This document shows positions 1-64,000 of a DNA stretch of 64,000 nt, piece after piece; within the stretch, counting starts at the first letter, position 1; the number at the start of each line of letters is the position of its first letter. The stretch covers positions 186,001 through 250,000 of the forward strand of contig JABVCE010000011.1 in the NCBI GenBank assembly GCA_014905635.1, in the 5' to 3' direction. The stretch is from Scenedesmus sp. PABB004 (Eukaryota). The position numbers and the translations under genes are program-made. Under the pieces are notes generated by a model. It was not told the DNA's origin, did not search any database, and worked only from the letters and a program-made list of their open reading frames with translations.

Positions 1-354
1 CGGCGTGCACGCCGTGCGCTTCGGCAGGGCCCGGCGGCCAGCGCGGCGCGCGGAGGCTGGGCCGGTGCAGGAGCCGAGCGGCCGCCGCCGCCGCCGCCGC
101 CGACCATCCGGGGCGCGCGGGGTCGCGCCGGCGGCCTGCTGTCGCAGGACACGCGACTATTGGGGACGTGCTTCTCCGCCTCGGCGAGGACTGGGGCGAG
201 CACCCGGCGGGGCACATGCTGGTGAGCGAGACCTACTACAACCCTGGGCCCACGCTGGTCGGTGGCGTCGAGCCCATCCTGCGCGGCCTCATCGCGGCGC
301 CGCAGGCGCAGGTCGAGGCGCGGTGAGCCGCCGGCCGCGGGCGCGGGCGCACTC

Positions 355-397
<43 letters not shown>

Positions 398-3300
398 TCG
401 CGCGCGCATGGCGTGACGCGCCGCGCACGCTCGGTCGCCACACGCGCGCAGCTGGGCGCTGTCGGTCGCTGGCAACCTCATGGGCGCGTCGACCGTCAAC
501 GGCACCGACCTCGCTGCCATCAACATCCAGCGCGGCCGCGACCATGGCCTGCCAGACTACAACACCTGCAGGCGCGCGCCCGCGTGTGTGCTTGCGCGCG
601 CGCGCACAAGCGCAACGCCCACGGCGGCGACCGCCCGCCGCCCGCGGGCGGGGCGGCGCCCGCGAGCCAGTGCCCTGGCCAGCGCCGGCGCCACGCGGCC
701 GACGCGGCCGACGCGCCGCCGCCGGGGCACGGGCATTCGCCAGGCGGCTCATGGGCCTCGCGCCGGCCAAGGACTTTTCCGACATCACGCCCGACCGCGC
801 GCTCGCGCGCACGCTGGAGGACCTGTACGGCAGCGTGGGCAACGTGGACGCGTACGTCGGCGGCCTCGCGGAGCCCCACGTCCCCGGCGCGCACGTCGGC
901 CCCCTCTTCCACGCCTCCATACGCGACCAGTTCCTCCGGTGAGCCGCGCCGCGCTGTCGCCGCGCTGTGCTGTCGCCGCGGCGGCTGGCCGCGCCGCGCC
1001 GCGCACGGGGCGGTGCCCTGGCCGGCGGGCCGGCGTTTTCTGACCCGCGCGCCGCACACGCCGCACGCGCCGCGCCGCACACGCCGCCGCCAGGCTGCGT
1101 GAGGGTGACTTCTGGCACTATGAGAACGCGGCGGCCAACGGGCTCTTCACGCCGGCCGAGGTCGACGAGATCCGCAGCACGAGTGCGCGCGCGCGCCGCG
1201 CCGCCGGGCGCCGGCGGGCGCCAGGGACGCCGGCGGGCGCGGCCGCGGCGCCGCGCCGGCGGGCGAAGCTGCTGCTGACCCGCGCGCTTGCGCCCGCGCG
1301 CCCGCGCGGGCCAGGCCTGCGTGACATCATCGCCCGCAATACCAACATCACCGGCCTGCCGGAGGACATCTGGGTCGCGAGCACCTTTGCGACTGGGGCG
1401 GGCGCCTGCAGCGCGCCCGGCGGCGCCGGCGGCGGCGGCAAGCGCCTGCTCGCGCGCCCGCTGCAGGTGCGGCGCGGCGCTGCGCGTCGCGCGCGCAACG
1501 GCCCCGCGCGTGCGCGAGCGCCGCGCGCGCCGTGCGCCGCGGCGCGCAGGGCGACGCCGAGGTGGAGGTCACGCCCGCTACCGAGGACGGCTGGCTGCGC
1601 GTGCGCGTCGCCGCCGCGGGGGCGGGCTGGCTGGGGTTTGGCGTCGCCGCGCCAGGTGGGCGCAGCGGCGCCGGACGGGCCCCGCCCCTGCCACGGGAGC
1701 GGGGCGCCGCGGCCGGGCCACGCGCCCGCGCGGGGCACGCCCCCAGGTCCGCCCGCGCCGCCCCGCGCAGGCGCGGTCGCGCCGATGATCGGCGCCGACA
1801 TGGTCGTCGGCCGCATGGTCAACGGCGCGCCGCAGGTTTGACCGCCCGCGCGCCCGCGTGCCTGCCGCCGCTGCGGCGGTGTCACGCCTCGAGCCCCCGG
1901 CGTTGAGCGCAGCGCGCGCCCGCTCGCCCGCCCCCGCCACGGCTCTCCCCAAACCCAGGTGGCGCGGTTCCACGCGACCGACCACGTGCCGCCCCAGGCG
2001 GTGCCCGACGACGCCGCGGCGCCCCGTCTGCGCCTCATCAGGTCTGACACCCCCCCCCCCCCCGCCGCGCGCGCCAGGCCAGGCCGCCGCGCGCGCTGGG
2101 CCGCCGCGGCCGCCGCAGGCGCGGCCGCCGGCCGCGCGCTCGCTCACGCCGCCGCCGCCGCCGGCGCGGGCCGCCGCCGCGACCAACCTGCCGGCGCAGC
2201 TTCCGCCAGTCAGACGGGTCGACCAGCATGGAGTTTGAGCGCCCGTCCGCGGGCCCCGCCGGCGGCGCGGTCGGCAACGCGCTGCCCACCGACGGCCCCG
2301 TCACCCTGCTTGTCGCGCGGGGGCCGTCCAACGACTTTGGGGCAATGGCCAACTATCACGGGTGAGGCCGCGCCGGCACCGGCCGGCCGGCCGGGCGGCG
2401 GCGGCGCCCAGGGCGCCCACGCGCCGCGCCGCCGCGCTCACGGGCGCGCGCCGGCCCGCCGCCGGCGCGCCGCAGCGTGGCCAACCGCGAGCCGCTCGCG
2501 CTGCCGCGCCTCTTCACGGGCGACGGCGCGTTTGTGCCGGCGGCGGTGACGCCCGCAGCGACGCCGGGCGCGATCGCGAGCCGGCGCGCGCACGGCACGC
2601 TGATGGCGGTCAACTTCATGGTGGGTGGGGGGGGGTGTCAGAGCTCAGAGCTCTGAGCGCCGGGAGCTCTGAGCGCCGCGCGGCGGCCACGTTCGCGCGG
2701 CGGCCTGCCGGCTGCAACCCGCGCGCGTGCGCGCCGCGCCGCAGGTGGTCATGCCCCTCGGCGCGCTCGCGGCGCGCCAGCTGCGCTGCCACTGGCTGCG
2801 CTCGCCCGCGCTGCGCGCCGCGCTCTTCTACGTCCACATCGCCACGCAGGCGCGGCGCCGCCCCCTCCGCCGCCGCGCCGGCCCGCCGCGCCCGCCCCGC
2901 CGCCGCCGCCCGCGCCGCGCGCCGCCACACCACACCGCCGCCGCGACACCTCAGCCACACCAACCGCCGCCGCGACACCACGGCCGTCGCCGCGACACCA
3001 CGGCCGCCGCCGCCCCGCACAGGTGAGCGGCATCGTGATCGCCACGGTTGGCTTCATCATTGCCACGCGCCTCTTCCACGTGCCATACCACCAGGTGCGC
3101 GCGCGCGCTTGCAGGACGCGCGCGCGCGCTTGCAGGACACTTGCAGGACGCGCCAGGACGGTTGCAAGCGTCCGCTTGCAGGACGCGCGCAGGGCGCGCG
3201 CCGCCGCCCGAGCCGCGCCCGCGCCCGCGCGCCGCGCGCAGGTGGCGTGGGGCCACGGCCGGCTGGGCGTGGCTATCCTGGTGCTCATATATTCCCAGGT

Positions 3301-4166
3301 GCGGAGCACGGGGGCGCTGCCCGCCGCCCGAGCCGCGCAGCGGCGCCGCAGAGGGCGCCGCCGTGCGGCGCCGCCCCGACCTGCAACCCCGACCCGCCGC
3401 AGCTGCTCGTGGGCTTCGCTCGCCCCGCCGCGAGCGCCGGCAGCGCGGCCGCGCGGCAGGCCTGGGACATCGGCCACACGCTGCTCGGCCGCGCGGTGAG
3501 ACGCGGCGCCGCGCCGCGCCGCGCCGCGCCGCGCCTGCCGCGCCCGCCGCTGCGGGCGCCGCCGCCGACGCCCGCGTCGTCGCCGCGCGGCGCGGCGCCA
3601 GGCGATGCTGCTGGGCGTGGGCAACGCGGCGCTGGGGATCTTCATCTTTTCGAGCGGCTACGGCGGTGAGCGCCGCGCCGCGCCGCGCCGCCGCTCTCGC
3701 GCGCGCTTGCCCGCGCCCGGAGGCCGCCGCCCGCCGCCACGCGCCGAGCCGTGCCGCGCCGCGCCGCGCCGCCGCCCCCAGGCAACCTCACGACCTGGGG
3801 CGGCCTCTGCTTCGCCGCGCTCGTCTCCGTGTCCCTGCTGCAGTACCTCGCAGACCGCATGGAGAAGTATGCGGTGCTGCGCGCTGACGCGGCGGCGGCG
3901 CGGGGCGGCGGCGCGCCCGCCGGCCACGGCGCGGCCGCCTCCAAGCTCGGCGACAGCAGCGAGCTCGGCAGCGGCGGCCCGAGCTTTGTCGCGGGCGGCT
4001 TCAAGCCGCAGCAGGCCGGCGCGCGCGACGTCGCGCCGGCGGGCGCCGACGGCGGCGGGCGCGGCCGCGGCGGGCGGCTGACGGAGGCCGCGCTGCGCCG
4101 GCACCACGAGGCGGCCGGCGCCGCGCCGGCGCACGGGCTGGGCCCCGACGGCGCGTGGGCGGCCGA

Positions 4167-4207
<41 letters not shown>

Positions 4208-4305
4208 ATGGCGGGCAGGCCGTGGGGCACTACTACCCGGCCCCGCTACCGCACCAGCTGGACCTGCAGCCGGGCGGCGCCGGCGGCGCCTGGCGCGGGG
4301 GTTGA
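1..4305 (+). CDS. Heme peroxidase (peroxidase-cyclooxygenase family) fused to DOMON and cytochrome b561 domains; 5' partial, ~17 exons
   Basis: Spliced exons give peroxidase motifs RFG/H, DLAAINIQRGRDHGLPDYN, DAYVGGLAE and DQFLRLREGDFWHYEN. DOMON motifs follow (GWLGFGV, MIGADMVVG, NYHG), then TM segments with four His (RAHGTLM, YVHIATQ, GHGRLG, GHTLLGR). Stop TGA at 4303-4305. Confidence 0.85.
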
Positions 4306-5145
4306 GCGAGGGGCGGCCGGCGGCGGCGGAGGGAGGGAGCTCGGTCGCACTGTCAAAAAGGACGGGGTGCCTGGGGATTCGTGCTGTGCTTTCGGTCTCA
4401 TGGGCGCACGCCCACCGCCACACTCCTAACGCTCGCGCGCGCGCCGCCCGTGGCGGCGCGTGCCCCCGGCCCCCCCTGCGCTGGTCATGGCGCTGCACCT
4501 GTCGTCGCTGCGTTGACGCGCGCGCACGCACACATCGGTCTGAGGGTTGGCGGCTTGGCGGCCGCAGGACTGCGCTGAGTTGTGCTGTGCGTCTCTGCCT
4601 GCTGCGGGGTCGGTTCCGCGTCGCGTTCGCCACGTACTAGCACTGTCACCACGGGCCGTGCACGCGTGCCATCCGCCTCGAGCAAAGCTGCCTGCGGGGT
4701 CCACGACCGTGGAACCGACATGTCCGACGTGCGTGACGCAGTGCGCCCCCCTCCCACAACTTGACCAAGTGCGCGCAAAGTAGAGAGGTTCCGACACCAC
4801 CACCGCCAAGGAGGAGAGGCACCGTCCGCTGCTGACTGACACACTCACTTGCGCGCGCGCTGCGATCCAGCCGCCACACCGCCACCGCCAAACGGGTCGG
4901 GGAACCAACGCCCGCGCGCGCACACACGCGGCAGGGGGACGGTCAACACGCAAAAGGTTTGGAGGGGCGCCGGCCGATGCCGCCAGCCAGCGCCCCCGTC
5001 ACAGCCACCACCAGCACCGGGGCCTGGCAACCCCGCGCCCGCCGCGCGCCGTCAAACCACCACGGCCGGCCCCGGAGCCGGCGCCCGTCTCTCCCACCAT
5101 CTGCCGCGGGGCCCGCGGAGCGCGCGTAGGGCGCGCCCGCGCTGC

Positions 5146-5897
5146 TCAGTAGCCGCCGCCGCCGTAGCCGCCGCCGCCACCGCCGTAGCCACCGCCGCCG
5201 CCGCCGTAGCCGCCGCCGCCGCCACCGTAGCCGCCGCCGCCGCCGCCGCGGCTGCCTGCGAGGCAGCGAGGGAGAGGGACGCGCAGCAGCAGCGGCGGCG
5301 GGGCAGCGGGGGGTCAGGGGGGGCCGGGAAGCGCACGGCAGACGCGGACCGCAGTCCCGAGATCTTGTGAGCTGCGTCGCAGCGGCCCAGGCGCGCGAGC
5401 GCTGCTGCCAGCCGGGGTGGCGAGGTCTGGTGATCGACGCCGCCCCAGGCCGCGCCGCGCGCCCCGCGCTGCCTGCAAGCACGCACCGGGAGGCTGCGCC
5501 TCATTCACGCGGATGGTGCGGCCCTGCGGGTGCGCGGGTGCGCAGGGGCGCGGCGGGCGGGTCAGGACGGCGGGGCGCGCCCGCCGGCGGCCGCCCCGCG
5601 TCGCGCGGCGCCGCGGCGCCTCGGCCGCGCGCCGGGGCGGCGCGGGCGGTCCGCGCGCCGGGTCCGGCGGCGCGGGGCGCCCTGCGGCCGCACCAGGAAC
5701 TCCTGCTCGTTCAGGTGCGTGATGGCATCCTGGGCGCCCGAGGTCATGGAAACGAAGCCAAAGCCGCGCGGGCGGCCGGTCTCGCGGTCAGAGGGGATGA
5801 ACACGTCCACCACCTCGCCGTACTGCGCAAACAGCTCGGAGAGCTGCTCCGTGGTCGTGGACCACGAAATGTTGCCGACGTAGAGCTTGGTCGTCAT
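5146..5897 (-). CDS. Glycine-rich RNA-binding protein (single RRM plus GGGGY tail), 3 exons
   Basis: MTTKLYVGNISW (RNP2), RPRGFGFV (RNP1), GRTIRVNEAQ; the last exon 5255-5146 encodes GGGGY repeats and TGA. Confidence 0.92.
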
Positions 5898-6191
5898 CTT
5901 GGCGGGCGGGGGGAGCAGCAGGGGCGGAGCCGGAGAGTGCAACGCGGCGTGGCGGCGCGGCGGGCTGACGCGGTCGGCCGCTCGTCGTGACGTGGTGCGC
6001 GGTTTGAGGCGCAGCCGCCGGGGCAGCCCGGCGCCCCGGGCCGCCCTCGTCCGGCGCGCTGCCACTCGCCGCCGGCGTCGCACGCACGCACGCACGGCGG
6101 CGCTGCGCGCCCAGCCTGCCGCTCGCTCGCTGCGGCGCGCGTAGCGCGGACCGTTGCCGTCCAACACGTCGGTTGCTCAACTCCGAGTGAC

Positions 6192-7121
6192 TCACTCGAA
6201 CAGCAGCGCGTGGCCGAGCCGCACGAACGCCGCGAGCCCGAGCACGCACGCCACCTCGGCCGACCCCGGCGCCGCCCAGAGCCACGCGGGCGTGCCGCGC
6301 GGCGGCCACGCGGTGGGGTCGTGCCCGCTCGGGCCCCAGGGGTTGCAGCGCAGCAGGCGCCACGCGGTGAGCACGCTGCCGCGCGCGACGCCAAACGCTC
6401 GATAGCTGTCCATTGCGTACACGCTGCAGCTCGGCACAAAGCGGCACGTCGACGCCATGGACGGGCTCAGCACGCGCCGGTACCACCGCAGCGCCGCGAG
6501 CGCCGCCGCGACGCCCGGGCTGTCGCCGTGCGCGCCGCCGTCGGGGCCGCCGGCCCGTCGGGCGCGGGGCCGGCGCCGCCCAGCAGCTCGGGCAGCGGCG
6601 GCAGGCCCGTCGCCGCCGGCGGCGGGGCGGGCGCGCCGCTGCCGCTGCTGCTGCCGCTGCTGCTGCTGCCGTCACTGCTGCTGCCGCTGCCGCCGGCGCC
6701 GTCGGCTCTCAGCGCCAGCGGCGCCCAGCCGCGCTCCTGCACGGCGTCGCCGAGCGCGCAAGCCCACGCGAGCGCCGTGCGCTGCTGCGCGCACGCCTGG
6801 CCCTGCGCCGGCACGGCGGCGCATGAGCGGCGGCTCGTCGTGCGGGCGGGCGGCCCCGCCGCCGCCGGTCGCTGCTGCTGCCCCCCCCCCCCTCCCTCTC
6901 GTCCTGGCACGCACCTGGCGCACGTCGCCCGCACGTGGCGCGTCCGGCAGCACGAAGCGCTGTGCCAGCTCCGCGCCGACGCAGCGCAGGCAGTCGGAGC
7001 GCGTCTGCCGGCGGCGCAGCCGCGGCGCGGCGGGCTGCGGCGGCCCCCCGACCGGCGCAGCTGCGTGCGAGGGCCGGGGCGCGCCGGGGGCGGTGCGGCG
7101 CGGCACGGGCGCCGCCCGCAT
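6192..7121 (-). CDS. YidD-like membrane protein insertion efficiency factor with N-terminal extension
   Basis: LRWYRRVLSP..TCRFVPSCSVYA..G..RG..L...RLLRCNPWG..GHDP. Start at 7121 and an intron from ~6914 to ~6803 are inferred; there is an apparent 1-nt frameshift near 6550. Confidence 0.8.
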
Positions 7122-7505
7122 GGCGCGCCGCGGCGAGGTGTGCGTGGGCGGCGGCGCCGGCGCGTGTGCGGCGCGGCTGCGGGCGGCGGCGACGGGCGGG
7201 CGGCTGGGCGCGGGCAGCGGCGTGTGGGCGCTCGCGCAAGAGAGGATTGCGCTGCTGCGTCGCAGCGTTGCGAGGGTTCCGCCGCCCGCCCCGGACGACG
7301 CGTGCGCGCCGCCGCGCCGCGCGCATGCCGCGCGCGCGCCTCCTGCGCGCCCCACACGCGCTCGATCGCTGGGGTGACTCTGGAACGCGAGGGCTCGCTC
7401 ATTGTTGCCAAACTCCAATCAGCTGCTGCTCGCTGCTCCTCGTGCCGGCATGGGCTGATCGGGCTCGCCCTCCGCGCGCCCAGCCCATCACCAACGCGCC
7501 CCGCC

Positions 7506-10500
7506 ATGCGCGCGGGCGCGCTGCGCCGCGGCGCGGCCCCGGCGCGGGCGCTCGCCCCGCGCGCGCTCAAAACGCCAGCAGCGCGGCGCGGGCGCGCCGT
7601 GGCGGTGCGGCTGAGCCACTACAGCGCTGCCTTCTACGACCTGCAGGCGCAGCGCCCGCTCGACGCGCTGGACTCGCTGGCGCCGCAGCAGCTCGCGCAT
7701 CTCGTGCACGGTGCGCGGCCCCCAGGCGGCCAGGACGGCCCCACCGGCCGCCGGGACGGCGGGCCCTGCTGTCCCCGCGCCCGCAGCGCGCTGCGCAGCT
7801 GCGACGCGGCGCCGCGGCGCCGCGGCGCGCCAGCAACACGTAGCGCTGCTGCCGCGTCAGCGGGCGCGCCGCCGCCGCCCGCCGCCGCGCTGCGCGCGCC
7901 CCGGACTCTGGCGCCCCGCCTGCCAATCCCTCCCGCCCCGCCCTCCCGCCCTCCCTCCCCGCGGCAGGCGCGGCGGCGGGCGGCCTGAGCGCGAGCGGCG
8001 CGCTCTACCTGGCCACGTTTTGCGCGCTCTCGGTCACGCTCGGGGCGCTGTTCTACAGCCTCACCTCCGTGCTCAACGAGTACTTTGACCTACAGGCCCG
8101 CCTCACCAGCAGGCCGCAGGTGCGGGGGCGGGGCCGGAGAGGCGCAGCGCGCGCGCGGCGCGGCGACGCGACGCGACGCGCCCGGCCGCGCCCGACGCCC
8201 GGCCGCGCCCGACGCCCGGACGCGCCCGCCCGCCCGCGCCGCGCAGGAGCGGCCGACGCTGCACGGCGTCGACGTGTCGCGCAGCGCGATGTTCACGGGC
8301 AGCGCGCGCGTGCGCGCCGCCGCCGACTTTGCGGCGGCCGCGCACGCGGGGCAGCGCCGCAAGACGGGCGAGCCGTACGTGCGGCACTGCATCGAGACCG
8401 CGCTCATCGTGGAGGCCAACCTCCCGCACTGGCGCCACGACAGCAGGTGCGGCGACGCCGCGGCGCGCGCGCCCGCGCCCGCGCCCGCGCCCCGCGCCGC
8501 GGCGGTGTCTTGCCGCGGCGGCGGCATCTGCCCACCGCGCCTGCCCCGCGCGCGCGCGTGCGCTGCCAGGCACGAGGACGCTGTCATTGCCGCGCTGCTG
8601 CACGACACGCTCGACGACACGCCCACCACGCCCGAGGCGATCGGCGCCGCATACGGCCCCGCCGTCGCGGCGATGGTGGTCAAGGTCTCCAAGCTCTCCC
8701 AGGTCAACCAGATGCTGCGCCGCGACAAGCGCAAGGTGCGTTTGCCCCGCCGCCGCCGCGCGCCCCGCGCCGCGCTGCCCGCACGCCCCCGCCGCCGCGC
8801 GCGCGCCGCGCCGCGCACCACGCCGCGCCGCGCCGCCCGCCGCGCCGCCGCGGCGTCGCACCGCACCGCGCCGCGCGTCCCGCTCCGCAGGGCGTCGTGT
8901 CTGGCGACCCGGGGTTCTGGGCGAGCCAGTGGGGCCGGCTGAAGCGCATGATGTTTGAGGCGGTCGTGGAGGAGCCGCTGGTCATCCTTGTCAAGCTCGC
9001 CGACCGCCTGCACAACATGCGCACCGTGTACGCGCTGCCGCCGGCGAAGCAGCAGGCGGTCGCGGAGGAGACGCTCGCGGTGTGGTGCTCCATGGCCGCG
9101 TCGCTCGGCTGGCACGGCCTCAAGGCGCGGCGCGCGGCGCGGCCCGGCGCGGCGCGGCGCGCCCCCGCGCGGCGCGGCGCAGCGCGCCCGCCCACGCTGC
9201 CCCGCCCCCGCGCTGCCCCGCCCCCGCGCTGCCGCGTCGCACAGAGTGAGATGGAGGACCTGTGCTTTGCCGTGGTGCAGCCGGCGCGGTACTGCGCGCT
9301 TCGCCAGGAGCTGGACAAGCTCTGGTCGTCGCCGCCGCCGCCGCGCAGCCGGCGCCGGGTGCGCGCGACACGGCGCGCCGCGCAGCTCGCGGCGCTGGCG
9401 CAGGCGCAGGCCGCGCTGGACGAGGCACGCGCGGAGGCGCGCGCGGAGCCCGGCGGCGCGCTGGGGCGCGGCCTGCGCGGCCTGCGCGCCCGGCTGTGGG
9501 GCCCGCCGCCGGCGCGCGGCGGCGGCGGCGGCGCGCAGCAGCAGCAGCTGGACGCGGGCCAGCTGCAGGCGGTCGCCGAGCGCGCCCAGGACGGCAGCGC
9601 GGTCGCTGCCGCGGGCAGCGCCGGCAGCCAGCAGCAGGCGCTGCAGGCGCAGGCGCAGCAGCAGCAGCTGCTGCAGCAGCAGCCGCAGCAGCAGGCGGCG
9701 GGGCTCAACCTGCTGTCGCGCGCGTGGCAGTCGGCCGCCGCGCCGCTGCTGCCGGCGCCGCCCGAGCCGGACGGCACGGACCCGCAGCGGCCCGGCGGCG
9801 GCGAGTGGGGCGTGACGGACGCCGCGCTCAGCCTGCGCGCGCTCCTGGGCGCCGGCCGGGCGCCGGGCGCCGCGGACGGCGGCGTCGCCGCCGCGGCGGC
9901 GGGCGGCGCGCAGCCGGCGCCGGCGCCGCCCGGCGGCGCCGCCGCGCTGACCGCGCAGCAGCAGCAGCTCCGCGCTGTGCTGTCCACGGTCGTGCCGTTT
10001 GACGCGGTCAGCCTGCGGGGCAGCCGCGGGTTGACCTGGTCGGCGCGGCAGGGGCTGTCGGTGCTCGAGGAGGCCGCGGGGCGCCTCTACACCGAGCTCG
10101 CCGTCGGCAGCTTCAGCTGCGGCCTCGGCGTGGAGATCCAGGGCCGGCTCAAGAGCCTGCGCAGCGTGAACGCCAAGATGGAGCGCAAGGCCTGCAGCGT
10201 CGAGGTGCGCGGCCCGCGCCGGCGCCGCGCCCGCCGACGCCGCGGCCCAGCGCGCGCCGCCGCGGCCCGCCGACGCCGCGCGCGCCCCGCCCCCGCCCCC
10301 GCCCCCGCCCCCGCCCGGGCGCCGCCGCCGCCGCGCCTCTGCAGGAGGTGTACGACGCGCGCGCGCTGCGCGTGGTGGTCGACGACGCCGGCGGCACGCG
10401 GCTGGCCGACGCGGTGCAGTGCTGCTACCGCCTGGTCGGCGCGGTGCACAAGCTCTGGTACCCGATACACGGCGAGTTCGATGACTATGTGGCCAACCCC

Positions 10501-12659
10501 AAGCCCAGCGGCTACCAGGCGCTGCACACCGCGGTGTGGGGCCCCGGCGGCGCGGCGCTGGAGGTGCAGATCAAGACGAGCGGCATGCACGAGCACGCCG
10601 AGTACGGCGGCGCCGCGCACTGGGCGTACAAGGAGGTGCTGTGGGGCTCGCCGCCCGCGGCCGCGGCCGCGGTCAACGCGCTCGAGGGCGCGCCGCTCGG
10701 CGCGCCCGGCGGCGCCGCGGGCGGCGCGCCGGGGCGCTACAGCCGGCAGGCGGAGGCGGGCGGCGCCGCGTCGGCGGCGGCCGTGGAGGCGCTGCCGACA
10801 CTGCTGTTCTCGTTCGACGACGACGGCAGGCTGCTCAGCAGCAGCCAGCTCGCGGCCGCCGGCGGCGGCGGCCTCGGCGGCGGGCTGCTGGAGCTGGCGG
10901 AGCCGGCGGCGCCTGGCGGCGCAGGCGGCGAGCGCGGCGGGCGCGTGCTGGTGGCCGCGGCGCCGGCCGGCGCCGCGGTGGCCACTGCAGCGCGCGCCGC
11001 GGCGGCCGCGCCCGGGGCGCAGCAGGCGCCGGCGCAGGCCGGCGGCGAGGCGCCGCTGCGGGCGCGCATCGCGGCGCTCAGCCAGCAGGCGGCGGCGGCG
11101 GCGGCGCCAGAGGCGCAGCCGGCCGGCGGGGCGTGGCCACGCTGCAGCGGCCCGCCGGCCGCGGCGGCGGCGGCGGCGGCGACGGCCCTGGCGCGCGGCC
11201 GGGCGGCTGGGGCGCGCCGCCGCCGGCGCCGCGCCCGTGCCGCCCGCGTACGTCGGCCAGCCCGTGCTGCGCATCTCGGGCCGCCTGCGCTACGGCGCCG
11301 TGCTCGCCGTGCTGCCCCGCGCCGGCGGCGGCCTCGCCGCGCCGCTGCCGCCGCTCGGCGGCGCCGCGGCCGCGCCGCCGCCGCCGCCCGCCGACGGGTG
11401 CAGCCTGCTGTGCGTCATAATGAGCGGCGGGACCAACCCGGAGCACCCCTGGCGCATGCCTGACTATGGCTTCTATGCCCAGCTGCTCGGCTACGCGGGC
11501 GCCGCGGGCTGGACGGCGCCGGGGCAGGGCGATTGGCATGCGCGGCTCGAGGAGTACGAGTGGTGCCGCGACGGCCGGTGCGGCGGCGCGGCGGACCCGG
11601 CGCGGCGCGGCGCGCGCCCCCGCCGCGCGGCGCAGCCGCTGCGCGCCGCCGCCCACGCCCGCCCCGCCGCGCCCGCGCGTCGCGCCAGGTGGCACCGCCG
11701 CGACCACATGGGCTACCTGCACCCCCACACCACGCTCACGCTGCTGGAGGGCTATGAGCGCGACGCGGCCGAGGCGGCCGCGCGCGGCAGCGGCGCCGAG
11801 GCGGCCGCGCCCGCGCCGGCGCCCGCGCCCGCCGCGCCCCTCGCGGCGGCGCGGGAGGCCCGCGCGGGCGGGGGCGAGCCGCCGGCGGGCCTCGCCGGCG
11901 GCCCCGTGAGTGCGGCGGGCGCGCTGCTCGCGAGCGTCCGCGCTCGCGGCGCGCGCGACGCCAGCAGCCTGCTGCACAGCTGGGCGACGGGCGGCGCGCC
12001 GCGCGACGCCGGCGGCGCGGCCGCCGGCGCGGAGGAGGGCGGCGGCGACGCGGGCGGGCCCCCCGGCGCGCGCCGACGCGGCGCCCGCCGAGGGCGCCGC
12101 CGCGGGCGCCGCCGCCGGCCTGGGCGCCGGCTCCGACTGGGCCGCGACGGCGGCCAAGGCTGCGCAGCTGCGCAGCGTGATCGAGTGGGGCATGGAGGCC
12201 TATGGCGTGCCCACCGCGGCGGAGCAGGGCGGCGACGTCTCGGTCGTCATCTGGCCAGGTGCGCCGCCGCCGCCGCCGCCGCCGCACCGCTCCGCTGCCT
12301 GCGTGTGCGCAGCTGGGGCGAGCGCGCGCCGCGCCGCGCCGACCCCGCGCTGCCGCGCGCCGCCGCGCGCCGCAGGCGGCGTGATTGAGGACGTGCCGCG
12401 CGGCACCACCGCCGGCCAGATCCTGCGCGAGCGCGGTGTGCTGGCCATCCTCGACGCCCCCGACGGCGCCGCACCCGCCGCCGCCGCGGCCGCGGCCTCC
12501 GCCGGCGGCGGCGCGGAGCGCGCGGAGGGCGGCGGCGACGCGTCGGCGCCGGGGCGGCTGGTCAACGTGGTCAACGTGAACAACCGCCTGGTCAGCGAGG
12601 ACACCGTGCTCAGCGACGGCGACCTGGTGATCCTGGCGCGCGAGCGCATCAAGATATGA
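7506..12659 (+). CDS. RSH: RelA/SpoT homolog ((p)ppGpp synthetase/hydrolase), probably plastid-targeted, with TGS-like C-terminus
   Basis: HD-domain motifs AHAGQRRKTGEPYVRH, AALLHDTLDD and VKLADRLHNMRT. Synthetase motifs GRLKSLRS, YDARALRVVV, EFDDYVANPKPSGYQALHT and EVQIKT..MH..AEYGGAAHWAYKE. C-terminus VNVNNRLV..DTVLSDGD. Confidence 0.93.
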
Positions 12660-13310
12660 GCGCGCCGCAGCCAGCCGGCGCCGGCGCCGCGCCGCGCACG
12701 CCCGCCGGCTGGGGGTGCCGCGCCGCGCCGCGCCGCGCCGGCCGGGTCTGTACCATCAGCGTTCCGTGTGCTGAAGTTCACCGCGCGTTTGGTCTAGGCC
12801 AGCTGTTGATGCCGCCGGCGGCGCGCCGCCCGGGGGCAATGTGCACTGTTTGGGTCGCGAGCGTGCGCGGTGTGCCGCTGGACGGCGGCAGGGGACGGCG
12901 TGACGTGGGGCGGCCCGGCGCGGCCGAGCGCCGCGCTGCCGCCCGCACAGATGTCCGGGCTCCCGATGCGCGTGGTGGGACGAGTGTGCGAGAGCGTGTG
13001 TGCGCGCGGCGGCGGTCGGTGGGCTCCGCGCGATTCTTTGCCGCCGCGCCGGCGCGCGCGTGGGCCGGCGGCGCTGCGCGCGCCGCGGGCGGCGGCGCGC
13101 AGGATGGCGATGTGAGCTGGCGGCTGCTGGCGGCGGGCCATGGTAACCAACAGGGGCGCGGCAGGGAGGGGCGTGTACCACCAGCGGCGGCGGTTTGGAT
13201 TGGTGGATCGATAGGCCGTGTGACGGCGCTGCGTCGGCGATGCCAGCCCGCGGCGGCGGGAGTTGTGTGCGGCTGCAGCGCGTGCACGTGGCGGCGGGTA
13301 ACGTCAGGCT

Positions 13311-13450
13311 GATGCGACAGGGACCGCGCCGTGTGGGCAGCTGCGGCCGCTGCCGCCGGCGCGCCCCGCTGCCGCCGGCGCGGTCAACGCTGCGTCACCG
13401 GCGGCGTGCGCGGCGGGGCAGCGCCTGGCGGCAGCGCGCGTGGCGCACGT
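13311..13450 (+). repeat. Left arm of a diverged inverted repeat (partner at 16616-16749)
   Basis: Exact reverse-complement blocks in the same order: 13323-13335/16715-16727, 13358-13381/16679-16702 (24 bp), 13386-13394/16667-16675, 13397-13412/16651-16666. Confidence 0.75.
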
Positions 13451-13793
13451 GCGCCGGCCAGCCGGGACCGGCGGCGGCCGCGTGGGCAGGGGTCGCGGGG
13501 GCCGCTGGCGCGACAGCGATCACTGGCGCCATCACCCTGCCTGCCCCGCCAGCACGGCGCGCCGCCCGCCCCGCCGGCCCGGGGGCGGCCGCCCGGGTCT
13601 GAGCACCGCATTTTCCCGCTGCGCGACGCGCGCTCGTATAGGTGTGTTGAACCGTTGACCGACAGTGCACGCGCGCGGTCCCAGCTTGTTACGATGGCTT
13701 GCGCTACACAACCACAACATCCAGGCGGCGCCCAACAAGCCAAGCGTGGCCCTGGGCCTGCACCGCTCTCTCAACCCCAGCCCCGGAACCTGC

Positions 13794-14257
13794 TTACGAC
13801 GCGGCCGCCGGCTTGGCGCTGGCAGCCGACGAGCCCACGGCGGCGGGCGCCCCGCCGCCGCCCTTGGCACCGCCGCCGCCGCCACCCGCCGCCGCTGCCG
13901 CCACGCTGCTGCCCGCGCCCCCGGCGGCCGAGGCCGCCGCGGCGCTGCTGCCCGCGGCCGCAGCGCTGCGGCTTCCCACGGCTGCGGCCGCCGCGGCCGC
14001 GGCGGCGGCTGCCGCGGCTGCAGCGACCGAGTTCGCGGCCGGCAGCGTGATGGCCTTCGCGGCGAGGATGCCCTGGCTGTTGTTGGTCGCCGCCGCCATG
14101 GCGGGCGCGGCGGGCGCGGCGGCAAAACTGTGCAGGCAGTTGGCGCCAGGCGCGAGCCGCACAATCTGCGGCAGCATCACGCCCGTCGGCAGCATGCCGC
14201 CCGCCGCCGCGGCGGCGCGCTGGCTCGCAGCCAGGGCCGCGAGCTGCACCATCGACA

Positions 14258-14308
<51 letters not shown>

Positions 14309-14494
14309 TGCCGCCCGCGCTGCCGCGCGCGCTGCCGCCCGCCGCCGCGGCCGCGGCCGCGGCCGTGGCGGCCAGCTGTGCTGCCTGCAGCTGCTGCAGC
14401 TGCGCCAGCGCGCTCGCCGGCAGCACGTATGTGAGGGGGACACCCATCGGCAGCATGACCTGCTGCGGCTGCCATGCTGCCGAGGCATCACCTG
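13794..14494 (-). other. Orphan terminal exon encoding a Gln/Ala/Gly-rich low-complexity protein tail
   Basis: Open frame ..GDASAAWQPQQVMLPMGVPLTYVLPASALAQLQQLQ..AKPAAAS ending in TAA at 13794, followed by UTR-like, more AT-rich sequence; no upstream exons recognisable. Confidence 0.5.
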
Positions 14495-14717
14495 CTCTGT
14501 TTGCGGGGCGCGCGTGGAGAAGCTGCGGGGCATCTATGGTCTGGTGCAGTGCCCCGGGTGCACGGTCGTCGCGCCGCGCGATGACAACGCGGCGCGCAAC
14601 ATCTGCGCGCTCACGCTGCACGAGTTGCTGCGCGGCGGCCGCGGCACGGCGGGCGGCGCGCGCCTCGCCGGCGCGTTCCGGCAGGCGGCCGCCGCCGCGG
14701 TGGACCCCCCGGCGTGA
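14481..14717 (+). mobile_element. C-terminal fragment of a TnpB/Fanzor-type RNA-guided nuclease (Zn ribbon plus RuvC-III), 5'-truncated
   Basis: TCSVCG-x-RGIYGLVQCPGC-x5-RDDNAARNI (RDDNAARNI at 14577-14603), stop at 14715-14717. This matches the CxxC..CxxC..RDxNAAxNI signature; no RuvC-I/II is visible upstream. Confidence 0.8.
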
Positions 14718-14744
14718 GCGGCGTGTGCGGTGCGCTGCGCTCTC

Positions 14745-14962
14745 CGTCCTGGGCAGGACGTTAAAAGGCCTCTTGCTGTTGTGTTGTGTTGCCAGGTTAG
14801 GTCAGGCGTGTGCGCGTGCGTTTCTCGCCTTGTCACCCGTTCCGGGTGGGGGGGACCCCTCGCGGGGCACCGACCTGCGGGCCGGTCCCAAACCGTTATG
14901 CCTCGCGCCGCTGTGGCCTGTTTCAGGCGGCCGGCGATCAGAGGATGCCCATGGTCGGTGTT
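14745..14962 (+). ncRNA. Candidate omega-RNA scaffold / element right end downstream of the Fanzor-like fragment
   Basis: Hairpins: CGTCCT/AGGACG (14745-14760), CACCCG/CGGGTG (14834-14848), CCCC/GGGG (14856-14867). A multibranch domain is closed by CACCGACC/GGTCGGTG (14868-14875/14953-14960) and encloses GGGC/GCCC, CGGT/ACCG, CCTC/GAGG, CGCCG/CGGCG and GCCTG/CAGGC. Confidence 0.6.
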
Positions 14963-15075
14963 GGCGGCGGCGGCGCGCGCGCGCGGTGGTGGCAGCGCCG
15001 CGCACGCGCGCCGCGCGCCCGCGGCGCCGGGGCGCCCCCGGGGCGCCCCGGCAGCCCCCATCCCCCCAGCCGCCG

Positions 15076-16114
15076 GTGTTGAGACCACCGGCCGGCGCTC
15101 CCACGGCGGTAGCGAGGCCGGGGAGCACGCCCCCCGGGGCGTCCATCGTCGCGTAGCCGCACTACGCGCTGGCGCAGCGGGGCATCCCCACGCACTATCG
15201 CGTCTCGCGCACCTACCAGACGCAGGGCGCGCCCTGCCGCCGGTGCGCCGGGGGCAGGACTGCGCGGGCAACGCGCTGCGGGCGCGGCGGTCCCCCGGCG
15301 CCGTCGCCGCGGTGCCGACGTCGCCGCTGCCCGCCGTCGCCGCTGCCCGCTGTCCAACTGCAGCCTGTTCAGGGACATGTGGGACAGGATGGCGAACTGG
15401 GCGCGCTGCAGCTACGAATGGAGCCGCGTCGCGTCGCTGCTGGCGCCCGCGGGGCGCCGCGCGCCGCAGCTCCACGAGCGCGCCTGGCGCGTGCGCGCGC
15501 AGGGGCCGGACGACATTGCCGCGCCGCGCACGAGATGCGCGCCATGAGCGGCGACACCACGCTGCCGCGCTGGCTGCACGACGAGGGCTGGGCGCAGCGC
15601 GGACACGCGCACTTGACGCATTCGGCTGTACCTCGAGAGCGGGGCGCACGGCGCCTTCATGCAGCTGCGCCGCGCTGAGTCCGGCCAGGTGCGCAGCTGC
15701 CCGGCAGCGGCGCTGCCGCCGCCGCCGGCGCGCCGGGCGGCCGCCCGCGCCGGCCGTGCTGCGACTTCTGAGCGCCCCAATGCTGCTGCCCGACAGGCGA
15801 CCCTGGTGCACGTGCCGTCGGGCGGCATGCTGCTGATGTGGGAGCATGGGCTGGAGCACGCGGCGTGGGTGCGGCCGGGCGAGGTGCGCCTCATGGCGCG
15901 CCTGCAGATGGGCTTCGGGCCCACGCTCGACTACTGCCGCGGCGGCTGCGGCATCCCCTCGTGCGAGGACATGCCGCACCGCGCGCGGGCGCAGCCGCCG
16001 CTGCTCGTGCCGGCCGCCGCGGTGGAGCTCGACCGCGCGGCCCCCAGCTGCGACGGCCACGGCGTCCCCTTCGCCGGTGCCGCGCCGGCCACCAGCAGCG
16101 GTGCGCTGGTGTGA
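15076..16114 (+). pseudogene. Decayed spliced gene with 2OG-Fe(II) dioxygenase-like C-terminal motifs
   Basis: Phase-compatible introns 15243-15372 and 15689-15796. Pieces read WLHDEG / IRLYLESGAHGAF / VHVPSGGMLLMWEHGLEHAAWVRPGEVRLMAR. In-frame TAG at 15154-15156 and frameshifts near 15520 and 15618. Confidence 0.45.
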
Positions 16115-16615
16115 CCGCCGCCGTCGCAGCAGCCGCCGCTCGGCGCCGCGCCGGTGGTCGCGCCCTGGCCGCTGGGCCAGGGCTGGGCGGGCTCGGCGGC
16201 TGCCGCGGAGCTGTGGCGCAGCGGCGCCGCCGCCGGCGGCTTTGGCGGGGCCGGGGGCGGCCGTGCCGCGAGCGTGCTGCGCGCCAACACGGTGCTCGAG
16301 TGGAATGAAGATTACATCGAGTGAGCCTGCTGCACTTGTGCGCGCACCGCGCGCGCACTGCGCACCGCGCGCGCACGAGCCCCGCCGTGGCTGCCGGCGC
16401 GCGCTCGGCGCCGCGCCGGCAGTCGCGATCGGCGCCGCGGCGGCAGTCGCGCTCGGCAGGCTGGGGGCGTGTGGTGTATGATGTGGCGGACGCTGCGCTG
16501 GCCGGGCGTGCGCCAGCGTGTCATTCAGTCGGGCGGCGTGTGCAGCACGAGCACCCGCCGCCGCCGCACCGGCCAGCCGGCGCTGATCGATGACGCAGAG
16601 CTCTTTTGCTGCGCG

Positions 16616-16749
16616 CCGGGCGCCACGCGCGCCGCCGGGCGCCGCCCCAGCGCGCACGCCGCCGGTCGCAGCGTTCAAGCGCCGGCGGCAGCGGGGCGCG
16701 CCCGCGGCCGCCCACACACGGCGCGGTTGCTGCCGCGACGCATCGCATC
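16616..16749 (-). repeat. Right arm of the diverged inverted repeat (partner at 13311-13450)
   Basis: Reverse complement aligns in blocks to 13311-13450. Confidence 0.75.
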
Positions 16750-16935
16750 GCCGCGCGTCGGATTGGCGTTGCGAGCAAAGTGTCAGGGCGGTTCTGCCGG
16801 CGCGGTTCAGTCGGATCTCCTGCCCGCCCCGTCGCGCTTAGCCCCCCCGCTGCGCCCCGCCGCAATTGCCACTCCCGATCGCCCCACGCCCCCATCGGCC
16901 ATCCGCCCCCGGTGCGCCCCGCGCCGCCCGCCAAG

Positions 16936-18470
16936 ATGCAGACCCTCCAGTCCACCCGCGCGACCAACGGCGCCAAGTGGACGATGGCCAAGAAGTTCAG
17001 CCTCCCCAGCTTCGGCGGCGGCAAGGCGGCGCCCGCCAAGTCGGCGAGCCGTAAGGTGGCCAAGGCCGCGCCCGCGCCCGTGAAGAAGGCCGGCACCGTC
17101 TCCACCGGCACCCGCAAGGGCGGCGTGGGCTACAGGAAGTACCAGGGCGACGCGCTCTGGCTCCCCAACACCACCCGCCCGGGCTGGCTCGACGGCAGCC
17201 TCCCCGGCGACCGTGGCTTCGACCCGCTCGGCCTCTCCCGCCCCAGCGACTTCGTGCAGATCGGCGTCGACGAGAACGACATCAACGCGTCCAAGAACTT
17301 CAAGGCCGGCGTGCAGGGCACCTTCGCGGCCGCGCCCGATGAGGTGTCCGAGACCCGCCTCGCGCCCTACAGCGAGGTCTTCGGCCTGCAGCGCTTCCGC
17401 GAGTGCGAGCTGATCCACGGCCGCTGGGCGATGCTCGCGTGCCTGGGCTGCATCGTCGCCGAGGGCACCACCGGCGTGTCCTGGTGCGCGCGCGCCGCCG
17501 CTGCTGCGCCGCCCCGCGGGCCGCCGCGGCGCGCCCGCGCGCCGCCGCGGCCCCAGGACCCCCTGCGGCGCACCCCCAGCGCCGCGGCGGCCGCCTCGGC
17601 GCCGCCACGGCGCGATCGCGCGCCGGCGCGCGGCCCGATCTGGCGCCGCCGCGCCGCGCGCGCGCCCGGATCTGGGGCGCGCCCCGCGCCCGCAGCGCGC
17701 GCCGCCGCGCGCGCGCCGCCGCACGCCGACCCCTCCGCCCGCCCGCCCTCCCGCCCGCGTGCAGGGTGGAGGCCGGCAAGGTCGAGCTCGACGGCGCGAC
17801 GTACGCCGGCTTTGCGCTGCCGTTCTCCATCACCCAGCTGGTCTGGATCGAGGCCATCCTCGTCGGCGGCGCCGAGGTGTACCGCAACACCGAGCTCAAC
17901 CCCGAGAAGCGCCTCTACCCCGGTGAGCCACGCCCGCCGCGCCCGCCGCGCCGCGCGCCGCGCCCGCCGCCGCGCGACCCGCGCGACCCGCCAGCCGGCG
18001 GGCTGCCGCCGGGCCGTCCCTCTCTCTCTCTCCGGCGCGCGCGCGCGATCGCGACGCCCGCCGCCGCCGCCGCTCACCCCGCGCGCCGCCTCTCTCCCGC
18101 GCGCCCGCCCGCCCGCCCTGGTCGCCAGGCGGCTTCTTCGACCCCCTGGGCCTCGCCGGCGGCGACGACGCGGACAAGGTGTTCCGCCTCAAGACCGCTG
18201 AGATCAAGCACGGCCGCCTCGCAATGGTCGGCTTCCTGGGTGAGACGGCGCACCGCACCGCACCGCCGCGCTGCAGCACAGCGCGGCGCCCGAGACGGCA
18301 GCCTCTGGGCCGCGCGGCAGGCGCGCGCGCTGCCGGCCGGGCCGGGCCGGGCCGCCGCCTGACCGCGCCCCCCGTGCCCCCGCCGCGCGCGCGCAGGCTA
18401 CGGCGTGCAGGCGCTGTCGACCGGCGAGGGCGCCCTCGGCTCCCTGGCCAAGTTTGGCGACTCCTTCTAA
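16936..18470 (+). CDS. LHCB4: Minor PSII antenna protein CP29, 4 exons
   Basis: [89 protein letters not shown]; stop TAA at 18468-18470. Confidence 0.97.
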
Positions 18471-19249
18471 GCAGCAGTCCCTGCCAGGCGCAGGCGCTGT
18501 GCCGCGGCAGGCGGGGGCGGGGGGCCCGCGCCGGCGCGCGCGCCGCCGCCCCCGGCCTTCAGCAGGGCCCCCGCTCGGGAGGCGCCGGGGCCGCCCGCGC
18601 GGCGCGGCAGCAGGCCGCTGCCGCCGCCGGCGGGCGCGGGCGCACGCAGGAGTGGCGCGCGCCTGGCGCCGAGCGCTCTGGTGTGAACGGCGGTGTCCGG
18701 GCGCGGCGCGGCCGCCGCGCGCAGCTCGGCCGGTGCAGCCGCCTGAGCGCTGTGCGGCTGCGAGCTCGACGGCGCCACGCGGGCGCCTCGCAGCCGCCGC
18801 AGCTGCTGCCGTGCAGCGGCGGCGGCCGCGCCGCGTGTAGTTTGGTGCGACTGGGCGCGCGTGCGTGTGTTTTAGCTCAGCGAGTGTTAGGACTGCGGCG
18901 GCGCGGCGGCGGCCTTTGCGTGCCGCCGCCGGCAGCCGCCGCCGGCCGGCTGCAGCGCGGCAAAGGGGCAGCCGGGGCATCCGCGGGCGCAGCGGCGCGC
19001 CGCGGGTGTGGCCGCGCGGGCCCCCGCCCCGGGCCCGCGGCGGGCGACGGAGCGAGGACCGGGGACGCTGCGGCGGCGCGCGCGTGATGGTGGCCGCCTG
19101 CGAGCAGCAGAGTTGGTGTACATCGCATTTTGGGCTCTGCTCGCGGCGCGCGCGTAACCCCGCGGTCTGTGTGTGCCTTGGACCGCGCGGCCAGCCCCAG
19201 ATCGCGCGCGCGCGGCAGCAGCAGCAGCCCAGCCTCGCGTTACCCAGAG

Positions 19250-20680
19250 TCAGCCCCGCCGCCGCGCGCCGCCGGCGCGTCCCCCGAGCTCGATGCGCGC
19301 GCCCGCGCCGCCGCCCGCGCCGTCGCCGCTCGCCGGCAGCACTGGGCGGTACGCGGCCTCGAGGTCGCGCGGCGCCTCGGCGGCCTTTGACACGGCGTAG
19401 AGGTAGAGCTGTCGGTTGAACGCCCCCTCCGTGCCCGCCTTGCCGAGCGCGTGGTCGAGCGCCCACGCGCTGTAGCGCCGCACGTATGGCTCCGCGACGC
19501 GCCAGCTCGACTTTACGAACAGCGTCTCGTAGGGGTGCTGCGACACGCCGTCGTACGTCCCCGCGCGGCTCGGGTGCACGTTGTCGTTGCACGCCCAGTG
19601 CCGCGAGTCGGTCCAGTCGGTGCCGCGCGCGTAGCGCGAGAGGAGCGTCGCGACGTTGTAGCCGGCGGCAAACATGGACGTCGTGATGCCGTACTCGCCG
19701 CCCACGACGATGCCGGCGTCGCTGTCACGGCAGAGCTTGCACCCGCGCAGCACAAACACGCCGCCGCCGACCGCCGCGGCGAGGCCCTCCTGGTCGAGCG
19801 CAAACGCCCAGCTCTCGAGCCGCGGCCCCGGGCCCGCCGCGTCGGACGCGGGCAGGCAGACGAGGCTCGCGCCGACCGCGTGCACGGGCGGGCCGGGCGG
19901 GCCCGCGGGGTGCAGCGCGGCGCCGGCGCCGCCGGCGCCGCCGCCGCCGCCGAGCGCCGTCGGCGGCGGCTGGAACGCCTCGAGGAACGCGGCCGTCCAG
20001 TGCCACTCGGGCGGCGTCCAGGCCGGCAGGAAGGGCCCCTTGACGCTGCTGTTGAGGAAGATAAAGTACTTGTACCGCCGCAGCACGCCCTGGTAGCTGA
20101 GCCACTCGAGCGTCGCGTTGTGCGCGCCGAGGTCCATGCCCACGTTCTCGGAGCGCAGCAGGAGGCTGAACTTGTCGTTGTAGGCCGCCTCCTTGATCCC
20201 GAGCGCGCTGAGGTCGCCGCCGGCGCGCGAGGCGAGGCCGCCGTAGAGCGCGGCGCACGGCGCGCACGCGCCGCCGCTCACGACAAAGACCCAGTGCATC
20301 GAGGCGTGCAGCGCGGGGTAGTGCGCGCCGACGGCGAGGAAGAACTCAAAGTTGGCGCGCTGCACGGCGTCCTTTTCGTAGTAGGCGTACGAGATGAGCA
20401 CCGGGTCCATCAGGTAGCGCGGCACGCGCGGCCGCCCGCCGAGCGGCGCGTACGACGTCGACGACGCAAACGCGAGCCACGCGAGCGCCCACGCGCCCGC
20501 CGCGGCGAGGAGCAGGTGCTGCAGGCGCCAGCCGCCGCCGGCGCCGCCGGCGGCGCTGCGCGCCGGGCCGCCGCCGCTGCGCAGCGGGCCGGCGACGCCG
20601 CGCAGCGGGCCGGCGCCGCCGCGGGCGGGGCCGGCGGCGTGGTGGTGGTGCGCCAGCAGCACCGGGCCGTGCTTGACCAT
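19250..20680 (-). CDS. Intronless type II membrane protein, RgpF (rhamnan synthesis F)-like putative glycosyltransferase
   Basis: Single 476-aa ORF with an N-terminal TM helix (LLLAAAGAWALAWLAFA) and motifs RSENVGMDLGAH, YKYFIFLNSSVKGPF, GEYGIT..GYNV and HPYETLFVK. Family assigned from memory. Confidence 0.7.
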   Translation of the reverse strand: MVKHGPVLLAHHHHAAGPARGGAGPLRGVAGPLRSGGGPARSAAGGAGGGWRLQHLLLAAAGAWALAWLAFASSTSYAPLGGRPRVPRYLMDPVLISYAYYEKDAVQRANFEFFLAVGAHYPALHASMHWVFVVSGGACAPCAALYGGLASRAGGDLSALGIKEAAYNDKFSLLLRSENVGMDLGAHNATLEWLSYQGVLRRYKYFIFLNSSVKGPFLPAWTPPEWHWTAAFLEAFQPPPTALGGGGGAGGAGAALHPAGPPGPPVHAVGASLVCLPASDAAGPGPRLESWAFALDQEGLAAAVGGGVFVLRGCKLCRDSDAGIVVGGEYGITTSMFAAGYNVATLLSRYARGTDWTDSRHWACNDNVHPSRAGTYDGVSQHPYETLFVKSSWRVAEPYVRRYSAWALDHALGKAGTEGAFNRQLYLYAVSKAAEAPRDLEAAYRPVLPASGDGAGGGAGARIELGGRAGGARRRG

Positions 20681-21641
20681 GGCTGGGCGGGGCACCGCGG
20701 CGCCGCTAGCTCATGCCGCCGCCGCCACGGCTGGCTGCCGCCGGCGCCCGTCGGCGCTGCTGCGTGCCGCTGCCGCCGCGCGGGCCTTGCCCCGCGGGGC
20801 GCAGCTGGGGGCTGGAGGAGCGGGGATGTGATCCGGGGGGAGCGCGTCCAGCCCGCGGGCGCTGCTGGGGCGGCGGGGGGGCAGGGCAGCAGCAGATGGC
20901 GAGGCCGCTGCGGCGCGCGGTGGGGTCCAGCTATCGCAGTGACGTGGCGTGCGGGTGTGACGGGCACGCGCGCGTCGGTGTGAGCGCCGCGTGCACTGCA
21001 CCCACAAGCGCTGCGCCACGCGCCGCTGCACCGCCGCTGCGGTTGACGCTCGGCCGCCGGCGCTTGACGCTCGACAGCCGCCGCGTCGCGCCGCCGCTAT
21101 GGGCTCGTTACTGCGCGAACTCTCAGACAACAGAAGAGAGAGAGAGAGAGACGGGCACGCAGCGTGCACCGGATCGGCAGTGCTGGCTCCAACGCCGCCC
21201 GCCCGCGCCCGCTCCGCCTGCGGGCGTCGTTCGCGCGCGCGCCGCCGCCGCCGCCTAGGCAGGGGCCCGGCGGCCAGGCCGGCCCCCCACCGCCGCGCCC
21301 GCCGTGCATGTACAGGCAACAGGCCGGCGCGGCGGGCAACGCGGCAGCAGCGTGCGCTCGCGCAAAGCAAAGACAGGGAGAGAGAGGTGAGGGACCGCGC
21401 CGGCTGCGTGAGGGCGTCAAAACTGACGAGCTGGCGCCTCGTCCGGCCCCCCAGCCCCGCTGGCCCGCCCGGCCGCCCAACCAAACTGACGCCGCGCAGC
21501 GCAGGTGTCGGCGCGCGCGCGTGCAGCGCTGCACGCGCGCGCGCCGTGCCGCACGCTGCCGCGCCCGCCGCGCCCCGGGGCGCCTCGGCACGCCCGGGCG
21601 CGCACGGACCGATCCGGCCGCCGCCCCGCCGCCTGCGCCGC

Positions 21642-24600
21642 TCAGGGCTTCAGGTACGTGCCGTTGTGCTTGGCCAGCACCTTGTCCACGTCGCCGCGGG
21701 CAAAGCTGGGCAGCAGGTCCGCGGCGTCGATGCCCGCCTCGGCCCACGCCGCCGCCGCGGCCTCCTCGCCTGACGCGGCCTGCGCAGGGCGGGACGGGCG
21801 GCGCGCGCGCGCGTGAGCGGCGGGCCGCGCGGGTCTGCCCGCGCGGGCGCGCCGCGCGGCGCGCCGCCCGGGCGCTGCGCGGCGCGGCGGGGCGCGCCTT
21901 GATGGCGTTGGCGGCGGTGACGAGCATCGGCAGCGCCTTCTCACTGTCCACGAGCGGCGGGTCCTCCGCGCCCTCCTCGCCCTCCTCGCCCGCGTCGGCG
22001 GCGGCGTCCTCCGCGCCCGCCTCGCGCACCGCGCGCGCGAGCTCCGCGAGCCCAAAGCCCAGCCGCCCTGAGGCCATGAAGCTCCCGATGAACTCTGCTG
22101 CGAGGATGGGGGCCTTGGGCACGTCCTCGACCAGGTCCGGCAGCAGCCCCACAAACGCGAGGCACGCGTCCGACAGGTCCGCGCTGCTCAGCAGCGGCGG
22201 CTCGGCGGACAGCTGCGCCTCAATGAACGGCTGCGGTGCGGCGCGGAGCGCGGGGCGGGCGCGGGGCGCGGCGGGGCCGGGCCGGACGCGGCGTGGGAGC
22301 GGGCTCGGGGCGGGCTCGGGCGCGGCGGCGGCGGCGCGGGCGCGGCGGCGCTGCTGGCGCGGGCGGGCCCTGCGGCGCGCGCCGCCGGTGCTGAGCGGCG
22401 GGCGCGCGCCCCGGCCGCGCGCGCGCACCTGCAGGCCTGAGAGGCGCGCTTCCACCTCGAGGCCGCGCGTGTCGAGGCCCTCCTTCAGCAGCGCGACCAG
22501 CCCCAGCGCGGGGCAGCCGCACTGGCCCAGCAGCTGCTCCAGCACGACCGGCGAGTCCTCCTCCTCCGCGCGCACCTGGCGGGCGCGGCGCGGGCGCGGG
22601 CGTGGGCGGGCCGCGCGGCGCGCGCGTGCGCGCCGGGGCCAAGGCCGCGCGGTGACGGCGGCGCGGCTGAGGCAGCGCGCGCACCTTGAGCAGCACGCCG
22701 GCGAGCTCCGCCGCCTTGCCCTTGATGCCGCCCTCATAGTCCTTGGCCGCCGCGACGATCTCTGCCACGGTCATGCCCTCGCCGCCGCCGCCGCTCGCGC
22801 CGCCGCCGCTGCCGGCGCCGCCGCCGCTGCTGCCGTCGCCGGCGCCGCCGGCGGCCGCGACGGCCGCCGCCGCCGCGCCCGGCGGCAGCGGCGGCCGGCC
22901 GTCCGGCGCGCCGCCGTCGGGCCGCGCCGGCTCGGCCGCGGCGGCCGCGGCGCCGGCGCGCGCCGGCGCGCCGCGTGCGGGCGTCGCCGGCTCGTCGCTG
23001 AGCCGGCTGCTGCCGCGCGCCGCGGCGGCCGCCGCCGCGGGCCGGTCCGCCGCCGCGCCGCGCACGGGGCTGCGCCCCATCTGCGGCCGGAAGCTCAGCT
23101 CCTCGCTGGAGGTGCGGTGGCCCAGCGACGCGCGGATGGGCGCGCCCAGCATCTCCTCGCGCCGCAGCAGCCCCGGGCCGCCGCCGCCGCGTGGCTCGGG
23201 CGGGCCGCCAAAGCCCATGCCTGCGTGCGTGCGAGAGAGGGGGGGGGGGGCGTGAGCGCATGAGCGCGCGGGCGGGCACGTGTGCGCCAGGCGGCCGCGC
23301 GGCGGCGGAGCCTGCGCCAGACGTCGCGCGCCGCGCGTCTGGGGGCTCACCCCGGTCGCGGTCGCGGCCGCCGCCCATGCGGTCGGGCGGCCCCGGCCGC
23401 CGCGCTCGTCGCGGCGCGCCACGTTGGCCGCCTCGCGCTGCGCCTCGCGGTGCACGTCCTGCCGCGGCCGCCGCGGCGGGCGGGCGGGCCGGCGGGCGTC
23501 AGCGCCCGCGCGCGCGCGCGCGCGCGTCGCCGCCGCCGCACCACCGCCGCCGCCGCAACCGGCAGCACGTCCGCATCCACACCCACAGCCGTGGATGTGG
23601 CATCCACCGCCGCCACCGCGTGCGCTCCCCTCACCTCGATCTTCTTGGGTCCCTCCTTTTTGCGCCGCGTCTCCCAGCCGCGGCTGCGCTGCTCCACCAC
23701 GTCCAGCAGCATGAATCGGAGGCGGCTCTCGAGCTTGGTCCCCGCGGCGAGGCGGCGGATGCGCTCAAAGTAGGCGTCCATGAGCTTCTTGCCGTTGGCC
23801 GCCGCGCCGCGCTGCAGCTCCATCAGCTGCGCGGCGCGCGGGGCGGACGCGGCGCGCGGGGGTGAGCGGGGCGCACGGGGTGAGAGGCGGACGGATGGGT
23901 GGGGTGAGGGGCGGGGTGGGAGGGCGGGAGAGGCACGCCACACGCGGGGACGCGGCGGCGGCAGGGCGCGCGCGCTCGGAAACTGGCGATGCAAGCGTGT
24001 GTCGCTCACCGCCCTTGCGAGGGGGCGGCTCAGCACTGGGGGACGCCCCAAGCTGCGATCGTCACAGCGCGCGCGCAGACGCAGGCGCACGCACGCGCCA
24101 CAACACACTCCACGCGCAACACGCACCACACGCCACGCGCGGGCGCGTGGCGAGGCACCCCAAACGCAACCACCCAACCTCGTGCCACGCCCCGCACCTG
24201 CTGGTTGGTCATCCCTGCCCGGCCCTTGACCGTCGGCGCCTCGAGCTGCTGGCCCACCGTGCTCAGCAGCTTGCAGAGGCACTCGATGTCCTCGCTGCGA
24301 GGGTTCTGGTCGTCCTGCAGCAGGCGCTGGATGCAGCTGCGCGCGCGCGGGCGGCGCGGCGGGCGTGCGGCGGTCGGCGGGCGCGCCGGTGCGCGCCGTC
24401 CGCCGCGCGCGCGCGGCGTCCTGCGGGCTGGTGAAGCAGCCGAGATGCAGCCAGCTACATCCCGGCTGCTGCGCTGCCGAGATGTCAGCTTCTCAGGCAA
24501 CCAGCAGCCGAGACACCTAGCTGCATCCCGGCTGCTTCACCAGCTCGGAGGCCGCCGCGCGCGCGGCAGGCGCGCGCCGCGCGCCGCGCGCGGCGCGCTC

Positions 24601-27600
24601 GCGGCCCCGCCCGCCCCGCCCCGCCGCGCCGCGACCCGCCCTAGGGTTTAGCCTCTACCCAGAACCTCAACCCTGCTGAGCCGCAGGCCGCACCTGTGCA
24701 TGATGTTCTCTGTGAGCATGCCGAAGCGGTAGAGCTGGCCGATGTACTGGATGTTGCCCAGCGCGCGGCGGCGGGCCTTGAGCTCCTCCGCCGCCGCGCG
24801 CGCCTCGGCGAGGCGCTTGGCCTTCTTCTCAGCCGCCGCCGCCTCGCGCAGCTGGGGGCGGGCCGGGGCGGGCGGGTGCGGGCGGGGCGGGCATGGGTGG
24901 CCGGGCGTGGGCGGGCGTGGGCGGCGGCGCTCGCGGGCGCGCGCGCCGCGCCCGCGGCCGGCCGCCGTGCGTGCAAGGCGCCCACCTGGCGCGCGGTGGG
25001 CGGCGTGGGCGGGATCTCGCCCTCCTCCAGCGCCGCGCCGCCGCCCTCCTTGGCCTCGCCGTCGGCCTCCTTGGGCTCGGACGGCGGCGCCGGCGCCTCG
25101 CCGTCGGCCTTGGCGCCGCCCTCGCCGCCGCCGCCCTCCTTGGCCTCGCCGGCCGCGTCCTTGGCGCCCTCGTCCTCCTCCTCCTCCTGCGGCGCGGGGG
25201 CAGCAGGCAGGCGCGCGTGGGCGGCGGGGCGCAGGGGTCGCGGGCGACGCCAGCCCGGCCTTGCGCGCCGCCGCCGCGGCAGCTGCGCCGCGCCGCGCCT
25301 TGTCCTCCTCCTCCTCCTTGTCCTCCTTGGCGCCGCCGCCCGCGGCGACCTTTGCCTCGCGCTGCGCGACCGCGGCCATCGCGGCGTCGCCCTTCTCAAA
25401 CTCCTCCTGGCACTTGTTCAGCAGCAGGCGGCGGAAGTTGAGCTTGCGCTGCGGCTTGCCCTCCTCGGCCGGCGAGTCTGCGCGGGCGCGCGCGGGCGCG
25501 GGAGCGCCGCGCGGGTCAACAGAGAGGCGGCCGGCGGCCGCGGCGCCGCGCTGCGCCGTGTTGCGCGGGCTGGCGCGGCGGCGGCACGCGCGCGGCAGGC
25601 GGCCGGCGCCGCCGAGCGCCGGCAGCATCATGTGCCAGCTCTCCGCGCAAACTGACGACGTTTGCGCAGAGCACTGGTGCATGATGTGCTGCCGGCGCTC
25701 TGCCGGCCGCCTGCCGCGCGTGTGACCTGCTAGGAGCTAGCAGCACTGGCGCGTGCGCGCACCGGGGTCGTCAAACTCGGGGAGGCGCTTCTGCAGGACG
25801 TAGCAGAGCTGGCTGTAGAGCTCACAGAAGTGGGGCTCAAACAGGGCCTTGTCAAAGACCTGGCGGCGGTTTAGGGGGTGCGGCGCCGGGCGCGGGGCGG
25901 GGGCGGACGAGGGCGGGTGAGCGCGGGCGCTGGGCGCGGGTGCTGCGCGCGACAGCGGCTGCCGCGCGCGGGGGCTGGCGTGCGTGGGCTGGTCGCCGGC
26001 GGCGCGCCTGCGCGATGAGGCCGATGAGCGTCTTGGCCTGGCTGATGCCAACGTCGAGCAGCTGCTGGCTGAGGCGCTCAAAGTTGTCGGGCGTGAGCTT
26101 GTTGAGAATGCCGGTGAAGGCGCGCTGCTTCGCCTCCTCCTCGGGGTCCTCCGCCAGCTTCAGCCCCACGCCCGCCTGACGGCAGGGAAGGCAGGGAGCG
26201 AGGGAGGCAGGGAGGGAGGGAGGGAGGGCGTGGGACGGCGTGAGGCAGGGCCGGCGGGCGCCGGCGCGGCGCAGCAGCCAGCGCAGGCGGGCGGGCGGGC
26301 GGGCACGTGGGCAGGCGCACCTTGAAGGCCTGCTCGGTCTTGTGCAGCGCGGGCAGGCCCGGCACCGCCGCGCCGCGCAGGCCGCCGCCGCCACCACGCT
26401 CCATGCCGCCGGCGCGCGACGGCGGCAGCGGGCGGCCGCGCGCCCACATGTCGCCGTCGACGCCGGTCGTCGACGCGAGCCGGCCGCTGCCGCTGCGCCC
26501 GCCCTCCATGCCGCCGCGCAGCGCGCGGTCGGCGGGGCCGCCGCGCGGGTCCCTGCGGCGCGCGGGGCGCGGGGCGCGGAGCATGGTCGGTCGCGTGCGG
26601 GCTCGCGGCCGGCCGCCGCCAGAGGGAGCCGGCAACGCGCAGCGCGCAGCCCGAGGGCTGTGAGGCTGTGAGGCAGCCGGCGGCGGCGCGGCGCGCACCG
26701 GAAGCCGCCCTCGCGCGGTCCCGGCATCGGGGGGCCGTCGCGCGGCCCGCCGCGCCGCCCGCCGCCGGCGCCCCAGTCGCTGTCCAGCCTGCGCCGCGCC
26801 GGGGCGGTGCACGTGAGCGGCGCGGCGTGGCGCCCGCGCACGCGCACGCGCGCGCGCGCGGCGCCGCTGGCTCCCCGCCGCCGCGGCCGCGCCGCCGGCC
26901 GCGTCGCCGCCACACCTGTCCATCGCCGCGCCGCGGCTGCCGCGCCGGCCGCCCATCGGGCCGCCGCGGTCGAAGCCGCCGGGGCCCATCACTGCCGCCT
27001 CGGCCGGGTTGCCGACCCACTCGCCCTCGCCCAGCTCCGCGGGGCGCGTCTTGTGGGCCTCGCGGTGCGTCTTGAGGAAGTCCAGCGTGTACCGCTTGCT
27101 GCGAGGGTTTAGGGCGCAGCAGCGCGGCCGCGGCGGCGGCGCGTGGGCGGCGGCGCGCGCGCGGCGTGCGCGGCGGCGCGCGGCGCCGGCGCCCGGGGCC
27201 GCGGTGTGCCCGCGCGCGCGCACCGGCCGTCGTCGTCGGTGCTGCCGCTGGCAAAGGGCGTCGCGCCGGAGCTGCCGGGCCGCGCCGGCGCCGGCGCGGC
27301 GGCCTCGGGCTTGGCCGCGCTCGCCGCCGCCGCCGCCGCCGGCGGCAGGCTCTCCTTCTCCGCCTTGTCCTCCCAGCTCAGGTCCTCGGCGTCGCTCTTG
27401 GTGCGCGCGGGCTGCGGCGGCGCGCGCGCGGCGGCGGCGACCGTGAGCGGCGGCGGCGCGGGCGCGGGCGCGGCGCGCCGGCCGCGGCAGGGCGCGCCGC
27501 GCACCTCCTCGGCCGCAGGCGCCGCCTCGGGCGCGGCCGCCTCAACCGGCGCCGCCTCCTCGGCCGCCGGCGGCGCGGGCGGCCTGAAGGTGTCGTACAT

Positions 27601-30600
27601 GTCTGAGCTGAGCTTGTCCTCGTAGCCCTTCTTGCCCTTCTTGCTCGCCTTGGCGGCCGCGGCGGCCGCGGCAGCTGCGGCGGCGGCGGCCGCCGCCGCG
27701 GCCGCCGCGGCGGCGGCCTCCTTGGCGGCGGCTGCCTCCTTGGCGGCGGCGGCCTCCTTGGCGGCGGCGGCCTCCTTGGCGGCGGCTGCCTCCTTGGCGG
27801 CGGCTGCCTCCTTGGCGGCGGCTGCCTCCTTGGCGGCGGCTGCGTCCTTCGCCGCGGCCGCCTCCTTCGCGGCAGCGGCCTCCTTGGCAGCGGCGGCCTC
27901 CTTGGCAGCGGCCGCCGCCTCGGCGGCAGCCGGCTCCTTGGCCGCGGCCGCGGGCGGGCCGTTGGCAGCGGGCGCGGCGCGCGCCGCGGGCGCGGGCTTG
28001 ACCGCAGCCGCGGCGGCCGCCGCTGCTGCCGCGGCCGCTGCCGCCACAGCTGCGGCCGGCTGCTCCGACGCGGCCGGCTTGGCGTCGCCCGGCACCACAC
28101 GCGGCGCCGCGGGCGTCACGGGCTTGCTGACCGGCTTGTTGGCTGCGCTCTTCGCCATCTCGCTCCAGCTCGCCTGCTTGGCAATCGCCGCCGCGGCGGG
28201 CGCGGCGGGCGCGGCCGCCTCCGCCGCAGGCTCGGGCGGGGCCTTGCCGCCGGCGGCAGCGCCTGCTGCCGCCACGGCGGGCTGCTGCTTCTCCGCCGGC
28301 GCCGCGGGCTTGCTGGCCGCTGCCGCTGCAGCCGCCGGCCCCTCCATGGCTGCTGCTGGCACGGCCGCCGGCTTGGCCGGCGCCGGCGCCGGCGCGGCGG
28401 CCTTGGGCGCTTCGCTGGGCGCCTCGGCCGCCGCGGGCTTGGCCGCCGGCGCCGCCGCTGCTGCTGCGGGCTCCTTGGCCGCCGGCGCCGCGCCCTTGGC
28501 CGCCGCCGCCGCCCTGGCCGGCGGCGGCGGCGTGATGGGCAGCGCCGCCGAGCGCGGCTCCGGCGGCGTGGGGTGCCGCGCGGCCGCCGGCGCGCTGGGC
28601 GCGCCGGTCGCCGCGGGCGCGCCGGGCGCGGGCGGCGCGCCGCCCGCCGCGCCGGCGGGCGGCGCCGCGCCGGGCGCCGGCGCCGGCGCCGCGGGCGCCT
28701 TGCCGCCCGCCGCCGCGGCCGCGGGCGTGGGGCTCGACTTGCCCGCCGCGGGCAGGCCCTCAAACTTGACCTCCGTCTGCGTCTTGGGGTCGACGATGCG
28801 AATGATCTTCTTGGAGGCGGGCGCGACGCCGGGGCTGGCGCCGCCGTGCGAGCTGCCGCCGGCGCTGCCGGGCTTGGGCACGCCCGCGCCGCCGGGCAGG
28901 GGCCCGGCGTGCGGCAGCGGCGCGTGCGGGCCGGCGCCGGCCGGCGGCGCGCCGGGCGGCACGCCCGGCGGCGCAGGGTGGTGCGGCGCGCCTGGGCCGC
29001 CGTGCGGGCCGGGGCCGACGCCCGGCGGGCCGCCCGCGCCCGCGCCCGCGCCGTGGGGCTGGCCGCGCGGGTGCGGCGGCGCGTGGTGCGGCGCGCCGTA
29101 CGGCCCCTGCTGGTGCGGCGCCTGCTGCTGGTGCTGCTGCTGCTGCTGCTGCTGCCCGCCCGCGGGCGGCCCGCCGGCCTGCTGCCCGTGCGGCGGGTGC
29201 GGCAGCGTCGCGCCGTGCGCGCCGCCGCCCTGGCCGCCCTGGCCGCCGCCCGAGCCGCCGCCCTGGCCGCCCTGGCCGCCGCCGCCGCCCGGCGGCACGC
29301 CCGGGGCGGCATGAAGCCGCCCGGCGCGGGCGGGGCCATGCCATACTGTCCCTGCGCCGCGTACCACTGCTGCGCGCCGGGGGGATAGCCCGCCATCATC
29401 ATCGCGCCCCCCGGGCCGTACGCAACCGGCGCGTAGCCGCCATAGGCCATGGGGTACCCGGCAAACTGCATGCCCATGGGCACCTGCCGCCCCCGCGCGG
29501 CGGCGGGCGCGCGCGGAGCGGCGGGCCGTCGGCGCGCGCGCGCAACGCGGCCGCGCGGCGGCGCGGCGCAGCGTCGGCGGCGCAGCGTCGGCGGCGCGGC
29601 GGCGCCGCACCTGCATCTGGGGCGCGCCCGGCTGCTGCACCAGGTAGGGCTGCGCGTACGCGCCCGCGGGCGGGCCGCCCTTGCCGCCGGCGCCGGGCGG
29701 GGCGCCGTATGGCCCCCCGGGGCCGCCGCGCGCGGGCGGGCCGCCGGGGCCGCCGGGGCCGCCGCGGTGGCCGGGGCCATGCTGCGGGTCCATGGGGCCG
29801 TGCGGGCCGCCCTCGGGCGGCGGGCCGCCGCGCGGGGCCCACGAGCCGCCGCCGCCCTGCTTGCGCGCGTGCGGGCCGCCCGGGTTTGGGCCGCCGTGGT
29901 GCGGCGCGCCCAGGGGCGGGTGCGGCAGCGTCGCGCCCTGAGGGGGCGGCATCGGCTGCCCGCCGGGCGCGGGCGGCGGCGGGCCCATGTGGGGCGGGCC
30001 ACCCGCGTGGCCGGGCCCGCCGTGCGGGTTGCCCGTGCGCTTGGGGCTGGCCGCCGCCGCCGGCCGCGCGGGCGGCGGCGGCGGCGTGCCGCCGGCGGCC
30101 GCCGGCGCGCCCGCGGGCGGCGGCGGCGGCGCGCCGGGCGGCGGCGGCGGCTGCTTGTCTGCCGCCGCGGGCAGCGCGGGCGCGTTGCCCTGCGGGCGCG
30201 GGGGTGGGTGGGGCGGGCGCGGGGCCGCGTGAGGCCGGCTGGGCCGCCGCGCCGCGCCGGCGCTGCTGCGGCGCGCCGCTGTGCGTGGGGCTGCTGATCC
30301 CCCTTGGCACACACCGCCGCCCCGCCGACACCGCCGCCCCGCCCGCCCCGCCCCGCCCCGCCTGCCGCCGCACCTTGGCCGCCGCCGCGGCGGCCGCGGC
30401 CGCCGCGGCCTTGCCGGCGTCGTCGGACGCAAAGTTCCCGAACGCCAGCTCGCCGGACCTGAACAGCTCGCTGGGCGGCTGGGCGGGCGCGTCCGCGGCG
30501 TTGTTGTTGTCTGCGGGCGGCGCAGGCGGCGGGCGGCGCGTCGGGCGCAGCAGCAGCAGCGGCAGCCAGAGCGCATGCGGCGCCGCGCCGCGCCCGCGCT

Positions 30601-31096
30601 CGCGCCGGCGCCCGGGCGGCTCGCGGGGGCCCCGGCGGCTCGTGGGCGTGCCCGCCAGCGCCGCCTCACCCGCGCCGGAGGCCTCGCTGCCGGGTGCGGG
30701 GGCCTTCTTCACGATGTTGGCCCACGATCCGCCGCCGCCGGCGCCTGCGCGCGCGGGTGCGGGCTCGGGCACCGCCTGGCCAGCCCTGGGCGCCGCGGCG
30801 CGCCGCGGCGCGCCCCGCGCCCCCACCTGCGGCGCCGGCGTCCTCCACCGGCGGCCCCTGCTCCCCCTCGGCGCCGCCAGGGCCGCTGCGGGGCGGTGTG
30901 CGGGTGCAATTAGGCGTGGCCCAGCCCCCGGCGCCCGCGCCGCCCCGCCAGGCCCCCCACGCCGCCGGCACGGGGGCGCGCCGAATCCTTCGCGCCCCAC
31001 GCACCCGCCCAGCCCCCGGCCGGGGCCGCCAACGCCGCGCGCATTCTTGGCCGCGTTGACGTTGACGGGTCCCGTGCCTACATCCCGCTGGGACAT
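21642..31096 (-). CDS. EIF4G: Eukaryotic translation initiation factor 4G (MIF4G plus MA3-like C-terminus), many exons
   Basis: GILNKLTPDNFERL, VFDKALFEPHFCELYSQLC, FRRLLLNKCQEEFE, RRALGNIQYIGQLY, EDIECLCKLLSTVG, SRLRFMLLDV..R..GW..R..EGPKKIEEV; eIF4E-binding-like RYTLDFL near 27090; long Pro/Gly-rich N-terminus. Confidence 0.95.
24406..24565 (-). ncRNA. Intronic long hairpin, pre-miRNA-like (eIF4G intron)
   Basis: Arms 24427-24454 and 24517-24544 are reverse complements at 26/28 positions, and both differences become G:U on the minus strand; inner stems CGGCTGCTG/CAGCAGCCG. Confidence 0.55.
25585..25724. ncRNA. Second intronic long hairpin, pre-miRNA-like (eIF4G intron)
   Basis: GGCAGCATCATGTGCCAGCTCTCCGCGCAAAC-loop-GTTTGCGCAGAGCACTGGTGCATGATGTGCTGCC, extended by CGCGCGGCAGGCGGCCGGC/GCCGGCCGCCTGCCGCGCG. 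Confidence 0.5.
27709..27906 (-). repeat. Coding minisatellite, 11 x 18 nt, encoding K(E/D)AAAA in eIF4G
   Basis: CTTGGC/CTTCGC recurs every 18 nt from 27721 to 27901. Confidence 0.9.
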
Positions 31097-31442
31097 CGCC
31101 CGCGCTGAAGCGGGTGGAGGCGCGCGTGCTCTGCTCCCAACCTGCTGCTCGGGCGTCGTGAGGGGGTGGTGTTTAGGCTGATCAGCCTGAAAAGGCCGTC
31201 ACCGAGCGCGCCGCCGCGCCTGCGCACCCGCGAGGCCGCGCAGCTAGACCGCGGCGCGCCGGTCGATCGCCCAGCGCCGAGGTGAGCTCTCGCCCGCCCC
31301 GCGCGCCCTCCCACTTCCCCGCGCCCCCGCGCGACGCGCCGCGCCGCCGTCCGCGCGCCCCCTGCACCACCGCCGCCGCCGTCGCTGCCGCCGTCGCCGC
31401 TGCCGTCGCCGCAGCGCGCCGACCGCCCGGCGGCGGCGCGCC

Positions 31443-32252
31443 ATGCCGCTGGTGGTGCTGGCGGGCCAGCCGGCCTCGGGCAAGACCGGCGTCGCGGCGC
31501 GGCTCGCGGCGGCGCTGGCGGCCGCGCAGCAGCACGTGCTGGTCGTGGACGAGCCGGGCCTGCACCTCGAGCGCAACGCCGCTTACTCGAGTGCGCCTTG
31601 GCGCGCGGGGCCGCCGACTGCGCCCCGGCACGGCGCCGGCCGCCGAGCGCCCCCCGGGCACCCCCGAGCACCCCCCGCGGCGCGCGCAGGCAGCGCGGCG
31701 GAGAAGGCGGCGCGCGGTGCGCTGCGCTCGGCGGTCGAGCGCGGTGTGTCCAAGCGCACCGTGGTCATACTCGACTCGCTGAATAACATCAAGGTGCGTT
31801 GGACCGCCGCCGCCCCGCGCCGCACCACGCCGCACCGCGCCGCGCGGCCGCGGCCGAGCGCGCGGCCGAGCACGCGGCCGCCGAGCGCTGCGCCGTCGCG
31901 TCGCCGCGCGGCGCAGGGCTACCGGTACGAGCTCTGGTGCGTCGCGCGCAGCGCGGGCACGCGCTACGCCGTGCTGCACGTCGCGACGCCGGCCGACACG
32001 TGCGCGGCGTGGAACGCGGCGCGCCCCGAGCACGAGCGCTACGACGACGACGTGTGAGCGCCCGCCGCGGGTCACGGCGCCAGCAGCTGCGGCGCGCCGC
32101 GGCGCGCCGGGGCGCGGCGCCGCCGCGCGCCGCCGACGCGCCGCGCCGTGCCCCCGCCCCACCCGCCCAGCTTCACCGACCTTGCGCGCCGCTTCGAGAC
32201 GCCCGACGCGCGCAACCGCTGGGACGCCCCCCTGTTCACGCTGCTGCCGGGT

Positions 32253-32286
<34 letters not shown>

Positions 32287-33074
32287 AGCGGCCGGCCCCG
32301 CCCAGCAGCGCGAGCGGCGGCGGCGCCGTGGGTTCCGCGGCGGCTGCTGGCCAACCTTCCCGCGCCCGCATGCGCCGCCCTGGCGCCCGGCGCGCTGCAG
32401 GCGCCCCCGACGAGCCGGCGATCCTGGCGGCGGTGGTCGAGGCAGCTACAGGCGCGCCGCCCGCGCGCCCGGCCGCCGCGCCGGCCGACGGCGAGGCCGG
32501 CCCGCAGCTGCTGCACCAGGGAGCGATGGCCGGCGAGCTGCGGCCCACGCTGGCCACCTCCAACCCCGCGCTGCTGGGCACCAACCTGCTGCACGAGCTG
32601 GACCGAGCTGTGCAGGTGCGGGCGCGGCATCGCAAGGGCGTGCCTGGCGGCGGGCGGCGCCACCGGCCCGGCGGCCCCGCGCTCGCGCGCCGCCTGCTCG
32701 CCTGCCCACCCGCCCGCCAACCCGCCGCGCCCCGCCAGGACGTGGTGGGGCGGCTGATGGAGGCGCAGCAGCTGGCACCTGGCGGCGGCGCCGGCGGCTG
32801 CCGCGCCGACCTGGGGCCCGCGGGGCAGCTGGAGCTCAGGCGCCTGGTCACGCTCGCGGGTGCGCGCCGCCGGCCGTCGCCGCCACCCTGCGCCGCCACC
32901 GCCGCCGCGCTGAGCCCCCTCTCGGCCGCCGCCGCAGAGCTGCGCCGCCACAAGCGCGCGTTCCTGCGCCTCGCCACCAAGATTCCCTTTGGCCGCCTCA
33001 CTGACCCGGCCGCCGCGCAGCGGCTGTTCGCCGACCACCTGCGCCAGCAACTCGCCGGCGCCGACGCAGGCTGA
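31443..33074 (+). CDS. KTI12: KTI12 / Elongator-associated P-loop protein
   Basis: MPLVVLAGQPASGKT, EKAARGALRSAVER, VILDSLNNIKGYRYELWC, RFETPDARNRWDAPLF, NLLHELD, LAELRRHKRAF. Confidence 0.93.
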
Positions 33075-33280
33075 GCGCGCGGCGCGCTGGACCCACCGAC
33101 ACACCTCCCTCCCCTGCCAGTCGGCAGCGCCCGCCGCAGCTGCGGCGGCAGGCTGCAGCCTGCATGCGCCCCCTGGCCAGCTGGCCAAGGGCGCAGACGC
33201 CTGCAGCGGCGCGCGTGCACGCGCCACTGCGCCTCTGGCCCAGGCCTGCCTGCGCGCGCTGTGGCCGCACCAGCCGGCTG

Positions 33281-33303
33281 TTACACGAGCCACAGCCTTG
33301 TAA
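33281..33303. promoter_or_regulatory. Opposed TGTAA polyadenylation-like signals between convergent genes
   Basis: TTACA at 33281-33285 (TGTAA on minus) and TGTAA at 33299-33303 (plus); TGTAA is the usual chlorophyte poly(A) signal. Confidence 0.55.
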
Positions 33304-33308
33304 CCGGC

Positions 33309-34987
33309 TCAGCTCGGTCCGGCGCGCCGCCCGCCGTCGGCGTGCGCGGCCTGCGCCGCCACAGCAGCGCCGCCCGCGGCGCGCGCAAACGCCGCCGCCG
33401 CTGCTTCGGTGGCCTCTGCCACCTCGTCGGTGCCGGCGGGCGCCGCCGCCGCGCTGCGCGCCGCGAGGTGCGCCGTCAGCTGGCCCGCGCGGTGCGCAAA
33501 GTCGGCCGCGGCCGTGCGATACGCCGCCGCTGCCGCGGCGCGCTTGGCCGCGGCCGCCGCGCGCGGCAACGCCAGCGCGCTCGTCACGCCGGCGCACAGC
33601 GCGTCGGCCGTCGCGTGGCCGCCCGCCGCGGCTGGCACCAGCACGCCGCTGTCGGGCGTGACCAGCTGGCTCAGCGGCGGCGCGTGCAGCGTGACCACGA
33701 GCGCGCCCGTGGCGCCCACGGCGCGGCCGCTGTTCACGCAGTGCGCCCAGCCCGAGCCCGCCGCCGATGAGGGGCACAGCACCAGCGCCGCGGCAGCCTT
33801 CAGGTCAAACACGCGCGACGAGTCAGCCGCCGACAGCCACACCACGCGCGCGCCCGCGCGCGCCGGCGGCGCCGGCGGCGCGCCCCGCGCCGCGACGACC
33901 GCCAGCGGCGGCAGCTCCGGCCGCGCCGCCCAGCAGCGCAGCACCGCGGCGTCCGCGGCCGCGTCGCCGCCCTGCACGTGCAGCGCGAAGCCGCGGGCGT
34001 CGCCGGCGGCGACGCCCGCGGTCGCCGCGGCGAGCACGTCGCCGCTCGTCGCGACGGCCGGGTCGGGCGAGGCGAGGCCGACGAACCACACGGACGCCCA
34101 GATGCGCCGCGCGAGCAGCGCCTCGCGCAGGGCCGCCTCGGCGTGGCGCGTGGTGACGAGGAACGCGCCGACGCGGCGGTGCGCCGCGGCGTCGCGCGCC
34201 GGCAGCGCGCCGTCGTGCGAGAGCGCGAGGTGCAGCACGCCCGCGTTGTAAGGCGCGAGGGACGCGGGGTCGATGGGCCCGTGCGGCAGGAACAGGCGCG
34301 CGGTCTGGCGCCCGCACAGGTCGTCGGCGGGCGGCCGCGGCGCGGGCACGACGCGGCCGCCGGCGTGCACCACGAACAGCGCGGCGTCGGTGCACGCGTC
34401 GCGCGTGCGGCCCGCCGCCGGCAGGACGATGTCGAGGGCGGGGCAGTGCCTGGCGGGCGCGCGGCGGGCGCGGCGTGGGCGGGCGCGACGGTCGTGCGCG
34501 GCGGGGCGCGCGGGGCCGTGCGCGCGGCGGCGCTGCGCGGCCCCCTCACTGCGGGTCGGCGGCGCGCGTCGCGACGACGCTACGCGTGCTGTCCAGGTAG
34601 ATGGCCGAGCCCTGCCGCGCCGCGCACTCATCGACGACCGACCGCAGCAGCAGCTCGTCGGACGCGTGGCGCTGCGGGTCGAGTGCGTGGCTCCGCGGCG
34701 CGGGGCCGAGGGGGCTGGCCGCGATGCGCCGCACGAGCGCGCGCGTGAACGCGGCGCGCATTCCCAGCGCCAGCAGCGCGCCGCCGAGCAGCGCCGCCGC
34801 GACGAGCGCCGGGAGCGGCCAGGGCGGGCCCTGCTGCCCGGGCCTGCGCGCGCGCGGGCAGCAGCGGTTGGCGCGCGGCGGTTGGCGGGCGCTGCGCGCC
34901 GCGAATGCACGGCACGCCTTGGCCTCCCGGCAGCTGGCCCGGGCCCCACCTGGCGCCTGGCCGTCGCTTGGGCGTCATCGGCGCCAT
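33309..34987 (-). CDS. Type II membrane, GT-B (group 1)-like glycosyltransferase homolog, degenerate
   Basis: N-terminal TM (PWPLPALVAAALLGGALLALGM); C-terminal LVLCPSS..GWAHCVNSGRAVG..GALVVTLHAPPLSQLVTPDSGVLVP resembles the PS..EGFG..I.EA.A.G..V.T...P..ELV....G.LV motif; 3 exons. Confidence 0.55.
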
Positions 34988-35428
34988 GCCGGGGCAGCCC
35001 GCGGCAGCGGGCAGCGGGCAGCGGCGGCTGCTGCCAGCAGCGGCAGCGGCGGCGGCAGCGGCTGGCCAGAGAGTTCGCGAGGCCGCGACCACGCGGGCGC
35101 AACTCGAGGGCTCGGAGGGGCCAAGCGGGAAGCGAGTGCGTGCTGCGGCGGCGCCGGGAGCGGCGGCAGCAGCGCTGCGCTCGAGCGCAGCAGCGAGCCA
35201 GAGGCGGCTGCTGCGAGCCCCGAGCGTCTGGCGGTGCGGCTGGCGGCGCGCACTGTGGGTGTGGATTAGGGTGCGTTTCTGCGCTGCGCGTCGCACCGTC
35301 GCACCGGCGCACCGCGAGGGTTCTGTAGACGCGCCCCGCTCGCGTGCGGGCGCCGCCTTGCTAAGTTCGGTCAGACGTTCGCCAGCCAGCGCGTCTCAGC
35401 GCCGGCAGTCGGCCCGACGCGCCGCCGC

Positions 35429-36455
35429 TCACGCCGCGCACGCGAGCTGCCCCGTGCGCCCCTTGGTGGACTGCCCGGTCGGGCAGGCCACGCAGCGCGC
35501 GGCGCCGCCGCTGGTGGGCGCGAAGCGCGTGTTGACGGGGCAGGGCTTGCAGGTGTTGGTCTTGGGGTGCGACAGCGTGCCGGGCTTGCACGCGACGCAC
35601 GCCTTGGTGGCCGCGCTCCAGCCCTTGCCGGCGCCGCACGCCGGCGGCGGCACCTCGACGCACTTGCCGGTGCAGGTGGCCTTGTCGAGCACGCAGGTTG
35701 ACTTGTAGATGGCCGACACGCACCGCATGCTGGCGCAGGGGCGGTTGGGGCACGCCGGCGCCACGCAGCGCGCGGTGCAGGTGGCCCAGTCGTTCACGCA
35801 GTCGTTCCCGGCGGCGCAGGTCGCCGCGGCGCAGGGCGGGAACGCGCACAGGGAGCCGCCTGCGTGCCGCGGGGCGGGCGCGCGGGCGCGGCCGTTCAGC
35901 GCCCAGGCGGCGGCGGCGGCGGTGGCGGCGGTGGCGGCGTGCGCGGGCGGCCCGCCCCGCCGCCGCCGCGCGGTCACCTGCAGGCTGGGCCGTGCCCGCG
36001 GGCGTGGCCGGCTTGCAGACGGCGTTGCAGCCGCCGCAGTAGTCGCTGACGCAGCGCTCGCCCGCGGCGCAGACCTTGGTGTGGCAGGGGTCGGCGAAGC
36101 AGTTGACCATGGCCACGCCCGCGGGGCAGCCGCCCGGCTTGGGCGCGGCGGCGGGGAGCGGGCGCGGCAGCGAGAGCACGACCTCGCCCGGCGCCGGCGC
36201 CTCGGCGACGGCGACGGCGGGCTCCGGCGTCACCGACAGTGCGTGCATCATGCCCTCCGGCTCGCACGCCGCGGCGCAGCCGCCGCAGTTGTCGACGCGG
36301 CACACGTAGCCCCCGACGCAGCGCACGCCCGCGCATGGGTCGGCGGCCCCGGAGCAGTCGTGGATTGTCTTCGCGCAGCCCGCAGCCGCGCGCTGCGTGG
36401 CCGAGACCGCCAGCAGGGCCACCAAGAGGCCGGCCGCGGCGCGGCGGGGCGCCAT
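35429..36455 (-). CDS. Secreted cysteine-rich repeat protein, 2 exons
   Basis: Signal peptide MAPRRAAAGLLVALLAVSATQRAAA; repeated C..DPC....C..G..C..D.CGGC.A.C modules and C-terminal C.AC.PG-type repeats. Confidence 0.75.
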
Positions 36456-36942
36456 GGCGACGCGGCGGGGCGCCGTGGCGCGGTGCTGCTGGAGGTGCCG
36501 GCGCGCGCTGGCGGCGGCGCGCTGGGCCTGGCGGCGGCGCGTGGAGGTGTGTGGGCTGTGCGGCGGCCGGTTCCAACGGCACGCGCGGCTGGAGGGGCGC
36601 GCTGCCGTGGCGGGGGCGGAGGCGCGTGCGAGCGGCCGCGGGCTGTGTGTGTGGCGCAGTGGCGATGTGTGTGGGCGAGCTAGAGCGTGAGAGCACGGCG
36701 ATCTTGGGCGGGAGCTCGGCGGAGCTGGGAGCTGGGCGGCCGGGGCTCAGCTGACCAGGTGCGGCCAGCTGCTCGGCGGTCTCGGCGCGGTGCCGCCAAT
36801 GGCACAAGGTCGTCGCAGCTCGCCAGGCCACACGGTTGCATCCACCGACCGCAGCTGCAGCTCGCCTCGGGCACGACGCGTGCGCGGGCGCCAGGCGCGG
36901 CGCGATTACGCGGGCGCGGCGCCAGGCGCGGCGCCGGCGGGC

Positions 36943-37614
36943 CTATTTGCAAAACTTGTCGGCCTTGGTCGCGGCGCGCATGTCGAGGCGCTCGCTCGCG
37001 GTGTCGCCGCGGACCTTGGTGGTGTAGCCGTGCAGGATCTCGGGCGCCTCGCGGTACGTGCTGCCCCAGGGCACCGACTTGACCTTGGGCTTCTGCGGGG
37101 GGGCGGCGGCGCGGCGCGGGTCCGGCGGCGGCGACGCAGGCGGCGCGCGCGGGCAGCAGCCCCCGCGCCAGCCGCCCCGGCCGCACCGCGATGCGCTGCT
37201 GCTCGAGCTCAAACTCCTCCTCGTAGCTCTTGCCGCTCATCACGCTGATCGCGCCCGCCCGCGCCGCCGGCGGCGGCGGCGCCGCCGGCATCGCCCGCGG
37301 CACGCCGAGCTCATACTCGGCCGCGCCGCCGCCGCCGCCGGCGTCGGCGGGCGGCGCGCCGGCGTCGCCGCCCGCGAGCGGCTGCTGCTCCGGGTCGGCG
37401 GCGCCGTCCTCCGGCGCCTTGGGCTTCTTGTGCTTCTTCTTCTTCTCGACCTTGCCGGCGGCCTTCAGCGGCGCGCCGCCTGCGCGCGGGCGGCGGCAGC
37501 GGCGCCGCCACGTTGGAGCCGCCGCGCGACGCCGCCGCCACCGCTGCCACTGTCGCTGCTGCCAGCGCGAGCGGAAGGCGCACCCTTGAGGACGAGCTTG
37601 CCGCCGATCGGCAT
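36943..37614 (-). CDS. Small Lys-rich protein of unknown function, probably nuclear, 3 exons
   Basis: MPIGGKLVLKG|G..KVEKKKKHKK..GKSYEEEFELEQQRIA|KPKVKSVPWG..EILHGY..RLDMRAATKADKFCK-TAG with clean GT-AG introns. Confidence 0.7.
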
Positions 37615-38012
37615 CGTGAGCGGGCTGAGCGCAGAGCAGCAGCTAGGCCCGCATGGGGCAAGCCTGCCCCTAGGGGCGCGCAGGCGGCCCCCCGCAGTCG
37701 CTGCCGCCCCTTCCGGCGGGTAGCGCGGGGCGTGGTGCAGCTCCCGGCTCTGACGGAGTCGCTGGCGTGGAGGCGCCGCTGCCGCTGCTGCTGCCGCCGC
37801 TGCTGTCGGCACACCGCACGCGGCCGGGCCAGGAGCGCGTTCCCTTTGCCAAAGCGGACCGAGGAATGCCCCCGCGCACCGCACACGCTTCCCCCTGCAG
37901 CCGCGGCGCCGCACGGCGAGCGTGCCAGAACCGCCGGCGCGCGCGCCGCCGCCGGCCCGGCAATGATCGATGATGCCGTTCCGCCAGATGAACAAGGCTT
38001 GGCCCGCTGGGC

Positions 38013-38853
38013 TTAGATGACGTACTCCGGATCCTCCTTGCGCTCCGCCCACTTGGCCGCCGCGACGCTCTCGTCCACCGTCGCCTCGACCTCGCCCTGC
38101 GGCGCGGGGCAGGGGCAGCGCGGGGCGGGGGCGGCAGGCGGCGTGGGCGCGCCGCCGGGCCGGCCGCCCGCGCCCGCCGCTGCGCCAAAGCCGCCTGCGC
38201 GCGCGCGTGGCGCGCCCGGCTCACCCCGTGCACGCCCCGGATCTCGGCGGCGGCGGCCTTGGCCCTGCTGCGCGACGCCGCCGGCGCGGCCGCGGGCGCG
38301 GGCGCCGCCTGCGCCTGCTGCTCCGGCTGCGGGTGGCCCGCCCCGCGGACCTGTGCGTCCATGTACAGCCGCGCGTCCGCCTGCTGCCACTGCGCCTGCG
38401 CCTCGGGCTGCGCCGGCGCCTCCGGCTGCGCCGGCGCCTCTGGCTGCGCCTGCGACGCCGGCTGCGGCTCCGCCGGCCGGGCCGCGCCGTTGCTCGCGGG
38501 CGCCGCGGGCCGCGCGCTGCCGTTGGCCTGCGCCGCCGGCGCCGGCGGCCGCGCGGCCGCCTCCTCCTGGCTCGCGCGCGCCGCGACCGCGTCCCACGCT
38601 GCCTCGGATGCGGCGACGTCGGCGCGGCTGCGGCCGCGGCGCCGCGCCGGCGCGGGCGGCGCCACCGGCGCCGGCGCCGCGTCTGCCGCGCCCGCCTGCT
38701 CCGCCGGGGCCTCCAGCCCGCGGTCGTCGTCACAGAAGGGGTCGTAGCTCAGCGGCCGCCACTGCTGCATCTTCTCAGCAGGGTTGCCTGCGCGCGCCGC
38801 GGCGGCGGCGGCGGGCCGGGCGCGTCGGCGGCGGGGCGCGCGCGCGCCGCGCG

Positions 38854-38890
<37 letters not shown>

Positions 38891-41000
38891 CGCGGCGCGG
38901 CGCGGCGCGGCGCGCGCGCCCGTGACGGCGCCGACCGGGCGCGCGGGGCTGCCGGCGACCATGGTGTGCGGCGGCACGGGCTTCAGCACGAGGCTCCCCG
39001 CCGCGATCTGGGCGCCCTCGCCGACGCGGATGTTGCCCAGCACCGTCGCCGAGGCGCCGATGAGCACGTTGTCGCTGATCTTGGGGTGCCGGTCGCCGTG
39101 CGTCTTGCCGGTGCCGCCGAGCGTCACGTTCTGCGCAGCGGACGGCGCGCGCCGCCGGCAGGGGGCGGACGTAAGCCGGCGGCAGGGGGCCCCGGCGCGT
39201 CGCGTCGTCGCCGTCGCCCACGCACGCGCCCTCCCACGCGCCCGCCCCGCGCGCCCGCCCCCGTGCCGCCACGCCCCCGCGCCGCCGCGCCCGCGCCGCC
39301 ACGGCTGCGCCCCCGAGCGCGCGCCGCTGCTGCGCCTGCGCTACCGCGCGCGCTTGCCTGGAGGAGGGAGACGTTGTTCCCAATGACCGCCGTCTCGCCG
39401 ATGACGACGCCGGTGCCGTGGTCCAGCAGGATACCCTGGCCCAGCTTGGCGGCGGGGTGGATGTCAACGGCGAGCACCTGGGGGCGTGAGAGGCAGGGAG
39501 GGGGCGTGGACGCGGGGCGGGGCGGCGGGCGGAGTGAGGGAGCGACGGAAGGGAGCTCGGCGGGCGGCGGAGCAGCAGCGGGGCGCGGGGCGAGGGAGCG
39601 GGTTTAGGTGAACCCTAAACCCTGAGCGGCGGCGGCGGCGGCGCGGCGCGCGCCTCGCTCATGCGCGACTGCAGCGCGACCGCCATGACGCGCTGCCCGC
39701 GCGCCCAGAGCGCGTGCGCGATGCGGTGCGTCTGCAGGGCGTGGTAGCCCTTGTAGTAGAGCAGCGCCTGGCTGTAGCTCGTGCACGCGGGGTCCTGCGC
39801 GGGCCCGCGGCGGCGGACGCGGACGCGGCGGTGCGGTCGCCAGGGGGCGGCGGCGGCAGGGGCCGCGGCGCGGGCGCGGGCGGCGGCGGCAGCGGCGGCG
39901 GCGGGCGGCAGAGCGGACGGGGGAGGGGGGCGCGGGCGCGGGCGCGCGGCGCGGCGCACCCGCTCGCGGCAGGCCTCCACGTCGGCGAGCGCGCCCTGGC
40001 GCACGTCGGGCTCGCTCGTCAGCACCTGGTAAAAGGTCTCGAACAGCTGCGGGCGCGGGGCGGGCGGGTGTCCCGTTTGTGTTGGCGAGGGTGGTGGGTG
40101 CCGGCGTGTGGGGCGCAGCCGCCGCGCCGCCGCGCCGCCCGCGCCTGCGTGGGCAGCATGACCGCGTTGGCGAGGCGGTTTGACAGCACAAACGCGAGCG
40201 CGCGCTCGAACGAGTCGTGGGCGAGGATGGTGGCGTAGAGAAAACTGCTCAGCAGCGGCTCGCCCGCGGCGTCGCGCTCCGCCTCGCGCCTGCGCGGGCG
40301 CGGGCGCGGGCGCGTCGGCGCGTCGGCGCGGCGGCGGCGGCGCAGGCGCGGCGGGCGGGCGCTGCTCCTCCCGGCGCGCCCGCCACGCCCGCCACTGCTG
40401 CCGCTGCCGCCGCGGCCGCCGCCGCCGCCGCTGCCGCGGCCGCCGCGACGCTGCCGCTGCCCGGCCCCCGGCGGCAGGGCGCGCGCGCGCGCGCGCGCGC
40501 CTGATGGACAGCCAGACCGCGCCGTCGTCCTCCTCCTCAGCCGCCCCCGCCGCGGCGGCGTCGCCCTCGTCCGGAGCGCTCGCGTGCGCCTGGCGGCGCT
40601 CCGCGGCCTTCACGGCGCGGTCGAACTCGCGGCACACGTCCTTCCGGTGCTTCTCCCGGCTCTGCAGGTAGCTGGGGAAGGCCAGCGTGCTCCAGACGTA
40701 GTCCTCGTCCGAGGCGCCGGCCGCGCCCGCGCCCGCGCCTGCGGCGGCGGCGGCGGCGGGCGGGGCGCGGCTGCTGTCGGCGCGCCGCCGGCGGCGGCGG
40801 CCGACGCCGCGGCTGGCGCGCCTCCGTGGGCGCTCCTATCCGCCCCTCCAATCAGCGCGCCCCGCGCGCCCCTCACGTGCGCTGGACGCCCGCCGCGACG
40901 CTGCTCGGCCCGGCATCCGCGCCCGGGCCTCCCCGACCGCGCCCCGCGGGGCCGGGCAGCGAGCAGCGGACTGGCCGGGAGGCGCTGCCACCAGCGCCAT
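38013..41000 (-). CDS. SAT: Serine O-acetyltransferase with N-terminal presequence
   Basis: [81 protein letters not shown]-terminus EYVI. Confidence 0.95.
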
Positions 41001-42487
41001 GGCCCCGGAGGCCGCGGCAGGCCCCGGCTGCGGCGCTGGCTGCGCGGCGGCGGCGACTGCTGCTCGCAGCGGCGTGCGCTGGCGGCCGTGCGAGCGACGT
41101 CCGCGGCCGAGCGATGGACGCTGCGCGGGGGAGTGCGGGCGGTCTGGGCGGCGCCGCCCAGGTGCTGCCGCCGGCCTCGTGGTCACGCCGCGGCGACCGC
41201 GCGGGCGCGACGCCGCGCGGACTTGGAAGCGGCGCCGCTAGGGGGGGAGGTCTCTTGCTGGCTGCTGCTGGCAGGGCCTGTCGGGGCACATCACACACGC
41301 TCCCCGGCCGCGGGATTGCGGGCGCGCGGCGAGGCGGCCCACACAGCCGCCACGAGGTGCCAGCCCGCGCACGAACAAGCTTTACACGCCGTGACGACGA
41401 CGGCCACCACCACCACCACCACCACCCAGAGAGCCGCACAGACAGCCCCGCCACCGAACGACCTCACCCGATGACGACGACGAAAGAAGAAGACACGCAC
41501 ACGGCCGAGAAGCAGCCTCGCGCCCTCACGTCAGCAGCCAGCTCGCGCGCGCTCGGGCGCCGCCGCCCGCCCGCGGGCAGCATTGTGCCCGCGGCGGCGC
41601 GGCGGCGCACGTGGGTTGGGCCGCAGGCGCTCGCGCCCGCGGCCCTGCCCCCCCCCCCCCCCCTCGCCCCCTGTCCCTCGCCCGCTTGCCCTCTCGCGCA
41701 CCCTGGCGTGGGCGCGTTCGTTCTCCCTCGTCGCGGCCCTCCTCCTCCTGCTGCGGTGCGTGTCGCGCCGTCTCGGTCAGGCGCCCCCGCGGGGCGCTCG
41801 CTCCCACCACCACCACCACGCCCGCTCGTCACCAACGCCGCCCTGCCCTCAAACTCAACCTCAACCTCGCTCAAACCGCTGTTGGGTGCTCATATGCAGG
41901 CGCGCCGCGCGAGCTGCAGCGGCAGCAGCGGGGGCCGCCGCCGCGCCGCAGGAGCGGCGGCGGGGCACACAGACAAACGCGCGACACAGACGGGCGCCGC
42001 CGGCGGAAAGGACCGGAGGGTGCGTGCGTCGTCACATCATCATCGTTCAAACACTCACCAGCGGGGGGGGGGGGGGGATTCAAGTCGCTCGCCACCAAGA
42101 CAAGCTCGCAGCAAGCATCAGCATCAACAAAACGCAGCAACACAGGCATGGTACACTGGAGCGCCGGCCGGCGCCAGCGGCGGCGCACGGCGGGCCCCGC
42201 ACTCACAACACAGCCGGGCGGAGGCGGCCGGGGCCGCGCTCCCCCGCTCCTGCCGCCAGGCGGCGGCAGCCAGCAGCCCTCCCCAGGCGGGCGGCGGCCC
42301 CAGCGGGCGGCGCTCGCTGGCGCGCGCGCGCGGGCGGGCCCTCGCGTGAGCGGGGCGCACGTCAAAGTGTGCAGTTTGACTATATGCTTGCACGAAGCGT
42401 TGCCGCGAGTCGCTCAGTGCTCGCGGTGCGGCGCGCGGGGTGGGGGGGCGCGGCGGGGCCGCCGGGCAGCCCCTGCGCGGCGCGCTC

Positions 42488-44158
42488 TCAATAGTAGCGC
42501 GCGGCGCCGCGCGAGCTCGACGGCACGGGCTGCTGCGGTAGCGCCAGGTGGGCGTAGTGCCCAGGGTGCTGCTGCTGCAGTCGCTGCGCCTGGCGGTGCC
42601 GCCGCTGCGCGGCCGCGCGGAACTCCTGCAGCACGGTGCCCTCGTCCACGACCTGCGCGGCGCGGCGCGCGCGGGGCGTCGCGCCGCGCCGGCGACGCTG
42701 CCGCCGCGACTGCAGCGGGCGCCGACGGCAGCCGCGAGCGCCGCCGCGGGCGCGCACGCACCTGCATGGAAAAGTGGCGGTGCACCGCCAGCATGAGCGC
42801 GTCAATCGGCGCGCTCGGCTCCACGTCGGCCAGCTGGAACACGCGCCGATAGCGCCGCAGCGAGACCTCCTCCAGCCGCGACAGGTCCACCAGCTGCGGG
42901 CGCGGGGGGCGCGCGGGGGCGCGCGGGGGCGCGCGGCGCGTCGGCGCCCGGCCGCGGCGCGCGCGGCGGCGGCGGCGGCGGCGGAGGCGGCGGAGCACGC
43001 GCAGCGCGCGCAGCTGGCTGCCGCTGCGGCTGCGGCGCGCACCGTCGCGCCGGCGCCGTAGTGGCTGCTCGCCTTGGACGAGGCGTAAGCCGGTTTGAAC
43101 GCGTCTGCAGCGGGCGGCGGCGGCCGGGTCAGCGGCGGCCCGCCCACGCCGCGGGCTCCCGCGCCGGCGCCCACCCGCCGCGCGCGCCGCGCCGGGCTGC
43201 CACTCCCGCGCGCGCGCACCTGGCACCGGCGACAGCGCCTTGGGCGGGCGCCGCACGCGCGGCCGCGTGAGGATCTCTGCGGCAGCGGCGGCGGCGGCGC
43301 GGCCGTGGGTGGGCCGCGGCGCGGCGGCCGCCTTGACCGGCGCGGCGCGGCGCGGCGCCGCCCCCGGTCGCGCGCCGTGGCGCGCTCACCGATCTGGGGC
43401 TCCCTGGCCTCGGTCATCTCGTCGCTGGACGAGTCCTGCGCGTCGTCTGGGCCGTACTCGAGCACGACGAGCGCGTTGCGCTGGAGCTTGACCTCCTGGC
43501 CGTTGGACAGCACCTGCGGCCCGCGCGCGGGGCGCATGCGTGAGAGCCCGGCGCGGGGCGGCGCCTGGGCGGGCCCGCGGGGGCGCGGCGCCGCCCGGGT
43601 GACGACGACCGCGGCCCCCTAGTAGGGTTGCCCGCGCTGAGAGCCCGCGCCGCGGCGCTGCGCGGCGTTTCCGCTCGCGGAGGCCGTTCCAGGCGGATCC
43701 GGCGCGCGGCGGCGGGCGGTCGGGCCCGCGTGGCGCGGCGCGGCGGTGTCGCAGGTTTGCGCGCTAGGGGAGGGCCTCCCCGCGCGCTGCGCGCCCGGCC
43801 GGGCCCGATCGCGCCTGCTTCCGCCCCTCCCGATCGCCGGGCGACCCCAGCGGGCGCGCCGCGCCGCGCGGCGGCCGCTGGCGGCCGGGCGCTGCGCGCT
43901 GCCCCCCGATTGCTGAGGCCACCAACCCACCAGGAAGTGCCAGCCGCCGAGGCCGACCGCCTTCTTAACAATGGCCTCCTGCCCGACGAACGCCGCCTTG
44001 GTGCGGTTGTTGCCGACCACCAGCACGCGCGTGCGCTTGGGGAGGATGGCGAGCCCGCCGGCGTCGTCCTGCGAGCTCGCGCCGCTGCTGCTGGCCACGG
44101 GCGAGCCCTTGGGCTCGAGCGCGCCGCCCAGCAGCGGCTGATGCATCGACGCCAGCAT
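42488..44158 (-). CDS. Plant-type SAP30-like Sin3/HDAC complex subunit
   Basis: LPKRTRVLVVGNNRTK..VG..AIVKKAVGLGGWH.LVLSNG.EVKLQRNAL; C-terminal VDLSRL...SLRRY..F.L..AVHRHF....VDE..VL..F. Confidence 0.85.
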
Positions 44159-44329
44159 GCGCGGCGCAGGCGCGCGCGGGCGGGCGCGGGCGCGCGGTGC
44201 GTGCGCGCGTGGGCGTCGAGGGCGGACGGCGCGGGGCGCGGGCGCGCTGCGATTGGGGCGGCGCGCGCGGGGCGCGCGGCAAGTTGCCAGCGAGTGTTAC
44301 GCCGGCACGATATTTCCCACGCCGGCCGG

Positions 44330-47300
44330 TCAACCCACCGCTCTCACCGCGCGTGGGGTGCCCGCTGGCCCACGCCCGGCTCGCCGCCCGCATCGCTGGC
44401 CGCGCGACCCGGCCCGCCGGGCGGCCGCGCCGCCAGAGCTGCCGCCGAGCGGCGCTGCCGGCGGCGCTGCGCCAGCGAGCGGGCCCGGCGGCCTCGCACC
44501 TTGCGGCGGCTGCGTGGGCCTGCTGCCCCATAGCCCGGGAGCCGCGACGCCACCGCCGGGGGAGCGCACGCACGTGCGTGCAGGGGGCGGCGCCTGCGGT
44601 CGCGGCAGAGCGAGCTGCGCGTGAGCGGCCGCGCGGCCAGCGGAGCGCGCCAGCGCCGCCGCTGCGACCGCCGCTGCCGTTGCCGCGTGCGCGCGCGTCC
44701 TCAGTGCTCGTTTGTCCTCGCCGACCGCCCCGACTGTGAATCGGGGCGGCTCAGACAGAAATCTCGTGTAGAGCATCACCGGACGCCGCGGCGCGGCGCG
44801 GCGCGCGGCACCCCACCCGCTGGCCCGTGCCGCACCTGCTCGGTGTGCCCAACCTGCTGGAGTGGTGCTTCTGTGTGTCGCGGCGGCCTCGCTCGTCGTC
44901 ACCTCAGCCGGGCGCCTCTGGCGGCGCGCTGGGCTGCTGCTGCAGCCCGCCGCCGCCTGGGCGCCCCGGGGCGGCTGCCAACGCCGCTGTTGCTGCTCCC
45001 GCTGCCCCTGCTGCCCCTGCTGCTGCCGCTGCCGCAGGTGGCGCCAGCCCGCGGTCATGTCGCCCGGGTCGCACCCCATCACCAGCAGCTTGTACAGCCG
45101 CCGCGGCGCGGCCTTGGCCGGCCGCCGCCCGTCCCGCGCCCGCCCGCCCAGCGGCGGCTCGGGCGGCTGCTCGCCGCCCGCCTCCGGCTGCTGCTGCTGC
45201 TCGCCGCCCGCATCCGGCGGCTGCTCGCGCGCCTCCTCCGGCTGCTGCTCACGCGCGGCCGGCTGCGCCGCCGTCTTCCAGGCGAGATAGGCGACGCAGT
45301 CGCGGCCGTGCAGGCTGAGCGCGAGGCGGCGCGACACGGCGACCGCCTGCAGCGCCACCGCCGCGCCGCCGGCGTCGCGCACAAAGACCTGCGCGGGGCC
45401 CGGGAACGAACGCGCGCCGCGCGGTCGTGAGCGGCCGAGTGCGGGGGCGCCGCCACGCCGCAGCAGCGCGCGCGCAAGCTCGCCCGCCGCCGCGGCGCTC
45501 ACCGAGGCGCAGCCGTTGCCGTGCAGCAGCTGCCGCAGCACCGCCTCGCCCAGAGTGTAGGCATTGCCGCCGGCCTCCGCGGCGAGCACCTGCTGGCGCG
45601 GCGCCGGCAGCGGCACCGGCCGCGCGACGCGGCGCAGCTGCAGCAGCAGCCCGTCCGCCGGAGGCTCCGGCACCGCGGGGCTCGCTGGCAGCGCGCCCAG
45701 CTGCAGCAGCAGCGTGGAGCTGCTGTACCTGCCGGCGGCGGCAGCGGCGGCGGCGGCGCGAGGGAGTCGGCGCAGGAGCGGGCGTGCCGCGCCGCGGCGG
45801 CGCAGGCTTGGCAGACGCAGCAGCAACGGCGGCGGCAGGCAGGTGCGCGTCCTCAGTGCTCGTTTGTCCTCGCCAACCGCCCCGACTGTGAATCGGGGCG
45901 GCTCAGACAGAAATCTCGTGTAGAGCATCACCGGACGCCGCGGCGCGGCGCGCCGCGCAACCCCACGGGGCCCCGTTGCGCCGCCACGCACAGGCGCGCG
46001 GGCCGCCGCGCACCTGTGCGCGTCGCGCATCGCCGTGCACACCGCGTCCAGCGCCAGCGCCGCGTCTGCGCGCGCGTCGAGCACGCCGACGCTGGCGGCG
46101 CCGTGGAAGCAGAGGTGGCGGTCCAGCAGCTCCCCGAGCGCGATCGGGCCCACCGACGGCGCGAGCCGCGCCGAACCAGCGGCGCCCGGCGGGCCACCGA
46201 GCAGGTACGAGGGGCTGCCCTGGCCCAGCGGGTGCCTGCGGGCGGCGCGCGGCGCGTGGGCGTCAGAGAGGCGGCGCGACGGTCGACGCGCGGGCGAGCG
46301 GCAAACGAGGCGGACAAGACCAAAACACGGGCACGCACGCGCAGGCACCTGTGTGCATGCAGCTGCTGCGTCAGCCCTCGTCCCGCCCCGACCCCTCGCC
46401 GGGCGCCGCCGCGCCGCCGCCGCGCGCGCCGCGGCGGCGGAACACGCAGGTGGCGGGCGTGGCGTGCGCGTCGCGCTCCGCGACCAGCAGGGTCAGCGTG
46501 TACGCGGTGATCGCCGTGGACGCGGCGGGGCTGCCGGGCGGCAGCGCCTCGGCGCGGCGCGTCGCGCCGACGTGCATCGCGAGCCCCTGCCCGCTGCCGC
46601 GCCGCAGCAGCACGTCGGCCAGCGCGACCGCGGTCAGCGCGTTGAGCGCGGCGATGCCGCCCGCCGTCTCCAGCCGGCAGCGGCCGCGCATCGCGAGCGC
46701 CGAGGCGACGAGCTTGGCGAGGCGCGGGGGGTCGGTGTGCCGCGACGCGCTGAGCGTCAGACGCTGCGACACCACCGCCGGCACGGCGAGCGGCGGCAGG
46801 CCCCGCACGCACGCCGGCAGCGCGCGGGGTCGGGCAGCGCGCCCTCCAGGCAGAGGTGCTTCCAGCTGCTGCCGCGCGGGCGCGCGGCGTCACCGCTGCC
46901 GACGCCGCCGCCGCCGCCGACGGCGCCCGCAGGCGGGCCCGCGTCGCCGTCCCCGGCCGCCGGCGCGGCGCCGCCGGGCGGCGGCAGCGGCGTCGGGTGG
47001 AGCACACCAGCGTAGGGCCAGAGGCGAGCCAGCAGGCGCATGCGGAGCGGGTCGTGCAGCGTGAAGCCCGCCTGGCAGAGCAGGCTGCAGCCGTGCTTGC
47101 GCTGCAGCAGGTCCGCCGCGATGCGCAGCACGGTGAGCGCCTTGCTCGCGCCGCCGTGGTCGTGGCACAGCAGCACCGCCGCGCCCTTGCCCGAGTGCAG
47201 GAGGCGGCGGACCAGGTAGCGCGCGGCGCGGTCGGCAGCGTTGTGTGGGCTGATCACCAGGTAATCCACCGGCCCGCCGCCGCCGGCGCCGCCGCCGACG

Positions 47301-48167
47301 CTGGCGCTGCTGCCGCTGGCGCTGGCGCTGCCGCTGGCGCCGGACGGCGGCACGTGCGTGCGGGCGGCGGCGGCGGCGGGGGCTGTCAGCGGCGCTGGCG
47401 GCGGCTGCGCGCGCAGGCGCCCCCACGCCCCCGCCGGCGCCGCGCGCTTGCTGGCTGGGACGGGCGCGCGCGGCAACGTGAACCAAGCACGCGACAACCT
47501 GAAACAACCACGCCGTGTGCGCGGCCGGGCGGAGCCTGCTCACCTCGGGGGCGGGCCCTGGCGCCACTCCGCGCTGCGCACGCGCCGCCGGCTGTGGTCG
47601 TAGGCGTACGGTGCGCCGTCGGCGCTGGGCTCCTGCCGCTCCTCTGCGGCGTCGCGCTGGGCCCGCTGCTGCCGCCGCCGCGGCTGCGCCGGGGCCGCCT
47701 CTGCGCCAGCAGCGCTCGCCGCCGGCCCCGGCTGCTCGCCGCCCGCCTCTGCGCCGCCAGCGGCCGCGGCGGGCGCCAGCGACGTGCGGGTGCGCCGGAA
47801 GGCCGCCGGTGGCGCGCGGGCGCCTGGCGCGGCGCGGGCGCGCGGGCAGGCGGGCAGCAGCAGCCGGGGGGCAGCAGCCGGGGCGCTGGCGCCCTGCAGC
47901 GCGGCCGCCACGGCCAGTGCGCGGGCCGGTGAGGTGCGCGAGCGTCCGTGAACTGCACTGACGCAGCCGTGGCGCCCGCAGCGCGCCGGGGCGGCCGGCC
48001 TGCGGGCAAAGCGGCGAGGCGCCACAACGGCGCGTCAGGCGAGGCCGCAGGCGGCAGGGCGGGTGCGGAGGGGACGCTCCGGCTGTCGCGGCGCCTCACC
48101 GGTCGGTCGCCCGGGCCGGCGCTGCTGGCGGGCCGCCGGCGCGCAGCGCGCCGCCGCTGCTGGCCAT
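44330..48167 (-). CDS. Hypothetical protein with about four SpoVS/Alba-like repeats; snoRNA host gene (both ends uncertain)
   Basis: Repeated units such as LTLSASRHTDPPRLAKLVASALAMRGRCRLETAGGIAALNALTAVALAD and LAAEAGGNAYTLGEAVLRQLLHGNGCASVFVRDAGGAAVALQAVAVSR; GT-AG introns. Confidence 0.55.
44695..44786 (-). ncRNA. Box C/D snoRNA, intronic, copy A
   Basis: Terminal stem GCGTCC/GGACGC; C box GTGATGC (44779-44773); D' CTGA (44754-44751); internal hairpin; C'-like GCGAGGA; D CTGA (44704-44701). The guide is antisense to ACAGAAATCTCGTGTAGA, an LSU rRNA-like sequence. Confidence 0.8.
45847..45938 (-). ncRNA. Box C/D snoRNA, intronic, copy B
   Basis: Identical to copy A (offset 1152 nt) except one base (45875 vs 44723); lies in intron ~45729-46013. 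Confidence 0.8.
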
Positions 48168-48580
48168 CCGGCGGCGTCCTGGGCGGCTAGGTCGCTGCCG
48201 CTGCTAGGTCTGCCATATTCTTATGGGGCGGGGAGCGGCGGGCGGGCACTTCGAGGCCGCACGGTGTCGCGGCAGACCGCCGCAAGACGCGGCAGACCCT
48301 GCGCCGCGGTGTGCGGCACCGCCGCCGCCGGCTGCGGCCCGCAGGCGTCCGCCGAGCCAGCAGGAGCGCAGTGATCCCCCCATCGGCAGGCAGCCGCCGC
48401 CTCCACACACGGGCCGCTGCTGCGGGCCGGCGCTGCTGCCGCCGCTGCTGCAGCCGCTGCCGCCGCGCGGCGCCGCCAGGCCAGCTGCGATCGATCCCAA
48501 GCCGCTTCCGGGCATAGACGCAGTGCACTTCGTGTACTCGGCCAGGCGCGCGGGGCGCCTGGAGGGGCGGGGCTGCCGCG

Positions 48581-50062
48581 ATGGAGCCCGCCCCTCTCCG
48601 CGGCGCCTGGCTGCTGGCGGCGGCTCTCTGGCTGCTTGAGCTGCTGGAATGCCTGCGCGACGCCTGGCGCCGGCTGGCTCGCGGCGGCGCGCCGCCGCGC
48701 GCGGGCGGCAGCTGCCCGGCGCCGCCGACCGTCGTGGGCATCGTGCTGGCGGAGCCGCGCCCCGCCGACATCTCCCTGCGCGCCGTGGCGCGCGTCTCGG
48801 GCTGGTGAGGCTGTGGGCGGGCAGCGGCGGCGCGCGAGGACAGGGGGCAGCGCTGGCAGCGCTGGCAGCGGTGGTCGCCGCCAGGCTTGGCACCGCGCCG
48901 CCGCGACCGCCGCCGCGACCGCGGCCGCCGCGCAGGTGCATGGCGCAGGGCGTCACGCAGCTGCACCTCTATGATCCCTCGGGCCACCTCAAGCGCTGCC
49001 GGGGCGTGCTGGACGACGCGCTGGCCGCGGCGGCGGTGCAGGAGGGCCGGCGCGTCGCCCCAGCGAAGGTGCGGCCGGCCGCGGGCGCGGCGGGGCGCTG
49101 AGCCGTGCGCGACGCGGCGGCGTCCCGCCCACGCGCTGCCGCACCGCGCCACCGCGCCGCAGAGCGGCTGGCCCGTTGAGCCAGCGGCAGCGACAGAGCA
49201 GCAGGCGCAGCAGCAGGGGCAGCAGCAGGGGCAGCAGCAGGGGCAGCAGCAGGGGCAGCAGCAGGGGCAGCAGCAGGGGCAGCAGGGCCAGCAGCAGGGG
49301 CAGCAGGGGCAGCAAGGGCAGCAGCAGGGGCAGCAGCAGGCAGGGACCGCGCAGGCAGGGTCGGGCGCGTCCGGCGGCGGCGGCGGCGGCAGAGCAGGGG
49401 CCGCGGCGGCGCCCGCCGTGACGGTGCGGCTGCTGTCAGCCGAGGACGGTCTCCTGCCCATCGTGGAGGCGACGCTGCAGCGCTGCAGCGCGGCCGCGGC
49501 GGCGGCCGCCTCCGCCGGCGCTGCAGACGCGCCGGCGGGCAAGCGCCAGCTGTTTGGCGGCGGCGGCGCCGCCGCCCCGCGCGAGGCGTGCCGCTGCGGC
49601 GGGCCGCCGGCGGACGCCGGCGCGCCGGGCGACGCGGCCCAGCGGCGGCGGCGCGGCGCCGCGCGCGCGTGCGGCGGCGGGGCGTGCGCCTCCCCGGCGG
49701 CGGACGGTGGCAACGGCTGGCCCGGCGGCGCGCCGCCGGCGCAGCGCTGCTGCTGCGGGCCGGGCGAGGCACGGGCGGCGAAGCGCGGCGCGGCGCTGCC
49801 GGGCGCGCCGGCGCGCCGCGCGCCCGCGCCGCCGGTGAGCCTGCTGCCGGAGCTCGCCGCGCTCGGCGGCGAGGCGGGCCTGCTGGACGAGCCGCAGCTG
49901 CTGCTCGTGTACGGCCCCGTCCTCAGCCTGGCCGGGTACCCTCCGTTTCACACGCGCGCCGCCGAGGTGCAGCACCTCGGGCCGCTCGCAGCCGCGACCC
50001 GCGGCGGCGTGGCCGCCGCGTTCGCGCGCCACTGCCGCGTGCTGCAGCGCCACGGCGCCTAG
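48581..50062 (+). CDS. NUS1: NUS1/NgBR-like cis-prenyltransferase accessory subunit, 3 exons
   Basis: VGIVLAE..V..WC.AQGV..LHLYDPSGHLK, VRLLSAEDG, EPQLLLVYGP..SLAGYPPF..R.AEV, C-terminal QRHGA (RxG). Confidence 0.82.
49198..49339 (+). repeat. Coding repeat (CAGCAGCAGGGG)n encoding QQQG
   Basis: Directly visible 12-nt tandem unit with 9-nt variants. Confidence 0.9.
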
Positions 50063-50747
50063 GCGGCGGCGGCATCGCGCGCGCGTTGCCCTGGTGTTAC
50101 TCGCGAGCCGAGCCGAGCGCGCCGCCAATCGATCGAGATCCCAGCTCCGTTCTCAAGTCCGCCAGCGCCGCCGACCAGACTTGGCAACCAACGACGGCGA
50201 TGGTAGGGAGCGCGAAGGGCGTCGGGCCCACGTGCTGCGTGCACGTGGGCCCGACGAGGCCAGGGCAGTGCAGCAGTCCGCCGTTCAAATGATCATCAGT
50301 TTGGCGGTGCGTGCGTCCAAAGTCGATCGCAAGGGTTGCAGGGTGCCCGCGTCCCTGGCTGGCAGCGGCGGCGCGCGGCAGCGCGCGCGCGCGCGGACGC
50401 GGGCTTATCAAAGGCCATGCACCATCCCGCTTGAGCGTGCGCCACAAGCTCCTCTCATGCCGATCAATCGCAAGGCAGACGCCCTGACAAAGCCACACGC
50501 GCTGCGCGCCGCCGTCGGCGCGGCCGCCGGCGCCCCCCCCCCCCCCCCTCTTTCCCCCACATCCCACCCTCGAGCCGCCTTGCGCCCATCCAGGGCAGGG
50601 CCTGCGCGCGAGCAGGCAACGCGTTGCGTTCGCCCCAGCAGGCTGAGGGGGTCACGCGCCCGCCCCCGCGCCGCGGCAATGCTTATGGGTGCCACCGCCG
50701 TCAAAGGAAGGCGCACGCAACCCTCAGTGCCGCCGGCGCAGCTGCGC

Positions 50748-53546
50748 TCAGCCGCTGACGCCCTCCACGTCGCTGCTTGTGCTGGCCGGCATCGAAAACG
50801 GGCCACCCGCCGTCTCGAGCAGCTCCTGGCGGCGGCGCGGGCGGCGGCGCGGGCGGGCTGGGGGGCGGGCGCGCGCGCGCTCGGGCCGCGCGGGCCTCGC
50901 TGAGCTCGGCCGGCCGCGCCGCGGCGGCGCCGCGGCGGCGTCGGTGCCGCGTGCTGCGCGCCTGCAGCGCCGTGACGATGGCGTCAAACGTCGGCCGGTC
51001 CTCGCGCCGCTCCGCCCAGCACGCCTCGGCGAGGCTCTGGTAGCCGGGCGGGCTGCGAACGCGCGGCGCGTGGTGAGCCAGGGCGCGGCGCGGCGCGGCG
51101 CGGCGCCGGCGCGGCCGAGGCCCGCGGCGCCCGAGCGCGCACCTGCCGACGGGGAACAGTGGCCGGCTCTGCTGCCGCATCACGCGCCTGGCGATGGACT
51201 CGGCGCGCTGCCCCGAGTAGAGGCGCTGGCACGCGTAGCACTCGTACCTGCCGGCGGCGGCGGCGCGGCCGCGCGGCGGGCGGCGCGGTGTCGGCGGGGT
51301 GGGAGGAGGGGGAGGCCTGGAGGGCTCGCCCCTCAAACGCAACGCCCATGAGTCGCTGATGCCCCGCACACGGCCCGACGCGCACTGCATGGCGCCGGCG
51401 CGCTCACATCATGATGCCAAACGCGAAGGCATCCACCGCGGGCGTGATCTTGCTGCCCGCCTGCGCGGGGTTGCGGCGCGGCGGCGTCGGCGCGGCGGCG
51501 TCAGCGGCGGCGTCAGCGGTAGCGGCGCGGCCGGCGCGCGCCCCGCAGTCTCGGAGCGAGGGCGGGGCGCCAGGCGCGCCTGGAAGAGCTCGGGCGCGAG
51601 GTGCGTCACGGTGCCGCTGCCGCTGCGGTTGGTCACGTACGACTTGCTCAGCAGCAGCTTGGCCAGGCCAAAGTCGGCGAGCTGCGGCGCGGCGGCGGCG
51701 GCACGCGCGGCGGCGGCAGGGGCGTGAGCGGGGCGCGCGCCGGGCGTGGGCGGCGGCGGCGGCGGCCGGCGGCGCGCCTTGCAGACAAAGCCGGTGGGGC
51801 TCGCGCACGACGACTGCGGCGGCAGCAGCGGCAGCGCGCGGAGCGCGTCAGCGGCAGTGGCGGCGGAGCCTCGCGCGCCGCGCGCGCGCACGCCGCCTCC
51901 GGCGCGGGCATGCGCGCCCAGGGGGGGGAGCAGGGCGCCCACGCCCGCGCGCGCCTGGAGCAGCACGTTCTCTGCCTTGACGTCGCAGTGAAGCACGCCC
52001 AGGGAGTGCAGGTGCTGCAGGCTGCGCGCCACCTCCAGCATCACCTGCGCGCGTGCGCGGCGCGTCCGCGGCGGCGGCTGTGGCGGCGGCCCAACGCGGG
52101 CGCGGCGCCGCGGCGATGCCGCGCCCGCGTGCGGTGCGCACCGTGACGAGCAGGCGCATGTCCACGACCAGCCCCTGGCTCGCCGTGCGCCGGTGCAGCA
52201 GGCCGCGCCGCATCGCGCTGCGCAGGTTGCCGCGGTCCGCCACTGCGGCGGCCGCGGCGGCGGCCGCGGCGGCGCGGCGGGCAGGCCGTGCGTCGGCCCG
52301 CGCGCGCGCGAGCACCGCGGCGGCGGGCGGCGGGCGGCGGTGGGGTTTTGAGCCAGCCTCCTAAACCGCGCGGGGCCCCTAAGCCACTCACTCTCCATGA
52401 CCACGATGTTGCACAGCGCGCCGACCTGCGCCTCGGCGTGTGCGCGCGCGGGGCGGAAGCGCCGCGCGACGTGCCCGCCGTCCACCGCGGGCTGCACGTT
52501 GGGGTCTGCGCGGCCGGCAGCGTGGGGCCGGGGCGGCGGCGGCGTGGGGCCGGCGCGGTGGCGGCGGCCCGGCGCGCCCAGCCTCACGCCGCGTCGCCGC
52601 ACCTGCCTCCTCGACCATGTCCGTCAGGCAGGCAAACACTCGCACCTGCGCGCGCGCGCGCGGGCCGGCGCGCCGCGTGGAGCGGTCAACGCACGCGCGC
52701 ATGCGCGCGCGCGTGCGCGCCTGGCCGGCCGCGGCGGCGCGTCGGGTGCAGCAGCCGCCGCCGCGGCGCGCGCGCCGCCAGCGCAGCGCGTGCGCGGCAG
52801 CTGCCGCGGCGCGCGGGCGCGGCGCGGGCGCGGGCGCGCTGGCAACGCACGACGTTGGGGTGGCGGATGGTCGACAGCACGCTCATCTCCAGCGCGTTCT
52901 GCGGCGCGGGGCGCGGGGCGCGGGGCGGGGCGCAGGGCGCGCGGGCGGCGCGTCGTCGTCGCCGGCAGCGCGCGGGCCGCGGCGGTCAACGCACCGCGCG
53001 GCGCGCAGGGGTCGGGCACCGGCGCGCGCGCCCGGGCGCGCACCTTGTACAGCGCGCGCTCGGCCGGCTCCACGTACATCACCTGCGCGAGGCGGCGCGG
53101 GGGCAACCGTAACACGGCGCCAGCCCAGCGCCAGGCCGGGCGGCGCCAAGCCGCGCCCGGCGCCGCGCCGCGACCGGCGGGGACCGCGGGGGCCGGCGGG
53201 GCTTGCGGCGCACCTTGATCGCGGCGGGGGAGCCGCACCAGCTGCCGGCGTAGACGCTGCCAAAGCCGCCCTTGCCGACGATGCTGCGGCGCCGTGCGCG
53301 CGCACGCGTGCGTGAGCGGCGCGCGAGGCGCGGCGGCGCGAGGCCACAGCGCCGCCTCGCGCGCGCCGCGCACCTGGAGAGCTGCAGCTCGCTCACGTAG
53401 TCGTTGTCGGAGTGCCGGTCCCGCTTGGCCAGCACCCGCTGCCGCAGCATCTGCGGGGTGGCGGTGGCGGTGGCAGTGGCGGCGGGTGGGCGGCGGGTGG
53501 ACGGCGGCCGCCCTCGACCAAACTGCAGCGCCCCCCCCCCCCCCAC

Positions 53547-53579
<33 letters not shown>

Positions 53580-55655
53580 ACGCACGCACCTCGACCATGC
53601 TGCCAGTGGTTGCCGACTCGCGCAGCGGCCCCCGGCTGCTGCCGCCGGCGACAGGGCTGCCCGCGCCCGCCGCCGCGCCGATGCTGGACGCGGTCGGGGG
53701 GCCGCCGCACGCGTCTGCGCTGGAGGAGGCGGCCGACGAGGGCGCGCCGCCGCCGCCCAGCAGTGTGGCCTGCCAGTCGGCGCTGTGCGTGCGCGCGCTG
53801 ACGAGCTGCGGCGCGGCCGCGGCGGCCCGCGGCGTGGGCGGGTCGAGCCGCGCGCCGCGCTTGCTGCTGTGCGCCTCGGCGAGCTCCACCCACACGCCCG
53901 CGCGCCACGCCGGCGGCTGCTGCGCGACGAGCCGCGCCACCAGGCCCGTGAGGCCCAGCAACGCCGACCGGCAGCGCGCCAGGCCCGGCCCCTCGGGCCA
54001 GGGCTGCGCGTGCGTCACGTACAGCGCGCCCCACGCCGCGGGCTGCTGCCGCACGCCGCCGCCGCCGCCGCCGCCGCCGACCGCCTCGGCCTCCGTCGGC
54101 AGCAGCAGCGGCGCGACCAGGATGCTGCCGACCACCTGCCCGCCCTCGCCGGCCGTGAAGATGTCATGCGCCGGCTCACGCGAGCCCTGCGAGCGCGTGC
54201 GCGTGCGCGGGGCGGGGCGGGCGGCGTCGACCGTGCGCGGCGCGGGTGCGCGGGCCGCGCGGGCAGCCGGCGCGGGCGCGGGCCGCGGCCGTCCAGCGCG
54301 CGCGGGCGCGGCCGCGCCGCGCACGCGCCTGCAGGAACGCGGTGGTGTCACGCACAAAGCGCGGGCCGCCGCGCGACACCGCCTCACGCAGCAGCGTGTC
54401 AGCGGCGGCGCAGCGCACGGCCGTCAGCTCGTCGTCGGCGCCGCCCGGCTGTGCGCCGGCCGCGCCGGCCGCGCCGGCGTCGCCGGCGTCGCCGCGCTGC
54501 CGCCCGTGCAACAGCAGCATGGACTCGCCGTCGGGCGAGAGCAGCCCCAGGCGGACGCCGAGTTGCATGTTGGCGGCCGCCTCGAGCAGCGCCGCGCCGG
54601 CGAGCAGCTGCGAGGCAAACGCGGCGCCGCCGCGCGCCGCCGCGAGCTGCGGCAGCAGGGCCGTCAGCGCGGTGACGAGCGGCGCACGCAGCAGGCGCAC
54701 GAGGCCGGTGCCCGCGATGCTCAGCAGCAGCTCCCACCAGTCCTCCCCGAACGCCGCCGGCGCGGCGCTGGCGAGGCAGAGCACGCCGATGAGCGCGCCG
54801 CGCGCGCCCGTGAAGGGCACGGCCATGAATGTGCGCAGCCCCGCGGCGCCGTGCAGCAGCGCCCAGTCGTCGGGCAGCGCCGCCGCCTCGTCGTGGCCGC
54901 CGCCCACGGAGCGGTACAGCAGCGCCGGCAGCGCCGGCTGCGCCGCCAGCCAGCCCGCCGCGCAGCGCGCGCCCCCGACCACGGCGCCGCGCGCGAGCAG
55001 CGCGCCCGCGCCGTCGCCGGCCGCCGCCATGAGCACCGCCGCGCCGGGCTGGCACGCCGTCAGGCTGCGCCGGGCGGCGGTGCAGGCGGGGCGCGGGCGG
55101 CGGCTTGGCGGGTGGCGCGGGCGGGGCCCGCGACGCCCGCGGTGGCGCAGCGCACCTGACCAGGGCGGCCTCTGGCTCCAGCGCGGCCTGCAGCTTCGCT
55201 GCCGCCGTCGCCAGGGCCTCCGGGCCGTCCCCCGGGATGAGCAGGAGCTCGTTGAGGATGGCCTTGACCTGGGCGCGCAGGGCGGCGGCGGGTCGGCGCT
55301 GCGCGTCGCAGCTGCCGCCCGCTGATCGCCCCGCAGATTTCCCGGCGCGCGCGCGCCCGCGGCCACGCCCCTCGACTGCGCGCGGGGTCCAGGGAAGCCG
55401 GAGCGGGCGCGTGCCCGGCAGCGCGGGGGGCGCGGGACGGCCTGCTGCTGCCGCGGGCCCCGCCAGCAGCAGCGCGCTCACCGCGCTCAGCTGCGGCGCC
55501 AGGCCCAGCGCATCGCGCAGGCCCGAGTGCGCACGCGCAGTCACCGGGCCGGCAGGCTCGTTTCCGCGCTCCGCGGTGGTGGCGAGGCCCGGCGACGTGC
55601 CGCGCTGCTCGCCACCGCCGCCCGCCACCGCGGGCGTGGAGCTGGCACAGCCCAT
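50748..55655 (-). CDS. TKL/Raf-like protein kinase with N-acylation motif and tandem GAF-like domains
   Basis: Starts MGCASS; GAF-like GLRTFMAVPF..IGVLCLAS; kinase motifs VGKGGFGSVY, AAIK, HPNVV, LHCDVKAENVLL, KLADFGLA, GTVTHLAPE, DAFAFGIMM, CW...REDRPTF. Confidence 0.9.
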
Positions 55656-56134
55656 GAGCTCCCACGGTCAGGTCGTGCGCCCGCGCATCGCAGCTGGAGC
55701 TGAGCTCGCGTGCGCGCCGCCGCCGCCGCGCCGCTGCAGGTGTGGCTGGGGGCGCGCGCCCATGCGCTCATCGCTGTTTGAGCCGCCCGGGCGTGCGCAC
55801 GAGCAAGCTCGACCTTTGCGGCGCCGCCGCCGCACTCGGCAGCCGGGCGGGCGCACGTCAGCCGCGGGGGCGGCGCCGCGCGACACGGGTGCGCAGTGCG
55901 CAAGCTGCGGCCTGCTCTGGGCCGCTGTGAGGACGGTGCGGCCGGTCGGTCGGTTGCCGCCGCTGCCCGGGCACGCGCGCCCTGCGCCAGCGCCGGCCGC
56001 GCGCGCGCCTCGGGCGTGGCGGCCGGCGCCCGCTCGGGTGCCGGCCGGGCCAGCGCGCACAGCAGCAGCGCGCACAGGGCCGCGGCGCCACAGCACAGCA
56101 CAGCTGGCCCCTCGCACGCTGGGCTGACCGGCCG

Positions 56135-56231
56135 TCAGCTCGACGCGGCGTGGTGCCCGTGCGGCGGCAGTGGCGGCAGCCCCGCGGCGCTGCCGGTTGC
56201 CGCTGCCGCCTCCGACTGCTGCTGCTGCTGC

Positions 56232-56286
<55 letters not shown>

Positions 56287-59272
56287 GCCGTGGCGACAGG
56301 CGCGTGCCCGCTATCTGCTCCGCTGCCGCCCCGGCCGCGCCGGCGCTGCCGTCCGCGGGCGCTGACGCGAGGCGCTGGGCCAGCTTCTCCCTCAGCCCCC
56401 GCCGCGGCCACTCCTCGTGCTCCTCGTCGCCTGCGCCGCCGGGGCGGTCGGCGGCGGCGGCCGGCGTCGGGCGGCACTCGGCGCGGGGCGCGGCGGTCGA
56501 CGCGGGGCGCGCCGCGCCCATGCGGCGCGCGCGGCGCGCGTGGGGCAGCGCGCAGGGTGTGGCGCGCCCCGCACCCGGCAGCAGCAACGCCAGGTTGCCG
56601 CGGTGGACGAGCTCTCCGTCCGTGTGATAGCCAAGCAGGGCGGGCAGCTCTGCCGTGTGCCGGCCCAGCATCAGCGCCACCTCCTGGCGCGGCGCGCGCC
56701 GCCGGCGGCGCGGGTCAGCGGCGGCGGCGGCGCGCGAGCGGGCAGGCGGGCGCGCGCCCGGCCGCCGGCGCGGCGGCCCACGCGCCTGGCCGCCGCCCCT
56801 GCCGCCGCCGCACCTTGCTGTCAAAGTTGCTCAGGCCACGCGCAAACTCGGCGCCGCCCGAGTCGCACAGCGACACCGCGTCCTGCGCGCGGCGGGCGCA
56901 GGGCGCGTCGGCGCGTCGCCACGCGGCGCGTCGGCGCGTCCCGCTGCGCGCCCGTGGGCTGCCGTGGCCGTGCAGGCGTGCCAACACCCGGGCGTGTGCC
57001 GCGCCGTCGCACCTGCGCCGAGAAGTCGCCGACCACCTTGGTCACGCCCACGGGGAAGAGGCTCTTGTGCCGGTCCCGCACCGCGCGCTGCGCGCCGTCG
57101 TCGAGCCAGATGCTGCCGCGCACGGGCACTGTGGGCACGGCAGTGCATGCGGCGGCGGGGCGAGCGAGTCGGCGGCACCGGCGGCGGCGGCGGCGCTGGG
57201 CGCCGGCGGTGGCGGCGACCGCGCGCGCCCGGCGCCGCGCCCCGCGCGCGGCGCACCGGTGAGCAGCCAGCGCTTGCGGCCCTTGAGGCTGCGCGGCAGC
57301 GGGCGGAACTTGGTGCCCTGGCGCGCGCCGGCCAGGATGGCCAGGATGCCCTCCGGCGCCGCGCTGGTGCAAATGACGAGGCAGCACCCCGCCGCCGTCG
57401 CGATGCGCGCGGCGGTGAGCTTGGTCACCATGCCGCCTGGCCGCCGGCGGCGGCGCGGCGGGGCGTGAGGGCAGCGCGGGCGCGGCGCGTTGGACGCGCA
57501 GCGTGGCGGCGCGCGCGGCGCGGCGGCCGGCGCGGCGCGCGGCGGCGCGCGCACCCGTGCCCCACTGCGTGCCCGTGGTGCTCGTGTCGGCGGTGAGCGT
57601 GCTGATGTCGTCGACCTCGTGGATCGGCGTCGCGCTCGCGTCCAGCTGCGCGCCCCCGCGGCGCGGCGCGGCGCGGCGGGGGTCGCGCGCGCGCCGTGCG
57701 GCACCACGCCGCGCCGGCGCGCCAGCAAGCTAGCAGCCCCGCGCGGCCCCGCAGCCAGCAGCGCCGCGCGCGTGCCTTTGGGTTTGCAGTGTAGAGGGCG
57801 TCCACATCGGTCAGCAGGAACAGGTAGTCCGCCTCGACCAGCGTCGCGACCTGGCGCCAGGGTTTAGGCGGGCCGAGATTTAGGCGGGGGCCGGGGTTCA
57901 GGCAGGGGGCTGGCGCGGCGGCATGCGGGCCGGACGGCGGCGCGGCGGCGCGCGCGCGGGCGAGCGACGCGGGGCGCGGCGCGGCACCTGCGCGGAGAGC
58001 GTGTCGTTGTCGCCGAAGCGCAGCTCCTGCACCGCCACCGTGTCCTGCGCGGCCGCGGGATCATCACCGGCGGCGACGGCGGCGGCGTCGGGCGCTGCCG
58101 CAGGGGCTGGCGGCTGCCGCCCGCCGCGAGCCGCCGCCGCCGCCGCCCGGCCGCACGTTCTCGTTGACCACCGGAATGGTGCCGTACGCGAGCAGCTCGG
58201 TGAAGGTGTTGCGCGCGTTGACGTACTGGCTGCGGTCAGCTAGGTTTTCGAGCGTCAGCAGCACCTGCGCGCACGTCTGCGCGGCCGCGGGCGCGGGCGC
58301 GGCGCGGCGGCGCGCCGGTCGGCCCCGGCCCGCAAAGCGGCGCAGGAGGCCGCGCGCGGCGCGCCGGCGCCGCCCCGGGCGGCCAGGCCCCGGCGGCCGC
58401 GGCGGGCCGCCGGGCCTCCTGCGCCGCGCGCGCACCAGGCCGAGGGCGGAGAGTATGTCCTCATAGTAGCGCATGAGGTGCACCTGCCGGGCGCCCCAGC
58501 GCGCGCAGCGCGCGTGAGCGCGAGCGCACGGCCGGCGGCGACGCACGCACGCGCCGCTCGCGCGCGCCGCCCGCGGCCCAGGCGTGCGCGCCGGCCCCCC
58601 TGCCCACGGCCAGTGCGGCGCACCTGGCCGATCGCCGCGAGCGCCTGCTTCTGGGCGATCTTGGCCGGCCGCGCGGCGAGGCCGAGGCGCTGGCAGCCGA
58701 CGCCGATCGCGCCGCTGCTGACGATGATGACGTGGTGGCCTGGGAGGGGCAGGAGGGGTTCAGGGTTCCGGGCGCGGCGGGTCGAGGGTTCAGACGCAGC
58801 GGGTCCAGGCTTGGCCACGGAGAGGCGGGCGGCCGGGCGGGGGCTGGCCACTGCGGGCTGCCGCCGCCGGCTGCTGGGCGGCAGCGCCGCCGCTGCCGCC
58901 GCCAGCCGATCGCTGCTGCCGGCCGCCGCCGCCCGCCGCCCCCGGCCGCTGGAGGGCGAGGCCGCTGCCTGCCCGCGTGCGTGCGCACCCTTGGCGTGCA
59001 GCTCACGCACGACCTCGCAGATGCGCGAGAGGCTGCTGAGGTTGAGCGTGCCGTACTGCTCGTTGATGAGGCTGCTGGTGCCGATCTTGATGACCTGCGC
59101 GGGCGCCCGGCGGCGGCGGGGCTGAGCGCGGCGCCGCGAGCGAGCAGCGCGGGGCGGCGGCCGCCGGCGCGGCGCCGCCGGGCCGCACGATGATGAGCTT
59201 GTCCTGCGCGCTGTGCAGCGCCTCCTTCACGGCGCTGGGGATGCGCCGCATCGACGGCGGCGTGGAGGTCAT
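56135..59272 (-). CDS. proB: Glutamate 5-kinase with PUA domain
   Basis: [101 protein letters not shown].GDF. Confidence 0.96.
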
Positions 59273-59756
59273 CGCGCCGGCCGCCGGGAGGCGGCCTCGA
59301 GTTTTGCTGCTGCTGCTGCCGCGCCGGGATTGCGGCAGGGCCACCGGCGCGGTGACGCACGCTTTCGGATCGAGTGGAGCCCAATGCGAGCTCGCGGGCC
59401 GCTGGGGCGAGCGGGGCGCGATCGGAGCGGGCGCGGGCAGGGCTCACCGCGCCTCCTGGCTCGCCAACGCGACCGCGCGCCCTGCCGCCACGCCCACAGC
59501 CCCGCCCGTCATCGCCGGAGACGCCGAGCTCTGCAATCAACCTCGCCAGCCGCGCACCCGCCCCAACCGCCGCCGCGCGCTGCTGTCTTGCTTCGCGTCG
59601 CACGCCGCGGCCGCGGCGGGTCCGGCCCGTCAGCGCGGCGGCGCCCACAGCTCGCGCCCGCAGCTCAGCCGGCCCGGCGGGGCGCCGCCGGCAGCCGGCG
59701 CGCACCGGGCGCGAGCAGCGAGCGGCGCCGCCGGCAGCGGCGCGGCGCTGCGCCGC

Positions 59757-60934
59757 ATGGACGCGCTCCGCGGCTGGCTGCCCGGCGGCGGCGGCGCCGC
59801 CGCCGCCGCGCCGGTGTCCGGCGGCGGCGCGGGCCCGGGCCTGCTCGCGGACTGGTCGTCGTACCAGCAGACGGCGGACGTCGAGGCGGGCGGCGGCGCC
59901 GGCGGCGGCATCGCCAAGACCGCCGAGGAGCTGGGCAGCAGCCTCGGCTCGTTCTTCACCCGCAGCTACGCCGCGATCTCGGACGGCATCGGCGCCGTGG
60001 GCAGCACGAGCCTCGAGTCCTCGTGCGCCGCCGCCGCCCCGCCGCCGCGCCCGCTCGCGCGCTCGCGCGCTCGATATCACCTCCCCCCTCGCACTCGCCC
60101 CACGCCGCCGCCGCCCGCGTCCGCGTCCGCCGCCGCCGCGCGCAGGCTGCCGTCGGGCACGCAGCTCGTGCACTTTGCGGGGCTGCTCGGCTGCGGCCTG
60201 CTCTTCCTCGCCTGCGCCCTCTTCATTGGCCTGCCCACGCTGCTGCTCAGCCCCTCCAAGTTCGCGCTCTTCTTCACGATCGGCTGCTGCCTCGTGCTCT
60301 CCGCGTTTGCCGCGCTCAAGGGCTGGCGCGCGCAGGTCGCGCACATGCTCGAGCGCGAGCGCCTGCCCTTCAGCGCGGGTGCGACGCCGCACGCCGGCGC
60401 CGCCGGCGGCGGCGGCAGCGCCGGCGGCGGCAAGCAGCCGCAGCGGCGGCGGCGGCAAGCCGCCGCAGCGGCGGCGGCGGGGAGCCGCAGCGGCAGTGGC
60501 GCGCCGACGCAGCCCCGCCCGCGTCCGCGCGCGCCGCGTCCGCGCCCGCCGCGTCCGCGCGCCGCGTGTCAGGCTACGTGGGCGCCGTGGCCCTCACCCT
60601 CTACGCCGCGCTCATCATGAAGAGCTACGTCCTCTCGCTCGGCTGCTCCGCGCTGCAGGCGCGGCGCGCGGCGTGCTGGGCGGCAGCGCGGGGGACGCGC
60701 GCGCGCGGCCGCACGCGGGACAAGGAGGGGGAGCGCGAGCCCGGGCGCCGCCGCTTCGTCACGCTCAAGCCGGCCGCGGCGCGCCGCTTGCCGCAGGTCG
60801 TCGCGCTGCTGTACTACCTGACCAGCTACTACCCGGGCGGCACGAGCAGCGTGCGCTACGTGCTGAGCATGTTTGGCAGCATGTTTGGCAGCTGCGCGAG
60901 CAGCTGCGGCGCGCTGCTCTTTGGCGGCAAGTGA
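59757..60934 (+). CDS. Got1/Sft2-like vesicle transport protein, 4 exons
   Basis: LLADW..Y; LP.LLLSPSKFALFFTIG; ERLPFSAGY...LTLYAAL..KSY.LS..CS..QVVALLYYL.SYYPGG. Confidence 0.9.
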
Positions 60935-61193
60935 CCACCCACGGCGCGGCGCGGGCAGGGCGCAGCTGACGGGGCTCGCTCCGCCGTTACACGCCCGCGG
61001 CGGCCGCGCGTGCCGCGGCGCAAACCCATCCCCGCCCGCCACCGAATGAAATGGCAGCCGCCGTTTTGATACAGCCTGCCCGCCCACCGACTCGGTACAC
61101 GATACATGCGCGCTGCCCCAGCAGCAGTGCTCCCCCCACGCCGCCGCGCCGGGCGCCGCCGCGCCTGCAGCAGCAGTGCCCGCCCCCACGCGC

Positions 61194-62419
61194 TCACGAC
61201 TTGGCGTGCTTGGTGAGCCACTCCAGCGTGATGTCGATGTTGGACTGCTGCTTGCAGGAGATGCTGTAGCAGCACACCTCCCGCCCCGCGAGCCCCTGCG
61301 CGGCCGCGGTGCGGCGGCGGCGGCTCGGCGCGCACCGCTCGCCGCTCGCCTTGCGCCGCGCCCCGCAGCTGCCGCGAATCGCCCGCCGCGCCGCGCCGAC
61401 CGCACCTGCAGCCCCAGCCGGTCGATGAGCTCGTTGGTGCCGAGCGCGCCGGGCAGGTCGTTCTTGTTGCCCAGCACCAGCAGCGGGATGCCGTCCAGGC
61501 TGGGCTTGGCCAGCAGCGCGTGCAGCTCCTTGCTCGACACCTGTGCGCGGCGCGGGGCGTGGTCAGGGGCGTGGACGGGGGCGCTCCGCCGCCGCTCCGC
61601 TGCCGCCGCTCTGATTCCGCCGCTCCGCTGCCGCCGCTCCGCTGCCGCCGCTGCGCTGCCGCCACTCCACTGCCGCCACTCCACTGCCGCTGCTGCCGCT
61701 CCGCTGCCGCCGCTCCGCTGCCGCCGCCGCCGCGCCGCTGCCGCCGTTCCGCCCCCCTCCGCGCGGGCCAGCGCACCGCAATCGCGTCGCCGTCGGCCGC
61801 GTCGACGACATACACAATCGCCTGCACTCCTCGGCAGTAGCGCTCCCACAGCGTGCGGAAGCGCGGCTGCGCGGCGGCAGCGGCGGCCGCGCGGTGGGCG
61901 CGCGGCGGAGGCGGCGCCGCGCCGCCGCGCACAGCGCGACCGGCCGCACCTGGCCTCCTAGGTCCCACATCTTGATGGTCACGCCGCCCTTGGTCACCTT
62001 GCGCATGTTGAAGCCGACCTGCGGCGCGCGCGGCGCAGGGCGGCGGTCGGCCGCTGCTGCCGCCGCCGCCGCCGCGCTGGCGCCCGCGTGGCCGCATGCG
62101 CGCCGCCGCCGCCGTCGGCGGCACCGTGGGTATCATATCCTCGTGGAAGCTGCCCGTGGTGAGCACGTTGACCAGCGAGCTCTTGCCCGCGTTCTGCAGC
62201 CCTATCAGCGACAGCTCCATCTCGCGCTTGAAGAACAGGCTGCCGGGCCGCGGTCGCGGCGGGCACCCACCGTGAGCGGACGCAGCGCGGGAGCGGCCAC
62301 GCCCTGCCGCCGCGCCTCGGGAGGCCCCGCGCGGCCGGCCGGGCGCCGCGATGCGCGGCCCCGGCCCGCGCGTCGCACCTGCGCAGCCAGTCCAGTATCC
62401 GGGCCCACCAGCCCGACAT
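61194..62419 (-). CDS. ARL8: ADP-ribosylation factor-like GTPase 8, 6 exons
   Basis: [83 protein letters not shown]...NID..L.WL.KH.KS. Confidence 0.97.
61583..61750. repeat. Intronic minisatellite (CCGCTCCGCTGCCG-like units) in ARL8
   Basis: Degenerate ~14-nt units with CCACTCCACTG variants. Confidence 0.8.
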
Positions 62420-62793
62420 TCTGACTGCTGGGGCGCGACGGCGCGCGAGCGGGACGCGATGGGAGCTCGCGAGCTGCTGCTGCTGCTGGCAGCGGCGGCG
62501 GGCGTGCGAGCTCGTGCGCTCGTGTCGCGCTGGCTGGAGGGGCGGAGGCCTCTGGTGTCTGGTGCGTGTGTGCCACGACCGGTGCAGCAGCTCGGCGGCG
62601 CGGGGGCGACGAGCGTCACGCGCCAGGGTTCAGGGCCAGTGCAGCGCGGGCGGGGGGCGGCGCCGCGCGTGAGTTGCCGCCCCCGGGCCGCGCCGCCAAC
62701 AGCCAACCTTGCTTGCAGGGAGGGACGAGGTGCACAACGCGGCCAGCCCGCCGCCGCCGGCGGTCAACCCAACCCCAGCGCACGGACGCGCGC

Positions 62794-64000
62794 TCAGCTC
62801 GGCGCGCCAGCGTCGTCGCTGCGCCGCGCCCCTGTGGCGACGAGCGACCTTCGCGCCGCGGCGGCGGCGCGCGCGGCGTAGGGCCCGCCGCCGCCGCCCA
62901 GCAGCACGGACGCGCGCGCGCCGCCGCCGGCGCCGCCGCTGAGGCTGAGCAGGGCCACAGAGCCCCGCGGCGCCACGGCGCTGCCGCCGCCGCCCCACCC
63001 GCTGCCGCCGCCGGCGCTCATGCTCGCGCGCGGCCGGGCGCGCGCGTCGCCGAACACGCTCGCGCGCGCGACGGCGGCGCCCGGCGCGGCGGCCGCGTCG
63101 CCGGCTGCCAGCGCGGCACGCAGCGCGTCCAGCTCCCTGCGCAGGCCAAAGTTGTCGGCGGCGAGCTGCTCCGCGGCGCGCTTGGACGCCTGCGCGGGCG
63201 CGGGCGGGTGAGCGCGTCGGCGGCGGCGCGTGCTGCCTCGGCACCGCGCCGGTCGACCAACGCCACGAGCGCAGGCAGCGCCGCCGCCCCGCGCGCGCCG
63301 CCGCGCCGCCGCCCGCGCCTGCGCGTCGGCGAGCGCCGCCGCGAGCTCCTCGGCCGCGCGCGCGGCGGCCTCGCGCGCGCGCCGCGCCTCGTCCACGAGG
63401 CGGCGCCGCAGGTCGGCGAGCTCGCTGTCGCGCTCGTCCGAGGCATAGTCCCAGCGGTCGCTGTCGCCCGGCGCGGCGCCGCCGTCGCGCTCGAGGCGGA
63501 TCGCGCGGTCGCGGCGCCGGTCCACGCGCGAGCGCACCTCGGCCAGCGCGGGCCGCGCGTCAAAGCCGCCGGCGTCCGGCCTGGCGCGCGGGGCGCGGGG
63601 CGCGGGGGGTGGGCGCGTGCGGTGCGCCGCCGCCAGCACGCGTGGCGCGCGCCCGGCGCGTGCGCCCCCGCCGCCGCCGCTCACTCGGGCTCGGGGGCCG
63701 GCGAACGCCGCGCGGCGCCGCCGCCCGCGCTGCTCTCCCGCGCGCGCGCCGGCCGCAGGCTGCCGGGCATGGTGGCCGGGCGCTGCGCGCGCGGCCCGAT
63801 CGGCGGCAGCGCGCCGCCGGACCACGACTTGGCCGACGCCGCCACCGCCGGCGGCGCCGGCGCGGCCGCGGCGGCCGCGGCTGGGTCGTAGCCAAGCAGC
63901 GCCCCGCCGCCGCCGCGCTGCTTGGCCTTGATGTCCCTGCACAGCGGCGGCGGCGGGCGCGGCGGCGGCGGCGCGCGGCGGCGGGGGTGGCGGCGGTGAG
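62794..64000 (-). CDS. 3' part of a coiled-coil protein of unknown function (5' end outside the window)
   Basis: Exons encode DSELADLRRRLVDEARRAREAAARAAEELAAALADAQ and ASKRAAEQLAADNFGLRRELDALRAALA. Confidence 0.6.
   Translation of the reverse strand, partial: SPPPPPPPRAAAAAPAAAAVQGHQGQAARRRRGAAWLRPSRGRRGRAGAAGGGGVGQVVVRRRAAADRAARAAPGHHARQPAAGARAGEQRGRRRRAAFAGPRARVSGGGGGARAGRAPRVLAAAHRTRPPPAPRAPRARPDAGGFDARPALAEVRSRVDRRRDRAIRLERDGGAAPGDSDRWDYASDERDSELADLRRRLVDEARRAREAAARAAEELAAALADAQARAAARRRARGGGAACARGVGRPARCRGSTRRRRRAHPPAPAQASKRAAEQLAADNFGLRRELDALRAALAAGDAAAAPGAAVARASVFGDARARPRASMSAGGGSGWGGGGSAVAPRGSVALLSLSGGAGGGARASVLLGGGGGPYAARAAAAARRSLVATGARRSDDAGAPS

Follow-up and report, generated by a model that had tools for sequence, protein, structure and literature searches.

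Positions 14485-15132 of the window (the whole 64-kb stretch of DNA analysed) are very probably a 5'-truncated, inactive 3'-end copy of a low-copy mobile element of the Fanzor/TnpB family, most likely of Fanzor1 type. These nucleases, called Fanzor in eukaryotes and TnpB in prokaryotes, are related to Cas12 and, being compact, attract practical interest for genome editing. The last 76 codons with their stop, and some 415 nt of non-coding DNA beyond it, would be what is left of an element which, when complete, would encode an RNA-guided endonuclease of this family. A complete and mobile parent is inferred; no full-length copy carrying RuvC-I and RuvC-II was recovered from any of the protein, viral-contig or metagenome-contig collections searched. 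The truncation may have arisen through incomplete or one-ended transposition or through a later deletion or rearrangement. The fragment is an ordinary dead relic of which no activity is expected, and what makes it useful is that it points to a GC-adapted Fanzor family and to a putative 3' guide-RNA region. It indicates recent copying of a Fanzor/TnpB-type family, one that differs between related strains, within a Scenedesmus-like genome of extremely high GC content; the coding tail and 3' region provide a probe for complete copies and their guide RNA.

An earlier note on this DNA had reported the signature TCSVCG…RDDNAARNI at 14481..14717, lying at the end of an otherwise spurious open reading frame. 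The signature is real, as judged by translation, Pfam score and shuffling. From 14481 the plus-strand frame reads RGITCSVCGARVEKLRGIYGLVQCPGCTVVAPRDDNAARNICALTLHELLRGG…VDPPA*, with 14487-14714 translating as ITCSVCG…CPGC…RDDNAARNI and running into a TGA stop, and it closes a frame of 352 codons between stops (13659-14717). The remnant (Table 1) contains the second half of the TNB zinc-ribbon domain, the RuvC-III motif and a low-complexity tail; a start codon, RuvC-I, RuvC-II and the WED/REC part are all absent from it. The presumed catalytic Asp, placed by the register of D-x-N-A-A, is the codon GAT at 14580-14582. The 78-residue piece matched Pfam family PF07282 (Cas12f1-like_TNB, formerly OrfB_Zn_ribbon) with an E value of 1e-6 and 29.2 bits against a curated cut-off of 26.3, residues 4-41 aligning with profile positions 30-60 of 60. 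Across the six frames of the 64-kb window there is one instance of the combined pattern CxxC…CxxC…RDxN, and there is none in 50 mononucleotide shuffles. Chance is thus not the source of this match, because the Pfam score exceeds the cut-off, the pattern is unique in the window and absent from the shuffles, and an identical protein exists in the databases. The rest of the frame is spurious, as had been claimed: it is open upstream of the remnant because it is antisense to a probable minus-strand coding exon in DNA of 80% GC. Third-position GC in the minus frame is 0.92-0.97 over 14020-14469, and the sole Pfam match of the exon is a weak one to GRP (E 0.021).

Table 1. Features of the remnant and its surroundings (window coordinates; a dot marks features without a strand).
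Feature	Position	Strand	Basis or remark
3,167-nt block containing the remnant	13654..16820	.	Missing from related contigs, which have 26 other letters there
Probable exon of a Gln/Ala/Gly-rich protein unrelated to the remnant	13794..14459	-	Minus ORF 13794-14801; limits estimated
Breakpoint of homology (5' truncation point)	14481..14488	.	Start of metagenome contig matches
Fanzor/TnpB-type coding remnant	14485..14714	+	Last 76 codons; translation, Pfam PF07282, identity to P0002, codon-position GC
C4 zinc ribbon, CSVC-x15-CPGC	14493..14561	+	Cys pairs 14493-14504 and 14550-14561; alignments to 9b0l_P, LaTranC and P0007
RuvC-III motif RDDNAARNI	14577..14603	+	Aligns with RDENAAKNI of 9b0l_P and RDDNAAENL of P0007
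TGA stop of the remnant	14715..14717	+	GT at 14714-14715 (…GC/GTGAGC), the site of the onward splice in the P0002 gene model at the sister locus
3' non-coding part of the repeat	14718..15132	+	About 415 nt; 14680-15132 matched by contigs from three runs, identity 95-100%

In the databases the piece occurs in a single protein, P0002, a 'hypothetical protein' of 271 aa from Scenedesmus sp. PABB004, whose residues 40-115 are 100% identical to the window piece over 76 residues. Its TNB match is stronger and longer (E 3.5e-10, residues 21-78 on profile positions 10-60) and is followed by an unrelated Ssb-like OB-fold domain (E 1.2e-36). Residues 1-39 (…AAVLMDEHRTS) and 116-271 were found nowhere in the window by tblastn or exact 5-mer look-up, which places P0002 at another locus. 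At this sister locus the remnant lies directly upstream of an OB-fold host gene in the same orientation, and the NCBI model fuses the two. The OB protein evidently starts at an internal MATEKK, to judge by its Arabidopsis homologue 1wjj, which starts likewise, and P0002 looks like a chimeric gene model, that is, a prediction artefact. A truncated tail just upstream of a host gene was seen at both of the loci available (2/2).

Several lines of comparison agree on the family to which the peptide belongs. The profile search of the 78-aa peptide that the earlier note had proposed placed PF07282 above its cut-off and IS607_TnpB at the top of the NCBIfam matches (23.8 bits), followed by IS200_TnpB (21.1 bits, a gap of 2.7 bits), guided_TnpB and Cas12f2, all aligned at the C-terminal ends of the profiles. 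These scores are all far under the family cut-offs (100-450 bits), because the piece holds only the last ~50 residues. Weak Pfam matches of the zinc-ribbon part to unrelated zinc-ribbon families were also present. A sequence search of the PDB with P0002 was headed by an OB-fold chain that matched the OB domain; for the Fanzor-like part the best matches were the mimivirus TnpB-like protein L79 (9b0l_P, E 1.2e-3), a Fanzor2-type viral protein, and LaTranC. Further down the ranking, chains of Cas12 and TnpB were mixed with those of OB-fold SSB and ribosomal zinc-ribbon proteins. P0007, a 304-aa TnpB with OrfB_IS605 and TNB domains, was 43% identical over 67 residues that take in the helix preceding the zinc finger, the two Cys pairs and RDDNAA. 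In the protein Atlas, a feature search gave PF07282 on 30 of 30 matches; the structure search listed five cluster rows, in four of which every member carried PF07282 and in the fifth 29% of members, with TM by query of 0.66-0.70. Because Pfam, the NCBIfam TnpB models, solved TnpB/Fanzor chains and Atlas features and structure agree, the peptide is, by sequence and profile comparison, the zinc ribbon and RuvC-III segment of a TnpB/Fanzor-family protein, as the earlier note had proposed.

The motif shared by TnpB and Fanzor proteins is given by Bao & Jurka (2013, PMC3627910) as D-x(125,275)-[TS][TS]-x-x-C4 zinc finger-x(5,50)-RD. The C4 zinc ribbon is present in the remnant (CSVC-x15-CPGC, with PF07282 above cut-off), and so is an RD within 5-50 residues of the zinc finger (CPGC-x5-RDDNAARNI, 14550-14603). 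The [TS][TS]-x-x element before the zinc finger is absent from the window copy, which begins I-T-C with T-S lost at the breakpoint, and is present in the sister copies as HRTS-IT-C (P0002 and metagenome contig X1 record 3). The RuvC-I Asp and RuvC-II Glu of the OrfB_IS605 core were not found upstream of the remnant.

The point of truncation was located by comparing positions 12000-17000 of the window with contigs of three freshwater-metagenome runs (X1, X2 and X3, of which X1 and X3 come from one study); these runs share only 0.06-0.07 of the words of the region. Contigs match from 14485 (X2 record 14, 412 nt with 2 differences) or 14488 (X1 record 3 and X3 record 17) to about 15132. Just before 14488, X1 record 3 has 20 other letters which encode DEHRTS, as do residues 33-39 of P0002, and to which the sequence of the window at that place is unrelated. 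Since this DEHRTS-coding DNA is directly joined to the piece, coding continues upstream without an intron in other copies. We therefore regard the window copy as a 5'-truncated tail, because contigs match it only from 14485 or 14488 and it is missing the DEHRTS-coding DNA upstream. Searches of the surrounding DNA agree with this picture: no TnpB-related Pfam family (PF01385/OrfB_IS605 included) was matched by any of the 22 ORFs that flank the remnant at 11.9-16.8 kb, the motifs E[HYF][RK]TS..C and [VIL]GxG[ND][WF] are absent from every frame of the window, and the 1.8 kb between the end of the RelA/SpoT gene (12659) and 14485 has no coding periodicity on the plus strand. Exact 5-mers of P0002 residues 29-39 (VAAVLMDEHRTS…) did not occur upstream in the right place, where there were only scattered low-complexity words. 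With no RuvC-I or RuvC-II upstream, and homology to other copies stopping at 14485-14488, the window copy cannot be active as a nuclease, which bears out the earlier claim that it lacks these parts and would not act by itself.

We also looked for signs of the event that placed the fragment here. No direct repeat of more than 8 nt is shared between 14380-14500 and 14880-15320 (the longest shared words, of 7-8 nt, are in GC-rich DNA), and no target-site duplication or terminal repeat was found at the ends of the remnant or of the 3,167-nt block. The bases before 14485 are …GCCGAG and are not T-rich. No TnpA or serine recombinase domain was detected in the flanking ORFs (11.9-16.8 kb), an absence of little weight since only a fragment of the element is present here; the linked transposases for which the earlier note had suggested searching were thus not found in this region.

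The window is, by its gene content and composition, green-algal nuclear DNA, and the eukaryotic host proposed earlier is upheld: GC is 77-85% along its full length, and the genes beside the fragment include one for RelA/SpoT-HD, with its end at about 12659, and one for a chlorophyll a/b-binding protein (LHC), with its start at 16936. Codon-position GC of the remnant is 0.75/0.62/0.93 as a whole and 0.65/0.51/0.90 in its core, the latter being similar to that of the LHC gene (0.62/0.56/0.98) and thus host-like. We consider that the remnant was copied recently and that its parent gene was adapted to a genome of 80% GC, because the frame is unbroken, the codon bias is host-like and a second locus is 100% identical. 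The host-like codon-position GC and the unbroken, identical frame also argue against fresh transfer from a low-GC virus or bacterium. An origin from a giant virus was considered and found no support, given the host-like codon bias and a neighbourhood free of viral genes.

Around the remnant, the metagenomes point to presence/absence variation between related algae. An 821-nt contig of X1 (side 134) and a 518-nt contig of X3 (side 126), both from the one study, join 13653 directly to 16821, from which we conclude that the 3,167-nt block is absent in a related alga. This block contains the minus-strand exon, the remnant and a plus-strand gene at about 15157-16324, in which the ORF at 15776-16111 had no match in the PDB sequence search and only weak leads in the Atlas. 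Contigs that run past the stop codon to about 15130-15132 (X1 records 5-7 and X3 records 18-22) belong to a repeat: depth in X1 was 10-32 per contig for repeat contigs and 6.45 for a single-copy flank contig, and in X3 it was 6.7-10 and 3.3, respectively. As the repeat contigs have 2-5 times the depth of the single-copy flanks, this suggests roughly 2-5 copies of the repeat in the related alga. No second copy of 14485-15132 occurs within the window, where repeats are only of GCC-type low complexity. The longer partial copy in the Scenedesmus proteome (P0002) and the near-identical copies in freshwater metagenomes support the view, already put forward in the earlier note, that this genome hosts or once hosted the family.

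Downstream of the stop codon, 14718-15132 is read as non-coding because codon periodicity is lacking (0.76/0.75/0.75). Its last ~200 nt are palindrome-rich, with fold z-scores down to -3.7 on the plus strand and -3.5 on the minus strand; 14600-15135 as a whole gives a z-score of -2.3, and these scores are modest and alike on both strands. An Rfam search at E <= 10 returned five weak, unrelated matches, all far below gathering scores. In known TnpB/Fanzor elements, the scaffold of the guide RNA and the right end are located in the 3' region, and the corresponding part of this element, 14718-15132, is by analogy a candidate for both its right end and its guide-RNA (omegaRNA) region. The right end at ~15132 is set by where short contigs stop and depth falls, which could instead reflect graph branching. 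Variants of the coding tail were also present. Contigs of X1 (depth 31) and X3 (depth 7.3) have 9 letters in place of 14578-14679, an in-frame loss, with the frame read by eye, of 31 codons that removes RDDNAARNI. The undeleted form also occurs in X1 (depth 18.1 at 14582), and a T>C difference at 14582 changes GAT to GAC, which is synonymous in the Asp codon.

Searches for complete or related copies covered proteins, viral contigs and metagenome contigs. With the 56-aa core, phmmer gave four matches at E <= 0.001 among 1.84 billion representatives, and no TnpB was found among three of them: P0003 and P0004 owe their scores to many weak matches added up along long repeat proteins, P0005 could not be aligned by BLASTP, and all three were rejected. 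A search for longer proteins with an 81-aa piece found only P0002 among 747 candidates. The 115-aa N-terminus of P0002 had no near protein at E <= 1 (0/148 candidates), and among 3,973 candidates for longer proteins it retrieved P0002 itself and P0007. Pattern matches in viral contigs (23) and metagenome contigs (596) were in no case confirmed, and a 24-nt exact pattern from the 3' region had no match in metagenome contigs. The longer homologous copies that the earlier note had envisaged therefore exist in so far as P0002 is a longer partial copy, whereas none with RuvC-I/II was found in the collections searched. Fanzors have been known in chlorophytes since 2013 (PMC3627910); in the literature searched, no paper linked them to Scenedesmaceae, and where both words co-occur they are mentioned separately.

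An alternative to truncation is an intact Fanzor gene split by introns, of which the piece would be a single exon and the remaining exons, RuvC-I/II among them, would be located elsewhere in the window. In its favour, the green-algal Fanzor1 genes described by Bao & Jurka have 5-10 exons (PMC3627910), the piece has splice-like flanks (AG/GC at 14483-14486 and GC/GTGAGC at 14712-14719) and its frame is intact. We nevertheless judge it very unlikely, since the 5-mers of P0002 residues 29-39 are not upstream in the right place, a contig joins DEHRTS-coding DNA directly to the piece so that other copies have no intron there, 0/22 neighbouring ORFs match OrfB_IS605 or a TnpB family, 12659-14485 holds a minus-strand exon and no plus-strand coding periodicity, and neither of the two diagnostic motifs is in any frame of the window. 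The break at 14485 might instead be an assembly artefact, a wrong join within a repeat behind which the real copy is longer or complete. A genome of 80% GC rich in low-complexity GCC runs, a multi-copy element and a break exactly at the repeat boundary would all favour such an error; it is made very improbable by the collinearity of both outer flanks of the 3.17-kb block with independent metagenome contigs (the joint 13653→16821), which speaks against a gross chimera, and by the sister copy in P0002 being incomplete as well. As for chance resemblance or bacterial contamination of the assembly, long open frames with many Cys, Arg and Ala codons do arise in high-GC DNA, and the zinc-ribbon part matches unrelated zinc-ribbon families weakly. 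Both are already refuted by the Pfam match above its gathering score, the absence of the motif from all 50 shuffles, the existence of identical and longer copies, the eukaryotic flanking genes and a codon bias equal to that of host genes.

A further possibility is exaptation, in which the fragment contributes a leader or 5' exon to spliced transcripts of the adjacent host gene, or encodes a small zinc-ribbon protein, and is kept for a function other than that of a nuclease. In the sister-locus model P0002 the piece runs on into an Ssb-like OB-fold gene that lies downstream and is oriented the same way, a plus-strand gene follows the piece in the window too, the frame is open with high third-position GC and 100% identity between two loci, and the deletion variant preserves the frame. 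Set against this are the start of the OB protein at the internal MATEKK (cf. 1wjj), by which P0002 looks like a prediction artefact, the lack of a start codon in a piece that begins mid-domain, and the fact that P0002 is the only database protein containing it; recent copying explains the identity equally well. Exaptation is therefore unlikely, and we retain the reading of the fragment as a truncated, inactive 3'-end copy. This alga, or close freshwater relatives, could carry a recently active Fanzor1-like family fully adapted to a nuclear genome of ~80% GC and with complete copies elsewhere, with the ~415-nt 3' region as its guide RNA and right end, truncated tails upstream of host genes (2/2 loci) acting as leaders or exons, and the RuvC-III-less in-frame variant as a nuclease-dead derivative; we put this reading forward as possible but rather doubtful.

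The assignment of the parent element to Fanzor1 or Fanzor2 was approached by looking up motifs in the supplementary table of Saito et al. 2023 (PMC10432273), with comparison by motif look-up and by eye. In that table, DEHRT occurs in two rows, both of them green-algal FZ1 (Auxenochlorella and Tetrabaena), DEYRTS is FZ1 in 6/6 rows and RTSITC in 5/5, whereas RDDNAA is found only in prokaryotic TnpB (4/4 rows); TCSVCG has 23 rows, and the 14 of these that were listed comprise 13 unbranched TnpB and one FZ2 (PMC10432273). The table also includes FZ1 of Raphidocelis and has no row from Scenedesmus or Tetradesmus (PMC10432273). By eye, the GGxIxGPxP…DEHRTS stretch of P0002 resembles the Auxenochlorella FZ1 row. 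Raphidocelis is another member of the Sphaeropleales. Thus DE[HYF]RTS-ITC, as found in the sister copies, speaks for Fanzor1, and the RDDNAA and TCSVCG rows together with the PDB and NCBIfam rankings favour TnpB or Fanzor2; no Fanzor1 chain appeared at E <= 10 in the PDB sequence search with P0002. We tentatively assign the parent element to the Fanzor1 type, a moderately probable placement made at motif level from ~50-80 informative residues.

The resemblance to known systems is consistent with this mixture of signals. Prokaryotic TnpB (IS200/IS605 and IS607) and Fanzor2 (mimivirus L79, PDB 9b0l) provide the best profile and sequence matches and share with the remnant a compact zinc ribbon and C-x2-C-x5-RD spacing, and prokaryotic TnpB also the canonical RDDNAA. 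Unlike prokaryotic TnpB, the remnant has a eukaryotic host and host-like codon usage, and in contrast to IS607/IS200 elements it has no TnpA or serine recombinase gene nearby; the DE[HYF]RTS of the sister copies stands before the zinc finger in no TnpB or FZ2 row among the rows listed. Chlorophyceae Fanzor1 elements (CRe-1/2/3 of Chlamydomonas reinhardtii and FZ1 of Tetrabaena, Auxenochlorella and Raphidocelis) likewise have green-algal eukaryotic hosts and have in common with the remnant the [TS][TS]-x-x-C4 zinc finger-x5-RD signature, with MDEHRTS-ITC in the sister copies. This comparison involves the C-terminal part only, as the N-terminal half and RuvC-I/II are missing here, and in the short zinc ribbon only 15 residues separate the Cys pairs, against long inserts in the two green-algal FZ1 rows looked at. 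Fanzor1 families were described in Volvox, Chlamydomonas and Chlorella by Bao & Jurka (2013, PMC3627910), and according to a 2025 Auxenochlorella preprint diverse Fanzors are sporadic in green algae (PMC12633428).

The pattern of copies is also like that of chlorophycean Fanzor1, with 5'-truncated copies, internal deletion variants and a conserved 3' end. Bao & Jurka credit this pattern to one-ended, Helitron2-type transposition (PMC3627910), and here too there are a truncated tail, a longer partial copy (P0002), deletion variants and a shared 3' end. The 7-19 bp target-site duplication after a T-rich tetranucleotide that marks Helitron2-borne Fanzor1 elements of the CRe-1/2/3 type was sought at the remnant, and neither it nor an end of Helitron2 type was found; with respect to the shared 3' terminus with a hairpin or ATIR, the final ~200 nt of the remnant's 3' region are palindrome-rich. 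Although the region differs from OMEGA/Fanzor omegaRNA in having no Rfam match and modest, strand-symmetric fold z-scores, it is likewise a conserved non-coding 3' region of ~415 nt that has been copied together with the coding tail.

Metagenome contigs from two runs of a single study join position 13653 to 16821 via 26 other letters, and a 3.17-kb block is therefore absent from a related alga. Terminal repeats and target-site duplications were searched for at the ends of this block and none were found. The two host genes flanking the region have a third-position GC of 0.93–0.98, while the window overall is 80% GC.

Location of the presence/absence block, its minus-strand exon and the flanking host genes
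Feature	Position	Strand	Remarks
Large RelA/SpoT homologue	7844–12659	+	HD_4 and RelA_SpoT domains; flanks region
3.17-kb block	13654–16820		Contains minus-strand exon, Fanzor tail and plus-strand gene
Probable Gln/Ala/Gly-rich coding exon	13794–14459	-	Ends at TAA stop (13794–13796)
Chlorophyll a/b-binding protein gene	16936–18400	+	With introns; flanks region

Upstream of the Fanzor tail, a truncated remnant of a Fanzor/TnpB-type gene, the ‘spurious’ plus-strand ORF is the antisense of the minus-strand exon. Exons upstream of this exon were not located, and the tail would lie inside an intron or the 5′ region of the same gene. The tail itself varies in metagenome contigs (X1, depth 31; X3, depth 7.3) that are otherwise near-identical to this copy: 9 letters replace 14578–14679, so that 31 codons, including the RuvC-III motif, are lost in frame.

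Downstream of the tail, several plus-strand coding segments at 15157–16324 (third-position GC of 0.92–0.98; example peptides …FRDMWDRMANW…, …LPRWLHDEGW… and …LVHVPSGGMLLMWEHGLEHAAWV…) look like one intron-split gene. Pfam and PDB searches with this gene (the latter using ORF 15776–16111) returned no match, and Atlas searches gave weak leads to actinobacterial hypothetical proteins, HalD and DUF1826; a 2OG/Fe oxygenase-like fold for the product is only a guess.

At a sister locus outside the window, the NCBI gene model P0002 fuses Fanzor tail residues (1–115) to an Ssb-like OB-fold protein, whose OB-fold part (residues 136–260) is close to Arabidopsis 1wjj. This model is probably a chimeric prediction spanning an element inserted directly upstream of a host gene.

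Follow-up and report, generated by a model that had tools for sequence, protein, structure and literature searches.

Positions 14487–14962 of the window (the whole 64-kb stretch of DNA that was analysed) are the 3′ end of a 5′-truncated Fanzor element of about 476 bp in green-algal nuclear DNA. The window was assigned to a green-algal nucleus because of its composition (~80% GC) and its intron-split neighbouring genes, which we take to encode a RelA/SpoT homologue and a light-harvesting protein. The features of the locus are as follows:

13794–14484, minus strand: host gene (inferred gene model), with an apparent last exon at 13794–14476 and the intron end (AG, 14478–77).
14487–14717, plus strand: 5′-truncated C-terminus of a Fanzor protein, with a C4 zinc finger, RuvC-III (RD-N motif) and the stop codon TGA at 14715–17.
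14745–14771, plus strand: putative coremin-like H-type pseudoknot of 27 nt (phage matches, stem-2 covariation).
14772–14865, plus strand: variable central part of the tail, UG-rich in one stretch and with hairpin candidates (second-subfamily differences at 14782–14863, fold tests).
14866–14962, plus strand: predicted multibranch domain closed by helix 14868–75/14953–60, candidate omega-RNA core (folding z −2.59).
14963–14980, plus strand: host flank and would-be guide source, (GGC)n then (GC)n (GC changepoint at 14963).

The open reading frame (ORF) upstream of the tail had been called Fanzor in the preliminary description, and a Pfam search bore this out by matching its end to PF07282 above the cut-off (E 1.4e-6). 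The zinc finger of the window copy is followed by the RD-N motif of RuvC-III; however, the RuvC triad is incomplete, with the copy cut at 14485–87 and two of the three catalytic residues absent. The cut was placed there because a contig from a freshwater metagenome (X1) reads on 5′ into the missing DEHRT codons; the GC at 14485–86 may be host or element sequence. The window copy has lost RuvC-I together with the catalytic Glu of Fanzors (DE..TS) and so cannot act as a nuclease. The best PDB match of the remnant was the mimivirus Fanzor2 9b0l (E 1.7e-4), and an IS607 TnpB family of NCBIfam was matched at E 1.8e-5 but far below the cut-off of the model. The extra residues of its protein relative P0001 align by eye with CRe-2/CRe-3 Fanzor1 (GGCIS, GP.R.LL.LL, YA, and DE..TS), yet the best PDB match is a Fanzor2; the element is probably a Fanzor1 of the Chlamydomonas CRe-2/3 type.

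P0001 was the sole protein match among the 56 and 622 candidates of two homologue searches. This protein is a gene model that its source names as coming from Scenedesmus sp. PABB004. Over the part encoded by 14487–14717 it is 100% identical; at its N-terminus it runs on for another 39 residues, and it also carries a fused SSB-like domain for which the window has no coding sequence. Because of the extra residues and the fusion, it was taken to represent a separate locus. The gene model appears mis-spliced, as if another Fanzor fragment had been joined to an SSB-like OB-fold gene. No homologue was found among 4 further candidates, among 50% representatives (0 matches) or in phages; loci encoding the protein were confirmed in none of 43 viral and none of 597 metagenome stretches; no second copy of the element was found within the 64-kb window; and a 19-nt pattern from the 3′ domain had 0 viral matches. 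Read-run contigs from 4 of 17 listed runs (X1, X5, X6, and X13) were aligned to the element. The X1 contig spans 14485–14896 with 2 differences over 412 nt and extends 5′ into codons missing from the window copy (AVLMDEHRT), while the X6 contig has 1 difference over 256 nt (at 14853, there under a depth of 5) and an X5 contig extends to 14934 with 1 difference. The rearranged catalytic Glu (DE..TS) before the zinc finger is present in P0001 and in the 5′ extension of the X1 contig. The X5 contigs, from a metatranscriptome, span 14678–14934 at a depth of 2 on the 5′ piece versus 4 and 3.6 on the others, a depth that was not used as evidence of expression since the contigs show no strand, level or ends. 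A second subfamily was detected in X13 and in one X5 contig, with 4–5 substitutions and 13 gap letters. In X13, all nine change events fall within 14782–14863 and 14710–14781 is unchanged; by our own arithmetic none of nine changes in the latter interval has p ~0.007, a value to be read with the caveat that the contigs were found via shared 31-mers, which biases toward one invariant block. Other copies, whose existence the preliminary description had left to be checked, are represented by P0001, X1, X6, X13, and X5. The element belongs to a multi-member family, of which near-identical longer copies (~99.5% identity to the window copy) and a second subfamily exist elsewhere.

The 3′ boundary of the element was examined by composition and by reconstruction of the empty site. 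The GC content is 65.6% in 14745–14962 versus 92.6% in 14963–15070; the best changepoint is at 14963, and a GC content as low as that of 14745–14962 is reached by only 0.2% of 218-nt windows across the 64 kb. The break reported after ~14962 is real as a sharp shift in composition. On the minus strand, an open frame ends at a stop at 13794, and the element appears to sit ~8 nt inside an intron of this host gene. When 14484/14486 is joined to 14963, the empty site on the minus strand shows a run rich in C that closes with CAG just ahead of an open reading frame, and this resembles the C-rich intron ends of a neighbouring gene (e.g., at 10344). The C fraction of the empty site (0.58) is reached by ~5% of 2985 CAG sites, while the intron end with the element in place is not C-rich; scores for element ends at 14964–66 are nearly equal. 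From the changepoint and the empty site, the right end probably lies at 14962 ± 3. No copy reaching the right end with a different 3′ flank was found among the contigs or in the viral and metagenome collections, and for this reason we infer the boundary and the start of the guide. The earlier placement of the right end at 14962–64 is consistent with both the changepoint and the empty site, but was not matched by a copy in which the flank differs.

Aligned contigs stop at 14878, 14889, 14891, 14896, and 14934. The stops at 14878–14896 were considered as the element end and rejected, as the contigs show no loose ends and the X1 stop adjoins a variant site at 14897. A joint of 14660 to 14962 in X1 was discarded (just 20 letters on one side, in GC-repeat sequence), as were short pieces of 14960–15060 with loose ends as evidence on the right end. 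No target-site duplication was found at the element, only two unrelated 7-mers, and the left flank is not T-rich. To the right of the element, three ORF pieces had no Pfam match; at 15113–16114 (plus strand), protein-like pieces lie in three frames, pointing to a gene with introns, frameshifts or assembly errors, and an ATG in good start context at 15144–15146 (minus strand) may be the start of the host gene that carries the element in an intron.

The tail lies between the end of the ORF and the right end (placed to ±3 nt). The preliminary description placed the non-coding right end of a Fanzor here, in the position that omega-RNA scaffolds occupy, and this placement holds; the locus is very probably a scaffold-bearing element end. 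The first of three hairpins reported there, at 14745–60, makes better sense as stem 1 of a pseudoknot that the preliminary description had missed. The putative knot begins 28 nt 3′ of the Fanzor stop, in sense orientation, with stem 1 at 14745–48/14757–60 (a fifth pair, 14749/14756, is possible), stem 2 at 14751–54/14768–71, and an A-rich linker at 14761–67. A 19-nt probe from this first hairpin matched three phage contigs that are identical at 25–26 of 26 nt and have no other similarity. Relaxed patterns matched 82 stretches from viruses, 113 from metagenomes, 28 from genomes, and then another 13 from viruses, with full flanks taken for 80 stretches per search. The bases 3′ of the A-rich linker were left free in the viral pattern search, yet they covary with the loop. 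Across 56 distinct viral copies the stem-2 pair was A-U in 47, G-C in 5, G-U in 2, and mismatched in 2 (Fisher p 3e-5), and with the genome set added (78 copies) the counts were 63, 8, 5, and 2, respectively, in statistics that ignore kinship among the copies. As the loop and the 3′ bases covary and the window carries the G-C version, 14745–14771 was classed as an H-type pseudoknot, and it is highly likely that the knot forms as RNA. Its chance occurrence in the window is ~8e-9; it is present as a single copy in the 64 kb, both stems are intact and unchanged in the second subfamily, and no Rfam family corresponds to it.

The motif was next considered in its phage and bacterial settings. An upstream ORF lies within 600 nt of 51 of the 107 distinct metagenome copies; in 13 of the 51 cases the motif is 6–24 nt past the stop of that ORF (28 nt in the window). 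With the window as positive control, a TnpB or Fanzor adjoined the motif at none of 238 loci, none of 48 upstream ORFs was a TnpB, and likeness to the tail beyond the motif was found at 0 of the 238 motif loci. A search of the open literature for the letters of the motif returned nothing relevant, the one match being a hatchet ribozyme oligo. Several other observations were made at these loci. Many metagenome loci have an ORF of ~22 codons with a ribosome-binding site and, by eye, CxxxC-like cysteines, the end of which is overlapped by the pseudoknot; the ORF lies in the ~70 nt before the motif (L086, L089, L090, L101, L105, L108, L111, L114, L121, L122, L126, L127, L133, L135, L139, L140, L166, L174, L182, L184, and L189). 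These ORFs may be an unannotated peptide family, and some follow ArsR or methyltransferase genes. One phage tRNA array (L002:3995–4026, minus strand) has the motif between two tRNA-like genes, with ACCA directly after it, like a tRNA 3′ end. In L109, L152, and L193 it comes after a long (ACT)n microsatellite and before a common GC-rich stretch, possibly a eukaryotic repeat, and in L197 it lies, by eye, between CRISPR-type direct repeats, as if a captured spacer. At ten loci (L091, L095, L098, L102, L113, L128, L137, L154, L155, and L159), the motif is followed by a long, apparently strong hairpin; this two-hairpin layout, in related non-coding contexts, is what coremin needs, which makes these loci better Xrn1 candidates than the window copy.

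Such a wide distribution (82, 113, and 28 stretches), never beside TnpB, would suit a reading in which the knot is a passenger from viral or bacterial DNA with no Fanzor role and the hairpins are mainly single-stranded DNA signals of a rolling-circle (Helitron2-like) end; Helitron2 ends do carry hairpins according to the accessible text of PMC3627910, and the 3′ domain of the tail folds equally well on both strands. We consider this reading improbable, since the motif is in sense 28 nt past the stop, the second subfamily keeps both stems unaltered despite a variable middle, and tested Fanzors carry RNA from this position in the portions available of PMC10530073 and PMC10432273.

Folding of the tail was compared with shuffled sequences. 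The ~220 nt had been described as densely structured, a view that was not upheld: the whole region, 14745–14985, is ordinary (z −0.84, with 40 of 200 shuffles folding equally well), and other spans of the tail gave z of −0.7 to +0.1. The 3′ domain at 14866–14962 reached z −2.59 on the plus strand and −2.70 on the minus strand, a span that was picked post hoc and compares with 24 of 709 random 97-nt windows at z ≤ −2.6. Its proposed 8-bp closing helix (14868–75/14953–60) is indeed perfectly complementary, but its folding depends on context, with a pairing probability of 0.00–0.99 over seven folding contexts. The aligned copies bring no informative changes to 14892–14962, and the 3′ domain shows no covariation. 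The set of three hairpins reported earlier is not fixed either. Hairpin 14834–48 is lost in the second subfamily (0 of 7 pairs kept); 14856–67 gains one pair, with ~5% of 1,000 random edits folding as well; and 14804–29 retains 5 of its 9 pairs, which is no more than random edits retain. Over 14801–14870 the second subfamily folds better than 300 of 300 random edits, but as a different hairpin. Gaps in 14836–45 were considered as a compensatory change and rejected, as they amount to a 7-nt loss that removes hairpin 14834–48. Rfam covariance models gave no match at E ≤ 10 in 14715–14990, and in 14300–15300 only chance-level matches outside that interval. This set aside hatchet and other Rfam families, as well as two likenesses, a pistol-like ‘hairpin + UUAAA’ and a twister-like stretch near 14881–95, for both of which the core elements of the ribozyme are also absent.

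Two long-range complementarities, 14750–14755 with 14946–14951 and 14769–14773 with 14940–14944, could enclose the entire tail in a different fold or serve as a switch. The first raises the alternative that the scaffold ends near 14951–52, with loop 14750–55 paired to 14946–51 in a TnpB/Fanzor2-type pseudoknot and the guide starting ~10 nt earlier. Although the 6-nt complementarity is perfect, TnpB and Fanzor2 RNAs use such a pseudoknot (as described in the accessible parts of the sources), and the best PDB and NCBIfam matches of the protein are Fanzor2 and IS607 TnpB, this arrangement is very improbable: the loop has a local partner that covaries across the 78 copies, the changepoint and the empty site favour 14963, the 8-bp helix would need flank DNA, and Fanzor1 RNAs, where described in the same material, are without this pseudoknot.

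On balance, we favour the explanation that the locus preserves the complete 3′ end of a green-algal Fanzor transposon, with an omega-RNA tail and the knot as a boundary. A 5′-truncated copy of ~476 bp would have inserted near the 3′ end of a host intron. In an intact element, a single transcript would span the ORF and the tail; the tail would fold into an omega-RNA scaffold, most likely centred on 14866–14962 with a terminal stem at the element end; the guide would be read from the flank beyond that end; and the 27-nt pseudoknot just past the stop would mark the boundary between mRNA and non-coding RNA. Fanzor1 scaffolds are 75–150 nt and end in a double-stranded stem (PMC10711439, accessible text), and therefore 14866–14962 fits as the core. 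Tentatively, and by analogy with coremin, the knot could stall the 5′-to-3′ decay of the mRNA by XRN and leave an RNA starting near 14745. Comparably tentative is the broader proposal that this Fanzor family took up an exoribonuclease-blocking knot of a phage/bacterial type related to RNA-virus coremin and may carve its guide RNA from its own mRNA by stalling XRN. Such carving would parallel the formation of flavivirus sfRNA, and truncated copies could release guides from read-through transcripts. On the 5′ ends of Fanzor guide RNAs in eukaryotes, the available parts of PMC10530073 suggest only ‘possible RNA processing’.

A less likely reading, though not a negligible one, is that the knot does not block 5′-to-3′ decay but shields the Fanzor mRNA at its 3′ end once the guide RNA has been cut away, or stops ribosomes from entering the scaffold, so that the mature omega-RNA is only ~14866–14980. 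The motif often lies just past stops and once, in the phage tRNA array, precedes ACCA; in the sources as available, coremin blocks scanning ribosomes too and known Fanzor1 omega-RNAs are 75–150 nt. Furthermore, the mature small RNA of the C. reinhardtii CrFNuc system lacks the conserved upstream portion of its tail (PMC10530073), and the mature RNA of the present element may therefore begin well downstream of the knot. Against this reading, the only tested relative of the knot fold acts on 5′-to-3′ decay in the literature available to us.

Returning to the favoured explanation, the flank was examined as the source of the guide. Its first 12 nt have 176 other matches in the 64-kb window and its first 15 nt have 17, compared with a median of 0 for random 12- and 15-mers. 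The preliminary description had proposed that a scaffold kept after loss of the nuclease could act as a stand-alone guide for a Fanzor in trans, and this idea fared poorly: the predicted guide is of low complexity and the 5′ part of the element is lost. It has precedent, as ghost omega-RNAs work with SpuFz1 (PMC10432273) and 20 extra fRNA copies are present in C. reinhardtii (PMC10530073), both as given in the accessible text; a family member with the catalytic Glu exists; and a 5′ roadblock could free a guide from any read-through transcript. That the truncated copy has been kept as a working guide gene is nonetheless very unlikely, as its guide would match very many host sites and its ~99.5% identity to longer copies points to recent insertion rather than long retention. 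The window copy would be a passive relic that has lost its nuclease and takes its guide from a GGC repeat.

A truncated Fanzor with a guide-RNA tail is ordinary, and stand-alone (ghost) guides are already published (PMC10432273 and PMC10530073, in the parts available); the knot is the part that matters. If it stalls Xrn1, it would represent (i) a mechanism of guide biogenesis independent of the nuclease activity of the protein; (ii) a cellular, non-viral use of a coremin-like RNA; and (iii) a function for a very common phage/bacterial pseudoknot family. The mostly open-access literature searched contained no paper pairing Fanzor with Xrn, and Fanzor was mentioned in none of the xrRNA-related matches listed.

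Comparison with known Fanzor systems places the element near the CRe-1/2/3 Fanzor1 elements as described in the accessible parts of Bao and Jurka 2013 (PMC3627910). Both have a green-algal host and, by eye, share C-terminal motifs and a non-coding tail of ~250–300 nt past the stop, and a CRe-2 tail stretch (GGGCAC ... GCGGGC ... AAACCG) resembles 14865–14895, by eye only; CRe elements are, moreover, often 5′-truncated with intact 3′ ends. In contrast, many CRe elements have a target-site duplication and a TTTT left flank, both of which the window copy lacks, and no CRe-type ATIR-plus-hairpin end was seen at the window element. With respect to Helitron2 (CRe-type), it shows no duplication of 7–19 bp and no insertion after a T-rich tetramer. 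Inspection of the available CRe-1/2/3 tails revealed no coremin-like knot. Within the Fanzor element files of PMC3627910 (12 of 14 files, with line breaks a possible source of missed matches), the string GACGTTAAA occurs once, in a coding-like stretch that is unrelated; it is absent from two supplements of PMC10530073 (Jiang et al. 2023).

Similar to the SpuFz1 omega-RNA (Saito et al. 2023, PMC10432273; PMC10711439; PMC11423790, each in its accessible part), the putative scaffold lies between the stop and the right end, and as in the SpuFz1/Fanzor1 reRNA it would have a terminal stem and a guide from the flank; nuclease-less copies are known there too. Fanzor1 scaffolds or omega-RNAs of 75–150 nt contrast with the tail of 245 nt at the window copy. 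The 27-nt gene-boundary pseudoknot of phages and bacteria shares near-identical sequence, both stems, and a position just past a stop with the window copy, which differs in being eukaryotic, nuclear, and placed behind a Fanzor ORF.

For coremin, the accessible parts of the literature report that Xrn1 stalls one nucleotide 5′ of hairpin 1 and loops as long as 8 nt are tolerated (PMC10520033), that the loop consensus is YGAD/YGNNAD and two base pairs can suffice for hairpin 2, that a variant with a Watson-Crick pseudoknot (xrRNA-WCC) also resists Xrn1 (PMC10321173), and that ordinary H-type (frameshift) pseudoknots cause no Xrn1 stall. The window knot differs in its loop of 8 nt (6 nt with the fifth pair), a stem 2 of four pairs, a longer spacer, and its residence in a nuclear DNA transposon rather than an RNA virus. 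Its loop falls outside YGAD/YGNNAD (U at position 2 in the 8-nt reading, or C at position 5 in the 6-nt reading) and is not the 4-nt loop starting with G given for xrRNA-WCC in the available text of PMC10321173; hairpin 2 after the spacer, at −2.2 kcal/mol, is weaker than in about three quarters of 174 motif copies. Because the loop departs from both the consensus and the G-first rule and hairpin 2 is weak, the knot was not classed as coremin. Nonetheless, its hairpin 1 falls within the 3–5 bp of coremin and is followed by a UUAAA-type spacer; the hairpin-1 stem and the start of the spacer match the published 20-nt motif (GUC...GAC-GUUAAA; PMC6546385, PMC10520033, and PMC10321173, as far as accessible); like coremin it lies in a 3′ UTR; and like xrRNA-WCC it has a Watson-Crick stem 2 between loop and spacer, with covariation. 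By this analogy, the knot may work like coremin.
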